A stretch of DNA of 64,000 nt from Tagaea sp. (GCA_965279525.1 CBDIIB010000005.1:256001-320000), one strand, 5' to 3'. Shown: positions 1 through 64,000, numbered from the stretch's first letter. Notes: generated by a model from the letters alone, not told the origin. Numbers and translations: made by a program.

Positions 1-404
1 TCGTCTTCGGCAAGCGCGTCCTCGGCCTCTATCGCGACGTGATCGCGGCGACCGGCCTTGGCGGCTGCGTGGCCGGCTGGCGGGCACTCGAGAGTGCCGC
101 CCCCTATGCGCCCGGCGACCAGAGCGAGGCCGACCGGATGATCGTCGCGGCGGCCGCCGATCTCGTGGCGAAAGACGGCGTCGAGGCGATCGTGCTGACT
201 GGGGCCGTGATGGCCGGTGTGCCCCAGCGCCTCCAGTCGCAGATCGAGGTGCCGATGTTCGACGGTATCTCGACCGGCGTGCCGCTCCTCGAAGCGCTCG
301 TGCGCATGAAGCCCGCGAAGCCGCGCACGGGCAGCTATGCGCCCGTCGGCGGACGCGACAGTGTCGGTCTCTCCGCCGCATTGGCCGGCAAGCTGAAGGG
401 TTGA
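1..404 (+). CDS. Asp/Glu/hydantoin racemase family protein (5'-truncated by window edge)
   Basis: Frame is open from the window start. C-terminal pattern DGVEAIVLTGAVMAG...VPMFDG resembles the racemase-family GAxxIVLGCAGM...PVIDG motif. Stop abuts the next ATG. Confidence 0.7.
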   Translation, partial: VFGKRVLGLYRDVIAATGLGGCVAGWRALESAAPYAPGDQSEADRMIVAAAADLVAKDGVEAIVLTGAVMAGVPQRLQSQIEVPMFDGISTGVPLLEALVRMKPAKPRTGSYAPVGGRDSVGLSAALAGKLKG

Positions 405-405
405 G

Positions 406-1275
406 ATGGGCCCGATTCATCCCGGGCGTTTCGACGACATCCCGATCGTCCGCCGGCCCGACCGCACCTGGCCGGAAGGCAAGCGGCTTGCGGTTTATGT
501 GGCGCTCAATCTCGAATCCTATTCCTTCGGCGAGGGGCTTGCCGAGGACATCGTCCCCGGCTCGGGCCAGCCCGACGTGCTGAACTGGTCGTGGCGCGAG
601 TACGGCAACCGCGTGGGTGCCTGGCGCCTGCTCGAGGAATTCCGCACGGCGGGCCTGCCCGCCTCGCTGCTGGTAAACGCGGCGATCTATTCGCGGCATG
701 CCGAGCTTGCCGCCGCCTTCGCCGCGGACGGCGCCGCGATCGTGGCGCACGGGCGCACGAACTCGGAAAGCCAGGCCGGACTCGACGAGACGGCCGAGCG
801 CGCGCTGATCGAAGAGGCGCGCGCCACGATCGCGCACCATGCGGGTTCCGCCCCGGCCGGATGGCTTGGCCCGTGGATCGCCGAGACCGAGCGCACGCCC
901 GACCTTCTGCAGGCGGCCGGCTTTTCCTACGTGCTCGACTGGTGCATGGACGACCAGCCGGTGTGGATGAAAACGCAAGCCGGCCGCCTGCTCGCCGTGC
1001 CCTATCCGCAGGAACTCAACGATTCGAACGCCATCGTGGCCCGCCGCCACAGCGCGGCCGACTTCGCCGACATGATCGTCGACCAGTTCGACGAGATGCG
1101 CGAGCAGGCCGCCGGCCAGCCGCTCGTCATGGGGATCGCCCTGCACGCCTATGTCGCCGGCCAGCCCTTCCGCTTGCGAAAGCTGCGCGCGGCCCTGCGC
1201 CATGTCGCCCAGCAGCGGCCCGATGTCTGGCTCGCGACGACGGACGCCGTCGCGGCCCACTGGTCGCTGGCATAG
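406..1275 (+). CDS. Polysaccharide deacetylase / PuuE-like cyclic amidohydrolase family protein
   Basis: WPEGKRLAVYVALNLE, WREYGNRVGAWR, HGRTN, GWLGPW, DWCMDDQP, PYPQELND and IALH motifs of NodB/PuuE-like proteins. Confidence 0.85.
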   Translation: MGPIHPGRFDDIPIVRRPDRTWPEGKRLAVYVALNLESYSFGEGLAEDIVPGSGQPDVLNWSWREYGNRVGAWRLLEEFRTAGLPASLLVNAAIYSRHAELAAAFAADGAAIVAHGRTNSESQAGLDETAERALIEEARATIAHHAGSAPAGWLGPWIAETERTPDLLQAAGFSYVLDWCMDDQPVWMKTQAGRLLAVPYPQELNDSNAIVARRHSAADFADMIVDQFDEMREQAAGQPLVMGIALHAYVAGQPFRLRKLRAALRHVAQQRPDVWLATTDAVAAHWSLA

Positions 1276-1325
1276 GGATTGCTCCTTCCGGACACCCCCC
1301 TCGTCCGGATCAGGAGTCTCTCGGC

Positions 1326-2360
1326 ATGCGTTCAGTCATTCTCGGGGCCGTCGCGGCCGTTCTCGCCGTCTCCGGCGCATCCGCCCAGACGCCGGTCCGC
1401 TGGCTGAGCCAGACACCGACCGTCCAGACCCAGTATCCGATCGAATCGGCCGCGATGGCGCGCATCACGTCGGCCGGCGTGGGCCTGCGCGTCGACCGGC
1501 AGGAATTCATGGCGCTCGGCCTCAATCTCGGCGATGCGCTGCGCCTCGTGCGCGGCGGCTCCTACGACATCGTTTCCACGCAGGTCGGCCTCGCCTCGCG
1601 CGACGACCCGTTCCTCGAAGGCATCGACCTGATCGGCGTGTCGACCGACATGGACGATCTCGAATCCTCGGTGAAGGCCTACCGCGCGATCTTCGACAAG
1701 CGCGTCGAGCAGCGCTTCGGCGCACGCGCGCTGGCGATCTGGCCGTTCGGCCCGCAGGTGTTCTTCTGCAACCAGGCGATCAAGACGCTCGACGATCTCA
1801 AGGGCCAGCGCGTGCGTTCGTTCACGCCGTCGATGTCGAAACTGCTCGAGCAGCTCGGCGCCACGCCGGTCTCCATCTCGTTCCCGGAAGTCTATCCCTC
1901 GCTGCAGCGAGGCGTCGCCAACTGCGGCGTCACGTCGCCGACCTCGGCCAATACCGGGCGCTGGCCGGAGGTGACCTCCCACCTGCTGCCGCTGTCGGTG
2001 TCGGGTTCGGTCCAGGCGCATCTCGTCAACGCCGCATGGTTCGCCAAACTGACGGCACCCCAGAAGGACACGCTCTCGCTCGAGCTTCGCCGGATGGAAG
2101 CCGAACTGTGGAACCTCGCGCGCAACACCAACAAGATCGCGACCGACTGCAGCATCGGCAAGGAGCCGTGCACCGCCCCGCATGTCAGCTACAAGATGAC
2201 GCTGGTCGACGTGGCACCCGCCGACCTCGCGCGCGTGCGCAAGATCTCGGCCGAGCAGGTCCTGCCGGAATGGGCCGAGCGCTGCGAGCGTTCGTATCCC
2301 AACTGCAAGCAGGCCTGGAACGCCAGCATCGGCAAGGCGCGCGGGATCACGATCCGCTAG
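1326..2360 (+). CDS. TRAP transporter substrate-binding protein (DctP family)
   Basis: ATG at 1326 after AGGAG. Signal peptide MRSVILGAVAAVLAVSGASA. DLKGQRVR and LGATPVSISFPEVYPSLQRG DctP motifs. Confidence 0.9.
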   Translation: MRSVILGAVAAVLAVSGASAQTPVRWLSQTPTVQTQYPIESAAMARITSAGVGLRVDRQEFMALGLNLGDALRLVRGGSYDIVSTQVGLASRDDPFLEGIDLIGVSTDMDDLESSVKAYRAIFDKRVEQRFGARALAIWPFGPQVFFCNQAIKTLDDLKGQRVRSFTPSMSKLLEQLGATPVSISFPEVYPSLQRGVANCGVTSPTSANTGRWPEVTSHLLPLSVSGSVQAHLVNAAWFAKLTAPQKDTLSLELRRMEAELWNLARNTNKIATDCSIGKEPCTAPHVSYKMTLVDVAPADLARVRKISAEQVLPEWAERCERSYPNCKQAWNASIGKARGITIR

Positions 2361-2981
2361 ATGGCCGAATTGGGTCCGTACGACAGCGACAACCCCGTCG
2401 CGCGCGCGCTGGGACCGGCGGTCCGCTGGTTCCAGATCGCGTGCGGCTGGGCGCTTGTCGCGATCTGCTTTGCCACCCTCTACGACATCGTCGCGCGCCG
2501 GCTGTTCGGCCACTCGGTGCAGGGCGTCAACGAACTGGGCGCCTATCTGCTCGCCATCGTTTCCGCCTTCGGGTTTTCATCGGCCCTTCTCCAGAAGGCC
2601 CATTCGCGGGTCGATTTCCTCTTCCCCTATCTGCCGCCGCTCGCCGTCTCGATCCTCAATCTCGCGACCGCGGTGCTGCTGGCCGGCCTTGCGGCGATTT
2701 CGGTCTGGCAGGGTTGGCACGTGCTGGACGAAAGCCTGCTGTTCGACAGCCGTGCGGCCACGCCGCTGCAGACGCCGATGTGGATCCCGCAGGGCCTGTG
2801 GTTTACCGGCCTTGCGGTCTTCGCCGGCGTCACGTCCGCGTGCGCGGTCCACGCCGCGATCCTGTTCGTGCGCGATCGCAAGCGGCTCGACGCGCTCTAC
2901 GGCCCGCTGACGGTCGAAGGACAGATCGAGGTGGAGACGCAAGGCACGCTGCCGCCTGACGCACTGGGCAAAACGCCATGA
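2361..2981 (+). CDS. TRAP transporter small permease (DctQ)
   Basis: About 4 hydrophobic segments, HSRVDF motif, located between DctP and DctM. Confidence 0.88.
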   Translation: MAELGPYDSDNPVARALGPAVRWFQIACGWALVAICFATLYDIVARRLFGHSVQGVNELGAYLLAIVSAFGFSSALLQKAHSRVDFLFPYLPPLAVSILNLATAVLLAGLAAISVWQGWHVLDESLLFDSRAATPLQTPMWIPQGLWFTGLAVFAGVTSACAVHAAILFVRDRKRLDALYGPLTVEGQIEVETQGTLPPDALGKTP

Positions 2982-4291
2982 CGATCGGGATCGCCGCCGT
3001 CGCGATCGGCTTTGCCGGGATGCTCCTGCTGCTTTTCCTCGGCATGCACGTGGCGACCGTGCTGTTCCTGACGGCCGCCATCGCCATCGAGATCTATTTC
3101 GGTGGCTCGCTGATGAGCATCTACGGCACGCAGCTGTGGAGCGCCATGGAGGATTACATCCTCCTGTCGATCCCGCTTTACATCCTCCTCGGCGAGATTC
3201 TCGTGCGATGCGGCGCCACCGACAAGATGTACGGCGCGCTCGCCCTGTGGCTCGGCCGGCTGCCGGGCGGCCTGCTGCACACCAATGTCGGCGCCTCCGC
3301 GCTGTTCTCCGCCGTGTCGGGTTCGTCGGTATCGACCGCGGCGACGATCGCGACGGTGGCGCTGCCTTCGTTCCGCCAGCGCGGCTACGACGACCGGCTG
3401 GTGCTGGGCTCGATCGCCGCGGGCGCTTCGCTCGGCAACCTCATCCCGCCGGGCATCGCCTTCATCGTCTATGCGGCGCTGACGAACAGCTCGGTCGGCC
3501 AGCTCTATGCCGGCGCCCTCGTCCCGAGCATCCTGATGACGTTGCTGTTCATGGCGACGATCGTCGCCATCGCGTTGCTCCGTCCCGACCTCACGGGGCC
3601 AAAGGAACCGCGCCGGACCCTTGCCGAGCGCATCCGGGGCCTTGGCGACCTTGCCGGCCCGCTCGTCGTCTTCGTCGTCATCATGGGCTCGATCTATACC
3701 GGCTGGGCGACGGTGACGGAGTCCGCCGCACTCTCGGTGCTGGTGGCGCTGGCCATCGCGGCGGCCAACCGCACGCTGAGCATCCGGATGCTGCACGAGA
3801 GCTTCGTGGCGACGGCGAACCTCACGGCCATCACCATGCTGATCCTGGCGGTGGCCTTCTTCCTCAATTTCGCGCTCGGCAGTCTCAACGTGACGCAGAC
3901 GCTAAGCACCTTCGTCGCCGGCATCGGGCGCTCGCCGACCGAGCTCATGTGGATCCTCGCGGTGTTCTACGTCCTTCTCGGCATCTTCTTCGAGACGCTG
4001 CCGATGATGGTCGGCACCGTGCCGATCGTCTTCCCGATCGTCGTGGCGATGGGCATCGACCCGGTCTGGTTCGGCGTGTTCATGGTGCTGATGTGCGAAC
4101 TCTCGCTGCTCTCGCCGCCCGTGGGCATGACGCTTTACGTGATCCAGGCCGTGCGGCGCGAAGGCAACATCCGCGACGTCTTCGCCGGCACTATTCCGTT
4201 CGTCGCGGCGATGGTGCTGATGACGGCGATCCTGATCCATTTCCCCGGGATCGCGACGGAGCTGCCCCGGCGGATGTTCGGCCCGGGCTGA
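2978..4291 (+). CDS. TRAP transporter large permease (DctM)
   Basis: 437 aa hydrophobic protein with SGSSVSTAATI, LGNLIPPG, GIDPVWFG and SPPVG DctM motifs. ATGA overlap with dctQ. Confidence 0.93.
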   Translation: MTIGIAAVAIGFAGMLLLLFLGMHVATVLFLTAAIAIEIYFGGSLMSIYGTQLWSAMEDYILLSIPLYILLGEILVRCGATDKMYGALALWLGRLPGGLLHTNVGASALFSAVSGSSVSTAATIATVALPSFRQRGYDDRLVLGSIAAGASLGNLIPPGIAFIVYAALTNSSVGQLYAGALVPSILMTLLFMATIVAIALLRPDLTGPKEPRRTLAERIRGLGDLAGPLVVFVVIMGSIYTGWATVTESAALSVLVALAIAAANRTLSIRMLHESFVATANLTAITMLILAVAFFLNFALGSLNVTQTLSTFVAGIGRSPTELMWILAVFYVLLGIFFETLPMMVGTVPIVFPIVVAMGIDPVWFGVFMVLMCELSLLSPPVGMTLYVIQAVRREGNIRDVFAGTIPFVAAMVLMTAILIHFPGIATELPRRMFGPG

Positions 4292-4371
4292 CGGCGCGGA
4301 TTTCTCTGCTCGACAAGCGGTCGTCAGTTGCCCCCATAATGGGTTGCTCAATCCGGAACGGTTGCAATTCC

Positions 4372-6036
4372 ATGTCAGTCCCCGTCCAGCAAGTGGCAAA
4401 TCCGTGGCTGCCACGCACCTTCGAATCCGGCGGCGGCTCGATGTGGCTGCTCGGCAACCTCGCCGTCGCGGCCAGCTACTTCGCGCTTGCGTTGATCGTG
4501 TCGCGGTTTTTTGCGGCCTACGGCCTGTTTCCGGCGCCGATCTGGCTGCCCGCAAGCGTGGCGATGGTCGCCGCACTGGCCGGCGGTCTCGGCGCCGCAC
4601 CTGGGATCTATGCCGGCGCGTTCATCGCCAATTTCGTCCTTTTCGACCCGCCGGTCGCCGAAGCGGCGGCGATCGCCGCGACGAACACGGCCGGCCCGCT
4701 GCTGGGCGCCGCCCTGCTGCGGCGATGGCATCCGCGCAAGGGGCTGTTTGACAGCTTCGCCGGGGTCGTTGCCTTCCTTGCGTCGACCACGCTCGTGGCG
4801 CCGGCAATCACGGCGCTCGGCGGTGCCGCCACCTTGACGATCGGCAAGCCGTTTAACGGCGCCATTTTCTACGAGATCTGGCTCGGCTGGTGGCTGTCGG
4901 ACAGCGGCGGCACCCTGTTTCTTGCCGCGGCGGCGATCCTGTGGCTCGGGCTCGAAAAGGACCAGCGCGGCCCGGCCGAGCGGCTGGCGCCGCGCGAACT
5001 GTTCGTGTGGACGACAGTCGCCGTCTTCACCGTGCTGCTGTTCCTGACACGCGAACTGCCGGGTGCCGCGATCAAGTGGGCGTTCCCGTTCCTGCTGGTC
5101 GTGCCGATCGCGTGGGTGGCGCTGCGCATGTCGCTGCGCGCGGCACTCACGCTGGTTTCGCTCGTCGCGATCTTCGCCAGCGCGGGAACCGTCGCCGGCG
5201 TGGGACCGTTCCAGACGGGGGCGGGAAACTCGCTGCAGCTCGTCGGCGTGCTGGTCGTCCTGCTGGCGATGACGGTGCTGACGATCGTGGCACTCGTCGC
5301 CGAACGGCGCAGTGCCGAAGCCGCCAGCCGTGTCAAATCGATGTTCCTGGCGACCGCCAGCCACGAGCTGCGCACGCCGCTCAACACGATCATCGGGCTT
5401 TCGTCCCTGATGGGCGAAGGGCGCGCGCAGCCCGCCGGGAAGGTCGCGGAGTATGCGCGCGACATCGAGCGCAGCGGCGAGCATCTGCTCGGGCTGATCG
5501 ACGACCTGCTCGACCTGTCGAAGATCGAGGCAGGCCGGTTCGATCTGCGCGAGAGTGTTTTCGACGTGAGGGAGCTGCTTCAGACGGCGCTGGGCTTTGT
5601 CGGCGAACAGGCGCGCAAGCGCGAGATCTCGCTCGAGGCCGATACGAATTCGACGGCGAGGCTGTTCGCCGACCGCAAGGCGCTGTTGCAGGTCCTGCTC
5701 AACCTGCTGTCGAACGCCGTCAAGTTCACCCCGCCCGGCGGCAATGTGGGCCTGACCGTGACGCGCGCGGCCGACGGCAGCCTGTCGATATCGGTCAGCG
5801 ACGACGGGATCGGCATCGAAGCGGCCGCGATGGAGCGTGTCTTCACGCCGTTCGAGCGCGTGCGCGACGGCGATGCGCGCGACGTGCCGGGCACGGGGCT
5901 CGGGCTCGCGATCGCGCGCGGGCTTGCCGAACTCCACGGCGGGACGCTGGCAATCGAAAGCGAGCCGGGGCGCGGGACGCGCACGACGCTGCGCCTGCCT
6001 GCCGGCCGGGTGCGGTCCGGCGAAACGGCACCCTGA
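4372..6036 (+). CDS. MASE1-domain membrane sensor histidine kinase
   Basis: N-terminal multi-TM region with PIWLPAS and WWLSDSGG (MASE1-like). HisKA SHELRTPLN. HATPase NLLSNAVKF, DDGIGI, GTGLGL. Start uncertain (4372 or 4441). Confidence 0.85.
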   Translation: MSVPVQQVANPWLPRTFESGGGSMWLLGNLAVAASYFALALIVSRFFAAYGLFPAPIWLPASVAMVAALAGGLGAAPGIYAGAFIANFVLFDPPVAEAAAIAATNTAGPLLGAALLRRWHPRKGLFDSFAGVVAFLASTTLVAPAITALGGAATLTIGKPFNGAIFYEIWLGWWLSDSGGTLFLAAAAILWLGLEKDQRGPAERLAPRELFVWTTVAVFTVLLFLTRELPGAAIKWAFPFLLVVPIAWVALRMSLRAALTLVSLVAIFASAGTVAGVGPFQTGAGNSLQLVGVLVVLLAMTVLTIVALVAERRSAEAASRVKSMFLATASHELRTPLNTIIGLSSLMGEGRAQPAGKVAEYARDIERSGEHLLGLIDDLLDLSKIEAGRFDLRESVFDVRELLQTALGFVGEQARKREISLEADTNSTARLFADRKALLQVLLNLLSNAVKFTPPGGNVGLTVTRAADGSLSISVSDDGIGIEAAAMERVFTPFERVRDGDARDVPGTGLGLAIARGLAELHGGTLAIESEPGRGTRTTLRLPAGRVRSGETAP

Positions 6037-6040
6037 CGCG

Positions 6041-6072
6041 AAAAGGGCGGCCCCGTCGCCGGCGCCGCCCTT
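6041..6072 (-). terminator. Rho-independent terminator after the ABC substrate-binding gene
   Basis: Stem AAGGGCGGC (6043-6051) / GCCGCCCTT (6064-6072), with a T run on the minus strand, between convergent genes. Confidence 0.65.
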
Positions 6073-6097
6073 CGATCACCGAAAATGCCTGCCGCGA

Positions 6098-7690
6098 CTA
6101 CTTGATGTTGACCAGGCGCAGCGGGAAGTAATTGTCGGCCATCTGGGTCACGTCGATATTCTGTTTCATCGCCCACACGATCGTCTGCTGGTGGAGCGGG
6201 ATGTAGCCGAAATCGTCGGCCAGGTGCTTCATGGCCCGGCTGATAAGCTCCTGCCGCTTGCCGCGGTCGGTCTCGACGGCGACGAGGTCGGTCAGCTTGT
6301 CGACCTCGGCGTTCGAGTAGCCGCCGTTGTTGAACTGGCCGCGGCTGCGTGCCGTATCCCGGGTGTGCATGAGATTGAACAGCACGTTGTGCGCATCGTA
6401 GGTCGCCGGCGTCCAGCCGAGCAGGTAGAACGACGTGTTGAAGCCCGGCGTATTGACCTTGGCGAAGAACCGCGCGCGGGTCTGCGCGTTGAGATTCACC
6501 TTCATGCCGATGCGCGCCAGCATCGCGACGGTCGCGGTGCAGATGCCCTCGTCGTTGACGTAGCGGTCGTTCGGGCAGTCGAGCGTCACCTCGAAGCCGC
6601 CCGGATAGCCGGCTTCCGCCAGCAGCCTCTGGGCCGCCGCCGGATCGAACGGAGCCGCCCGCCTGCCCATCTCGGCCGTGTAGCCGTTGACGCCGGGGGC
6701 GATCAGCGAACCGGTCGGGACGGACTGGTTGCGCATGACCCGGCTCTTGATCGCCTCGACATCGATCGCCTGATAGAAGGCCTGGCGCACCCGCTTGTCC
6801 TGGAACGGGTTCTTGCCCTTGACGGGCGAGTCCGTCAGCTCGGGGCGCAGCTGGTCGAAGGACAGGTAGATGATGCGCAGTTCCGGCCCCTGCACGAGCT
6901 TGAGGCCGGGCGTGCGTGCCAGCCTGTCCTGATCCTGCGGCGGCACCGTATAGACGAAGTCGACTTCGCCCGACAGCAGGGCCGCCATGCGGGTCGCGTC
7001 GTTGCCGATGCGGAAGAAGGTCGCCTCGGTGATGTTGTGCGCGGGCTTGTCCCACCAGTTCGGATTCGCGACCAACACCGTCTTCACGTCCGGCTCGCGC
7101 GTGCGCAGCACGAAGGGTCCCGTGCCGTTCGCGTTGCGGGTGGCGAAGCTTTCCTCGTTCTTGGTGATGTCGGCGGCGACGGTCGCGTTGTTCTTCTCCG
7201 CCCACGTCTTCGACATGATGCCCCAGGTCGAAAGCTGGTCGGGGAAGATCGGGTCGACGCCTTCGGTGTCGAACTCAACGGTGAAATCGTCGATCTTGCG
7301 CGCACCCTTGGCGGTCGCCAGCGTGCTCTTGAGATTCGATCCCCCGCTCTTGACGCGAGCGAGCGAGAAGAGCACGTCGTCGGCGGTGAAGGGCGATCCG
7401 TCATGGAACTTGACGCCCTGACGCAGGACGAAGCGCCAGACGGTCGGCGCGGTCTGCTTCCACTCGGTGGCGAGCGATGCCTCGAGCCTGAGACTGGCAT
7501 CGCGCCGCACCAGAGGCTCGTAGATGTTCTGCGTGAAGGTCAGAAGGAACGTTTCGTTGCGCGCGTAAGGATCCATCGAGTTGACGTCGCCGTCATTGGC
7601 CCACCGGAAGGGTTTGGCCTCGAGCGGCGAAACGTTCGCACAGACGGCGAGAAAGCCGGCAAGAATGCCGGCAAACCGGGTCATTTTCAT
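6098..7690 (-). CDS. ABC transporter substrate-binding protein, family 5 (DppA/OppA-like)
   Basis: Signal peptide. LRQGVKFHDGSPFTADDVLFS, GTGPF, NPFQDKRVRQA and CPNDRYVNDE motifs. Confidence 0.93.
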   Translation of the reverse strand: MKMTRFAGILAGFLAVCANVSPLEAKPFRWANDGDVNSMDPYARNETFLLTFTQNIYEPLVRRDASLRLEASLATEWKQTAPTVWRFVLRQGVKFHDGSPFTADDVLFSLARVKSGGSNLKSTLATAKGARKIDDFTVEFDTEGVDPIFPDQLSTWGIMSKTWAEKNNATVAADITKNEESFATRNANGTGPFVLRTREPDVKTVLVANPNWWDKPAHNITEATFFRIGNDATRMAALLSGEVDFVYTVPPQDQDRLARTPGLKLVQGPELRIIYLSFDQLRPELTDSPVKGKNPFQDKRVRQAFYQAIDVEAIKSRVMRNQSVPTGSLIAPGVNGYTAEMGRRAAPFDPAAAQRLLAEAGYPGGFEVTLDCPNDRYVNDEGICTATVAMLARIGMKVNLNAQTRARFFAKVNTPGFNTSFYLLGWTPATYDAHNVLFNLMHTRDTARSRGQFNNGGYSNAEVDKLTDLVAVETDRGKRQELISRAMKHLADDFGYIPLHQQTIVWAMKQNIDVTQMADNYFPLRLVNIK

Positions 7691-7749
7691 TTTTGCCCCC
7701 TCCGCTGGAATTCAGGCAAGTTTAGCGGCTGGGATATCCGAATCCACAT

Positions 7750-7766
7750 ACTTATGTATTCATATG
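7750..7766. promoter_or_regulatory. AT-rich near-palindrome, possible GntR-family operator
   Basis: TATGTATTCATA (7753-7764) about 60 bp upstream of the SBP start; resembles TGTATACA-type GntR sites. Confidence 0.35.
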
Positions 7767-7841
7767 AAATTCGGGCCACCCGCGAAGGACTGCGGTCGGC
7801 TCGGTCTTAAATTGCCTGAAGCGAGCCGACCGGACGGGGCG

Positions 7842-8471
7842 TCAGTTCGGCCTTGCCGCGTAAAGCTCGCGCAGGTCTTCGGCGGCGCGCGACAGTTCGT
7901 TCAGATGCGGATTGAGCGCCAGCGCACGCTCGTAGGCGACAAGGGCCGCCGCCGGATGGCCCTGGCGCATCGCGATCTGGCCGAACCCCGCCAGCGCCCC
8001 GTAGTGGCGCGGCTCTCGCGCCAGCGTCTCGACGATGTCGGCGACCGCATCGGCATCGCGCGTTTCCATGAAAGCGAGCGTGGCGCGCTTGTTCCATGCC
8101 TCGGCCCAGTCGGGATAGCGCGCGCAAAGATCGTCGAGCGTATCGCGTGCCCGGTCGCTTTCCTTGGCGACGATCTGGCCGATGGCGGCATGCATCGCAT
8201 CGACGGCGGCGGGTTCCGAATGGTCTGTCCATAGCGCCCAGATGAGGTCGCCCGTCTCCTCGGCACCGCGCGGTGGCTTGTCGCGCTGCAGTTCGCGGAA
8301 CAGCGCGTCCAGGCGCTTGGGCAGGCCGGCTGGAGGCACGCGATCGCACAAGGTCAGCACGCGACGCAGCGCCGCCGCGATGTCTGGCGGACGCGGAACC
8401 GACGCGACCGGCGGCCGGACTGCGGTCCGACGGGCGGCTGGCTGTTTGCGTTCCTGTTTCACGAGGCACAA
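7842..8471 (-). CDS. Tetratricopeptide repeat protein
   Basis: PDWAEAWNKRATL, LAREPRHYGALAGFG and ALALNPHL TPR signatures. Start uncertain. Confidence 0.8.
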   Translation of the reverse strand: MCLVKQERKQPAARRTAVRPPVASVPRPPDIAAALRRVLTLCDRVPPAGLPKRLDALFRELQRDKPPRGAEETGDLIWALWTDHSEPAAVDAMHAAIGQIVAKESDRARDTLDDLCARYPDWAEAWNKRATLAFMETRDADAVADIVETLAREPRHYGALAGFGQIAMRQGHPAAALVAYERALALNPHLNELSRAAEDLRELYAARPN

Positions 8472-8544
8472 TTTCGCGCATTCGCCGTCCGGTTTCTATC
8501 TTTTTCGCGCGGGTCCGAGGGGATTGGCTATAGTCCGGGCTGTC

Positions 8545-9450
8545 ATGGAATCGTCTCCCAGGAAGCGTCTCGTCGCCGTCGGCGCCACGTGCCTAACGAG
8601 CATCTACCGCATCGAAACCATTCCTGTGGCACCTGCCAAATCGGTGTCGACGCAAGCCTGCCGCGTCGTCGACGGGATGGCGATTTCGGCCGCCTGCGCC
8701 TTCAGCCGCCTTGGCGGCGAGGCCGAAGTCTGGGCGCGCATCGGCGACGATCCGCAAGGTGCCGCGATGCTCGTCGAACTGGCCGAAGCCGGCGTCGATG
8801 TCTCGTCGTGCCGGGTGATCCCGGGCGGGAAGTCGTCGCACTCGGCCGTCATCGTCGACCGGAACGGCGACCGGCTCGTCGTTCCCTACCACGACCCCAG
8901 CCTCGACCGGACGGCGGACTGGCTGCCGTTCGAGCGCTACGCGAAGGCCGATTTCATGCATTGCGAGGTCCGCTGGCCCGAAGGCGCTGAAGCGGCACTG
9001 GCGGCGGCACGGCGGGTCGGCCTGCCGGCCATGCTCGACGGCGAAACGGCTCCGCTCGACGTGCTCCACCGGCTGGTCCCGCTCGCCACGCACGCGGTGT
9101 TTTCCGATCAGGGTCTTTTCGCCTTCGCCGGCACCGGCGATCTCGAGGCGGCGCTGCGCCATGTCGCCGCCAGCCACGACGGCCACGTGGGTGCGAGCTG
9201 CGGACCCGCCGGCTACGCGTGGATCGAGAACGGCGCCGTCCGGCGCGTTCCGGCACCGAAGGTCGATGTCGTCGACACGTTGAGCGCCGGCGACGTGTTC
9301 CATGGCGCGCTGGCACTCGCACTTGCCGAGGGCCGCCCGATGGAAGCGGCCGCGCGCTTCGCGTGCGTTGCCGCGTCGATCAAATGCACGCGCTTCGGCG
9401 GACGGCTCGGCTGCCCGACCCGCGACGAGGTCGAGGCGGCGGGCGGCTAG
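8545..9450 (+). CDS. PfkB family carbohydrate kinase (sulfofructose kinase YihV-like)
   Basis: RIGDDPQG and the VVDTLSAGDVFHGA PfkB signature. Confidence 0.88.
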   Translation: MESSPRKRLVAVGATCLTSIYRIETIPVAPAKSVSTQACRVVDGMAISAACAFSRLGGEAEVWARIGDDPQGAAMLVELAEAGVDVSSCRVIPGGKSSHSAVIVDRNGDRLVVPYHDPSLDRTADWLPFERYAKADFMHCEVRWPEGAEAALAAARRVGLPAMLDGETAPLDVLHRLVPLATHAVFSDQGLFAFAGTGDLEAALRHVAASHDGHVGASCGPAGYAWIENGAVRRVPAPKVDVVDTLSAGDVFHGALALALAEGRPMEAAARFACVAASIKCTRFGGRLGCPTRDEVEAAGG

Positions 9451-9451
9451 T

Positions 9452-10093
9452 TCAGCCTTTCGCGAAGCCTGCCGCTTGGCGGGCGAGCGCTTCGATCGCC
9501 GGCCAGTCGCGCGTGGCAAGCGCATCCTTCGGCACGACCCACGAACCGCCGACGGTCATGCAGTTGGGCTGTGCGAGATAGGCCGGAATGTCGGCGGGCC
9601 GGATGCCGCCGGTCGGACAGAAGGCGATTTCGGGAAAGACCGGCCCCATCGCCTGGAGCCAGGCCACGCCACCCGCCACGTTGGCCGGAAAGAGCTTGAG
9701 CTCGGCAAAGCCGTGCTCGCGCGCCATCATGATCTCGCCCGCGGTCGACACGCCCGGGATGAAGGGAAGCCCCGCGGCGCGCACGGCCCCCGCAAGCGCC
9801 GGCGTGAGCCCCGGCGAGACGCCGAAGGCCGCACCGGCAGCACGCGCGCGCGCGACGTCGTCGGCATTGAGGATGGTGCCAAGACCGATGCTGGCCTCGG
9901 GAGCCGCCGCGATCATCGCCTTCAAGGCGTCGATCGCCGCCGGCGTGCGCAGCACGACCTCGAACGTCAGGATGCCGCCACGCACGAGCGCACGCGCCAG
10001 ATCCGCGGCAACCGACGCGTCCGGGATCGTCAGGATCGGCATCACGCGGCCGCGAGCAAGGATTTCGCGCATGGAACGGCGTTGGCTGGACAT
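9452..10093 (-). CDS. eda: KDPG/KHG aldolase
   Basis: EVVLRTP, GLGTIL, FGVSPG, LKLFPA and FCPTGGI motifs. Confidence 0.93.
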   Translation of the reverse strand: MSSQRRSMREILARGRVMPILTIPDASVAADLARALVRGGILTFEVVLRTPAAIDALKAMIAAAPEASIGLGTILNADDVARARAAGAAFGVSPGLTPALAGAVRAAGLPFIPGVSTAGEIMMAREHGFAELKLFPANVAGGVAWLQAMGPVFPEIAFCPTGGIRPADIPAYLAQPNCMTVGGSWVVPKDALATRDWPAIEALARQAAGFAKG

Positions 10094-10232
10094 CGGTTCT
10101 TGCTTTCGGCATCGCTTCCGGGAAGTCCGCGACGATAGGACGGGCGAACCGGCCGGTCAACGTGACGCCGGAATCGCTTGCGCGGCGGGCATGGGCTAGA
10201 GTTCCCAAACTGCCTTCCCAACGATCCAGGCG

Positions 10233-13136
10233 ATGCCGACGCCAGACCCCGATCCGCACCTGCCGCAGCAGTCGCCCCGCAGCCTTGCCGAACGGCTCGG
10301 CGCGCGGATGGCGGCCGTCTTCGCATCGCTTGCAATCGTGCTCCGGCGCCATCAGGAAGGCCAGGCTGCCCGCGCGGCCGCCGCAGCTGCCGAGGTCCGC
10401 TTTCGCGAAGGTCTCGATGCGCTGGGCGAAGGCTTCGCGCTCTACGATGCTTCCGACAGGCTCATCGCGTGGAACGCGCTCTACGTCGTCTTCTTCCCCG
10501 ACGCGCGCAGCCGCATCCGCGTCGGCATGAAGTTCGACGAGCTGCTCGCACTTGTCGCCGGCGATCCGATCTGGTCCGGCCGCGAGGACGAGCGCGCGCG
10601 CTTCATCAATGCAAGCCGGACCGGAAGATCCGCGACGGGTGCCCCCTTCGTCCTCGAGCTTCCGGGGCACAAGGTTGTCGAAGGCATCGAACGGCGCACG
10701 GCGGATGGCGGCCGTGTCGTCATCGTGCGCGACATCACGGCCGAACGCGCGGCCCTGCGCGCACTCGCGATCAGCGACCAGCGCTTCCGCGACGGGCTGG
10801 CGGCGATGACCGAGGCCTTCACGCTCTACGACGAGGAGAACCGCCTGGCGATCTGGAACGACCGGTTCGTCGAGCTGTTCCCGCATCTCGTCGGGCGCCT
10901 GCGCGTGGGGATGGCGCACGAAGAGATCATCCAGCTGGACGCGGCCTCCCGGCTCTACGAGGGCGATGACGCCGAAGACGAGGTCCTGCAGGCCGCCCGC
11001 CTGCGGCGCGAGCGGCCGGGCATGCCCTACGAACTGCGGATGCGTTCGGGCCAGATCATCGAGGGCATGCAGCGGCGCACCGCCGACGGCGGACGCGTCG
11101 CCACATATCGCGACGTCACCGAAGCCCGCCGCACGCTCAAGCAGCTTGCCGACAGCGAGATTCGCGTGCGCGACTTCGCCCAGGTCACGTCGGACTGGTT
11201 CTGGGAGACCGATCAAGAGCACCGCTTCACGTTCGTATCCGATCCGCGCGGCGTTCTGGCGCTCGACCTGCAGGCGACTCTCGGGCGCACGCGCATCGAC
11301 CTGATGGAACCCGTCGACGGGTTTCCCGAATCCGAGATCGCGGCCCACCGCGCCGCACTCGACGCGCATCGTCCGTTCCGCGATTTCATCTACCCGCTCC
11401 GGCTCGGCAGCGGGACGCTCGAATGGGTCGATGTCTCGGGCATCCCGCTGTTCGACGATTCCGGGGCCTTCGTCGGGTATCGCGGTGCAGGGCGCCTCGT
11501 CTCCGAGCAGGTCCGCGCGCGCCGGCGTCTCGAGCTTCTCCAGAACGCGATCGACAACGCCAACGACGCGGTGACGGTCGTGGAGGCGAGCGGCCATCGG
11601 GAACGTCGGGTCGAGATCGCGTTCGTGAACCGCGCGTTCGAACGCCTGACGGGCTTCTCGGCGGCGGAAGTCGTCGGCCAGCCGCCGCGCCGCCTGTTCG
11701 GCACCGACGCCGACCGGCAGGCGGCCGCCGGCCTGTGGGCCGCGATCCGCGACGGCGTGCCCTATCGCGGCGAACTTCTGCTCGCGCGCAAGGATGGCTC
11801 GTCGGGCTGGGTCGACATCCGCCTCGATCCGATATTCGAGCGCGGCCGGCTCACGCACTATGTCGCCATCGAGCGCGACGGCTCGGAGCGCCACGAAAGC
11901 CAGGCCCGCCTCGCCGCCGCACGCGACGAGGCGGAAGCTGCCCGCGAGGCCGCCGAGAAGGCCAACCGCGCCAAGTCGGAATTCCTCGCCTCGATGAGCC
12001 ACGAGATCCGCACGCCGATGAACGGCGTCATCGGCATGGCCGGCGTGCTTCTAGATGGCACGCTCAAGCCCGACCAGCGCCGCGCGGTCGAGACGATCCG
12101 CGATTCCGGCGAGATCCTGCTCCAGATCATCAACGACATCCTCGATCTTTCGAAGCTCGAAGCGGGCAAGATGGCGTTCGACGCGCTTCCCTTCGAGCCG
12201 CACAGCCTGGCCCAGGGCGTCGTCGACATCGTGACGCCGCGCGCGGCGGCAAAGGAACTGCCGGTATCGCTCGTCATTCGGCCGGACGTGCCGCCGACGC
12301 TGGTGGGCGACAGCGTGCGGGTGCGCCAGGTCCTCATCAACCTTGTCGGCAACGCGGTGAAGTTCACCGCCCGCGGCTCGGTGCGGCTGGAGATCGACAG
12401 GCTGCCGCCCGCCCCCGACGGCCGCCTCTGGATCCGCTTCGCTGTGCATGATACCGGCATCGGCATTCCCGAAGAGCGCCGCAAGGACCTGTTCCGCGAG
12501 TTCAACCAGCTCGACAGCTCGATCACGCGCCGCTATGGCGGGACGGGACTCGGTCTTGCGATCTGCCGAAGTCTCGTCGCACGGATGGACGGAGCGATTT
12601 CGGTCGAAAGCGAGGTCGGCCGCGGCAGCATGTTCGAGGTCCGCCTTCCGTTTACCGCAGCCGATCCGGCTGCCCTCGTGGCGGCCGCGCGAAGCGACGG
12701 CACCGCAGGCGGCGGCGTCCTGCTGCGCCGGCCGGACGGCGGTCCGTTGCGCATCCTGCTCGTCGAGGACAACGAGACGAACCGCCTCGTGGCGCTGTCG
12801 ATGCTGGAGAGCGTGGGCCTGACGGCCGATCTGGCGGCCGACGGTGCCGCTGCCGTGGCCGCGGTCATGTCGCGGCCCTACGACATCGTGCTGATGGACA
12901 TCCACATGCCGGAAATGGACGGGCTTGCCGCCGCCCGCGCGATCCGTGCCCTCACCGGCGAGTCCGCCCGCGTCCCGATCGTCGCGGTGACCGCGAACGC
13001 CTTCCAGAGCCACGCGAACGAATGCCTGGAGGCCGGCATGGACGATTTCCTGCCCAAGCCCTACCGGAAGGCCGCCCTGCTCGATGCGATCGCCCGCAAC
13101 GGCCTTTCGCACAAGCCGGATATCGCACAAAGGTAG
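10233..13136 (+). CDS. Multi-PAS hybrid sensor histidine kinase/response regulator
   Basis: Four PAS-like repeats. His[13 protein letters not shown]. HATPase [10 protein letters not shown] and GGTGLGL. Receiver domain LLVEDN...LMDIHMP...LPKP. Confidence 0.92.
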
Positions 13137-13199
13137 GCAACCGTCGGGCCGGCTGCTAGATTTTCCCGGTCAACATGTCGTCCTGCTGGAGCCCTCCCC

Positions 13200-13523
13200 A
13201 TGATCCTCACCACCACCCAATCGGTCGACGGAAAGCGCATCACTGGCTATCTGGGCGTCGTCTCCGCCGACGTCGTGCTCGGCTCGAACGTCTTCAAGGA
13301 TTTTTTTGCCTCGGTGCGCGACTGGGTCGGCGGGCGCGTCGGCAGCTACGAGAAGGTATTTGCCGAAGCCAAGCAGGAGGCGTTGGCCGAACTCCAGACC
13401 CGCGCCAAGGAACTCGGCGCCGACGCCGTCGTCGGCATCGATCTCGACTACCAGACGATCGGCGGCGACACCAAGATGCTGCTGATGGTCGCGGCCAACG
13501 GCACTGCCGTGAAGCTCGGCTAG
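13200..13523 (+). CDS. YbjQ/UPF0145 family protein
   Basis: MILTTT...YLGVV...GGR..SYE...LGADAVVG...ANGTAV, typical of YbjQ. Confidence 0.9.
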   Translation: MILTTTQSVDGKRITGYLGVVSADVVLGSNVFKDFFASVRDWVGGRVGSYEKVFAEAKQEALAELQTRAKELGADAVVGIDLDYQTIGGDTKMLLMVAANGTAVKLG

Positions 13524-13527
13524 GCCG

Positions 13528-14067
13528 ATGGGAATGCGCTCGAACCGGGTGGCAATCATGGGACTGTTCGCGAGCCTGCTGGCGTTGATCGGGTGCGACA
13601 AGCTGGGAATGAGTCAGGTTGTCTATACGACCGGCGCAGACGTGCCGCAGATCCTCCAGGCCGCGTCGGTCGAAGGGCCGCTCGGCGTCGAAGCGATGGG
13701 CGATGGCTTCGGGCTGGACGCTGCCACGCTCGGTGCTCGCGTCGCGGCGGTGCTCGTCGCGAACAACCCGCATCCCTGGCTCAAGTTCGAGACCGATCGC
13801 GCCAAGACGGCCGGCGACTACCGCATGATTTTCGTCTTCGACGCGCGATCCGTCCGCCAGCCGGATTTCCCGGCGATCTGTGCAGGACGCGCGCCGCGTT
13901 TCGAGCGGGACACCGCAAGATTTAATGTCCATGCGGTCCTCTGCACGCCCCGCGGACCCGTGGTCGCGGTCCATGGCTGGTTGAAGCGGCCGGAATCGTT
14001 CGACGATCCGGCACTTCAGCGCCTGATCATCCAGGTGGGCAGCCAGGCGGTCCGCGGTGCCACCTGA
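13528..14067 (+). CDS. Hypothetical lipoprotein
   Basis: Lipobox LALIGC, codon style like the host, 4 nt after ybjQ. Confidence 0.65.
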   Translation: MGMRSNRVAIMGLFASLLALIGCDKLGMSQVVYTTGADVPQILQAASVEGPLGVEAMGDGFGLDAATLGARVAAVLVANNPHPWLKFETDRAKTAGDYRMIFVFDARSVRQPDFPAICAGRAPRFERDTARFNVHAVLCTPRGPVVAVHGWLKRPESFDDPALQRLIIQVGSQAVRGAT

Positions 14068-14085
14068 CCGGATTCAATTTTACCT

Positions 14086-14100
14086 TTAACCGTTCATAAA
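14086..14100. promoter_or_regulatory. Possible CtrA box (1 mismatch)
   Basis: TTAA-CCGTTCA-TAAA directly upstream of the GGDEF-EAL gene. Confidence 0.35.
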
Positions 14101-14124
14101 CGCCGCACGCTCGATAAAGGGCGC

Positions 14125-15858
14125 ATGAAGCGCGCCTTTCCGGAGTCCCGACCAACATCTGCCGAGCCGTTCCTGTCGACGACGGACTGCGCGATCATGG
14201 ATGCGATGGCCGACGCGATTCTGGTCGTCAACGCCGAGCACCTGATCCTGCGTGCCAATCCGTCGGCCGGCCGCATGCTCGGTTGCACCGCGGGCGAACT
14301 CGAGCGCCTCGAACTGTCGCGGATCGTCCCGAACGCGGACGCGGTTCCGGAGATCTGGGCGGATAGGGGTCGCGCGCACTCGGCCGAGGTCCACGCGCTG
14401 TCGCTCGACGGGCGGGCGTTCCCGGCAACGCTTTCCGTCAACGCGATATCCGGCATCGACGCGGCATGGCATGTCGTTTCGATTCGCGACGTCACGGATC
14501 AGGCGCGCGCCCATCGCCAGCTCGTCGATCGCACGCTGCGCGACGGGCTTACCGGGCTGCCGACACGCGCCCTGTTTCTCGAACAGGTCGAGCATGCGCT
14601 CGCCCGCCGGCGGGCCGGCTCGGCGGACGGCGAGATCGCCGTGATCTGCATCGGGCTCGACCGGTTCAAGCTCGTCAACGACTCGCTCGGATACCCGGCG
14701 GGCGACGAGCTGCTCGCGGCCGTCGCGGCACGGCTCTCCGAAGAACTTGGGCCCGGCGTGCCGATCGCCCGCCTGGGCGGAGACGAGTTCGGCATCCTGG
14801 TCGACGGCGTGGCGCGCAAATCCGAGGCCGTGGTCGCGGCCGAGCGCGCACTCGGCACGTTCGCGATCACGTTCCCGCTGGCCGGGCGCTCACTCCTCAT
14901 CGGCGCATCGATCGGTCTCGCCTTTGCCGCATCCGAAGACGAGATCGTCGTACAGACGCTGCTGTCGAACGCCGACGTGACCATGCATCGCGCCAAGCGG
15001 GCGGGCGGCGGACGCATCGAGATATTCGAGCCGACGCGGCACAGCGAGGCGCTCGGCCTGCTCGAGATCGAACTTGCACTGCGCGAAGCGCTGCAACGCG
15101 GCGAATTCGAGCTCGTCTACCAGCCGATCGTCGATCTCCAGCGCGGCAACCTGCGCGGCGTGGAGGCCCTGCTGCGCTGGAAGCGCGACGGCGGCGCCAC
15201 GGTACCGCCTTCCGTCTTCATTCCGATCGCCGAGCAGTCCGGCCTGATCGTCCAGATCGGCGAGTGGGTGCTGCGCCGCGCCTGCACGCAGATGAAAGCC
15301 TGGCGCGACAGATACGGTGCGGCCGCTCCCGAATACGTGGCCGTGAATCTTTCCGCACGACAGATCGACCGCGACGACGTGCCGGCACTCGTCCGGCGTG
15401 TTCTGGCCGACACGAACCTCGATCCGCGCCATCTCGAACTCGAGCTGACGGAATCCTCGGTCGTCGAGAACCCGGAAGTCGGCCAACGCATCCTGCAGGA
15501 GGTCGTGGCACTCGGGGTCTCGCTCGCGATCGACGATTTCGGCACCGGCCAGTCCGCCCTATCGCTTTTGCCGCGCTTGCCGCTGGCCAAGCTCAAGATC
15601 GACCGCGCCTTCGTCGCGCGCATGGACGTGGAATCGGAAAGCTTCGAGATCGTGCGCGTGATCGTCTCGCTCGCCCAGGCCCTCGGCATGCGTACCGTCG
15701 CGGAGGGCATCGAGCGGGAAAGCCAGCTTCGCCTGCTGCGCAGCCTGGGCTGCGCCCATGGCCAAGGCTACTTCTTCCACCGCCCGCTGCCGGCAAGCGA
15801 GATCGAGCGCCTGTGCGAAAGCCCGGCGCCGACGAGCATCCGCGCCCAGTCGGCCTGA
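14125..15858 (+). CDS. PAS-GGDEF-EAL c-di-GMP cyclase/phosphodiesterase
   Basis: RLGGDEF, YQPIV..EALLRW, IDDFGTG, LKIDRAF, AEGIE and GQGY motifs. Confidence 0.93.
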   Translation: MKRAFPESRPTSAEPFLSTTDCAIMDAMADAILVVNAEHLILRANPSAGRMLGCTAGELERLELSRIVPNADAVPEIWADRGRAHSAEVHALSLDGRAFPATLSVNAISGIDAAWHVVSIRDVTDQARAHRQLVDRTLRDGLTGLPTRALFLEQVEHALARRRAGSADGEIAVICIGLDRFKLVNDSLGYPAGDELLAAVAARLSEELGPGVPIARLGGDEFGILVDGVARKSEAVVAAERALGTFAITFPLAGRSLLIGASIGLAFAASEDEIVVQTLLSNADVTMHRAKRAGGGRIEIFEPTRHSEALGLLEIELALREALQRGEFELVYQPIVDLQRGNLRGVEALLRWKRDGGATVPPSVFIPIAEQSGLIVQIGEWVLRRACTQMKAWRDRYGAAAPEYVAVNLSARQIDRDDVPALVRRVLADTNLDPRHLELELTESSVVENPEVGQRILQEVVALGVSLAIDDFGTGQSALSLLPRLPLAKLKIDRAFVARMDVESESFEIVRVIVSLAQALGMRTVAEGIERESQLRLLRSLGCAHGQGYFFHRPLPASEIERLCESPAPTSIRAQSA

Positions 15859-15861
15859 CGG

Positions 15862-16728
15862 CTAGCGGAAAAGCACGTCCTTCGACGCAAGCACCGCACC
15901 ACCGACGATGAGGACGCACGCGGCAAGCAGCGAGAAGCTGGCCGTGCCCGTTCCGGCCAGAAGCAACAGTCCCGTCGACATCAGCGGCGTCAGATAGGAC
16001 GCGGCACCGAGCGCCTTGATGTCGCCCTTCTTCATCCCGATGTCCCAGACGAAGAAGGCAAGCCCGACCGGGCCGAAGCCCATCGCCAGCAGGGCCGTCC
16101 ACTGGCCCGGCGTCCCGGCATAGGCATCCTCGAAGACGAGATGGCATATCGCCGCAAGCGCCGCCGTGCCGACGCAGAACCCCGTCACCGCATCGGTCGG
16201 GACATCGCCAAAGCGGCGCGACAGCACCGAATAACTCGACCAGATCACGGCCGCCGCGAACGCGCATGCGTATCCGGCGATCTGTGCTGGCGCGAAGCCG
16301 CCGGCACCGGCACCAGCACCGACGATCAGGACACAGCCCGCAAGCCCCGCCGCGGCACCTGCAAGATGGAACCAGCGCAGGCGCTCGCCCGGCAGGAAGC
16401 CGGAGAACACGACGATCAGCAGCGGCCAGAGATAGTTGAGCAGGTTCGCTTCGACCGGCGGGGCGAGCGCGATGGCCGCGAAATAGCAGGCGTGATAGCC
16501 GAACAATCCGTAGAGCCCGAGCGCCCAGACGGCCGGGCGCTGGCGCCAGGCGCCGAACAGGGGCTCGCGCCGGATCGCGCGCTTGCCGAGGCCAAGGGCG
16601 CCCGCGATCGCGAAGGTGACGGCGCAGCCGAAGAAAGGCGGCGGCTGCGCGATCGCTGTCAGGACGGCGAGCGATGCCCAGAGTGCGACGGCACCCAATC
16701 CGATCAATGTCGCCGTGCGGACCGTCAA
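15862..16728 (-). CDS. DMT/EamA family transporter (YddG-like)
   Basis: TTG start after GGGGAG. About 10 TM segments. ANLLNYLWPLL, WSSYSVLSRR and WDIGMKKGDI motifs. Confidence 0.88.
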   Translation of the reverse strand: MTVRTATLIGLGAVALWASLAVLTAIAQPPPFFGCAVTFAIAGALGLGKRAIRREPLFGAWRQRPAVWALGLYGLFGYHACYFAAIALAPPVEANLLNYLWPLLIVVFSGFLPGERLRWFHLAGAAAGLAGCVLIVGAGAGAGGFAPAQIAGYACAFAAAVIWSSYSVLSRRFGDVPTDAVTGFCVGTAALAAICHLVFEDAYAGTPGQWTALLAMGFGPVGLAFFVWDIGMKKGDIKALGAASYLTPLMSTGLLLLAGTGTASFSLLAACVLIVGGAVLASKDVLFR

Positions 16729-16749
16729 GATGCGGGACTCCCCGGAACG

Positions 16750-16782
16750 AAAAAGGCCCCCGGGCATCGCACCGGGGGCCTT
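16750..16782 (-). terminator. Rho-independent terminator of phaAB
   Basis: 11-bp stem AAGGCCCCCGG / CCGGGGGCCTT with a T run on the minus strand, just downstream of phbB. Confidence 0.8.
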
Positions 16783-16807
16783 CCTCTAGCCGTTTGCCGG
16801 AACGGCT

Positions 16808-17533
16808 TCAATACATGTGCTGGCCGCCATTGATCGACATCGTCGAGCCGGTGACGAAGCCGCCGTCATCCGAAACCAGGAAGAGCACGCCGCGCGCGAT
16901 CTCCGAGGCTTTGCCGAGCCGGCCGACCGGGATACGCGCGACGATCTTCTCGAGCACGTTGGGCGGAACGGCCCGCACCATGTCGGTATCGATGTAGCCG
17001 GGCGCGATCGCGTTGACCGTGATGCCGGCCGAAGCGCCTTCCTGGGCAAGCGCCTTGGTGAAGCCATGGATGCCGGACTTCGCCGCCGCATAGTTGACCT
17101 GGCCGTACTGGCCGGCCTGCCCGTTGACCGAGCCGATATTGACGATGCGCCCGAACTTGCGCGCGCGCATGCCTTCGATGGTCGCCCGGCTCATGTTGAA
17201 GCACGAGCCGAGATTGGTCTGGATGACCGCGTCCCACTGGTCGAATGTCATCTTGTGCATCGTGCCGTCGCGCGTGATGCCGGCGTTGTTGACGAGCACG
17301 TCGACGGGACCGAGCTTCGCCTCGACCTCCTTCACGCCGGCGACGCACGCCTCGTATTTCGACACGTCCCACTTGAAGGCCGGGATGCCGGTGCGCTTGG
17401 TGAACTCCTGCGCGGCCGAATCGTTGCCGCCATAGTTCGCCGCGACCTTGTAGCCCGCGTCGCGCAGACCCACGCTGATCGCCTCGCCGATCCCGCGCGT
17501 TCCGCCCGTAACGATCGCAACCCGTCCCGACAT
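16808..17533 (-). CDS. phbB: Acetoacetyl-CoA reductase
   Basis: VTGGTRGIG, NNAGITRD, GQYGQVNYAAAKSG and INGGQHMY motifs; follows the thiolase gene. Confidence 0.96.
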   Translation of the reverse strand: MSGRVAIVTGGTRGIGEAISVGLRDAGYKVAANYGGNDSAAQEFTKRTGIPAFKWDVSKYEACVAGVKEVEAKLGPVDVLVNNAGITRDGTMHKMTFDQWDAVIQTNLGSCFNMSRATIEGMRARKFGRIVNIGSVNGQAGQYGQVNYAAAKSGIHGFTKALAQEGASAGITVNAIAPGYIDTDMVRAVPPNVLEKIVARIPVGRLGKASEIARGVLFLVSDDGGFVTGSTMSINGGQHMY

Positions 17534-17576
17534 GTGTTTTCTCCCCGTTTGCTTTTTATCGTTATCGCCGTGCGCT

Positions 17577-18749
<1,173 letters not shown>

Positions 18750-18806
18750 GAGTCTCTCCCGTTGTGGAATTCTGTCGGATTGGGGATCAGTCTACGCGTG
18801 CCCGCA

Positions 18807-20066
18807 TCAGCGGGGCAAGCGCCCCAGCCAGCCCGCAAGCGGTTCCCAGAGCTCGGACTTCGCGCGCCCACCGACGACCATGCCGATATGGCCAAGCTGA
18901 AGTTCGAGCGTGTCCGCCTTCTTCAGTTTTGCCGCGAGCGCGCGTGCGCTGGCCGGTGGCACGATGCGGTCTTGTGCCGGCACGACGCACAGGGCGGGAA
19001 GGTCCAGCATGTGCGGCAGGACCGCGCGTCCCGAAAGCGTCCACTTGCCCTTCGCGGGAAGGTTCTCGCCGTACCAGCCGACGAGCGTTTCGCGCGCGAC
19101 CGGTGCCGACAGCGCCACGCCGTCATTGAGCCAGTCCTCGAGTGCGATGAACGCGCGCAGCTTCGGGCTGTCGTCGGCGAGGCCCGCAAGCCCGCGGAAC
19201 TTGCGCGCGGCGAGGAACGGATCGAGTGCGGCGAACAGGCCCTGCAGCACATCGACCGGCAGTTCGCCCGCCGCATCGATCCACGGCCACCACGGGCGCA
19301 GCGCGTCGCCGATGCCCAGCGCCAGGTCCGTGCGTTCGGTATGGAAATCCCACGGTGTGGCCAGCAGGGCGAGACCCGACAGGCGATGCTGCTGGCGTGC
19401 GGCCAGCCCGAGAGCGAGCAGTCCGCCCATGCAATAGCCCAACGCCACTGGCTTCTTCGCGCCCGCACGTTCGACGGCTGAAAGTGCATCGGTCAGGCGC
19501 CGGTCGATATAGGCCGACAGCCCGAAGCCGCGTTCGATGTCGCCCGGTGCATCCCAGTCGACGAGGAACGGCCGGAAGCCGCGCGCGGCAAGAAAGCGCG
19601 CAAGCGAGTTTCCCTCGTCGAGATCGAGCACGTAGGCGCGGTTGATCAGCGACGGGACCAGCAGCAGCGGGCGCGCGCCGGCGGGTGCGTCGGGCGCGTA
19701 GTCGTAGACGCGCGTCGTACCTTCCTGCCAGATCGCCTTGGGCCATTCGAGCGGCCGGCGCCACGGATGTTTGCGGTAGCGCGTCAGTCCTTCGTGGAAA
19801 CCGGCGAGGCGGCGCTTGATCTCGCGCCCCAGCGCCTCACGGAACGCCGGTTCCGGATGGCTTGCGAGTTCGCTTTCGAGGCTTGCCGCGCGTTCCTTCA
19901 GGCTTGGATGCCAGTCCAGCCCCGGCAGCCGGACCGGTGCCGGCTGCAAGCTTTTCTTCGAGAAGGGCAAGGCGGCGGCGCAGCTCAGCCAGGTCGTCGC
20001 CGCGATCGCCACGTGCAGCGCCAGCGGGCGCGGCCCCGTGCGCGGCGGTCGCGGACCCGGCGGCAT
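18807..20066 (-). CDS. PHA synthase-like alpha/beta hydrolase (class III PhaC-like)
   Basis: LLVPSLINRAYVLDL, lipase box GYCMGG, QDRIVP and GHIGM give a complete Cys-Asp-His triad. Lies in the pha cluster. Confidence 0.85.
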   Translation of the reverse strand: MPPGPRPPRTGPRPLALHVAIAATTWLSCAAALPFSKKSLQPAPVRLPGLDWHPSLKERAASLESELASHPEPAFREALGREIKRRLAGFHEGLTRYRKHPWRRPLEWPKAIWQEGTTRVYDYAPDAPAGARPLLLVPSLINRAYVLDLDEGNSLARFLAARGFRPFLVDWDAPGDIERGFGLSAYIDRRLTDALSAVERAGAKKPVALGYCMGGLLALGLAARQQHRLSGLALLATPWDFHTERTDLALGIGDALRPWWPWIDAAGELPVDVLQGLFAALDPFLAARKFRGLAGLADDSPKLRAFIALEDWLNDGVALSAPVARETLVGWYGENLPAKGKWTLSGRAVLPHMLDLPALCVVPAQDRIVPPASARALAAKLKKADTLELQLGHIGMVVGGRAKSELWEPLAGWLGRLPR

Positions 20067-20313
20067 GCTTGAAGAATTCGGCGAAGGGGCCATCGGCGAA
20101 CACATTCGCACCCGGCCCGCCGCCCTTCAACCCTTCGGCCGCCGCGGCCCAGATGCCGGCAAGCCCCGCCGGCCCGAGCGTGGCCCAGAGCTGCGCATAA
20201 CGCCCCATCGTGCGCGACATCTCGGGATCGGCCGACATGGCGGCGACCTGGTCCTGCCAGAGGTCGAGATAGCGTCTGGCGAGTTCGTCCAGATTGGGCG
20301 GTTCGGCGGTCAT
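19837..20313 (-). CDS. Small hypothetical protein overlapping the PhaC-like gene (possible PhaE-like partner)
   Basis: N-terminus LDELARRYLDLWQDQ and coiled-coil LAELRRRLALLEEKLA; first gene of the transcript diverging from phaR. Confidence 0.6.
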   Translation of the reverse strand: MTAEPPNLDELARRYLDLWQDQVAAMSADPEMSRTMGRYAQLWATLGPAGLAGIWAAAAEGLKGGGPGANVFADGPFAEFFKHAAGSATAAHGAAPAGAARGDRGDDLAELRRRLALLEEKLAAGTGPAAGAGLASKPEGTRGKPRKRTRKPSGTGVP

Positions 20314-20423
20314 GCAGGCGTCAGCCTAGCCGAAACAAGATGGGCGGTGAATGGTATATGAATACCTTATGCCGATTTAGTGTGCGCTTGCGAGATATCC
20401 CCCGGCCATGCCAGTTTAGCCCT

Positions 20424-21083
20424 ATGACAGACACATCCAATGTTCCGCCTGCCGCCGACGCTCCTGCCTCCGGCGAGGCCGGGAAGGAACCCGTCAAGAT
20501 CAAGAAATATGCAAATCGCCGTCTCTACAACACGGCGACATCGAGCTACGTGACGCTCGACCACCTCTGCACGATGGTCAAGCAGGGCACGGATTTCCTC
20601 GTTCACGACGCCAAGACCGGCGAAGACATCACGCGCAGCGTGCTGACCCAGATCATCGTCGAGGAAGAAGGCAAGGGCGGGCAGAACATGCTGCCGGTGG
20701 CTTTCCTGCGCCAGCTGATCTCGTTCTACGGCGACAATCTGCAGGCCCTGGTGCCGCGCTACCTGGAAAATTCGATGTCGGCGTTCTCGCGCAACCAGGA
20801 GCAGATGCGCACGGCCATGCAGCAGGCGTTCGGCGGCATGTTCCCGTTCAGCACGCCCATGGGCGGCACGATCGAGGAGATCGGCAAGCAGAACATGGCG
20901 CTGCTCCAGAACGCGATGAAGATGTGGGCGCCGTTCGGCTTCGAAGGCGGCAAGGCACCGGCAGGTGCCGCACCGGCGAGCGAACCGGGTGCCGGCGTGC
21001 AGGGGACTGAGTCGCTGGACGAACTTCGCAAGCAGCTCGAAGCGATGCAGGCCCGCCTCAGCGATCTTTCGAAGAAGCCCTGA
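20424..21083 (+). CDS. phaR: Polyhydroxyalkanoate synthesis repressor PhaR
   Basis: IKKYANRRLYNT..SSYVTL, DAKTGEDITRSVLTQII and LRQLISFYG motifs. Confidence 0.95.
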   Translation: MTDTSNVPPAADAPASGEAGKEPVKIKKYANRRLYNTATSSYVTLDHLCTMVKQGTDFLVHDAKTGEDITRSVLTQIIVEEEGKGGQNMLPVAFLRQLISFYGDNLQALVPRYLENSMSAFSRNQEQMRTAMQQAFGGMFPFSTPMGGTIEEIGKQNMALLQNAMKMWAPFGFEGGKAPAGAAPASEPGAGVQGTESLDELRKQLEAMQARLSDLSKKP

Positions 21084-21087
21084 AGCC

Positions 21088-21339
21088 TTAGACTTCGAGC
21101 GCCGCGCGGTAGAGGTCGAGCAGCTCGTCCTGCTCCTTGCGGTCGGGCTCTTCCATCTTCCGAAGCTTGATCACCTGACGCATGATCTTCGTGTCGAAGC
21201 CGTTGCCCTTGGCTTCGGCATAGACTTCGCGGATGTCCGCGGCCAGATCGGCCTTCTCGGTCTCCAGGCGCTCGATGCGCTCGACGAAAGACTTCAGTTT
21301 CGCCGCCGCAATGCCGCCCGTATCGCCGCCGTCCGCCAT
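21088..21339 (-). CDS. gapR: DUF2312/UPF0335 nucleoid-associated protein (GapR homolog)
   Basis: LKSFVERIERLETEK...EVYAEAKGNGFDTKIMRQVIKLRK. Confidence 0.92.
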   Translation of the reverse strand: MADGGDTGGIAAAKLKSFVERIERLETEKADLAADIREVYAEAKGNGFDTKIMRQVIKLRKMEEPDRKEQDELLDLYRAALEV

Positions 21340-21422
21340 CTGCCCGTCTCCAAGGATTCGATTCGAAGGAGCCGGAAGCTAGCGGTGCGCGCGCGCCGCG
21401 ACCAGACGAAATCGTCGTCGTC

Positions 21423-21431
21423 TGTGGATAA
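21423..21431. promoter_or_regulatory. DnaA box upstream of gapR
   Basis: Perfect TGTGGATAA in the DUF1244-gapR spacer. Confidence 0.55.
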
Positions 21432-21445
21432 GGTGCATAGCGGGA

Positions 21446-21751
21446 CTAATGCTTGTGCGTGGCCGCGAATTTGGCCTTCTGGTCGGCGCCGGCCTCGTTC
21501 TGGTGCTTGGCCTTCCATTCGTCGTAGGGCATGCCGTAGACGATTTCGCGTGCCTGCGGGTCAGTGAGTCCCACGCCCTTCTCCTGGGCGGCGGCGAGGT
21601 ACCATTTCGACAGGCAGTTGCGGCAGAAGCCCGCCAGATTCATCAGATCGATGTTCTGCACGTCGGTCCGCTCGCGCAGATGCGTGACGAGCCGGCGGAA
21701 GGCGGCGGCTTCAAGTTCGGTGCGGGTCTTGTCGTCGAGTTCGGCGGCCAT
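21446..21751 (-). CDS. DUF1244 domain-containing protein
   Basis: ELEAAAFRRL..HL, DVQNIDLMNLAGFCRNCLSKWY and YGMPYDEWK motifs. Confidence 0.92.
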   Translation of the reverse strand: MAAELDDKTRTELEAAAFRRLVTHLRERTDVQNIDLMNLAGFCRNCLSKWYLAAAQEKGVGLTDPQAREIVYGMPYDEWKAKHQNEAGADQKAKFAATHKH

Positions 21752-21804
21752 GGCGGTCTCCCGGATCGGGTTTCACCCCTAGATATAGGCCGGGCGGGCG
21801 GGCG

Positions 21805-22950
21805 TTACAAACCCTCGACCGTCTCGGCGATCAGGCCATCCACGACGGCAGCCAATGCACCCGCCTTGTCGGCACCGTCGGCAAGCGCCTTGGCATAGGT
21901 GGCACGCTGGCGGTGGGCCGACGTCCCGCGTGCCAGGATCGTGCGGGCGTGCGCGATCTCGGCCGTGCAGTCCAGGCGCTCGGCGTCGGCGCGGACAAGT
22001 TCGAACAGTTCCTCCAGCAGCGTGGCATAGGCGACGATCTCGCCCTTGCCGAAATCGACGAGCCCGCCATCGAGCCCGTAGCGCTGCGCGCGCCAGCGGT
22101 TCTCCTTGACCAGCATGTGCGGATAGATGCGCCAGCGCTGGTTCATGCGCTTCAGCCGCCACAGCATAGAGATCATGCACTGGTAGAGGGCGGCGATCGC
22201 GATCGCGTCGTCGAGATACGGGCACATGTCGGTGATGCGCATCTCGAGCGTGGGAAAGCGCGCCGACGGGCGCACGTCCCACCACAGCTTCGAGGCATCG
22301 TCGATGAGGCCGGCCGCGACCAGCCGGTCGAGCTGGCGGCGGTACTCGCCGTAGCTTTCGAAATGGTCGGGCGGACCGGTGCGCGGGAGTTCATTGAAGA
22401 TCGCCACGCGATAGCTCGCCAAGCCTGAATCCTCGCCCTGCCAAAACGGCGAGGAGGTGGACAGCGCCAGCAGATGCGGCAGGAAATAGCCGATCTGATT
22501 CATCAGGTCGATGCGCAGCTCGTCGTCCTCGATACCGACATGCACATGCAGCCCGCAGATCACCAGCCGGCGCCCCACGCCCTGCAAGTCGCGTTCGAGC
22601 GCGCGGTAACGATCCTTGTCGGTCGCCCCCGCCCCGCGCCATAGCGCGAAGGGATGCGTCGAGGCCGCGATGGGTGCCAGACCGTAATCGCCCGCCACGT
22701 CGGCGACCGCGCGGCGCAGGCGGGCAAGGTCGGCGCGCGCTTCGCGCGCGGTCCGGCACACGCGCGTCTGCACTTCGATTTGGGCGCGCAGGAATTCCGG
22801 GCTTGTCTGGCCGGCCTGACCCTGTGCGGCCAGCCGCGCCTCGACTTTCGCAACCAGATCCAATGGCGGATCGCGGGCGAGATCGCGCGAGGTGCGCTCG
22901 ACCAGCAGATATTCTTCCTCAACGCCGATCGTGAAAGCGGGCTCGCTCAT
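21805..22950 (-). CDS. Carboxylate-amine ligase (YbdK/GCS2 family)
   Basis: FTIGVEEEY, CGLHVHVG, SSPFW, WWDVRPS..FPTLEMR and ENRWRAQRYG motifs. Confidence 0.92.
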   Translation of the reverse strand: MSEPAFTIGVEEEYLLVERTSRDLARDPPLDLVAKVEARLAAQGQAGQTSPEFLRAQIEVQTRVCRTAREARADLARLRRAVADVAGDYGLAPIAASTHPFALWRGAGATDKDRYRALERDLQGVGRRLVICGLHVHVGIEDDELRIDLMNQIGYFLPHLLALSTSSPFWQGEDSGLASYRVAIFNELPRTGPPDHFESYGEYRRQLDRLVAAGLIDDASKLWWDVRPSARFPTLEMRITDMCPYLDDAIAIAALYQCMISMLWRLKRMNQRWRIYPHMLVKENRWRAQRYGLDGGLVDFGKGEIVAYATLLEELFELVRADAERLDCTAEIAHARTILARGTSAHRQRATYAKALADGADKAGALAAVVDGLIAETVEGL

Positions 22951-23744
22951 GGATGGACCTTCGCCGTCGCCATCTCCGGCAGGTCGACGAGCGGGGCGAT
23001 CGCGTCGCCGAAGATCGCGGCCCACCGGTCGCAGCCCGCACGCGTATCGATCAGATCCTGGCGGATCTCGATCAGCGCGTGCGGCAGCCCCGCCTCCTCG
23101 CAATGGGCGCGCATCGTGTAGCCGTGCCCGTCGCGCGCGTCGTAGGGCTCGTTGTCGCCGACCGTCACGCCGTCAATCGCCGCCAGTCGCGCCATAAGCG
23201 GCACGGGAAGCCGCGGATCGGACTTCCACAGCACGCCCACGTGCCACGGCCGTTCGAACCCCTTGAAGACGGGCGTGCAGGAATGCATCGCCACGACGAC
23301 CGGCACGCGGCCCCGTTTGACCATGCCGGCAAGCGTTTCGTGGACGGAGGCATGATAGGGCGTGTGCAGGCCGGCAACGCGCATGGCGCGCTGTGCGGGC
23401 GTCAGCGCGAAATTTCCCGGCACCGGCGTCCCGTCCGACATTTCCGGGCACAGGCCCGGATCGTCGAGCCGCCGGTTGCAGTCGATGACGAGACGCGAAT
23501 AGCCGCTTGCCACGACGGCGCAGCCGAAGCGCGCGGCAAGCCGCTTGGAAACCTCGAACGCGCCGATGTCCCAGGCGATGTGGCGGTCCCATTCGGCGCG
23601 CGGCACGCCCAGATCGCCGAGCGTGCGCGGCACGGCACGGCTGGCGTGGTCGCAGATCACGACAAGGCGCGTGTCTCCGGTCGCCGGGATCGCGATGACC
23701 GGCGGCGGCTCGTCGGGTGCAAGGAGGGGAATCGGGTCTGCCAT
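22947..23744 (-). CDS. N-formylglutamate amidohydrolase family protein
   Basis: CDHAS, HIAWDIG, SRLVIDCNR, PYH, HSCTP, NEPY and IEIRQDLI motifs. Confidence 0.92.
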   Translation of the reverse strand: MADPIPLLAPDEPPPVIAIPATGDTRLVVICDHASRAVPRTLGDLGVPRAEWDRHIAWDIGAFEVSKRLAARFGCAVVASGYSRLVIDCNRRLDDPGLCPEMSDGTPVPGNFALTPAQRAMRVAGLHTPYHASVHETLAGMVKRGRVPVVVAMHSCTPVFKGFERPWHVGVLWKSDPRLPVPLMARLAAIDGVTVGDNEPYDARDGHGYTMRAHCEEAGLPHALIEIRQDLIDTRAGCDRWAAIFGDAIAPLVDLPEMATAKVHP

Positions 23745-23803
23745 ACGCGCGCGGCGCCACTATAGCGCGCCGCGCGAACGGCCTGCTAGGCTCCGCCGCG
23801 ACC

Positions 23804-25048
23804 ATGGATCACCGTGCCTTTCTCGTCTCGCTGTTCGACGCGGCCGTCGCCGCCGCCCAGCCCGCCTTGCGGATCCGCGATTTCCTGCCGGCGGCACCGA
23901 AGGGCCGTCTCGTCGTCGTCGGTGCCGGAAAGGCGTCGGCGGCGATGGCCAAGGCGTTCGAGGATGCCTGGTCCGGGCCGCTGGAAGGCCTCGTGGTCAC
24001 ACGCTATGGCCACGGCGTGCCATGCCGGCGCATCGAGATCGTCGAGGCGGCCCATCCCGTCCCCGATGCCGCGGGCATGGCAGCGGCCGGGCGGATGCTC
24101 GAGCGCGTGCGCGGCCTCGGTGCCGACGATCTTGTCGTGGCCCTCATGTCAGGCGGCGGCTCGGCCGTGCTGAGCCTGCCCGCCCCGCCCATAGCACTCG
24201 ACGAATTCCGGGCATTGACGACAGCACTGCTGAAGTCGGGGGCGAACATCGTCGAGATGAACGCGGTGCGAAAGCACCTGTCGACCATCTCGGGCGGACG
24301 GCTGGCGCAGGCGGCATCGCCCGCCCGCGTGTTCACGCTCGGGATTTCCGACGTGCCCGGCGACGATCCCTCGACCATCGGATCGGGCCCGACGGTGCCC
24401 GATCCGACCACACTTGCCGACGCGCGCGCCGTGCTTGCCAAGTACGCGATCGTGCCGTCGCCGGCCATTGCCGCCCGCCTCGCCGATCCGGCGGCGGAGA
24501 CGCCCAAGTCGCTGCCGAATGCCGAATACCGCCTCATCGCCGCGCCGATCCAGTCGCTCGATGCGGCAGCCGCCTTGGCGCGTGCCGCCGGCTTCGCCGT
24601 GCATTCGCTCGGTCCCGATCTGGAAGGCGAGAGCCGCGACGTGGCCGCAGCACACGCCCGCCTCGTGCGCGATATCCGGGCCGGTCGCGGCCCGGTCGCG
24701 GCACCGTGCGTGTTGCTGTCGGGCGGCGAGACGACCGTCACGGTGCGCGGCAAGGGGCGCGGCGGGCGCAATGCGGAGTTCGCCCTGTCGCTTGGCGTGG
24801 CACTCGACGGCATGGACGGCGTCTGGGCCATCGCGGGCGACACCGACGGCATCGACGGGACCGAGGACAATGCCGGCGCCATCGTGACACCCGACATGCT
24901 GGCCCGGGCGCGCAGGCTCGGGATCGACGCGGCAGACCGTCTCGCCGACAACGACGGTTACGGCTTCTTCGCGGCACTCGGCGATCTGGTCGTCACCGGC
25001 CCGACGCATACCAACGTCAACGATTTTCGCGCTATAGTCGTCGCCTGA
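23804..25048 (+). CDS. Glycerate kinase type 2 (TtuD/MOFRL family)
   Basis: GAGKAS, AAHPVPD, SGGGSA, SDVPGDDPSTIGSGPT, GGETTV, DTDGIDG and TGPTHTNVND motifs. Confidence 0.93.
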   Translation: MDHRAFLVSLFDAAVAAAQPALRIRDFLPAAPKGRLVVVGAGKASAAMAKAFEDAWSGPLEGLVVTRYGHGVPCRRIEIVEAAHPVPDAAGMAAAGRMLERVRGLGADDLVVALMSGGGSAVLSLPAPPIALDEFRALTTALLKSGANIVEMNAVRKHLSTISGGRLAQAASPARVFTLGISDVPGDDPSTIGSGPTVPDPTTLADARAVLAKYAIVPSPAIAARLADPAAETPKSLPNAEYRLIAAPIQSLDAAAALARAAGFAVHSLGPDLEGESRDVAAAHARLVRDIRAGRGPVAAPCVLLSGGETTVTVRGKGRGGRNAEFALSLGVALDGMDGVWAIAGDTDGIDGTEDNAGAIVTPDMLARARRLGIDAADRLADNDGYGFFAALGDLVVTGPTHTNVNDFRAIVVA

Positions 25049-25079
25049 ACGAACGAAAAAAAGACGGGAGACCGCCGCC

Positions 25080-26496
25080 GTGCGCCGCATCTGTGCCACC
25101 AAAATCGTCGCCACGCTGGGACCCGCCACCAGCGATCCGGCCGTCATCGAACGCATATTCTTGGCGGGAGTCGACGTCTTCCGGCTCAATTTCAGCCATG
25201 GCGACCACGAAGACCACCGCCAGCGTTACGACACGCTACGCGCACTCGAGGAGAAGACCGGCCGCCCCATCGCGGTGCTGGCCGACCTGCAGGGACCAAA
25301 GCTGCGCGTCGGCACGTTCAAGGCGGGGCTCCGTCACGCTCAAGGTCGGCGCCACGTTCCGCTTCGACATGGACAAGACGCCCGGCGACGAGACGCGTGC
25401 ACCCCTGCTCCATCCCGAGATCTTCGCGGCCCTGCAGCCCGACCAGCATCTGCTGATCGACGACGGCAAGCTGCGTCTGCAGACCATCGAGACTTCCCCC
25501 ACGCACGCGCTTTGCAAGGTGCTCGTCGGCGGTGTCATTTCCAATCGCAAGGGCGTCAACGTGCCGGGCACCGTGCTGCCGATCTCGGCGCTGACCGAAA
25601 AAGACCGGCGCGATCTCGCCTTCGCGCTCGAACTCGGCGTCGACTGGGTGGCCCTGTCCTTCGTCCAGCGGCCCGACGACATCGCGGAGGCCAAGAAGCT
25701 CATCCTGGGCCGGGCCGGCGTGTGCGCGAAGCTCGAGAAGCCCTCGGCGATCGACCGGCTCGACGAGATCGTGGAACTTTCCGACGCGGTGATGGTCGCG
25801 CGCGGCGACCTTGGTGTCGAGATGATGCCGGAAGACGTGCCGGCCATGCAGAAGCGCATCGTGCGCACCTGCCGCAAGCTCGGCCGGCCCGTCATCGTCG
25901 CCACGCAGATGCTGGAATCGATGATCCATTCACCCACGCCCACGCGCGCGGAAGCCTCCGACGTGGCGACGGCCGTCTATGACGGGGCGGATGCCGTGAT
26001 GCTGTCGGCCGAGACGGCGTCGGGCGAGTTCCCGCTCGAGGCGGTCACGATCATGGAGCGCATCATCGCCCGCGTGGAGCAGGACCCGCTCTACCGACCG
26101 ATCATGGATGCCGATCACGCGGCACCCGAGCCTACCGCGTCGGACGCGATCACGGCGGCGGCGGCCCAGGTCGCGCGCACGATCAAGGCGGCGGCCATCG
26201 TCACCTTCACCACGTCTGGCTCGACGACGCTGCGCGCCGCGCGCGAACGGCCCGAAGCGCCGATCCTGTGCCTGACGCAGAACCGCAAGACCGCACGCCG
26301 CCTCGTGCTGTGCTGGGGCACGCACACGATGCTGTCGGAGGAGTTCGCCTCCTTCACGAAGATGGTCGACAAGGCGTGCGAGGTGGCGAAAGCCGAAGGC
26401 TTCGCCGATCCGGGCGAGACCATCGCGATCACCGCCGGCGTGCCGTTCGGAACGCCCGGCGCCACGAACATCCTGCGGATCGCGTGGATACGGTAA
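25080..26496 (+). CDS. pyk: Pyruvate kinase with an apparent +1 frameshift at 25325-25328 (sequencing error or pseudogene)
   Basis: TKIVATLGP, RLNFSHG and DLQGPKLR lie in one frame; KGVN, AKLEKP, MVARGDLGVE, ATQMLESM and MLSAETA in another. Removing one G from GGGG joins them (FKAGSVTL). Confidence 0.93.
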
Positions 26497-26522
26497 TTGG
26501 TCCTGTCATACGATTATATACC

Positions 26523-26554
26523 TTGACGCGTTTCTGATTGTTCTTTAGACGTTC
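26523..26554 (+). promoter_or_regulatory. Sigma70-type promoter overlapped by an alphaproteobacterial LexA (SOS) box
   Basis: -35 TTGACG (26523-26528), 17-bp spacer, -10-like TAGACG. GTTC-TTTAGAC-GTTC (26540-26554) is a perfect GTTC-N7-GTTC. Confidence 0.75.
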
Positions 26555-26581
26555 TCTCCACCTTCGGATGTGGAGAGAACG
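26550..26581 (+). other. Perfect 12-bp hairpin sequestering the RBS of the downstream gene
   Basis: CGTTCTCTCCAC-cttcggat-GTGGAGAGAACG. The 3' arm contains GGAGAG and ends immediately before ATG 26582. Confidence 0.7.
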
Positions 26582-28150
26582 ATGCTGTCAGTCGCCTGAG
26601 AATCTGCTGAAACCGTTCTCACCGCGCCGCCGCCCGTCGACCCCGGGTGCCGGCGCTGGCGGCTGGTTCGATCTCGAAGACTGGGTGGGCCCCGGTCGGC
26701 CCGAGCACGCGCCCGGATATCGCCAAGCTGGAAGCGATCCTCGCCAACAGCGGCGACTTCCCGATGGAGCGCTTCCAGGGCCCGACCGGCTACTGGGGCG
26801 GTGCGCTCGATCAGGGGATCCGCAGCTACCAGAAGCGCAACGGCCTGAAGGTCGACGGCGCGCTTGCGCCCCGGCGGCCCGACGATCAGCCACATGCGCG
26901 ATTCGTTCGCCAACCTGTTCGACGGCCACGAGCCGCCGACGGTCGCCGACATCGACGCGCACCAGAACGTCGTCGGCGACGACAATCCCGGCACCATCGC
27001 GTGGCGCAAGCCCGTCGTCGACCTTTCGCAGATCCCCGGCCTGCCGGAGATCGACCAGGAAGCCGACGCGTCGAACACGCGCCTCGCGCGCGCGATGCTG
27101 CGCACCGGCGACATCGAGGGCTACGCGCCGCTGATGCGCGATGCGATCGACCAGGGCAGCAAGCACGCCCTCGCCGAGGTGCGCGACCTCACGATGAAGC
27201 TCGACGAGGCCTCCCCGGGGCTCGGCAACCGCTTCGCCGGCTACGTCTTCGACGGGATGGAGAAGGCCAAGCGCGACAGGCTCCAGATCAAGATGCAGGG
27301 AGGGCAGCCGCTCGGCACGGTCCAGGTGGCTCAGGTCGGCGAAATCCTCGACCTCGGAATGTTGGGATTGCTCGGTACCGGCATGGTGGTCGGCGCCAAG
27401 AACGCGGCAGACGGCACGCGCAAAGCGTTGAGCCCGGGAGAAGTCCCGGGTTCACCGCCGCCTCTGGTCCCAACCGACGATCCAACGCGCACGCGGCCGG
27501 GATACGAGGAAATCCCGACGGCCATCGCCGGGCCAACGAATACCGGCCATCCGGCCGAAACGCCGGACCCGTCCGACAACCTCGAGACGTTTCCGGCAGC
27601 TCCGGAGGAGAAGCGCCAACAGATCGTCGACGATATCAGGAAGGATCTGTTCCCGAACTACGTGGAGATGCGGTATGGCGACCGCGAGGAAAATCGCGCG
27701 ACCGACGAGAATGCAGAAATCACAAACCTCATCATCGAGACGTTCATGGATGAGGTAAAGAAGTCGCATCTCCCGGATATGATCCATCACGAGAACGGAG
27801 GATCATTTCTCGGGGAGAAAAAGGAATACAGGGAAGAGCGTACGATCCGAAACAACTTCGGTACGTTCAACCGGCCCGACGGAACGTTCCAGCTCGAAGG
27901 AGCTGAACGCAACGACGACTCCATGAATTTCAACGTGCAGACCCCGAAGAAGGACGGCACCCCAATCGAACGGGAACAGAGAAGTTTCGACAGGCTTTCA
28001 GAAGTGCTCGGCAAAGACAGCATGAAGGGTTACCCGAAAAGACTTCCCAACCAGAGCCTTGAAGATCACAAGCGCGAGGCGAAGGCGTTTGCCGTCAAGA
28101 TGTACAAAGAGTACGAGAATCGTTTGTGGAACCTCCCGGGTCCGAGATAG
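26582..28150 (+). CDS. Peptidoglycan-binding-domain protein with divergent toxin-like C-terminus; three apparent +1 frameshifts (about 26588, 26700-26702, 26869-26872)
   Basis: Joined frames give FDLEDWVGPGRPSTRPDIAKLEAIL...GPTGYWG..LDQGIRSYQKRNGLKVDGALAPGGPTI (PG_binding_1-like), then a Pro-rich linker and a charged C-terminal domain. Intact ORF spans 26864-28150. Confidence 0.6.
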
Positions 28151-28154
28151 GCAA

Positions 28155-28937
28155 ATGGATTTCGACAACCTCCGCCGCGAAGGGCACGAGCCTGCGATCG
28201 TGCCGAATGCGGGACGCGGGCAAACGGTCAATTGGACGAGCGCCGACGCGCAGCGATTTCTCGAATCGCTGCGCGCGGCGTTCCCCCACATTTTCGTCCA
28301 TGAAGACTTCAGCCATCTGCATCATAGGGCGGAAAAGCCGGTCGTTCGGACCCTCGATCGCATCGACAGCCCCGCAAAGCTGCTCCGAGTCAAAGTTCTC
28401 TTCACGTATCCGGGCTGGCGGCCAAATCTTGTGCAGGTTGACGATCGGGGCCCCGGATACTCTCCGTATTGGACGTGGGAGCGATATATTTCGCCGCGTC
28501 TGTCGTTTTCTGTCCGGCGCGACGAAGACTGCGTCTCCCGACCGGTTTGGGCAAAGGAGGGTCGCGCTTCGCCGATCGAATCCTGGGCTTCGACAAATCT
28601 GATGACTTCCTACCGGCGGGAACTGCCGGAGGAACGCAAGATCGAAGAGAAGGCATTGCGGCTTGCCCGCAAGCTCTGCGCGCGGACCGTGCCAATGCTG
28701 TGGCATTCGCTGGAGGAGTATTTCACCGGAAAAGCGCGCGTCAACCGCGGCGGCTTCATGGTCGGCGACGGCTGGGCGGTGCCAAGCGTGATCGACTGGT
28801 GCCGGGCCGCTCCGAATCGCATGATCGACGCCGGCACTTTTGCCGTCGGTGGTGGAACCGGTTGCCTGCCTGTCGAACTCGTCCCCGACGCATGGTGGGG
28901 CGATATCCCCAAACCCAAATGGGCGCAGCGCCCCTGA
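28155..28937 (+). CDS. Hypothetical protein, candidate immunity protein
   Basis: 260-aa ORF starting 4 nt after the toxin-like stop. Atypical codon usage, Trp/Pro-rich, no recognisable family. Confidence 0.6.
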   Translation: MDFDNLRREGHEPAIVPNAGRGQTVNWTSADAQRFLESLRAAFPHIFVHEDFSHLHHRAEKPVVRTLDRIDSPAKLLRVKVLFTYPGWRPNLVQVDDRGPGYSPYWTWERYISPRLSFSVRRDEDCVSRPVWAKEGRASPIESWASTNLMTSYRRELPEERKIEEKALRLARKLCARTVPMLWHSLEEYFTGKARVNRGGFMVGDGWAVPSVIDWCRAAPNRMIDAGTFAVGGGTGCLPVELVPDAWWGDIPKPKWAQRP

Positions 28938-28946
28938 CGCCTGCCC

Positions 28947-29441
28947 TCAGTCCTCAAGCACGCTGCGCAGCATCCAGGCGGTCTTTTCGTGGATGTCGAG
29001 GCGCTGGGTGAGGAGGTCCATGGTCGGCTGGTCGTCGGCCTTGGCGACAACAGGCAGCAGCTTGCGCGCGGTGCGGGCCGTCGCTTCCTGGGCCGCGACG
29101 AGATGGCGGACCATGTCGTCGGCCTTCGGCACGCCGTCTACTTCCTTGATCGAAGCGAGCTTGTGGAACTCGCGATAGGTTCCCGGTGCCGGATGCCCGA
29201 GGGCGCGGATGCGTTCGGCGATCAGGTCCAGCGCGTTCCACTGTTCGGTGTACTGGCCCATGAACATCAGATGCAGGCTGTTGAACTGCGGCCCGGTGAC
29301 GTTCCAATGGAAATTATGAGTCATCAAATAGAGCGTGTAGCTGTCGGCGAGCAGGGCCGAGAGGCCCTTGACGATCTTCGCGCGCGTCGACGCGTCGATG
29401 CCGATGTCAATCTTCGGGGCGCTGTTCTTCTTCGATGCCAT
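28947..29441 (-). CDS. dps: DNA starvation/stationary phase protection protein Dps
   Basis: [26 protein letters not shown] and HEKTAWML motifs. Confidence 0.95.
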
Positions 29442-29502
29442 GGCGGGGCTCCTTCGCTCGCTCCCGATGAATCTGGGAGAATCTGCGGAAAATGCAAGTC
29501 CG

Positions 29503-30273
29503 TCAGGTCATCGTCAGCGAAACGGTTCCCAGCGCACCGAAATCCGCGACGTACGTGCCCGGCAGCTGCGCCAGATGCGGCACGATGCATGAACCGGTCG
29601 TGACGATGTGCCCCGCCGCGAGCGTCGTCCAGGACGGCGGGTTGTTCGCGAACAGCACGACGGCCGCGAACGGGTCACCAAGGACAGCGGCCCCCGAACC
29701 TTCGACGACGATGCGCCCGTCGAACGACAGCGTCATCGGATGCTTGCCGAATTCGAATTTGCGCCAGTCGCGCACGGCCGCCCCGTAGACGAACCCGCCG
29801 CTCGCCATGGAATCGGCCAGCGCTTCGGCGGGCGACGCCCCGGGCTGGCGCCCGTCGACGATCTCGATTGCCGGATGGAAGGCGGCGACGGCATCCGCGA
29901 CTTCCTCGCGCGTATAGGGGGCTTTGCGCGCCGGCAGGTCGCGGCCCATCGCGAAGGCGAACTCGCACTCGAACTTGGGGGCGATCAGCGTGGCGCGCGG
30001 GAACCGCGCGGGGGCCGCAAACGTCCAGGGGGCAAACAGCGGCGCATTGGTGACGACCGGGATGCCCGACTTGGCCTGCTGGGCCGTGTCGACATTGCCG
30101 ACTTTCCAGCCCGTGACCGTGTGGCCCGCAATGCGCGCGATGGCCGCATGGACCGCTTCGGCATCCTGGTAAGTGGCCGGGGCGCGCGACGGCCATTTCG
30201 CCATCGTGCGGACTTCGCGCCGTGCCGTCATCACGGCGGCGGCATTGGCCGCCGCGTCGAACGTGTCGCTCAT
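29503..30273 (-). CDS. 2-keto-4-pentenoate hydratase / FAH family protein
   Basis: [29 protein letters not shown] and GHIVTTGS motifs. Confidence 0.85.
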
Positions 30274-31968
30274 GCGTTTTCTCCGATCGGTCCTTCGGTG
30301 ACGTTCACGTGCCCGCCGCGCCTGACCATGATCCGCTTTGCGAACAGCGTGCCGACCTGCTTGCGGTGCGACACGCAGATCAGCGTCTTGTCCGGAAAAT
30401 CCTCGATCAGGCGGCCAAGCATGAACATTTCGCTTTCCTCGTCCAGCGAGGCGAGAGTTTCGTCGAGGATGAGGCAGGGCGCGTCCGTCAGCAAGGCGCG
30501 CGCGAAGGCGAGGCGCTGCTGCTCGCCGCCCGAGAAAGGTTCGCCCTTGTCGCCGACCGGCGCCTTGAGGCCCTCGGGTTCGGCGGCGACGCGCGCGTCC
30601 ATCCGGACGCGCTCGAGCGTGCGCGTCCACAGATCGTCGGCGAGCGTGCGGTGGATGGCGACGTTGTCGGCCACGTTGCCGTGGATGAAGGCGGTGGCCG
30701 CGCGCGCGAAGAAGAACAGGCGCTTGCGGTCGGTGAGGCTGAGACTGGTGACGTCGCGCCCGTCGATGGTGATGCGGCCCGACGACGGCCGGTGCATGCC
30801 CAGCAGCATGAAGATCAGCGTCGTCTTGCCGGAACCGGAATCGCCGAACAGGCCGATCTTGTCGCCGGGCCGGATGACGAACGAGAACGGGTGTAGCAGC
30901 GTCTCGCCGCGGTCGGAGACGAGCGTCACGTTGTCGAAGCGGATCTCGCCGAACGACGCGGCCGGCCGCGCACCCTTCTCGGCCAGCACGCCGTCCAGCC
31001 CGTCGGTCGAGGCGGAGATGCGCTTCAAGGCCAGCCGCGCGTCGTTGATCATCGGCCACGCTTCGCCGATGCGGCTCAGGTTCGGGAAGATCAGCATCGT
31101 GTAGTAGGCGAAGATCAGGAACTTGCCGATCTGCGGCGGCCCGTCGGTCGTCACGAACAGCAGCACGAGGCACACGGCCGACGACATGCCGATGACGAAC
31201 TCGACGAGGCCGTAATAGGCGCCGTGTCGGCGCCATAACAGTCGGTTCAGCACCGCGAGCTTCCGTGCACCGGCCAGCAGCCGCACGATGAAGGCCGCAC
31301 CTAGGCCCGTGAAACGCAGATCGAGGTTCTTCTGGTAGAGCGAGGCGAGATAGCCGAGATAGCCCTGATCGAGCGCCATCTTCTCGATGTATTTCTTCTT
31401 GCGCCAATGCGCGTAGTAGGCGATCGCGCAGACGAGCAGGCAGATCTCGACGAGAAGGATGTAGAACAGCCACTTCTCGACGAAGAAGATCACGCACAGC
31501 ATCAGCACGAGCTGCAGCACCGCCACGCCCGCGTGGACGAGCGCTTCGCGCAGCAGACGCTGCACGGCTTCGAGATCGCCCGACGCCGCCGCGAGCACCC
31601 CGCCCGCCCCCATTTTCGACAACTGCGCGTAGGGTCCGCGCAACAGGTTGAGCGCGATGGAGCCGCGGATCGACCGGATGATCCGCTCGGACAGCGCCGA
31701 GGTGCGGTACTCGGACAGCAGGAAGAAGATGAGGACGACAACCTCGATCGCGAAGATGAGGCCCACGTAGAGCCAGATGCGGTCGAAGTCGCGCAGCAGC
31801 GTCGCTTCGATCCCGCCCCACCAGCTGTCGGCTTTCGGCCCGTCGATCAGCGCGTTGATCGGCAGCGGGCGCACGACGACCGCGATCGACTGCACGCAGG
31901 CGATCAGGAAGATGATGAAGATGCCGACCCGCCATTTGGGGTCGTGCTTCTTCAGCAGCGAGTCGATT

Positions 31969-31982
<14 letters not shown>
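30270..31982 (-). CDS. ABC exporter, fused permease/ATP-binding protein
   Basis: N-terminal TM domain. Walker A GDSGSGKT, signature FSGGEQQR, Walker B LILDE and H-loop VSHR. Confidence 0.88.
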
Positions 31983-34145
<2,163 letters not shown>

Positions 34146-34176
34146 CTAGACCCGGACGACGCGCCGCGCAACGTCC

Positions 34177-34207
34177 TTGACCTTCCCTCGGGGGCAAGCC
34201 GTAGAGG
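34177..34207 (+). promoter_or_regulatory. MerR/CueR-type promoter
   Basis: -35 TTGACC, 19-bp spacer, -10-like TAGAGG. ACCTTCC-N7-GCAAGCC resembles the CueR dyad ACCTTCC-N7-GGAAGGT. Confidence 0.55.
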
Positions 34208-34245
34208 GATTGTCAGCGAACAATCGAATTCGAGGAGAAACCGTC

Positions 34246-34668
34246 ATGATGCGCAAGATCGCCGCCGCCGCCGTCCTTGGAGCCGCCCTCGCCGGCGGCT
34301 TCGCGCTTGCCCAGCAGATGCCGAACATGCAGGGCATGCCGCACGGCCAGATGGGTCGCCCGGCCGCACCCGACGCGCATTCCGGCCACGGCACGCCGGC
34401 CCGGAATGCCGCCGATTCGGCCGCGACGCGCGCCTTCAAGGCGGCCAACGCGAAGATGCACAAGGACATGGACATCGTGTACAGCGGCAACGCCGACAAG
34501 GATTTCGTGGCCGGGATGATCCCGCATCACCAAGGTGCCGTCGAAATGGCGAAGGTCGTCCTCCAGCACGGCAAGGATCCCGAGATCCGGGCGCTGGCCG
34601 AAGGCGTGATCCGCGAGCAGGAGAAGGAAATCGCCCAGATGCGCGCCTGGCAGGCACGCAACCGCTGA
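34246..34668 (+). CDS. DUF305/CopM family periplasmic metallochaperone
   Basis: Signal peptide, Met/His-rich segment, [17 protein letters not shown] and QEKEIAQM motifs. Confidence 0.9.
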
Positions 34669-34716
34669 GGCGCGCTAGAGTCGTCCATTCCGCGACTCGA
34701 AGCCGGAGTTCCTCCC

Positions 34717-35694
34717 ATGCGCGCCGCCGTCTATTCCGCCTTCGGCCCTGCCGCCGATGTCCTTTCCGTCGTCGAGTTGCCGACGCCCGAACCCGGTCCC
34801 GGCGAGGTGCGCGTGTGCCTTGCCACGTCGGGCGTCAATCCGTCCGACGTGAAGTCCCGAGCCGTCGCCACGCGCAACGCCGTCTACAAGCGGGTCATCC
34901 CGCACTCGGACGGCGCCGGAACGATCGACGCGGTGGGCGAAGGCGTGGACAAGGGCCGTATCGGCGCGCGCGTCTGGGTTTTCAACGCGCAATGGAAGCG
35001 CGCCGATGGGACGGCGGCGGAATATGTCTGCCTGCCTGCCGAGTTCGCGGTCGCGTTGCCGGCCAATGTCGATTTCGCGGTCGGGGCCTGTCTCGGCATT
35101 CCGGCATTGACCGCATGGCGCGCGGTCACGATGAACGGCGGCGTCGCCCGGCGCAGCGTTCTCGTCACCGGCGGGGCCGGCGGCGTTGGCCACTACGCGA
35201 TCCAGATGGCAAAGTACGAGGGCGCCAAGGTCTTCGCCACCGTCTCGTCGCCCGAAAAGGCGGAGATCGCGCGCGAGGCGGGTGCCGACGCCACGATCGA
35301 TTACCGATACGAGGATGTCGGTGCGCGCGCGCGCGAGCTGTCCGGCGGCGAAGGCGTGGACCGGGTGATCGAACTCGACATCGCCGGCAATGCAAAATCG
35401 AGCGTCGACGCGCTGAAACCCGGCGGCACGCTCGCCGTCTACGGCTCGAACAAGGCCGATTTCACGATGCCGTTCGGACCAATGATCGTGAAAAACGTCA
35501 CGGCCGCGTTCTTCATCGTCTACGAGCTTTCGCCCCCCCAGCGCCGCGAGGGTGCCGCCTGGATCAATTCGCGTCTCGCGATGGGCCATCTGAAGACCCG
35601 GATCGCAGCCCGCTTTCCGCTGGCCGAGATCGCGGCGGCGCACGTTGCCGTCGAAAGCGGCAAGACGGTCGGGAACGTCGTCCTCGACATCTGA
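34717..35694 (+). CDS. NADPH:quinone reductase (zeta-crystallin-like MDR)
   Basis: SGVNPSDVK, PHSDGAG, GIPALTA and GGAGGVG motifs. Confidence 0.9.
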   Translation: MRAAVYSAFGPAADVLSVVELPTPEPGPGEVRVCLATSGVNPSDVKSRAVATRNAVYKRVIPHSDGAGTIDAVGEGVDKGRIGARVWVFNAQWKRADGTAAEYVCLPAEFAVALPANVDFAVGACLGIPALTAWRAVTMNGGVARRSVLVTGGAGGVGHYAIQMAKYEGAKVFATVSSPEKAEIAREAGADATIDYRYEDVGARARELSGGEGVDRVIELDIAGNAKSSVDALKPGGTLAVYGSNKADFTMPFGPMIVKNVTAAFFIVYELSPPQRREGAAWINSRLAMGHLKTRIAARFPLAEIAAAHVAVESGKTVGNVVLDI

Positions 35695-35738
35695 CGACGC
35701 GCGTTGAGCGTCGGCACCCTGCGGGCTAAGGTGCGCCC

Positions 35739-37943
35739 ATGCCGCTCCCCCGCCTTTCCGCCCCGCTGTCCGACGCGACGGTGAACCCCGCGCCTCCGCT
35801 GAGCGCCGATCCCGATGCGGCCCCGCCGCAGCGGCTCGAGGTCGTGTCCGATTTCAAGCCCGCCGGCGACCAGCCGGCGGCGATCGCCGAAATCACGCAA
35901 GGCCTGCTGCGCGGCGAAAAGGACCAGGTCCTGCTCGGTGTCACGGGTTCCGGCAAGACCTTCACGATGGCGCATGCGATCCAGAACCTGCAGCGCCCCG
36001 CCCTGATCCTCGCCCCCAACAAGACTCTCGCCGCCCAGCTCTACGGCGAGATGAAGCTGTTCTTTCCGAACAACGCGGTCGAGTATTTCGTCAGCTATTA
36101 CGACTATTACCAGCCCGAGGCGTACGTGCCGCGCTCGGACACGTATATCGAGAAGGAAAGCTCGGTCAACGAGCAGATCGACCGGATGCGCCATTCGGCG
36201 ACGCGCGCCCTGCTCGAGCGGCAGGACACGATCATCGTCGCGTCGGTGAGCTGCATCTACGGCATCGGCTCGGTCGAGACCTATTCGTCGATGACGCTGA
36301 AGCTGGCCGCAGGCCAGCGCATGGACCGCAACGAACTGCTGCGCGAGCTGGTAAAGCTCCAGTACAAGCGAAACGAGGTCGCCTTCCAGCGCGGCACGTT
36401 CCGCGCGCGCGGCGACGCGGTCGAGATCTTCCCGGCGCACTGCGAAGACCGCGCGTGGCGCGTGTCGATGTTCGGCGACGAGATCGAGGCGATCTGGGAG
36501 TTCGATCCGCTGACCGGCGAGAAGAAGGCCACGCTGGAATCGGCCAAGCTCTACGCCAATTCGCACTACGTCACGCCGCAGCCCACGCTCGATCAGGCGA
36601 TCTCGCAGATCAAGATCGAGCTCAAGTCGCGGCTGGCCGAGCTCAACGCGGCGGGCAAGCTGGTGGAAGCGCAGCGCCTGGAGCAGCGCACGACATTCGA
36701 CGTCGAGATGATGGCAGCGACCGGCAGCTGCGCCGGCATCGAGAACTATTCGCGCTTCCTGACCGGCCGCAAGCCGGGCGAACCGCCACCCACACTGTTC
36801 GAGTACCTGCCCAAGAATGCCGTGCTGATCTGCGACGAGAGTCACGTGATGGTTCCGCAAATCGGCGGCATGTACAAGGGCGACTACGCGCGCAAATCGA
36901 CGCTGTCGGAATACGGTTTCCGCTTGCCGTCCTGCATCGACAACCGCCCCCTCAAATTCGAGGAATGGGACGCGATGCGCCCGCAGACGGTGTTCGTGTC
37001 TGCCACGCCCGGCCCGTGGGAACTGGAACGCACCAAGGGCGTGTTCGTCGAGCAGGTCATCCGTCCCACCGGTCTTGTCGATCCGCCCTGCGAGATCCGC
37101 CCGACCGAGCGGCAGGTCGACGACCTGCTGGGAGAACTCAAGGCGCTCGCAAAGAGAGGCATGCGCGCACTGGTCACCACGCTGACCAAGCGCATGGCCG
37201 AGGACCTGACCGAATACCTGCACGAGAACGGCGTGCGCGTGCGCTACATGCACTCGGACGTCGAGACGCTCGAACGCATCGAGATCATCCGCGACCTGCG
37301 CCTTGGCGCCTTCGACGCGCTGATCGGCATCAACCTGCTGCGCGAGGGCCTCGACATCCCCGAATGCGGGCTAGTGGCGATCCTCGACGCCGACAAGGAG
37401 GGCTACCTGCGTTCGCGCACGTCGCTGATCCAGACGATCGGGCGCGCCGCGCGCAACGTCGACGGCCGCGTGATCCTCTACGCCGACAGGATGACCGATT
37501 CGATGAAGGCGGCACTGGCCGAAACCGACCGGCGACGGACCAAACAGGTCGCCTACAACACGGAACACGGCATCACGCCGGAATCGATCCGCAAGGGCAT
37601 CGGCGACATCCTGGGCAGCGTCTATGAGCGCGACCGCGTGACGGTCGGCACCGGCGACGACGGCACGCCCCATCTGGTGGGCCATAATCTGCGTGCCCAC
37701 ATTGCCGCCCTCGAAGGGCGCATGCGCGACGCGGCCGCCAATCTCGAATTCGAGGAAGCGGCACGCCTGCGCGACGAGATCAAGCGCCTCGAGGCGATGG
37801 AGATGGAACTGCCCGGCGCCCCCAACGGCAAGGGCGGCTACAACCCGACCGAAGGGGCTGCTCGCCCGCGCTCGACCGGTGGCGCCGTCAATTCGCGCAA
37901 GGGCCGCGCCCGGCGGCCCCCGCCGGGCGGTGCGCGCAAGTGA
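35739..37943 (+). CDS. uvrB: Excinuclease ABC subunit B
   Basis: [44 protein letters not shown] and a UVR domain. Confidence 0.97.
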
Positions 37944-39139
37944 AGCCGATCTTCCTGCCGCTCGGCACGACGCTGGCGGTGCAGGTGCTGGCAAGCGGGG
38001 CAAGCCTGACCGCCGCAGTGCTGGCCCCGCTCATCAGCGCCGATCTGGGCGTGCCGGCGTCGAGCGTCGGTTTCTACGTGGCCTTGCTCTATGGGTCGGC
38101 GGCGGTGGCTGGCCTGGCGAGCGGCGGCATCATCGCGCGCTTCGGTCCGCTGCGAACGATGCAGAGCGGCCTCGTGTTCGGCGCCCTTGCCGCCCTGTCG
38201 CTTTCCCATGCCTCGCTGCCCGGTGCGATGCTCGCGGCATTGCTCGGCGGCTTCAGCCTGGGGCCGACGACGCCGGCCTCTTCGGCAATCCTCGCGCGCG
38301 CGACCGATCCTTCGAACCGCAACCTCGTCTTCTCGATAAAGCAGACGGGCGTGCCGGCCGGATTCATGGTCGCCGCCCTCGGTCTGCCGCAACTCGCCCT
38401 CGCGTTCGGCTGGCGGGGTGCGTGCCTGTGCGTGGCGGCACTGCTCGCCTTGGCCGCGATCGCGGTAACCCCGCTGCGTCCCCGCTTCGACGACCGGCGC
38501 GAAGGCTCCACGCTCTTCTCGCCGCGCGCCCAGCTCGTCGATCCGCTGGTGCGCGTCTGGCGACAGGTCGAGATGCGCAATATCTCGTTCGCGTCCTTCG
38601 CCTATTCGGGCCTGCAGGGATCGCTCGCGGGCTTCATGATCGTCTTCCTGCTGCACGACACCAAGCTCGACCTCGTCGCCGCCGCCGCGGTGCTGGCCTG
38701 CGCGCAGGCCGCCGGCATCGGGGGCCGTGTCGTCTGGGGGTTCGTCGCAGACCGGCTTGGCCGGCCGGGCACCGTGCTCGCCGCACTCGGCATCGCGATG
38801 GCGGGGTTCGCGGCCTTGATGGCGCTCGGTGCTTCGACGATGCCCTACGGCGTGCTGATTGCCGCCAGCATCGCGTTCGGCGGAACGGCGATGGCCTGGA
38901 ACGGCGTGTTCCTGGGCGAAGTGGCGCGCCTCGCCGCACCCGGACGCACCGGCGAGGCGACGGGTGCGACCGGCCTTTTCACGTTCGGCGGTGTCGCCAT
39001 CGTGCCTGGAATATTCACCACGATCGTTTTCGCGACCGACAGCTATGTCGCGGCCTATCTTCTTGCCGGTGCGCTGCCGGGGCTCGTGGGCATCGCGCTG
39101 TTGCGCGGGCGCACGCATGCGGGCATATCGGAACGATGA
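37940..39139 (+). CDS. MFS transporter
   Basis: About 12 TM segments, SIKQTGVP and [11 protein letters not shown] motifs. GTGA overlap with uvrB. Confidence 0.85.
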
Positions 39140-39909
39140 ATCCTCCGCCTGCCCTTCCGCGCACGGCCCTCGTCACCGGCGGCGCCAGACGCCTGGGTGC
39201 CGCTCTCGTGCGTGCCCTTGCCGCCGACGGCTTCGCCGTCGCCATCCACTATCGCGAAAGCCGCGCCGAAGCAGAAGCGCTCGCCGCCGAGATCGTGGCC
39301 GCGGGCGGGCGGGCGACGGCATTGCATGCGGATTTGGCCGTCGAGGCATCCGTCCTGGAACTGGCGGCCGCCGCGAATGCCGCCTTCGGCCCGGTCGGAG
39401 TGCTCGTCAACAATGCCTCTGTCTTCGAACGCGACGAGGTGGAAAGCGCGACGCGCGCCAGCTGGGACGCGCATCTCGAAGTCAACCTGCGGGCACCTTT
39501 CGTGCTGGGCCAGTCGCTCGCGCGCAATCTTCCGGGCAATGCCGAGGGCGCGATCGTCAACCTGATCGACCAGCGCGTCTGGAACCTGACGCCGCACTTC
39601 ACCAGTTATACGGTCGCCAAGGCCGGCCTGTGGACGCTGACCCAGACGATGGCGCTGGCACTTGCGCCACGCATCCGCGTCAATGCGATCGGGCCGGGCC
39701 CGACCATCGCCAGCGCTCGGCAGGATCCGGCGCAGTTCGCCCGCCAGGTCGCAAGCGTGCCGCTGCAGCGCGGCCCCGCACTCGAAGAAGTGGCGCAAGC
39801 ACTTCGCTTCATCCTGTCCGCGCGCTCGATGACCGGCCAGATGCTGGCGCTCGACGGCGGCCAGCATCTCAACTGGGGTGCGCCCGGCCGGCACCAGCCG
39901 GAGGAATGA
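39136..39909 (+). CDS. SDR oxidoreductase (FolM/pteridine reductase-like)
   Basis: TGGARRLG, NNASVF, DQRV and YTVAK motifs; adjacent to folB. Confidence 0.85.
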   Translation: MNPPPALPRTALVTGGARRLGAALVRALAADGFAVAIHYRESRAEAEALAAEIVAAGGRATALHADLAVEASVLELAAAANAAFGPVGVLVNNASVFERDEVESATRASWDAHLEVNLRAPFVLGQSLARNLPGNAEGAIVNLIDQRVWNLTPHFTSYTVAKAGLWTLTQTMALALAPRIRVNAIGPGPTIASARQDPAQFARQVASVPLQRGPALEEVAQALRFILSARSMTGQMLALDGGQHLNWGAPGRHQPEE

Positions 39910-40328
39910 ACCTGTCGACTCGCAAACCCCTGCCCGACAACGTCGTGCCGCTTGCGCCTGCGGACCGGCCGGTCCGCAAGATCCTGATCCGCGATCTGGT
40001 GCTGGCGACCGAGATCGGCGTGTTCCGCCGCGAGAAGGGAAAGCGCCAGCGCGTGCGCTTCAACATCGAGCTTGGCGTGATCGACCGGCCCCCGCGCCAG
40101 GACCGCAGGGCGGAAGTTGTCTGCTACGACCGGATCGTCGTCGGCCTGCGTGCGCTCGTTGCCGAGGGCCACGTGAACCTCGTCGAGACCCTTGCCGAGC
40201 GCGCGGCAAGCCTCTGTCTGGCGATCCCGTCGGCACTCTATGTGCGTGTTCGGATAGAGAAACTCGACGTCTACAAGGATGCCGCCGCCGTCGGCATCGA
40301 GATCGAACGGCACCGCGCGGCCCGCTAA
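39906..40328 (+). CDS. folB: Dihydroneopterin aldolase
   Basis: IRDL...IGV...E....QRVRFNIEL, CYD, HVNLVETLAE, EKLD and VGIEIER motifs. Confidence 0.88.
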   Translation: MNLSTRKPLPDNVVPLAPADRPVRKILIRDLVLATEIGVFRREKGKRQRVRFNIELGVIDRPPRQDRRAEVVCYDRIVVGLRALVAEGHVNLVETLAERAASLCLAIPSALYVRVRIEKLDVYKDAAAVGIEIERHRAAR

Positions 40329-40441
40329 ATCGCGCCAGTTGTGCACACGCCCGGTCCACTGTCGCAAAAATGGCGGAATTCTGCGGTTTCTTAAGAGAAT
40401 ATGAAGCCCATGTGACACAAGGGGATACCAAAAATATTGCG

Positions 40442-40454
40442 AATCAATAGATTA
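40442..40454 (+). promoter_or_regulatory. IHF binding site
   Basis: AATCAA-TAGA-TTA matches WATCAANNNNTTR and is preceded by an A/T tract. Confidence 0.6.
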
Positions 40455-40529
40455 TCGGAGTCTGCCTAAATCGCGGGCAAGATGGCCAAGATTGCGGTTA
40501 ATGCCCGATTCGACTGGGTCGGGACTCGG

Positions 40530-40564
40530 TTCTCCACAAAGTTATCCACAAGAATCGTGGATAG
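40530..40564. promoter_or_regulatory. Cluster of three DnaA boxes
   Basis: TTCTCCACA-aag-TTATCCACA-agaat-CGTGGATAG: 1, 0 and 2 mismatches to consensus; third box inverted. Confidence 0.8.
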
Positions 40565-40687
40565 TCAGCCGACCGATTTGGCGGGATGCCCCGTCCCGGG
40601 CACGACGGTGGCAGAAGCGCCACAGCGCCTCCGCAAGATTTGTAGTACTTGCCAGCATCGCACCGGAAGCTTTACGCAATTTCAGCC

Positions 40688-42598
40688 ATGAGCACGGCAG
40701 GCGACGACCAGAACTACGATCTCGATACGCCACCCGCCCTCGCTGCGGAGGGTGCCGGCGTCCTGCGGGCGGCGTTGCCGACGCTGCCGCTCACGCCAGG
40801 CGTCTACCGGATGCTCGATGCCAAAGGCGACGCGCTTTATGTCGGCAAGGCTCGTGCGCTCCGCAAACGCGTTGCCCAATACCTCCAGTTCGACCGGATG
40901 CCGAACCGCCTGCTGCGGATGGTGTCGGAAACGCGCCGGCTCGAGATCGTCACGACGCATACCGAGGTCGAGGCGCTGCTTCTCGAGAGCAATCTCATCA
41001 AGCGACTGATGCCGCGCTACAATGTGTTGCTGCGCGACGACAAGTCGTTTCCCTATATTGCGCTGATCGAAGACCATGACTTTGTCCAGGTCACCAAGCA
41101 TCGCGGCAGCCGCGATCGCAAAGGGCGGTATTTCGGGCCGTTCGCGTCCGCCGGTGCAGTCAACCAGACGCTGACGGCCATGCAGCGCGCATTCCTGCTG
41201 CGCTCCTGTTCCGACGCGATCTTCGGCGCGCGCACGCGCCCCTGCCTGCTCTTCCAGATCAAGCGCTGCTCGGCTCCGTGCGTGGGGCGCATCTCGAAGG
41301 ACGACTACGCGAAACTCGTCGACGAGGCGGTCGATTTCCTCGAAGGCCGCTCGCACGACGCGCAGGGCGAACTCGCGGCGAAGATGCAAGTTGCCGCCGA
41401 CGCAATGGATTTCGAGACGGCCGCGATGTATCGCGACCGCATCCGCGCGCTTACGGCCGTGCAGGCCCGACAGGACATCAATGTCGAGGGGCTTGGCGAC
41501 GCCGATATCGTCGCGATCCACGCCGAAGGCGGCCAGACCTGCATCCAGGTCTTCTTCTTCCGGGGCGGCCGCAACTACGGCAACCGCGCCTATTTCCCGC
41601 GCCACGACCGCAATCTGGCGACCGGCGAGGTGCTCGCCGCGTTCCTCGGCCAGTTCTATTCCGACAAGCCGTCGCCGCCGACCGTGGCGCTGTCCGAAGA
41701 CGTGCCCGAGCGCGACCTGCTGGAGCAAGCGCTGGGAACCCGCGCGGACAGGCGCGTGCGCATCCTCGTGCCCGAGCGCGGCGACAAGCGCAAACCCGTC
41801 GACCATGCACTTGCCAACGCACGCGAGGCGCTGGCCCGGCGGATGGCGGAAAGCGGCGCCCAGTCAAAGCTGCTTGATGGCGTCGCCGCCGCCTTCGGCC
41901 TTGAAGCACCCCCCAAGCGCATCGAGGTCTACGACAACAGCCATATCCAGGGGACCAACGCGATCGGCGGCATGATCGTCGCGGGGCCGGAAGGCTTCAT
42001 GAAGGCCCAGTACCGGAAATTCAACATCCGGGGCCCGGGCAAGTCCGATACGGGTGCCGGCGGCGACGACTACGCGATGATGCGCGAGGTCTTCGAGCGG
42101 CGCTTCTCGCGTGCGCTGCGCGAGGACGCGGGACGCGACGGCGGCACCTGGCCGGATCTCGTGCTCGTCGACGGCGGCCCCGGACAGCTGAGCTCGGTGA
42201 TGGGCGTGCTGGCCGAACTCGGCATCGACGATCTCAACGTCGTCGGGATCGCCAAGGGGCCGGACCGCGATGCCGGGCGCGAGCGGTTTTTCATGCCCGG
42301 GCGCGAGCCGTTCCAGCTCGAACCGCGCGACCCCGTCCTTTACTACCTGCAGCGCCTTCGCGACGAGGCACACCGCTTCGCCATCGGCGGCCACCGTGCG
42401 CGGCGCAGCAAGGGGCTGGAAAAATCGGCGCTCGACGAAGTTCCGGGCATCGGCCCGCGCCGAAAGAAGGCGCTTTTGCTGCATTTCGGGTCCGCTGCGG
42501 CAGCCAAGCGCGCCGGACTGGCCGATCTCGAGGCCGTCGAAGGCGTCGGCAAGGCCGCAGCCAAAAAAATCTATGACCACTTCCACGGCGGCGGGTAA
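40688..42598 (+). CDS. uvrC: Excinuclease ABC subunit C
   Basis: GIY-YIG-type [46 protein letters not shown] and HhH motifs. Confidence 0.97.
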
Positions 42599-42639
42599 AA
42601 TCGCGCGCGCACCCGACCTGAACCCAAAGCCGGTCCCCC

Positions 42640-43266
42640 ATGGGCTTTTCCCTCCCGATGTGGCTCACGCTGAGCCGTATTGTCGCAATCCCGGTCATCG
42701 TTGCCCTTTTCTGGCTGGAGGGCGACGAATGGCGCTATGTCGCGTGTGCGGTCTATGCAGTTGCCGCCGTGACCGACTGGCTCGACGGCTATCTCGCGCG
42801 CGCGTGGGCACAGCAATCGAAGCTCGGCCGCATCTTCGATCCCATCGCCGACAAACTGCTCGTTTCCGCCACGATCCTGATGCTTGTCGCGTTTGGCCGT
42901 GTCGCCGGCTTTTCGGTGCTTGCGGCCCTCGTGATCCTGCTGCGCGAAGTCCTGGTCTCGGGCCTGCGCGAGTTCCTTGCGGAGATCCGGGTCGGCCTGC
43001 CGGTTTCCAAGCTCGCCAAGTGGAAGACCGGGATCCAGATGGGCGCCCTCGGGATCCTGATCGTCGGCGATGCCGGGCCGACAGCGTTCCTGCCTGTCAC
43101 GGTTCTCGGAGAGTTGGGCCTATGGATCGCGGCGGCACTGACGCTCTACACCGGCTACGACTATCTCGCGACCGGGCTCAAGCATGTCGACGAGGAGGAT
43201 GAGCCCGCCGTTGCCCCGACCGCGCCGCCGCCCGCGACAGCCGACGCCGCCCGCCGCTCGGCCTGA
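42640..43266 (+). CDS. pgsA: CDP-diacylglycerol--glycerol-3-phosphate 3-phosphatidyltransferase
   Basis: TDWLDGYLAR...GRIFDPIADKLL, REVLVSGLRE and AKWKT motifs; follows uvrC. Confidence 0.95.
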   Translation: MGFSLPMWLTLSRIVAIPVIVALFWLEGDEWRYVACAVYAVAAVTDWLDGYLARAWAQQSKLGRIFDPIADKLLVSATILMLVAFGRVAGFSVLAALVILLREVLVSGLREFLAEIRVGLPVSKLAKWKTGIQMGALGILIVGDAGPTAFLPVTVLGELGLWIAAALTLYTGYDYLATGLKHVDEEDEPAVAPTAPPPATADAARRSA

Positions 43267-43778
43267 TGGCCATGCGTGTTTTCGGGTTGGCAGGCTGGAG
43301 CGGCAGCGGCAAGACGACACTGGTCGTGAAGCTGATCCCCGAACTCGTCCGGCGCGGCATCAGCGTGTCGACGATCAAGCACGCGCATCATGCGTTCGAC
43401 GTCGATCAGCCCGGCAAGGACAGTTTCGAGCATCGTCAGGCGGGTGCCAGCGAAGTGCTTGTCGCGTCGGCGAACCGGTTCGCGCTGATGCGCGAGCATC
43501 GCGGCGCACCGGAGCCGGGGCTCGAGGCGTTGCTGGCACGTCTGGCACCCGTCGACCTCGTGCTGGTCGAAGGCTTCAAGCGCGACCACCACGACAAGCT
43601 CGAGATCCATCGGCCGTCGCTCGGCAAGCCGCTGCTGGCCAATGAAGATCCGCACATCGTCGCGGTCGCCAGCGACGCGCCGGTCGCCGGCCTGCGCGTA
43701 CCGCTGCTCGCCCTTGGTGACATCCCGGCGATCGCCGAATTCGTGCTGGCCCGCACGCGACTGGCCGGAGCCGCCTGA
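43266..43778 (+). CDS. mobB: Molybdopterin-guanine dinucleotide biosynthesis protein B
   Basis: GWSGSGKTT, IKHAHH.FDVD.PGKDS and LVEGFK motifs. Confidence 0.93.
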   Translation: MAMRVFGLAGWSGSGKTTLVVKLIPELVRRGISVSTIKHAHHAFDVDQPGKDSFEHRQAGASEVLVASANRFALMREHRGAPEPGLEALLARLAPVDLVLVEGFKRDHHDKLEIHRPSLGKPLLANEDPHIVAVASDAPVAGLRVPLLALGDIPAIAEFVLARTRLAGAA

Positions 43779-45034
43779 TGGCGCAGTTGTCGAACGACTG
43801 CTTTGCGTTCGGCGGAGAACTGATGCGGGCCGACGAGGCGCTGTCGATCCTCGCCGCACGCGCAATGCCGGTCGCGGGCATCGAACCGGCCAGTTTGCGA
43901 CAGGCCACGGGCCGCATCCTTGCCGAGGACATCGTCGCCGCCCGCAGCGTGCCGCCGCACGACAACGCGGCCGTCGACGGCTACGCCGTCCATTTCGACG
44001 ATCTGGTACCCGACGGCGAGACGCGCCTGCCGGTGCGCGGTCGCGCTGCGGCAGGGCACCCGATGGAAGGCCCTCAGCCGCGCGCAACGGCCGCACGTGT
44101 CTTCACGGGCGCGCTGATGCCCCAAGGCTCCGATACCGTTTTCATGCAGGAAGACGTCCGTATCGACGGCGCGTTCGCGATCCTGCCGCCCGGCCAGAAG
44201 CGCGGTGCGAACCGCCGCAAGGCCGGCGAGGACATCGCGGCGGGCAAGACCGTGCTTGCCGCCGGCCAGCGCCTGCGCGCACAGGATGTCGGACTCATCG
44301 CGTCGCTCGGCATCGTCGAGATCGCGGTGCGCGCCAGGCTGCGCGTTGCCGTCTTCTCGACCGGCGACGAACTGCGCGAGCCCGGCGCCGACGCGCCGCC
44401 AGGTTCAGTCTACGACGCCAACCGCTTCGCGCTGATGGCGCTGCTGGAGAAGGCCGGCTGCCAGGTCACCGATCTCGGCATCCTCGCCGACCGACGCGAC
44501 GTGGTTTCGGCTGCCCTCGCCGACGCTGCCGCCGCCCACGACGCGATCGTCACTTCCGGGGGCATGTCGACGGGAGACGAGGACCATGTCCGCGCCGCAG
44601 TCGAAGCCAACGGCAAGATCCATTTCTGGCGACTGGCGATCCGGCCCGGCCGGCCCGTCGCCTTCGGCACGATCGCAGGCAAGGCGTTTGTCGGGCTTCC
44701 GGGAAACCCGGTCGCGATGATGGTGACCTTCCTGCGTTTTGCCCGGCCTGTCCTGCTGCGCCTCTCGGGCGCTGCCGATATCGCCCCGCTCTCGTTCCGC
44801 GTGCGGACCGGCTTCGACATCCGCAAGAAGGAAGGACGGCGCGAATGGCTGCGCGCGCGCCTGACGGTCGACACCGACGGGATGCAGCTTGCGCGCCGTT
44901 TTCCGCGCGACGGAGCGGGCATCCTCACGTCGCTTGTCGAATCCGACGGACTCGTCGAGCTTGCGGAAAACGTGACGGACCTGCCGGCCGGTGCGATGGT
45001 CGACTTCCTGCCCTATTCGGAGCTCGTGTCGTGA
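43778..45034 (+). CDS. moeA: Molybdopterin molybdotransferase
   Basis: NAAVDGYA, FTGA, STGDEL, TSGGMSTG, RPGRP and GLPGNP motifs. Confidence 0.95.
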   Translation: MAQLSNDCFAFGGELMRADEALSILAARAMPVAGIEPASLRQATGRILAEDIVAARSVPPHDNAAVDGYAVHFDDLVPDGETRLPVRGRAAAGHPMEGPQPRATAARVFTGALMPQGSDTVFMQEDVRIDGAFAILPPGQKRGANRRKAGEDIAAGKTVLAAGQRLRAQDVGLIASLGIVEIAVRARLRVAVFSTGDELREPGADAPPGSVYDANRFALMALLEKAGCQVTDLGILADRRDVVSAALADAAAAHDAIVTSGGMSTGDEDHVRAAVEANGKIHFWRLAIRPGRPVAFGTIAGKAFVGLPGNPVAMMVTFLRFARPVLLRLSGAADIAPLSFRVRTGFDIRKKEGRREWLRARLTVDTDGMQLARRFPRDGAGILTSLVESDGLVELAENVTDLPAGAMVDFLPYSELVS

Positions 45035-45282
45035 AGGTCCTCTGGTTTGCATGGCTGCGTACGCGCGTGGGTACGGGTGCGGAGGAGATCGATCCGCCGT
45101 CGGCGGTCGACGACGTGGCCAAGCTGCTCGACTGGCTTGCCGCACGTTCGCCCGGGCACGCCGAGGCGCTGGCCAAGCGCGCGGTGGTGCGCGTGGCGGT
45201 CAACCAGGAATACGTGAAACTCGACCACCCCGTGAAAAAGGGCGACGAGATCGCGATCTTCCCGCCGGTGACGGGAGGCTAG
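45031..45282 (+). CDS. moaD: Molybdopterin synthase sulfur carrier subunit
   Basis: GTG start, VAVNQ, and C-terminal FPPVTGG. Confidence 0.93.
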   Translation: MKVLWFAWLRTRVGTGAEEIDPPSAVDDVAKLLDWLAARSPGHAEALAKRAVVRVAVNQEYVKLDHPVKKGDEIAIFPPVTGG

Positions 45283-45284
45283 GC

Positions 45285-45731
45285 ATGGCCGTGCGCGTGC
45301 AACGCGAGGATTTCGATGTGGGCGCCGAACTCGCGGCGCTGACCGCCGGGCGCACCGACATCGGCGCGCTGACGAGCTTCGTCGGCCTCGTGCGCGACAT
45401 CGGCGGCGGCGCCATGACGCTCGAACACTATCCGGGCATGACCGAAAAGGAGCTTGCTGCGGTCGAGCGCGAAGCCAACGCGCGCTGGAAACTGTCGACT
45501 ACGCTGATCGTCCACCGCTATGGGCGACTCGATCCGGGCGACCGGATCGTTCTTTGTGCTGCCGCTTCGCCGCACCGGGAAGCCGCGTTCGAGGCCTGCC
45601 ATTTCCTGATCGACTGGCTCAAGACGAGAGCACCTTTCTGGAAGCTCGAGGAAACGCCGGAAGGCCCGCAGTGGGTCGAGGCGAAGGCCGACGACGACGC
45701 GGCGGCCGAACGATGGAAGGACCGCAGATGA
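45285..45731 (+). CDS. moaE: Molybdopterin synthase catalytic subunit
   Basis: FVGLVR, LEHYPGMT, HRYG and LKTRAPFWKLE motifs. Confidence 0.94.
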   Translation: MAVRVQREDFDVGAELAALTAGRTDIGALTSFVGLVRDIGGGAMTLEHYPGMTEKELAAVEREANARWKLSTTLIVHRYGRLDPGDRIVLCAAASPHREAAFEACHFLIDWLKTRAPFWKLEETPEGPQWVEAKADDDAAAERWKDRR

Positions 45732-46201
45732 ACACCGAAGCGCTTCGGCCGCGCCAGCTCGCGATCCATTTCGCGTGCGGCTTTCTTGCCGTGCTGCTGT
45801 TCCATCAGGGCGCCATCCTGACGCTGAACCTGCTCGGCTTCATTCCCAACGGGCCGTTCCAAACGCGACCGATACCGCCCTTCGGCGTCCCGGCATTCGT
45901 CAATCAGGCGTTCTGGGGCGGGGTCTGGGGAATCGTCTACGGTCTCGTGCGCGCGCGGATTCCGGCAGCACTTCCCGTCGCAGCCGCCGGCTTCCTTTTC
46001 GGCGTCGTCGGGCCGACGTTTTTCGGCTGGTTCGTGCTTGCCCCGCTGCGCGGCCTGCCGGTCGCCGGCGGGTTCGTGCCCGCCAACATGATGCGCGGCA
46101 TATTCATCAACGGCACATTCGGACTAGGGCTGGCGTTGATCGCGGCCTATGCCACCCGGTTCACGGCGCGGCCCGAGCCGGTTCCCACGCCCGACGCCTG
46201 A
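45728..46201 (+). CDS. Hypothetical membrane protein
   Basis: About 4 TM segments, FHQG, PPFGVP and AFWGGVWG; ATGA overlap with moaE. Confidence 0.7.
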   Translation: MNTEALRPRQLAIHFACGFLAVLLFHQGAILTLNLLGFIPNGPFQTRPIPPFGVPAFVNQAFWGGVWGIVYGLVRARIPAALPVAAAGFLFGVVGPTFFGWFVLAPLRGLPVAGGFVPANMMRGIFINGTFGLGLALIAAYATRFTARPEPVPTPDA

Positions 46202-46427
46202 GCGCATCGTCGAGCGCTTTCGCCCGCGCGGGCTCGTCCGCCGCGACGCAGACGCGCGCCGCATGCTCGATGAGCGACTGGCGCTCGCGTCGGGCCAGCG
46301 TGCGCGAATCGCGGCCGAAAAGCCGCAACAGGGGATCGATCAGCCGATGCGCCGGTCCCGGCTCGGGCGTCGTTGCCGCGAGCCGGGCCAGCGCTTCGTC
46401 GTAGGCGACGAGGAGCTCGTCGGCCAT
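46161..46427 (-). CDS. Small hypothetical protein
   Basis: 88-aa helical ORF filling the gap after ilvE; possible GTG start at 46445 overlapping the ilvE stop. Confidence 0.4.
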   Translation of the reverse strand: MADELLVAYDEALARLAATTPEPGPAHRLIDPLLRLFGRDSRTLARRERQSLIEHAARVCVAADEPARAKALDDALRRRAWEPARAAP

Positions 46428-46441
46428 CACTGGATCGAACG

Positions 46442-47329
46442 TCACTGGATCGGGAAGTCGACCTCGCCGCGCGTGGCCCGGCCGAAGTCCTCGATCAACG
46501 CCTTGGTGATGGCGCCAGGCGTGAACTTGTATTCGCCGATCTCGCCGACCGGCGTGATCTCGGCGGCCGTGCCCGTCAGGAACACTTCCTGTGCCTTGGC
46601 AAGCTCGTCGGGCCAGATCGCCCGTTCGACGACCTGGATCTGGCGGGACTTCGCCATCGCGATCACCGAGCGGCGCGTGATGCCGTCGAGGAAGCAGTCG
46701 GGCTTGGGCGTGTGCAGGACGCCGTCGATCGCGAGGAAGACGTTGGCGCCGGTCGCCTCGGCGATCTGGCCGCGCCAGTCGAGCATCAGCGCGTCGGCAT
46801 AGCCGTTCTTCTCGGCCTCGTGCTTGGACATCGTGCAGATCATGTAGAGGCCGGCGGCCTTCGACGCGGTCGGGGCCGTGTTCGGCGCCGGGCGCGACCA
46901 CTTGGCCCAGCTCATGCGGATGCCCTTGTCCTTGTCCTGGAAGTAGCTGCCCCAGGCCCATGTCGCGATCGCGACGTTGATTTTCGACTGCTGTGCCGAC
47001 ACGCCCATCATTTCCGACCCGCGCCAGGCGATCGGACGGACATAGCAGTCGGGCTGGCCGTTGGCAGCCACGACTTCGTTCGTCGCCGCGTCGATCTGCT
47101 CGACCGTGTAGGGAAGCTCGAAGCCGAGGATACGCGCCGAATCGATCAGGCGCTGCGAATGCTCGCGCAGGCGGAAGACCTTGCCGCCATAGGCCCGCTC
47201 GCCCTCGAAGACGGCCGAGGCATAATGCAGGCCGTGAGAAAGGACGTGCAGCTTCGCGTCGCGCCACGCCGTCAGCGCGCCATTCCACCACACGAAGCCG
47301 TCGCGATCGTCAAAAGGCACCAGTGCCAT
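46442..47329 (-). CDS. ilvE: Branched-chain amino acid aminotransferase
   Basis: HGLHYASAVFEG, YVRP, KAAGLY, EATGAN, LDGITR and TGTAAEI motifs. Confidence 0.94.
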   Translation of the reverse strand: MALVPFDDRDGFVWWNGALTAWRDAKLHVLSHGLHYASAVFEGERAYGGKVFRLREHSQRLIDSARILGFELPYTVEQIDAATNEVVAANGQPDCYVRPIAWRGSEMMGVSAQQSKINVAIATWAWGSYFQDKDKGIRMSWAKWSRPAPNTAPTASKAAGLYMICTMSKHEAEKNGYADALMLDWRGQIAEATGANVFLAIDGVLHTPKPDCFLDGITRRSVIAMAKSRQIQVVERAIWPDELAKAQEVFLTGTAAEITPVGEIGEYKFTPGAITKALIEDFGRATRGEVDFPIQ

Positions 47330-47427
47330 GGCATTTCCCCTCGTCCAGGTCATTTCCTTCGCCGGGATCGTCTCCGGCGCAACATTCGCCCGTTTTGGGC
47401 TTGCCACAAGAAACACTCTTGCGGCAT

Positions 47428-47450
47428 ATATGTCAACATCACTGACGTAT
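47428..47450. promoter_or_regulatory. Inverted repeat, likely MarR operator between divergent ilvE and marR
   Basis: ATATGTCA-N7-TGACGTAT (1 mismatch). Confidence 0.55.
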
Positions 47451-47470
47451 TTCGGTTATGAAGCTTTCAC

Positions 47471-47989
47471 ATGCCTGAATTGCGGACCGGCCTGCACCAC
47501 CTCTATCTGCGCGACGAGGATCTCCGCCTCGGCATCGAGCTGCTCTTCTATGCCTATCGCGATTTCACCGCCGAGCCCGACCGGATGCTCGACGAGATCG
47601 GCCTCGGCCGGGCGCATCATCGCGCGATCTATTTCGTCGGCCGCTATCCCGGCATCAATGTCGGCGAACTGCTCGCGATCCTGCGGATCACCAAACAGAG
47701 CCTTTCGCGCGTTCTGGGCGAACTGGTCCGCAAGGGCTACATCGCGCAGCGTCCCGGTGCCGTCGACCGCCGCCAGCGCCGTCTAGAACTGACCGAGCAG
47801 GGGGCGGCACTCGAGCGCAAGCTGTCCGAGAACCAGCGCCGGCGCATCGCGGCCGCGTATCGTGCTGCCGGCCCCAATGCGGTGGAAGGCTTCCGGCGCG
47901 TGATGCTGGGCCTCATCGACGAGCGCGATCGCGGCAAGGTCGCCGGCGAACCCGTCAAGCCGCTGCCCGCGATGTCGGGGCGGCGATAA
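47471..47989 (+). CDS. MarR family transcriptional regulator (PetP-like)
   Basis: ELLFYAYRDF, GRAHHR, LRITKQSLSRVL and DRRQR motifs. Confidence 0.9.
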   Translation: MPELRTGLHHLYLRDEDLRLGIELLFYAYRDFTAEPDRMLDEIGLGRAHHRAIYFVGRYPGINVGELLAILRITKQSLSRVLGELVRKGYIAQRPGAVDRRQRRLELTEQGAALERKLSENQRRRIAAAYRAAGPNAVEGFRRVMLGLIDERDRGKVAGEPVKPLPAMSGRR

Positions 47990-48061
47990 TTCCCGACCGA
48001 TCGGGCCAAACGGCAAACGCCACAGTTGGCAGGTGCGGCCGCCGCACCTACATTCCATTCC

Positions 48062-48748
48062 ATGGATGAGGCCGCCCACCTCCTGGTCGTCGACGACGAC
48101 ACGCGGACCCGCGAACTGCTTCGCCGGTTCCTGGCCGAGCGCGGCTATCGGGTCGCGACGGCCGCCGATGCCAAGGAAGCCGAATCGCAGCTTGCCGCCA
48201 TCGCCTTCGATCTCGTGGTGCTCGATGTCATGCTGCCCGGCGAGGACGGCATGGAGTTCACCCGCCGCCTGCGCGCGGCCAAGCGTGATGTGCCGATCGT
48301 GCTGCTGACCGCACGCGGAGAGACGGCCGATCGCATATCCGGACTGTCGTCGGGCGCCGACGACTACCTGCCCAAGCCGTTCGAGCCCGAGGAACTGCTG
48401 CTGCGCGTGCGCAACATCCTGCGTCGGGCGCCGCCACCGCCGGCGGATGCACCCGAGGAGGTCGTGTTCGGCGCCTTCAGGTTTACCCTCGAGCGAGAGG
48501 AACTGACGCGCGGCAGCGTCCACGTGAAACTCACGTCGGCGGAAGCTTCCCTGCTGAAGGTCCTGGCAAGTTCGGCAAACGCGCCCGTCAGCCGCGACGA
48601 CCTGCTGCGCCGCTCGCGCCTGTCGGGCAACGCGCGCACGGTCGACGTGACGGTCACGCGTCTCCGGCCCAAGATCGAGGATGATCCGCGCAATCCGCGC
48701 TTCCTGCAGACCGTCCGCGGTGCGGGCTATCTGCTGCGGACCGATTGA
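48062..48748 (+). CDS. OmpR family response regulator (PetR/OmpR-like)
   Basis: LVVDDD, LDVMLPGEDG, GADDYLPKPF, RTVDV and LQTVRGAGY motifs. Confidence 0.93.
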   Translation: MDEAAHLLVVDDDTRTRELLRRFLAERGYRVATAADAKEAESQLAAIAFDLVVLDVMLPGEDGMEFTRRLRAAKRDVPIVLLTARGETADRISGLSSGADDYLPKPFEPEELLLRVRNILRRAPPPPADAPEEVVFGAFRFTLEREELTRGSVHVKLTSAEASLLKVLASSANAPVSRDDLLRRSRLSGNARTVDVTVTRLRPKIEDDPRNPRFLQTVRGAGYLLRTD

Positions 48749-48756
48749 GCGGACCG

Positions 48757-50082
48757 ATGACGACACTCACCAATCTCGTCCGCAGATGCATGCCGCGCTC
48801 GCTGTTCGCGCGGGCACTGATAATCCTCGTGACGCCGATGGTGCTGGTGCAGATCGTCGCCGGATTCGTGTTCTACGACCGGGTCTGGGACACGGTCTCG
48901 CGCCGCCTGTCCAACGCGGTCGCAGGCGAGGTTGCGACCGTCGTCCACGCGATCGGCCGCTATCCGGACGCGGCCGAAAGGGCGTGGCTGTTCCAGACCA
49001 TGCAGATCGCCTACGGATCGTTCTACGATTACCAGCCTGGCGGCATCCTCGAGCGAACGGGCCCGGCGGCACCGGACACGATCCTTGAATACTATCTCGT
49101 CGCCGGCCTCAACGAACGGGTCCGCCGCCCCTTCTTTCTCGACGCATGGAGCGATCCCGACGACCTTCGGCTCGCCGTCCAGCTGCCGGATGGCGTGTTG
49201 CGTCTGGCGACCTCGCGTCAGCGTGTTTTCACCACGAACGTCTACGTCTTCCTGCTGTTCATGATCGGCACGTCCCTGATCCTGATCGCGGTCGCGTCGG
49301 CCTTCATGAACAACCAGGTCCGGCCGATCAAGCGGCTCGCCGATGCGGCCGACGCCTTCGGCAAGGGGCGCGAAGACGCCGAATTCCGCCCCTACGGCGC
49401 CTCCGAAGTGCGCCAGGCCGCGTCGGCTTTCGTCACGATGCGCGAGCGTATCCGCCGGTACATGGCGCAACGCACCGAAATGCTCGCCGGCATCAGCCAC
49501 GACCTGCGCACGCCGCTCACGCGCATGAAGCTCGAACTCGCGATGCTCGGCGACCATCCTTCTTCCGCGGGGCTAAAGACCGACGTTTCCGACATGGAGC
49601 GCATGGTCGATTCCTATCTCGCATTCGTACGCGGCGAAGGCGAAGAGAAGATCGAAGAGGCCGACCTGTCGATCCTGCTTGCCGAGCTGGTCGCCGCAAC
49701 CCAGCGCGGCGGGCATTCGGTCGCACTGGCGGTCGAGGGCGACATGCGCATGTCGCTTCGTCCGCACGCGATCAAGCGCAGCCTCGAGAACCTGATCGCC
49801 AATGCCGTCCGGCACGCAGCCCAGGTCCGGATCCAGGCGATGCGGCACACCGGCGAGATCGAGATCGTGATCGACGACGACGGCCCGGGCATCCCGCCGG
49901 AATCGCGCGAGGACGTGTTCAAGCCGTTTTTCCGGCTCGATCCGGCGCGCAACGTGGAAACCGGCGGTGTCGGCCTCGGATTGACGATCGCGCGGGATGT
50001 AATACGCGGACATGGCGGCGACGTCCGTATCGACGAATCACCCCTTGGCGGCGCACGCGCGCGAATCCGCCTTCCTTTGTAG
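48757..50082 (+). CDS. EnvZ/RisS-like sensor histidine kinase
   Basis: Two TM segments, HAMP, SHDLRTPLTR, DDDGPGI and GVGLGL motifs. Confidence 0.92.
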   Translation: MTTLTNLVRRCMPRSLFARALIILVTPMVLVQIVAGFVFYDRVWDTVSRRLSNAVAGEVATVVHAIGRYPDAAERAWLFQTMQIAYGSFYDYQPGGILERTGPAAPDTILEYYLVAGLNERVRRPFFLDAWSDPDDLRLAVQLPDGVLRLATSRQRVFTTNVYVFLLFMIGTSLILIAVASAFMNNQVRPIKRLADAADAFGKGREDAEFRPYGASEVRQAASAFVTMRERIRRYMAQRTEMLAGISHDLRTPLTRMKLELAMLGDHPSSAGLKTDVSDMERMVDSYLAFVRGEGEEKIEEADLSILLAELVAATQRGGHSVALAVEGDMRMSLRPHAIKRSLENLIANAVRHAAQVRIQAMRHTGEIEIVIDDDGPGIPPESREDVFKPFFRLDPARNVETGGVGLGLTIARDVIRGHGGDVRIDESPLGGARARIRLPL

Positions 50083-50094
50083 TCAAAGGCCGGC

Positions 50095-50110
50095 TTAGCA
50101 ATCTGTTAAC
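50095..50110 (+). promoter_or_regulatory. Possible CtrA box
   Basis: TTAG-CAATCTG-TTAAC, 1 mismatch to TTAA-N7-TTAAC. Confidence 0.5.
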
Positions 50111-50132
50111 CCCCGGTCTCTAACGTTCGAGA

Positions 50133-50224
50133 CGTCGGCGACGGCACGCGCGGAATCACTTCCGGTGACGCCGCCGCCGATACAACCGCCCCGGCCGGCG
50201 ATCGCCGCCGGGGCGGTCCAATTT
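50133..50224 (+). ncRNA. Candidate small structured RNA
   Basis: Two consecutive GC-rich hairpins (50134-50181; 50185-50217, 11-bp outer stem) just downstream of the CtrA-like box. No family recognised. Confidence 0.3.
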
Positions 50225-50315
50225 CCGGGCCCCGAGCGGCGGATATTGAGGCTTGCCGCCCGCGTGCCACGGGCGTATGTCCCTGCGACCCTTCCGCAAG
50301 GATTTTCCAAGCTCG

Positions 50316-51899
50316 ATGTCGTCCGCTTCGCCGCAAGGCGCCTCCACGCGCCGCACCTTTGCGATCATCTCGCACCCCGACGCCGGCAAGACGACGCTGA
50401 CCGAAAAGCTCCTGCTGTTCGGCGGTGCGATCCGCCTTGCCGGACAGGTCAAGGCGCGTGGCGAGAGACGGCGCGCGCGCTCGGACTGGATGGCCATCGA
50501 ACAGGCCCGCGGCATCTCGGTGACGAGCTCGGTGATGACGTTCGATTATTCGGGCGTCACCTTCAACCTGCTCGATACGCCCGGACACGAGGATTTCAGC
50601 GAGGACACCTACCGCACGCTGACGGCCGTCGACTCGGCCGTCATGGTCATCGACGCCGCGAAGGGCATCGAGATCCAGACGCGCAAGCTGTTCGAGGTCT
50701 GCCGCCTGCGCGACATCCCGATCTGCGTGTTCGTCAACAAGGTCGACCGCGAGGGTCGCGACCCGTTCGACCTCCTCGACGAGATCGAAAAGACGCTTCA
50801 GCTCGACGTGAGTCCGTTCGTGTGGCCCGTCGGAATGGGCTCGGACTTCCACGGCTGCTACGACCTTCGCAACAACCGTTTCCTGACGGGCAAGCCCGGC
50901 GGACCGTACGAGCGCGCGATCCCGATGTCCGGCCCGGACGATCCCGCACTGGACGCGCTCGTCGCCGAACGTCCGTTGCGCGAGTTCCGCGAGGCCGCGT
51001 CGCTCGCCTTGTCGGCCTATCCGACGCTGGAACTTGACGCCTACCGGGCCGGCAACATGACGCCGGTGTTTTTCGGCAGCGCGCTCAAGGACTATTCGGT
51101 CGAGACGCTGATCCAGGGCCTGGCCGAGTTCGCTCCGCCGCCGCGCCCGCAGCCGGCACAATCGCGCACGATCGAGCCGGAAGAAGATCGTGTCACCGGT
51201 TTCGTGTTCAAGGTCCAGGCCAACATGGACCCCAACCACCGCGACCGCATCGCGTTCCTGCGGCTGTGCTCGGGTCGTTTCAAGCGCGGCATGAAGCTCA
51301 AGCAGGTGCGCACGGGCAAGGCGATTGCCGTCCACAGCCCGATCTTCTTCTTCGCCCAGGAACGCGAGCTTGCCGAAGAAGCGCTCCCCGGCGACATCAT
51401 CGGGATCCCCAACCACGGCACGCTTCGGGTCGGCGACACGCTGACCGAGGGCGAGGACCTGCGCTTTACCGGAATTCCGAACTTCGCGCCCGAAATCCTG
51501 CGTCGCGTGCGGCTCGACGATCCGATCAAGGCCAAGCAGATGCGCCGGGCACTCGAAGATCTTGCCGAGGAAGGCGTGACCCAGGTCTTCCGGCCGGTCC
51601 TGGGTTCGCAATGGATCGTCGGCGTCGTTGGACCGCTTCAGATCGAGGTGCTCGCCAGCCGCATCGCGGCCGAGTACGACGTCAAGGTCGGCTTCGAACC
51701 CGCACCCTTCGAGACGGCACGCTGGGTCTCGAGCGAGGATCCGGCGATGCTGAAGAAATTCATCGAAAGCAATCGCGGCAGCCTTGCCGAGGATCGCGAC
51801 GATGCGCCAGTGTTCATGGCCCGCAACGCGTGGGAGCTGAACCGCACGACGCAGGACTGGCCGGGCATCACCTTCCGCACTACGCGCGAGCGCGGCTAG
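50316..51899 (+). CDS. prfC: Peptide chain release factor 3
   Basis: RRTFAIISHPDAGKTTLTEKLLL, DTPGHEDFSEDTYR, NKVD and FKVQANMDPNHRDR motifs. Confidence 0.97.
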   Translation: MSSASPQGASTRRTFAIISHPDAGKTTLTEKLLLFGGAIRLAGQVKARGERRRARSDWMAIEQARGISVTSSVMTFDYSGVTFNLLDTPGHEDFSEDTYRTLTAVDSAVMVIDAAKGIEIQTRKLFEVCRLRDIPICVFVNKVDREGRDPFDLLDEIEKTLQLDVSPFVWPVGMGSDFHGCYDLRNNRFLTGKPGGPYERAIPMSGPDDPALDALVAERPLREFREAASLALSAYPTLELDAYRAGNMTPVFFGSALKDYSVETLIQGLAEFAPPPRPQPAQSRTIEPEEDRVTGFVFKVQANMDPNHRDRIAFLRLCSGRFKRGMKLKQVRTGKAIAVHSPIFFFAQERELAEEALPGDIIGIPNHGTLRVGDTLTEGEDLRFTGIPNFAPEILRRVRLDDPIKAKQMRRALEDLAEEGVTQVFRPVLGSQWIVGVVGPLQIEVLASRIAAEYDVKVGFEPAPFETARWVSSEDPAMLKKFIESNRGSLAEDRDDAPVFMARNAWELNRTTQDWPGITFRTTRERG

Positions 51900-51906
51900 C
51901 GGGCGC

Positions 51907-52341
51907 TCAGCTCCCGGCGGGCGGTGCGGAGGACATTTTCACGACGGGCTTGATCTGGCTCTTCTCGATCTCCGCGACGGTACCGGTGATGTACTCGATC
52001 GGCACGCTCGCGACGATTCCTTCGGACGGCATCGAGATCATGAACGCGATCTGGCCGCCGACATTGACCAGGTTCTTCTTTGACTTCATCGGCAGTGGGA
52101 TCTTCCGCTTGCGGCACAGCATGATGAGGGCCGCCGTCATCTGCGCGTCCTGAATCTGCATTTCCGAACTGGTGCCGTCCTTCTTCTTGACCTCGATCTT
52201 GAACGACAGGGTGTCCCGGTCGATCGTCAGCTTCGTGGCGCGGCCATTGGGCGGCGGCTCGCCTTGCGTCCGCTTCCAGTCGAAAGCCGCCGCGACGAGA
52301 TCGAGATTCTCGAAGAAAATGACGCGATACTCGCTGGCCAC
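51907..52341 (-). CDS. Hypothetical protein
   Basis: 144-aa ORF with host-like codons; YRVIFF...AALIMLC...IPLP..SKK pattern. Confidence 0.7.
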   Translation of the reverse strand: MASEYRVIFFENLDLVAAAFDWKRTQGEPPPNGRATKLTIDRDTLSFKIEVKKKDGTSSEMQIQDAQMTAALIMLCRKRKIPLPMKSKKNLVNVGGQIAFMISMPSEGIVASVPIEYITGTVAEIEKSQIKPVVKMSSAPPAGS

Positions 52342-52458
52342 GCGGCCACCGCCTTGTCGTTATGTGGCTGTAAGGCTTACCACGAAACCGGATTCTTGGC
52401 ATCTGTCAGAAGCCTCGCGCCGGGCCAGAAGAGCGTCTAATGTCTGGTTTCCCGCCTG

Positions 52459-53283
52459 ATGGATGTGATGGAAAGCCGCGATTTCCAGTTTGCCTGTACC
52501 GCGACGCTGACCGCCAATGACGGTCGCGAGCGGCTTGCGTCGCGCAGTTTCAGCGCCGTGGATACCGCGGCGGACTGGGCGCTCACGACTGCCGGGCGTC
52601 TCAAGGAAGCACTCGGTACCGGGCCCTATGGCCAGGTCGAACTGGCACTTGGGATCGCGATCGAAGGGCGGCTCGCCGACGACCCGGACGCGCGGCTGAC
52701 GCTCGTGTTCTCCGGCACGCTCGCGCATGCGACCGACACGCTTGCAGCACATGTCCGGAGCTTCGAAGCCGACACGATCCCCAAGCTGCGCGCCCAGGCC
52801 GCCGCCCGGCGCAAAGCCAGACGCGCCGGGATCCTGCGGAAGTTCGGGCTGGTCGCCGGGATCGCCGTATTCGTCGGACTCGTGTTCGTCGTCTACCGCT
52901 TCGTTCCGCCCATCCTCGATCCCGAGCGGGCCGCGGAGGAGATCCTCGCCCGACCGCCTCCCGAGGTTACCGGGCGCTGGTCTCTCGGCCAGACAACCGC
53001 CAATTGCGAGACGAACTACGTGGAATTTGCCGCCGGCCGGTACGAAGCCGTGGTTGCCGGCAGTCGTCAGCGCTTTGCGGCCGCCTATTCCCAGCCTGCG
53101 GCGGCGACCATGCGTGTCGAATATGCCGAAGGCGGCATTCGGCTCGCCCAGATATTCAGGCTCGGACCCGATCAGGGCCGGATGTCGATCGCCGGGGTCG
53201 AGTCCAGCGTACCGGAAATCGAGGCCGCAGCCCGGCGCGCAATCGGTACGTGGCTGACCAAATGCCCGGAGAAGGCGCGCTAG
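52459..53283 (+). CDS. Hypothetical single-pass membrane protein
   Basis: Basic stretch followed by one TM (FGLVAGIAVFVGLVFVVY); C-terminal domain GRWS...C...C. Confidence 0.65.
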   Translation: MDVMESRDFQFACTATLTANDGRERLASRSFSAVDTAADWALTTAGRLKEALGTGPYGQVELALGIAIEGRLADDPDARLTLVFSGTLAHATDTLAAHVRSFEADTIPKLRAQAAARRKARRAGILRKFGLVAGIAVFVGLVFVVYRFVPPILDPERAAEEILARPPPEVTGRWSLGQTTANCETNYVEFAAGRYEAVVAGSRQRFAAAYSQPAAATMRVEYAEGGIRLAQIFRLGPDQGRMSIAGVESSVPEIEAAARRAIGTWLTKCPEKAR

Positions 53284-53300
53284 CGTCCGATCGTCAGCCC

Positions 53301-53316
53301 TTAACTACTTTTTCAC
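53301..53316 (+). promoter_or_regulatory. Possible CtrA box
   Basis: TTAA-CTACTTT-TTCAC, 1 mismatch, 55 bp before a PleC/DivJ-like kinase. Confidence 0.45.
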
Positions 53317-53370
53317 CCCGAGAATGCGTCAATCCCCGGATCCAGACCGCATTTTCCGAGTGACCGGGTA

Positions 53371-55398
53371 TTGACGAAAACCGAGAAAGCACGTTCGGCA
53401 GGGCGCACCGCGACCATACGAAACCTGGTGCCGTCGGCGCTCCTGTTCGTCGTGCTTGCGGCGATGTGGACCTATGTGTCGCTTGCCGATCGCAATGCCC
53501 GGAATGCCGTGCGGGCGCAGGAGTTTGCCGACGTGTCCGATACGGTGTCGGAAACGATCGCGCGACGGATCGCCAACAGGCTGCGCGGCCTTGCCTATAT
53601 CCAGCACCTCGCGCGCGACGGCGCGCTTGAAGATCCGGAGCGTTTCGACATCGCGGCGGCAACGACCCATGAGATCGCCCGGGAATTCCTCGCGATCAAT
53701 CTGATCGACGCCGAGCGCCGGATCGTCCGGACATGGCCGTTGGCCGAAAACGCGAACATGATCGGACGGGTCGTCGGCCAATCGCCGTCGATCGTCGAGT
53801 TGCTCGACATCGCGCGGGATACCGATACTGCCCGCAGTTCGGGCATCGTGGAGCTTTTCCAGGGTGGCAAGGGAATCGCCAGCTACTTCCCGATCTGGCG
53901 GGATGGTCGTTTCGTCGGCTACGTCAACGGCGTCTTCAGGGTCGATGCCATCGAGCAGCTCCTCGGCACGCTGCGCGCGATGCGCTATGCGTGGAGGATC
54001 GACACGGAGCAGCCAGAAGCATCCCCGCTTCCGGTCGGCGCGCGTCGCCTGTCGATCCCGCTGCTTGACCGCACGCTGACGGTCGAGTTCGAGGAAAAAG
54101 CGCACGCCGGCGTAGGTGATTTTCTGCTTCCGAACCTGGTGCTTGGCATCGTTTTCTCGCTGGTCTGCGCAGCGCTGACGTTCCTCGGACTCAATGCGAG
54201 ATATACGGCCGCCCGCGACGAGGCGATGCTGTCGAGCATCCTGACGGCGGCACCGGACGCGATCATATCCCTGGACGAGAACCGCCGTATCCGCGTCTTC
54301 ACGCCGGCTGCCGAGGCGATGTTCAAGAGATCGGCCGAGACGATGATCGGCGAGCCGCTCGATGTACTTCTGCCCGAAGCCGCGCGGCCCCTCCATCATG
54401 CGCATATCGAACAGTTCGCGGCATCATCGAGCCGCGAACGGCAGATGGGCGACTGGCGCCTGATCCGCGGCCTTCGCGCCAACGGAGAGACGTTTCCCGT
54501 CATGGTGCAGCTCGCCAAATCGCAGTTCGAAGGCGAACGTCTGATGACCGCGGTCTTGCGCGACATGACCGATATCGAGCGCATAAACAGCGAACTGATA
54601 TCGCTGGCGGACGAACGCGCGCGGCAGGCGGAACGGGCCGAGGCCGCCAATCACGCCAAAACGATGTTCCTCGCCACCATGAGCCACGAACTCCGCACGC
54701 CGCTCAACGCGATCATCGGGTTCTCGGATATCGCGGTGCGGGAGATGTTCGGGCCGATCGGCAACGCGCGCTACAAGGATTATCTCGCGAGCATAAAGAG
54801 CAGCGGCGAAGATCTCCTGACGATCATCAACGACGTGCTCGATCTCTCGAAGGCCGAGGTCGGCGCCTACCGGTTCGAGCCGGAGAATTTCGATGTCTGC
54901 GAACTTCTGTCTTCAACGGCCCGGCAGATCATGCCTTTGATGGATACGAAGGGCCTCGTATTCCGTTCCGAACTTCCCGAGCGGCTGTTCGCTCACGCGG
55001 ATCCGCGCGCGACCCGCCAGATCGCCGTGAACCTCCTTTCGAATTCCATCAAGTTCACAAATCCGGGTGGAGTCGTGACGCTGAGCGCCGGCCCGTCGTC
55101 CGACACCGCCTTCATCGACTTTTCCGTCCAGGACACCGGACGCGGAATTGCCCGGGACGATCTCGGCCGTGTCGGCCGCCCCTTCGTTCAGGTCGGCGAT
55201 GCGTACCGGTCGGAGGTCAAGGGAACCGGCCTGGGTCTGGCCATAAGCCGTACCTTTTCCGCAGGAATGGGGGGAAATCTCCGGATCGAATCGGAACTCG
55301 GACAGGGAACCAAGGTTACCGTCAGCCTTCCGGCCGGCCCGAACAGCAACCTGAAAACAAGCCATCAGCCGGACATGAATTCCCACTCAAGCATTTGA
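53371..55398 (+). CDS. Membrane PAS sensor histidine kinase, PleC/DivJ (PdhS)-like HisKA
   Basis: Two TM segments flanking an extracellular domain. PAS MFKRSAETMIGEPLDVLLP. MSHELRTPLNAIIGFS..MFGPIGNARYKDY and GTGLGL. Confidence 0.88.
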   Translation: MTKTEKARSAGRTATIRNLVPSALLFVVLAAMWTYVSLADRNARNAVRAQEFADVSDTVSETIARRIANRLRGLAYIQHLARDGALEDPERFDIAAATTHEIAREFLAINLIDAERRIVRTWPLAENANMIGRVVGQSPSIVELLDIARDTDTARSSGIVELFQGGKGIASYFPIWRDGRFVGYVNGVFRVDAIEQLLGTLRAMRYAWRIDTEQPEASPLPVGARRLSIPLLDRTLTVEFEEKAHAGVGDFLLPNLVLGIVFSLVCAALTFLGLNARYTAARDEAMLSSILTAAPDAIISLDENRRIRVFTPAAEAMFKRSAETMIGEPLDVLLPEAARPLHHAHIEQFAASSSRERQMGDWRLIRGLRANGETFPVMVQLAKSQFEGERLMTAVLRDMTDIERINSELISLADERARQAERAEAANHAKTMFLATMSHELRTPLNAIIGFSDIAVREMFGPIGNARYKDYLASIKSSGEDLLTIINDVLDLSKAEVGAYRFEPENFDVCELLSSTARQIMPLMDTKGLVFRSELPERLFAHADPRATRQIAVNLLSNSIKFTNPGGVVTLSAGPSSDTAFIDFSVQDTGRGIARDDLGRVGRPFVQVGDAYRSEVKGTGLGLAISRTFSAGMGGNLRIESELGQGTKVTVSLPAGPNSNLKTSHQPDMNSHSSI

Positions 55399-55565
55399 TA
55401 ATATAAGAGAATTTGATATACCCAACGAACTGAGCCGGACGTCTCGAATGGCACCGTTCCAGCGCCGGTCAAGCGGCCGCCGACTTCCCCCGAATCGAGC
55501 TAGTTGCGTGCCGACCGGCAAATCTATAAACACGAGCTCTCTAGTTCTATTTCCAGGAGCGTTAA

Positions 55566-55775
55566 ATGCCCGTCGGTACGGTTAAGTGGTTCAATGGCAC
55601 CAAAGGTTACGGCTTCATCCAGCCGGAAAATGGTGGTGCTGATGTGTTCGTGCATATCTCGGCGGTCGAGCGCGCCGGGCTTCGCGGGCTGAACGAAGGC
55701 CAGAAGGTGTCGTACGAGGAGAAGCCCGATCCCAAGAAGGGCAAGACCTCGGCTGACAACCTCAAGGTCATCTAA
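55566..55775 (+). CDS. cspA: Cold-shock protein (CspA family)
   Basis: GTVKWFN..KGYGFI and DVFVHISA motifs; RBS AGGAG. Confidence 0.95.
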
Positions 55776-55850
55776 GAGGTTCCCCTCGCGGAACCCAGGC
55801 GCCGACGGTACGTCCCCGGCGCCGGCTTTCCGATCACGGGCGAGAATCTG

Positions 55851-55890
55851 ACGCGCCCCGTTCCTACGGGACGGGGCGCGTTGTCTGTCT
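55851..55890 (+). terminator. Terminator-like hairpin downstream of cspA
   Basis: ACGCGCCCCG...CGGGGCGCGT stem followed by TGTCTGTCT. Confidence 0.55.
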
Positions 55891-56073
55891 GCCGCATGTT
55901 TTCGTGCATGATGGCTGCAGCTTAAATCCAATTTTTTCAAGGCCGAATGGTTCCCATCCGGCCTGTTTTGCCGTGCGTTCAAGGCACCCCTTCCTTGATC
56001 CCTGTCCGCCGGATGTGACAGACATGATTGCCGGCAGCAGCAAGCTGTCTGGCGACCGAACAAGGATCGCGGA

Positions 56074-57288
56074 ATGGCCCGACGGGTTGACCGGCTTTGG
56101 ACGAACGCCCGTCTCCTGACCATGGCGCCACCCGCCGGTACGGCTGGAGCGACGATACAAGCCGGGATCATCGCCTGCGCGGACGGGCGCATCGTGTACG
56201 CCGGGCCGGCGACCGACGCGCCGGGGTTCGATGCCCCGGATCGGATCGACTGCGAGGGCCGCTGGATCACCCCCGGCCTGATCGACTGCCACACGCACCT
56301 GGTTTTCGGCGGTGATCGTGCGGCCGAATTCGAGATGCGCCTCGACGGTGCGACTTATCAGGAAATCGCCAAAGCCGGCGGCGGCATCGTTTCGACCGTG
56401 CGCGCGACGCGCGCGGCAAGCGACGACGAACTGCTCGCGGCCGCGTGCGGACGCCTCGACCGGCTGATCGCGGAAGGTGCCACGACCGTCGAGATCAAAT
56501 CGGGCTACGGGCTCGATACGGCAAGCGAACTGCGCATGCTGCGTGTCGCGCGCCGTCTGGGGACAGTCCGGCCTGTGGGCATCCGCACCACGTTTCTTGG
56601 CGCACATGCGCTTCCGCCCGAAGCAGGCGGCGACAAGCAGACCTATATCGATCTTGTCTGCCGCGAGATGCTGCCCGCCATCGCGAACGAAGGTCTTGCC
56701 GACGCGGTCGACGGTTTCTGCGAAGGCATCGCCTTCTCGCCTTCCCAGATCGAACAGGTCTTCGCCGCGGCCGCCGCACTCGGCCTGCCGGTCAAACTCC
56801 ACGCCGACCAGCTTTCCGATCTCGGCGGGGCAGCACTCGCCGCACGCCACAAGGCACTGTCGGCCGACCATCTTGAATGGACGAATGCGGCCGGCGTGGC
56901 GGCGATGGCTGCAGCCGGCACAGTCGCGGTCCTTCTCCCCGGCGCCTACTACGTGCTGCGCGAAACGAAGCTGCCGCCGATCGCGGCGCTGCGGCACGCA
57001 GGTGCCCGCATGGCCGTCTCGACCGACTGCAACCCGGGAACCTCGCCGATGACGTCGCTGCTGCTTGCGATGAACATGGCCGCCACGCTGTTCGGGTTGA
57101 CGGTTGCCGAATGCCTTGCCGGCACGACGCGCGAAGCGGCGCAGGCACTGGGTCTCGGCGACAAGACCGGTACGCTCGAGGCCGGGAAATGGTGCGACCT
57201 GGCGATCTGGGACATCGAACGTCCGGCCGAACTCGTCTACCGTCTGGGTTTCAACCCGCTCCATTCGCGCGTTTGGCGCGGCATCTGA
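56074..57288 (+). CDS. hutI: Imidazolonepropionase
   Basis: [39 protein letters not shown] and STDCNPG motifs. Confidence 0.96.
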
Positions 57289-57301
57289 CCGGAAGGGCTC
57301 C

Positions 57302-58966
57302 ATGACCCGCATCGACAACGAACGCCGCATCCGCGCCCCGCGCGGTGCTGAACGGACCGCGAAGAGCTGGCAGACCGAAGCGGCGATGCGCATGCTGATG
57401 AACAATCTCGATGCCGAGGTCGCCGAACGGCCCAGCGAACTCGTCGTCTACGGAGGAATCGGGCGCGCGGCGCGCAATTGGGAAGCGTTCGACCAGATCG
57501 TCGCGGGCCTCAAGACCCTCGAGGACGACCAGACGATGCTCGTCCAGTCGGGCAAGCCGGTCGGCATTTTCCGCACGCACCGCGACGCGCCGCGCGTGCT
57601 CATCGCAAACTCCAATCTCGTGCCGCACTGGGCCACGTGGGATCATTTCCACGAGCTCGACCGCAAGGGCCTCATGATGTACGGCCAGATGACGGCGGGG
57701 TCGTGGATCTATATCGGCACGCAGGGCATCGTCCAGGGCACCTACGAGACTTTTGTCGAGGTCGGCCGGCGTCACTATGGCGGCGATCTGGCCGGCCGCT
57801 GGATCCTGACGGCCGGTCTCGGCGGCATGGGCGGCGCCCAGCCGCTCGCCGCGACGATGGCGGGGGCTTCGTGCCTCGCCATCGAATGCCAGCCGAGCCG
57901 GATCGAGATGCGTCTGCGCACCGGATATGTCGACCGCCGCGCCGACACGCTCGACGAGGCGATGGCGATCATCGAGGAAAGCGTGAAAGCGAAGAAGCCG
58001 GTTTCGGTCGGCCTCCTCGGCAACGCCGCCGACATCCTGCCCGAGATGCTGCGCCGGAAGATCCGCCCCGACGTCGTCACCGACCAGACATCCGCGCACG
58101 ATCCGGTGAACGGCTACCTGCCGCGCGGATGGACCCTCGCCCGGTGGGAAGCCGCCCGCGAGAAGGATCCCAAATCGGTCGAGACCGCATCGCGCCACTC
58201 GATGGCCGAGCATGTGCGCGCGATGCTGGAGTTCCACCGCCTCGGCGTACCGACGCTCGATTACGGCAACAACATCCGCCAGGTCGCGAAAGAGGAAGGT
58301 GTCGCCGACGCCTTCGCCTTCCCGGGCTTCGTGCCGGCCTATATCCGCCCGCTTTTCTGCCGCGGCATCGGCCCGTTCCGCTGGGCGGCGCTGTCCGGCG
58401 ACCCGGAGGACATCTACCGGACGGACGCAAAGGTGAAAGAGCTGCTGCCCGACAACAAGCACCTGCACAACTGGCTCGACATGGCGCGCGCGCGCATCAA
58501 GTTCCAGGGATTGCCGGCGCGCATCTGCTGGGTCGGCCTCGGCGACCGCCACCGCCTCGGCCTTGCCTTCAACGAGATGGTGCGCAACGGCGAACTCAAG
58601 GCCCCGCTCGTCATCGGCCGCGACCATCTCGATTCCGGTTCCGTCGCCAGCCCGAACCGCGAGACCGAAGCGATGAAGGACGGATCGGACGCGGTGTCGG
58701 ACTGGCCGCTTCTCAACGCCCTTCTCAACTGCGCCAGCGGCGCCACGTGGGTATCGCTCCATCATGGCGGCGGCGTCGGCATGGGCTTCTCGCAGCATTC
58801 CGGCATGGTGATCGTGTGCGACGGGACCGAGGATGCGGACCGCCGCCTCGAGCGCGTGCTGTGGAACGACCCCGCGACGGGGGTGATGCGGCACGCGGAT
58901 GCCGGCTATCCGGAAGCCATCGCCTGCGCCCGGGAAAAGCAGCTCGATCTGCCCTTCCTTCGCTAG
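57302..58966 (+). CDS. hutU: Urocanate hydratase
   Basis: [34 protein letters not shown] and HHGGGVGMG motifs. Confidence 0.97.
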
Positions 58967-59095
58967 CATCCGGCGCCATACGCCATGAGTGCCACTCATC
59001 CGGAGATGAGGCAGCGCGCCTGATCGCGATAACAGGACAATTGCCTTGCACGCCTGAGCAATTGGGTCGGAATATCCGCGCTGTCGCCAATCCTC

Positions 59096-59111
59096 TGGCA
59101 TGAAGCCTGCA
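59096..59111 (+). promoter_or_regulatory. Sigma54 (-24/-12) promoter
   Basis: TGGCATGAAGCCTGCA with GG-N10-GC spacing, about 55 bp before the ABC ATPase start. Confidence 0.6.
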
Positions 59112-59164
59112 AATCCAAACGGGCGGGGCAGCGGCCGGCGACCTCGAGATCTTGGAGAAGTTCG

Positions 59165-60232
59165 ATGTCGAGCGTGACGTTGCAGGGTGTCAGCAAGTCG
59201 TACGGGGCCGTCACGGCATTGCGGACGATGGATCTCGAAATCGCGGAAGGCGAGTTCCTGACGTTGCTCGGGCCGTCGGGATGCGGCAAGACCACGACGC
59301 TGCGGCTTGTCGCCGGATTCATCACGCCGTCGAGCGGCCGCATCCTGTTCGGCGGCGACGACGTTACTGACCTGCCGGCGCAGAAGCGCGAGATCGGCAT
59401 GGTGTTCCAGGACTATGCGCTTTTTCCCCACATGACGATCGCCGACAATATCGGATTCGGTCTGGTCGAGCGTGGACGCAAGTCCGCCGAGATCCGTTCG
59501 AAAGTGAACGAACTTCTCCAGCTGATCCGCCTGCCGGGCGTCGAGAACCGTTTCCCGGCCGAGCTCAGCGGCGGCCAACAGCAGCGCGTTGCCGTGGCCC
59601 GTGCGGTCGCGCATTCGCCGCGCGTCCTGCTGATGGACGAGCCGCTCGGCGCACTCGACCTCAAGCTGCGCGAAGCGATGCAGGCGGAGATCAGCGCCAT
59701 CCAGCATGCGCTCAAGATCACGACTGTCTACGTGACGCACGACCAGTCCGAAGCGATGAGCATGTCCGACCGCATCGCCGTGATGAATGACGGCGTCATC
59801 GAGCAGCTTGGCTCTGCAACCGAGATCTACAACCGTCCGGCCTCGCGCTTCGTGGCGAGTTTCGTCGGCCAGATCAATCTGGTCGAAGGGGATGTCGTCG
59901 CGAACGAGGCGGCGAGTGCCGTGATTTCGGTCGGCGGCACGCATGTCCGGGTCGCGACACCCCAGGCACTGGCCGGCCGCATCACGTTCGGGATCCGGCC
60001 CGAGCAGCTTTCGATCCTTGGCGAGGGCCGTGCGCCGGCGGCAGGCGCAAACGCGCTTCCCGGCACGGTGCGCAGCACCATGTTCGCGGGCAACATCGTC
60101 AAGGTCGAGATCGAGGCCGCCACGCCAGCACCGATCATCGTCGAGACACATCCCAACGCGGCGACCCCGACAGTCGGCCAGCGTGTCCAGGTATCGTGGA
60201 ACCTGCCGAACGCCGTCGTCCTGGCGAACTGA
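59165..60232 (+). CDS. ABC transporter ATP-binding protein (PotA-like, TOBE domain)
   Basis: GPSGCGKTT, VFQDYALFPH, LSGGQQQR, LLMDEP and VTHDQ motifs. Confidence 0.93.
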   Translation: MSSVTLQGVSKSYGAVTALRTMDLEIAEGEFLTLLGPSGCGKTTTLRLVAGFITPSSGRILFGGDDVTDLPAQKREIGMVFQDYALFPHMTIADNIGFGLVERGRKSAEIRSKVNELLQLIRLPGVENRFPAELSGGQQQRVAVARAVAHSPRVLLMDEPLGALDLKLREAMQAEISAIQHALKITTVYVTHDQSEAMSMSDRIAVMNDGVIEQLGSATEIYNRPASRFVASFVGQINLVEGDVVANEAASAVISVGGTHVRVATPQALAGRITFGIRPEQLSILGEGRAPAAGANALPGTVRSTMFAGNIVKVEIEAATPAPIIVETHPNAATPTVGQRVQVSWNLPNAVVLAN

Positions 60233-60243
60233 AGGAGCGCCCA

Positions 60244-61212
60244 ATGGCAATCCCCGTCATCGACATCGCCCCGTTCCGGGATGCCGGCGGCAAGGCCGGC
60301 GTGGCCCGGGCCGTCGCACGTGCTTGCGAGGACGTCGGGTTCTTCTGCATCTCCGGGCATGGCGTGGATTCCGGCCTGACCGAACGCGCCTTCGCCATTT
60401 CGCGCGACTTCTTCGACCAGCCGGCCGACGTGAAGATGCGGTTCCGGCCGGCGGGCGAAGTGGCGCCGCGCGGCTACGCGGCGATGGAAAGCAAGGGCCT
60501 GGGTGCCACGCTCGGCCAGAACGTGCCCAAGGATCTGCGCGAGCAGTTCATGCTCGGCACGCTGGCACCGATCACGCCGGCCCTGTCGAAGGTACCCGAA
60601 GCGGCCGGCTGCTACGCGCCGAACGTTTGGCCCGATACACCTGCCGAGTATCGCCCGATCTTCACCGAGCTCTATCGTTCGTTCGAATCGCTTGCCGGAA
60701 CGCTGATGCGCATCTTCGCGCTCGGCCTCGAGCTCCCCGAGCACTATTTCGCCGACAAGATCGACCATCATTTCAGCGTGCTCGGGTCGAACCACTATCC
60801 GCCGCTCACGCATCCGCCGCTGCCGGGCCAGCTGCGTACCGGCGAACACACGGATTTCGGCAGCCTGACGATCCTGCTTCCGACCGCCGGCCCCGGCGGA
60901 CTGCAGGTGCGCCTCGCTGACGGCACGTGGACCGACGTGCAGCCGATCCCCGGCGCGCTCATCATCAATATCGGCGACATGATGGCACGATGGACGAACG
61001 ACCGCTGGCGTTCGACCCTGCATCGCGTCGCGAACCCGCCCGAAGCGGCGGCGGCGATGAGCCGGCGCCAGTCGATCGCGTTCTTCTGCCATCCGAATTA
61101 CGACACCGAGATCCGCTGCATCGAGAGCTGCACAAGCCCCGATCGGCCACCGCTCTATCCGCCGATCCTCGCGGGCGAGCACATGCGGATGAAAATGGTG
61201 AAAAGGCTGTGA
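60244..61212 (+). CDS. 2-oxoglutarate/Fe(II) dioxygenase, isopenicillin N synthase family
   Basis: IPVIDI, GFFCISGHG, HTDFG (HxD), STLHRV (His) and RQS (RxS) motifs. Confidence 0.92.
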   Translation: MAIPVIDIAPFRDAGGKAGVARAVARACEDVGFFCISGHGVDSGLTERAFAISRDFFDQPADVKMRFRPAGEVAPRGYAAMESKGLGATLGQNVPKDLREQFMLGTLAPITPALSKVPEAAGCYAPNVWPDTPAEYRPIFTELYRSFESLAGTLMRIFALGLELPEHYFADKIDHHFSVLGSNHYPPLTHPPLPGQLRTGEHTDFGSLTILLPTAGPGGLQVRLADGTWTDVQPIPGALIINIGDMMARWTNDRWRSTLHRVANPPEAAAAMSRRQSIAFFCHPNYDTEIRCIESCTSPDRPPLYPPILAGEHMRMKMVKRL

Positions 61213-62594
61213 CGCTGGGCACGCAGCTTGCGGACTGGGCCGCCGGCCTGCGGTTCGACGACCTGCCGGCCGAAGTCGTGGCCGACTGCCGCCTGCGCCT
61301 GCTCGACACGCTGGGCGTGGCACTTGCTGCAGCGCCCTTGCCGATCGGCGTCGCGGTGCGCACGGCCGGCCGCGCGATGGGTGGCGGCGATGCCGCGACG
61401 GTGCTGGGTGAAGGAACACGCAGCTCGGCCGCGAACGCCGCCCTCGTCAACGGCACGCTCGCGCATGCGATGGACTTCGACGACACGCATAACGAGTCGG
61501 TGATGCATCCGAGTGCGCCTGCGGTTACGGCCGCTCTGGCCGCCTGCGAGGCGATCCGCGCGAACGGGCGGGAACTGATCGTCGGGATCGCCATCGGCAA
61601 TGAGCTTGGCTGCCGCCTCGGGCTCGTCACGCCTGGCGCGTTCCATGGCGTGGGCCTGCATCCGACCAGCGTGCTTGGCGCGCCCGCCGCGACCGCCGCG
61701 GTCGGCCGAATTTGGCATCTTTCGCCGGCGCAGATCGCATCGGGCTTCGGAATCTCCGCCAGCCAGGCATCCGGCGTGCTCGAGGCGTATAGCGACGGGA
61801 CATGGTCGAAGACGCTGCATCCGGGCTGGGCTGCGCACGCCGCGATCGTCGCCGGCCATCTGGCACAGGCCGGCTTCACCGGACCCGCGACCGCATTCGA
61901 GGGTCGCTACGGCATCTACAAGGCATTGCTGCCAGCCGACACGAAGATGGATCTCGCCGCCGCGACCGACGGGTTGGGACAGGACTGGACCTGCCTCGAC
62001 ACGGCTTTCAAGCTCTATCCCAACGCGCACGCGATCCACGCCTTCATCGAAGGGGCCTTGCAGTTGCGGGGCGCGCACAATCTGTCTGCCGGACAGATAC
62101 AGTCAGTCGAACTCGCCGTTCCTGCCGAGTTCGTCGGCCAGATCGCGGAACCGCGCGACGCCAAGCTGGCGCCCCGTACATCCACGCATGCGCGCGCCAG
62201 CGTGTTCTACGCGGTCGCCGCAGCACTGGTCGATGGCGAGGTCAATGCCGCGCACTACGAGGGCGATGCGTTCCGCCGCCCGGACCTTCTGGCAATGGCG
62301 CAGCGCATCGTCGCGCGCATCGTCCCGGCCGGCGATGCGATCCGCTTCTCGGGCGGCGTGACGATTCGGCACAAAGACGGTCCGGACGTGTCGACTTTCG
62401 TTGCCGAAGCCGATGGAACAGGCGCGCGCCGTCTCGACGAGACGCGGATCATCGGCAAGTTTGCGGCGACTGCCGGTTCGGTGCTGCTGCCGGCCGCACG
62501 CGACCGGCTGGCCGAACTGATCTTGTCGGCCGACCGGATCGACGACGTGTCCGCACTTGCCGCCGCGTGCACCATTCCGGGGTTGGACCGATGA
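61209..62594 (+). CDS. MmgE/PrpD family protein
   Basis: LLDTLGV, NGTLAHAMDFDDTH...HPS, KTLHPG, FEGRYG and FKLYP motifs. GTGA overlap with the dioxygenase. Confidence 0.9.
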   Translation: MTLGTQLADWAAGLRFDDLPAEVVADCRLRLLDTLGVALAAAPLPIGVAVRTAGRAMGGGDAATVLGEGTRSSAANAALVNGTLAHAMDFDDTHNESVMHPSAPAVTAALAACEAIRANGRELIVGIAIGNELGCRLGLVTPGAFHGVGLHPTSVLGAPAATAAVGRIWHLSPAQIASGFGISASQASGVLEAYSDGTWSKTLHPGWAAHAAIVAGHLAQAGFTGPATAFEGRYGIYKALLPADTKMDLAAATDGLGQDWTCLDTAFKLYPNAHAIHAFIEGALQLRGAHNLSAGQIQSVELAVPAEFVGQIAEPRDAKLAPRTSTHARASVFYAVAAALVDGEVNAAHYEGDAFRRPDLLAMAQRIVARIVPAGDAIRFSGGVTIRHKDGPDVSTFVAEADGTGARRLDETRIIGKFAATAGSVLLPAARDRLAELILSADRIDDVSALAAACTIPGLDR

Positions 62595-63067
62595 TCCGCC
62601 TCAGCGCCCGAAAGCTGACCGAGGATGCGTTCCGGCCCTTCGGCCCGGTCATGGCGGTCCCTGTCGGCGGCGCACGCACCGGTCCGCTGCCGGTGATCGC
62701 CGATCCGCGCCCGGCAGCGAAGGTGACCGCGACATTGATCGACTTGCCGCCGCAAACGGCACCGCGGACGGTGCGGATGATCGAGCGGCACATGAATTCC
62801 GCCCAGTTCTTCCTGCATCTGTCGGGTGGCGCCCTATCGCTGGTCGTGTTCCCGACGGGCGCCGACGGCCAACCGAATCTCTCCGGCGCATGTGCCTTCA
62901 TCGCGGCATCCGGCCAGGCCTTCGGCTATCATCCGGGAACGTGGCACGCCGGCGTTGCCGCACTGGGCGACGGCGCCAAGGTCGCCTCGCTGCTCAGCCG
63001 CGACGGCACGCCGGGCGATGTCGAGGAAAGAACGCTCGCCGAGGCGATCGAGGTCGACTGGACATGA
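62591..63067 (+). CDS. Ureidoglycolate lyase (AllA)-like cupin
   Basis: LTEDAFRPFG, IERHMNSAQFF and YHPGTWH motifs. Confidence 0.8.
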   Translation: MIRLSARKLTEDAFRPFGPVMAVPVGGARTGPLPVIADPRPAAKVTATLIDLPPQTAPRTVRMIERHMNSAQFFLHLSGGALSLVVFPTGADGQPNLSGACAFIAASGQAFGYHPGTWHAGVAALGDGAKVASLLSRDGTPGDVEERTLAEAIEVDWT

Positions 63068-63981
63068 GCCAAGCCCCCTACCCGCGCGACATGATCGGCT
63101 ATGGCCGCAAGCGCCCCGATCCGAAATGGCCGAACAAGGCGCGCCTCGCGCTCAATTTCGTCCTCAACTACGAGGAAGGGTCCGAGTACTCGTTTCCCGA
63201 CGGCGACGGCGCTTCGGAAACGCAGCTTCTCGAAGCCACGCCGTCGATGCCGCCGGGTACGCGCGATCTCAACGCGGAATCGATCTACGAATTCGGCAGT
63301 CGCGTGGGCGTGTGGCGGCTGATCGGCCTGCTCCGGGAATACGAGATGCCGGCAACCGTGTTCGGCTGCGCGCTGGCGCTCGAACGCAACCCGCAGGTCG
63401 TCACGGCGATCCGCGAGGCCGGATACGACGTGTGCAGTCATGGCTGGCGGTGGATCAAGCACTGGCTGCTGAAGCCCGACGAGGAAAGAGAGCATATCGC
63501 ACGCGCCGTCGCCTCGCTGGCACGCAGCTTCGGCGAGCGGCCGCTCGGCTGGTATTGCCGCACCGGCCCGAGCGTGGAGACACGCAAGCTGCTCGTCGAG
63601 GAAGGCGGCTTCCTCTACGACAGCGACTCCTACGCCGACGAGCTTCCCTACTGGGACACGCGCCATGGCCGGCCGCATCTGGTGATCCCGTACTCGGTCG
63701 ACAGCAACGACACGAAATTCGCCAACCCGGCCGGCTTCGGGAACGGCGAGGAATTCTACTCGTATCTGAAAGACAGCTTCGACTGCCTCTATCGCGAAGG
63801 TGCGAAGCAACCTGGGATGATGTCGGTCGGCCTGCATATGCGCCTTGCCGGCCGGCCGGGCCGCGCCGAAGCGTTCCGCCGCTTCCTCAACTATGTGCGC
63901 AGGCATGACGGCGTTTGGATCTGCCGCCGCATCGACATCGCCCGACACTGGATCGCGACACACCCCTGCTCCGCTTCCTGA
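63064..63981 (+). CDS. PuuE-type allantoinase / polysaccharide deacetylase family protein
   Basis: YPRDMIGYG, VLNYEEG, ESIYEFGSRVG, HGWRW, YDSDSYADELPYW and MMSVGLH..LAGRPGR motifs. Confidence 0.9.
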   Translation: MSQAPYPRDMIGYGRKRPDPKWPNKARLALNFVLNYEEGSEYSFPDGDGASETQLLEATPSMPPGTRDLNAESIYEFGSRVGVWRLIGLLREYEMPATVFGCALALERNPQVVTAIREAGYDVCSHGWRWIKHWLLKPDEEREHIARAVASLARSFGERPLGWYCRTGPSVETRKLLVEEGGFLYDSDSYADELPYWDTRHGRPHLVIPYSVDSNDTKFANPAGFGNGEEFYSYLKDSFDCLYREGAKQPGMMSVGLHMRLAGRPGRAEAFRRFLNYVRRHDGVWICRRIDIARHWIATHPCSAS

Positions 63982-63991
63982 CGAGGACGCC

Positions 63992-64000
63992 ATGACCGAA
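63992..64000 (+). CDS. Start of next gene (truncated by window edge)
   Basis: GAGGA RBS followed by ATG ACC GAA. Confidence 0.4.

What the first reader, a model, noticed from the sequence alone, without database searches (positions are those of the whole stretch)
40329..40687. DARS-like replication-control element upstream of uvrC: three DnaA boxes, an IHF site and five GANTC sites
Seen: on the minus strand CTATCCACG-attct-TGTGGATAA-ctt-TGTGGAGAA, i.e. opposed boxes 5 bp apart and then a tandem box 3 bp away. Also a consensus IHF site (40442-40454), GANTC at 40441, 40458, 40507, 40523 and 40552 (the last in the box spacer), and TTAA-N7-TGAA at 40391. Established: E. coli DARS1 (near uvrB) and DARS2 (near mutH, IHF/Fis-stimulated) use a three-box core to regenerate ATP-DnaA. 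As I recall it, the core has the same 5/3-bp spacing, which needs checking. CcrM methylates GANTC in alphaproteobacteria. Inference: an alphaproteobacterial DARS or datA-like locus, possibly gated by cell-cycle methylation. I know of no characterised DARS in this class.
Basis: partly seen in the sequence, partly recalled or inferred. Interest (0 to 1): 0.8.

Follow-up and report, generated by a model that had tools for sequence, protein, structure and literature searches.

The report
DARS-like DnaA–IHF module before uvrC
The non-coding gap before the DNA-repair gene uvrC holds binding sites for the replication initiator DnaA and the DNA-bending protein IHF, laid out as in the E. coli elements that recharge DnaA, and the layout is kept across many Alphaproteobacteria, where no such element has been described.

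Summary
Window 40530-40564 carries three DnaA boxes. Read on the minus strand they are box I, 5 bp, inverted perfect box II, 3 bp, box III. That is exactly the core geometry of E. coli DARS1 and DARS2, which I read from the K-12 genome. It is the only such site in this 4.35 Mb genome and lies about 0.9 Mb from the GC-skew origin.

The same geometry matched in 191 of 401 sampled genomes of the class, against 0 for a reversed control. In 19 of 30 fetched loci it lies directly upstream of uvrC.

It is part of a roughly 230-bp module with fixed spacing: a distal DnaA box at about -190 and an IHF consensus at -88 to -86. The IHF site sits midway between the distal box and the box I/II junction, as in E. 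coli DARS2.

The module also occurs away from uvrC. This argues against a role only as a uvrC operator.

Best reading: a Fis-independent DARS2-type DnaA-reactivating element (about 0.5). Its activity is untested.

The evidence for methylation gating is weak. I found no paper on a DARS in Alphaproteobacteria. This scan noted the same module earlier in another genome (e1-5201874).

The parts
40339..40347 (+). Distal DnaA-like box TTGTGCACA, in the same orientation as boxes II and III, 191 bp before box III
   Evidence: A box with at most 2 mismatches lies at -191 to -186 in 25 of 28 alphaproteobacterial uvrC-upstream loci. Five of its columns are invariant in alignment A1.
40365..40405 (.). Block conserved within the genus (AAAAATGGCGGAATTCTGCGGTTTCTTAAGAGAATATGAAG). 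Its role is unknown.
   Evidence: Genus alignment. No TTAA-N7-TTAA-like site lies at a fixed position across the 28 loci from the class.
40442..40454 (+). IHF consensus AATCAATAGATTA, starting 88 bp before box III. Its centre is 105 bp from the distal box and 105 bp from the box II/I spacer.
   Evidence: A match with at most 1 mismatch, in the same orientation, starts at -88 to -86 in 22 of 28 loci; 8 are perfect. An IHF-alpha gene is present in the genome.
40463..40479 (.). Inverted repeat TGCCTA...GGGCA (class consensus TGCCTA-N5/6-TAGGCA) between the IHF site and the core. What binds it, or whether it forms a structure, is unknown.
   Evidence: Alignment A1. 81.5% of cells are paired and 8 cells show changes on both sides, but 6 to 22 of 500 shuffles reach the observed values. 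It is also present in non-uvrC copies of the module.
40507..40511 (.). GATTC (a GANTC site) 19 bp before box III. This is the GANTC best conserved within the genus.
   Evidence: By eye, kept in 14 of 18 same-genus loci in the alignment. A CcrM-like methyltransferase is encoded in the genome.
40530..40538 (+). DnaA box III, TTCTCCACA (1 mismatch)
40542..40550 (+). DnaA box II, TTATCCACA (perfect consensus), 3 bp after box III in the same direction
   Evidence: Seven of its nine bases are invariant and two nearly invariant in A1.
40552..40556 (.). GAATC (a GANTC site) spanning the 5-bp box II/I spacer
   Evidence: A GANTC lies at this place in 11 of 29 alphaproteobacterial uvrC loci, against 4 of 78 other rows.
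40556..40564 (-). DnaA box I, CTATCCACG on the minus strand (2 mismatches), opposed to box II across a 5-bp spacer
40585..40625 (.). Block conserved within the genus, downstream of the core, with two short inverted repeats and an invariant GCCACA. Unexplained.
40649..40676 (+). Putative uvrC promoter (TTGCCAG, 13 nt, GCTTTACG), 85 bp after box I. This is a guess.
   Evidence: The block is conserved within the genus. The likeness is to a Caulobacter sigma-70-type consensus that I recall, not one taken from a call. The simple E. coli-type scan found no + strand promoter.
40688..42598 (+). uvrC
   Evidence: Pfam GIY-YIG, UVR, UvrC RNase H and HhH domains

Best explanation
This is a DARS2-type DnaA-reactivating module that works without Fis.

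Inferred mechanism: ADP-DnaA binds the perfect box II and recruits further DnaA to box I (head-to-head across 5 bp) and to box III (head-to-tail across 3 bp). IHF bends the DNA at a site that lies midway, 105 bp each way, between the box I/II junction and a distal DnaA box. The bend brings DnaA bound at the distal box against the core complex. This takes the place that Fis and box V occupy in E. coli DARS2. The head-to-head pair then releases ADP, and the freed DnaA rebinds ATP.

Shown here: the sites, their geometry and their conservation.
Inferred: that DnaA and IHF bind them, that the DNA loops, and that nucleotide exchange occurs.
For: 1. The core geometry is identical to both E. coli DARS cores, which I read from NC_000913. 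DARS1 is TTATCCACT-attcc-TGTGGATAA-cca-TGTGTATTA. DARS2 is TTATTCACC-ttttc-TGTGGATAG-agt-TGTGAAGAA. The window reads CTATCCACG-attct-TGTGGATAA-ctt-TGTGGAGAA. Passages of PMC6868365 state that boxes I and II are opposed with a 5-bp space, that II and III point the same way, and that DARS1 box II is a full consensus box. PMC5742627 calls the head-to-head I/II pair the prominent feature of DARS sites.
2. The geometry pattern is specific. In E. coli K-12 at up to 3 mismatches it matched four places, at the DARS1 and DARS2 cores or within about 320 bp of them; the reversed control matched 0.
3. It is single-copy in this genome and lies outside the origin.
4. It is conserved. All 19 same-genus genomes whose gap matched keep the boxes while the spacers vary. 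In the class, 191 of 401 genomes match, against 0 of 401 for the control. Three of 5 genomes without a match still carry a diverged or partial copy before uvrC.
5. Module spacing is fixed to within a few bp in 28 loci from many families. The distal box is present in 25 of 28 and the IHF site in 22 of 28. In contrast, the distance from the core to the uvrC start varies from 21 to 443 bp.
6. The layout matches E. coli DARS2. There the IHF 13-mer centre is 104 bp from the I/II spacer and 100 bp from the perfect box V (box V is described in PMC8682772). In the window both distances are 105 bp.
7. The module is portable. Of 11 alphaproteobacterial loci not in the uvrC-upstream arrangement, 7 keep a distal box, 4 keep the IHF site, and 7 (by eye) keep the inverted repeat.
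8. The genome encodes DnaA with Leu290, Phe239, Lys243, Arg285 and Arg399 conserved, an Hda-like protein and IHF-alpha.
Against: - There is no biochemical or genetic evidence of any kind.
[quoted passage not shown] A Gln sits one residue later.
- The IHF 13-mer and the distal box are both flipped relative to the IHF 13-mer at the matching distance and box V in E. coli DARS2.
- Fis, which is essential for DARS2, is reported only in gamma-proteobacteria related to E. coli (PMC4245941 passage), so activation would have to work differently.
- The distal box, boxes III and II, and the IHF site between them also resemble the datA recipe, in which the boxes share one direction around an IHF site.
- Distance from hemE, taken as a stand-in for the origin, varies from 0.16 to 0.45 of a replichore in 4 genomes.
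- The usual position before uvrC fits a transcriptional role as well.
Confidence: 0.5

Rival explanations
1. The module is a datA-like or titration site. It binds DnaA, assisted by IHF, in order to hydrolyse DnaA-bound ATP or simply to sequester DnaA. It would then restrain initiation instead of promoting it.
For: - An IHF site lies between DnaA boxes that share one direction (the distal box, then boxes III and II). This recalls the datA order box 7, box 2, IHF site, box 3, where all essential boxes point the same way (PMC5742627 passages).
- The site holds a perfect high-affinity box and is the strongest box cluster in the genome.
Against: - The invariant feature across the class is the opposed I/II pair with a 5-bp spacer. 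That pair is the signature of DARS and is absent from the essential datA boxes.
- The I/II junction, IHF site and distal box are spaced as in DARS2.
Confidence: 0.2
2. The boxes and the IHF site are only a complex operator through which DnaA controls uvrC transcription. This would couple excision repair to the replication cycle, with no effect on the nucleotide state of DnaA.
For: - The core lies directly upstream of uvrC in one orientation in 19 of 30 loci from the class scan, and in all 11 loci of the named-genome scan that carry uvrC.
- In several loci the core is only an estimated 21 to 48 bp from the uvrC start, so it would overlap a promoter there.
- The E. coli DARS1 boxes lie about 385 bp upstream of uvrB in its upstream spacer. 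That they were first read as uvrB regulators is my recollection, not taken from a call.
Against: - Spacing inside the module is fixed to within a few bp, yet the distance to uvrC ranges from 21 to 443 bp.
- The module, with its distal box, IHF site and inverted repeat, also occurs beside unrelated genes. In at least 4 of those loci the longest downstream ORF is on the opposite strand.
- In one family the core lies between the 3' end of uvrC and pgsA.
- In the window the boxes end 85 bp before the likeliest -35 element.
- The two roles could coexist, as they may at E. coli DARS1.
Confidence: 0.15
3. The module is a DnaA/IHF nucleoprotein landmark with some other function. Examples would be chromosome organisation, or a methylation-sensing checkpoint read by other factors through the conserved inverted repeat.
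For: - The conserved inverted repeat TGCCTA-N5/6-TAGGCA has no assigned binding partner.
- GANTC sites are locally enriched and a CcrM-like enzyme is encoded.
- DARS-type cores recur beside DNA repair and replication genes in several classes.
Against: - No positive evidence points to any particular alternative.
- The identity with the DARS core is left unexplained by this reading.
Confidence: 0.1

Closest known systems
E. coli DARS2 (IHF- and Fis-dependent DnaA-reactivating sequence near mutH)
   Same: - The three-box core has the same order, orientation and 5/3-bp spacers.
- The IHF site lies on the box III side. In E. coli the two 13-mers lie 59-71 and 75-87 bp beyond box III; here the site lies 76-88 bp beyond it.
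- A further high-affinity DnaA box lies about 176-182 bp beyond box III. In E. coli this is box V, with a 176-bp gap.
- The IHF site is roughly equidistant from the I/II junction and from that box.
   Different: - I identified no Fis sites, and Fis is reported only in relatives of E. coli.
- Here box II is a perfect consensus box. In DARS2 it has 1 mismatch.
- The IHF 13-mer and the distal box are inverted relative to the E. coli IHF 13-mer at the matching distance and box V.
- An extra conserved inverted repeat lies between the IHF site and the core.
- The neighbouring gene is uvrC instead of mutH.
- Activity is untested.
E. coli DARS1 (bioD-uvrB spacer)
   Same: - The core geometry is identical and box II is a perfect TTATCCACA.
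- In this genome the I/II spacer is nearly the same (attcc in E. coli, attct here).
- Both lie next to a nucleotide-excision-repair gene.
   Different: - DARS1 needs no IHF or Fis (PMC11724364 passage).
- DARS1 lies before uvrB with box III on the uvrB side. Here the module lies before uvrC with box I on the uvrC side.
- The alphaproteobacterial module has a fixed IHF site and distal box.
[quoted passage not shown]
   Same: A non-coding cluster of DnaA boxes with a single essential IHF site between boxes that share one direction.
   Different: All essential datA boxes point the same way. Here the most conserved feature is the opposed I/II pair.
DARS-like cores beside priA/rpmE, xseA or hemN-like genes in Beta- and Gammaproteobacteria
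   Same: They share the same 28-bp core pattern. Many also have an IHF consensus at a fixed distance.
   Different: - In those loci the IHF 13-mer is in the opposite orientation and starts at -99 to -96.
- Box I ends in A there, against G or C in Alphaproteobacteria.
- The neighbouring genes differ.

Membership tests
DARS (DnaA-reactivating sequence, E. coli DARS1/DARS2 type) | Three DnaA boxes, with I and II opposed across a 5-bp spacer and II and III in the same direction across 3 bp | tested here: met
   Window 40530-40564 compared with DARS1 and DARS2 read from NC_000913. The definition comes from PMC6868365 passages.
DARS (DnaA-reactivating sequence, E. coli DARS1/DARS2 type) | A high-affinity (consensus) box II that nucleates assembly | tested here: met
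   TTATCCACA at 40542-40550. Box II is invariant or nearly so in the 28-locus alignment.
DARS (DnaA-reactivating sequence, E. coli DARS1/DARS2 type) | A non-coding chromosomal site distinct from oriC | tested here: met
   The site is intergenic. The cumulative GC-skew minimum lies at C5 1.11-1.27 Mb, next to hemE at 1.231 Mb, whereas the site is at C5 0.2965 Mb.
DARS (DnaA-reactivating sequence, E. coli DARS1/DARS2 type) | DARS2 type: an IHF-binding site at a set distance on the box III side | tested here: met
   A perfect consensus at 40442-40454. The site is present at -88 to -86 in 22 of 28 loci. The E. coli positions are. This is sequence evidence only; binding is not shown.
DARS (DnaA-reactivating sequence, E. 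coli DARS1/DARS2 type) | DARS2 type: Fis-binding sites essential for activation | not tested
   I searched for neither Fis sites nor a fis gene. The literature passage says Fis is confined to gamma-proteobacteria related to E. coli.
DARS (DnaA-reactivating sequence, E. coli DARS1/DARS2 type) | DnaA residues needed for DARS-dependent ADP release (E. coli Gln208 and Leu290) | tested here: inconclusive
   Leu290 is conserved. Gln208 aligns with Tyr, with a Gln at the next position.
DARS (DnaA-reactivating sequence, E. coli DARS1/DARS2 type) | Promotes ADP dissociation from ADP-DnaA; deletion delays initiation and oversupply stimulates it | not testable with these tools
   This needs biochemistry and genetics.
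datA (site of DnaA-ATP hydrolysis) | All essential DnaA boxes in one direction, flanking an IHF site | tested here: not met
   The distal box and boxes III and II share one direction around the IHF site. However, the conserved box I is inverted and abuts box II.
oriC | Lies at the GC-skew switch and, in this class, beside hemE (the hemE link is recalled knowledge) | tested here: not met
   The skew falls steadily across the window. The site is 0.93 Mb from hemE and the skew minimum.
DnaA-regulated promoter (operator boxes) | Boxes at a fixed position relative to the -35/-10 elements or start of the regulated gene | tested here: not met
   The estimated distance from the core to the uvrC start ranges from 21 to 443 bp. 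The module also occurs beside other genes.

The most novel reading that the evidence does not exclude
The module is an ancient proteobacterial DnaA-recharging device. In Alphaproteobacteria it runs without Fis. IHF folds the DNA so that DnaA on the distal box, 105 bp from the bend, is pressed onto the head-to-head box I/II pair, 105 bp on the other side, and this triggers ADP release. CcrM methylation of the GANTC in the I/II spacer and of the GANTC just upstream makes the element switch state when the replication fork passes. The result would be a cell-cycle timer for initiation in bacteria that replicate once per cycle.
Probability: 0.15. Interest if true: 0.9.

Novelty: new variant of a known kind. 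Interest (0 to 1): 0.75.

Why it matters
DnaA reactivation by DNA (DARS) has been characterised experimentally only in E. coli. The passages I read describe DARS2 as conserved among relatives of E. coli. One review sentence says that similar sequences exist in many proteobacteria.

In none of my paper searches did I find a route that regenerates ATP-DnaA in Alphaproteobacteria, the class that includes the main model for once-per-cycle replication.

A single-copy module of about 230 bp, defined to within a few bp and present across many families, gives a concrete target. It can be deleted, moved, mutated box by box and assayed with purified DnaA and IHF. It also offers a natural experiment on how a DARS core can be activated without Fis.

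Tried and rejected
- **oriC:** rejected on GC skew and on the positions of hemE and dnaA.
- **Known RNA family:** the Rfam scan of 39500-41500 gave only one chance-level hit, in the coding region.
- **CtrA site:** No TTAA-N7-TTAA-like site lies at a fixed position in the 28 loci.
- **Second, DARS2-like copy in this genome:** none at up to 7 of 27 mismatches.
- **Inverted repeat as a structured element:** the covariation test was weak, with 6 to 22 of 500 shuffles reaching the observed values. I left it unexplained.
- **E. coli-type promoter and terminator scan:** it found one minus-strand promoter-like hit and no terminator, which was not informative.
- **Transcript mapping:** all listed public runs are stored only as assembled contigs, and no run on record as RNA holds more than a small share of the stretch. 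A transcription start cannot be read from them, so I did not run read laying.
- **Conserved distance from the origin:** it is not conserved, ranging from 0.16 to 0.45 of a replichore in 4 genomes.
- **Original DARS paper (Fujimitsu 2009):** the library does not hold it. I could not see which species its conservation statement covers.

Full report
**What is in the window.** The finding covers the whole 359-bp gap between a FolB-domain gene (stop at 40328) and uvrC (ATG at 40688). uvrB lies only 2.7 kb upstream, at 35739-37943.
- On the + strand the gap reads TTCTCCACA (40530-40538), aag, TTATCCACA (40542-40550), agaat, CGTGGATAG (40556-40564).

**Is the cluster more than chance?**
- Single boxes are common. 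The window has 4 with at most 1 mismatch, against 2.4 expected. The 4.35 Mb genome has 178.
- The cluster is not common. Among triples of boxes (at most 2 mismatches each, within 60 bp) this one has 3 mismatches in total, and every other triple in the genome has at least 5.
- With the exact geometry it is the only site in the genome at up to 7 of 27 mismatches, against 0 in a reversed-sequence control.

**It is not the origin.**
- The window is C5:256001-320000 of a 5-contig assembly.
- Cumulative GC skew on C5 falls to a minimum at 1.11-1.27 Mb, where hemE lies (1.231 Mb). It peaks on C4 near 0.54 Mb.
- dnaA is at C5 0.763 Mb. The site is at C5 0.2965 Mb.

**Comparison with E. coli, from sequence I fetched.**
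- In NC_000913 the DARS1 core is TTATCCACT-attcc-TGTGGATAA-cca-TGTGTATTA. The DARS2 core is TTATTCACC-ttttc-TGTGGATAG-agt-TGTGAAGAA.
- Order, orientation and the 5- and 3-bp spacers are the same as in the window. As in DARS1, box II is a perfect consensus box.
- Passages of PMC6868365 and PMC5742627 give these same features as the definition of the DARS core. They name the head-to-head I/II pair as what sets DARS apart from oriC and datA.
- In E. coli K-12 the geometry pattern at up to 3 mismatches matched four places, at the DARS1 and DARS2 cores or within about 320 bp of them. The reversed control matched none.

**Conservation within the genus.**
- The gap matched in 18 of 20 same-genus genomes.
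- In more distant species only two islands still match by BLAST. One is the box region.
- All 19 genomes with a match, the window's own included, keep the geometry.
- The boxes are nearly constant, while both spacers vary (aag, aac, agt; agaat, cgaat, tgaat, gaaat, ggttc, gactt).
- A record title and matching coordinates place the genus as Tagaea (Rhodospirillales).

**Conservation across the class.**
- A degenerate pattern at up to 2 mismatches matched 191 of 401 genomes sampled evenly from the class. Among good-quality genomes it matched 155 of 337. The reversed control matched 0 of 401.
- 18 genomes had two or more matches, and two of those are overlapping readings of one site.
- Two of the sampled genomes (G264, G064) are unpublished. 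They are counted in these tallies but not quoted.
- Of the 30 loci fetched, 19 have the core directly upstream of uvrC with box I nearest the gene (18 of 29 without the window's own locus). One family has the core between the 3' end of uvrC and pgsA.
- 191 of 401 is a lower bound. I examined 5 genomes without a match. One has the distal box, IHF site and boxes III and II but no box I. Two have a degenerate core in place. Two have nothing before uvrC.

**Distribution in named genomes.**
- Its hits come from Alpha-, Beta- and Gammaproteobacteria.
- The 11 loci that carry uvrC, all from alphaproteobacterial records by title, have the core before it. Their records include Azospirillum, Inquilinus, Pelagibius, Telmatospirillum, Stellaceae, Acetobacteraceae and Rickettsiales.
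- The five enterobacterial and vibrio hits lie beside uvrB, as DARS1 does.
- The remaining loci mostly lie beside priA, xseA, hemN-like or MatE genes.

**The core is part of a larger module.** I took 30 alphaproteobacterial uvrC loci. Two were dropped, one at a contig end and one with 3 pattern mismatches. One of the remaining 28 comes from an unpublished genome. Positions are counted from the first base of box III.
- A DnaA-like box in the orientation of II and III lies at -191 to -186 in 25 of 28.
- An IHF consensus with at most 1 mismatch, always in the same orientation, starts at -88 to -86 in 22 of 28. Eight are perfect. Only scattered single hits occur elsewhere in the 460 bp scanned.
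- An inverted repeat, TGCCTA-N5/6-TAGGCA, lies at about -68 to -50. Its covariation is weak.
- In the window, the centres of the distal box (40343), the IHF site (40448) and the I/II spacer (40553) are 105 bp apart on each side.
- In E. coli DARS2, the IHF 13-mer beside the PciI site is 104 bp from the I/II spacer and 100 bp from the perfect box that I take to be box V. The IHF 13-mer and the distal box are both flipped relative to that E. coli 13-mer and box V.

**Is it just a uvrC operator?**
- Spacing inside the module holds to within a few bp, while the estimated distance from the core to the uvrC start ranges from 21 to 443 bp.
- Of 11 alphaproteobacterial loci where the core is not in the uvrC-upstream arrangement, 7 keep a distal box, 4 keep the IHF site and 7 (by eye) keep the inverted repeat. 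Their neighbours are unrelated genes, and in at least 4 loci the longest downstream ORF is on the other strand.
- In the window the likeliest uvrC promoter lies 85 bp after box I. I inferred it from a genus-conserved block and a recalled Caulobacter consensus.
- These points favour an autonomous element. They do not exclude a second role in uvrC control, as may hold at E. coli DARS1.

**Supporting and opposing details.**
- The genome encodes an Hda-like protein, IHF-alpha and one CcrM-like methyltransferase. The last scores 592 bits against the Caulobacter CcrM model, below its strict cut-off.
- DnaA keeps Leu290, Phe239, Lys243, Arg285 and Arg399. However, Gln208, which is needed for DARS activity in E. 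coli, aligns with Tyr.
- GANTC is locally enriched. Only the site at 40507 is well kept in the genus (by eye, 14 of 18). The spacer GANTC occurs in 11 of 29 alphaproteobacterial uvrC loci, against 4 of 78 other rows. Methylation gating therefore remains a weakly supported idea.

**Literature.**
- Searches for DARS with Caulobacter, "DARS-like", DnaA box with uvrC and alphaproteobacteria, DnaA-reactivating sequence with alphaproteobacteria, DnaA ChIP-seq with Caulobacter (two searches), and DnaA nucleotide exchange with Caulobacter and IHF found no report of such an element in this class.
- Passages say the DARS2 architecture is conserved in beta- or gamma-proteobacteria close to E. coli.
- One review sentence says that sequences similar to DARS1 and DARS2 are conserved in many proteobacterial species, citing Fujimitsu 2009. 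I could not read that paper.
- Earlier notes of this scan describe the same uvrC module in another genome, and DARS-like modules before rpmE and ung elsewhere. Those are AI notes, not independent evidence.

**Verdict.** The module is a conserved, single-copy DnaA/IHF site; my confidence in that alone is about 0.9. Its most likely function is DARS2-type reactivation of DnaA without Fis (about 0.5). The rivals are a datA-like site (0.2), control of uvrC only (0.15) and some other role (0.1).

Noticed in passing
loci L062-L141, analysed: DARS-type cores in Beta- and Gammaproteobacteria recur beside DNA repair or replication genes. By eye on the output: priA in 13 loci, xseA in 5, sbcB-like in 1, and uvrB in enterics and vibrios. 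Together with uvrC in Alphaproteobacteria and mutH at E. coli DARS2, this association with repair genes may be more than coincidence.
   Followed up: partly
loci L067, L071, L079, L084, L088, L101, L104, L113, L131: In the beta- and gamma-proteobacterial loci a perfect IHF consensus in the opposite orientation starts 96-99 bp before box III. A fixed IHF site therefore seems general to these modules, with a class-specific position and orientation.
   Followed up: partly
window 40463-40479; same place in alignment A1: An inverted repeat (consensus TGCCTA-N5/6-TAGGCA) is conserved between the IHF site and the core across families and in non-uvrC copies. I know of no binding partner. The test for a hairpin or cruciform was inconclusive.
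   Followed up: partly
locus L184 (genome G030), upstream of uvrC: Boxes II and I both carry the same A-to-C change in the CCACA core (ATATCCCCA opposed to ATATCCCCG). This looks like a parallel change in the two head-to-head sites.
   Followed up: no
window 35739-42598: uvrB and uvrC lie only 2.7 kb apart on the same strand, separated by an MFS transporter gene and a FolB-domain gene.
   Followed up: no
window 21423-21431; genome C5:1804360-1804383 and C5:1563658-1563742: Other perfect DnaA boxes occur in the genome. One is a close opposed pair (TCATCCACA and TTATCCACA, starts 15 bp apart) at C5 1.804 Mb. None has the DARS geometry.
   Followed up: no
window 40585-40625: A genus-conserved block after the core has two short inverted repeats and an invariant GCCACA. 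Its function is unknown.
   Followed up: no
loci L039, L040, L041, L045, L083, L095, L132, L141: A subset of families has CTTGAC about 111 bp before box III, 17 nt ahead of the WATCAA of the IHF site. A promoter may overlap the IHF site there. The window's genus lacks this motif at that place.
   Followed up: no
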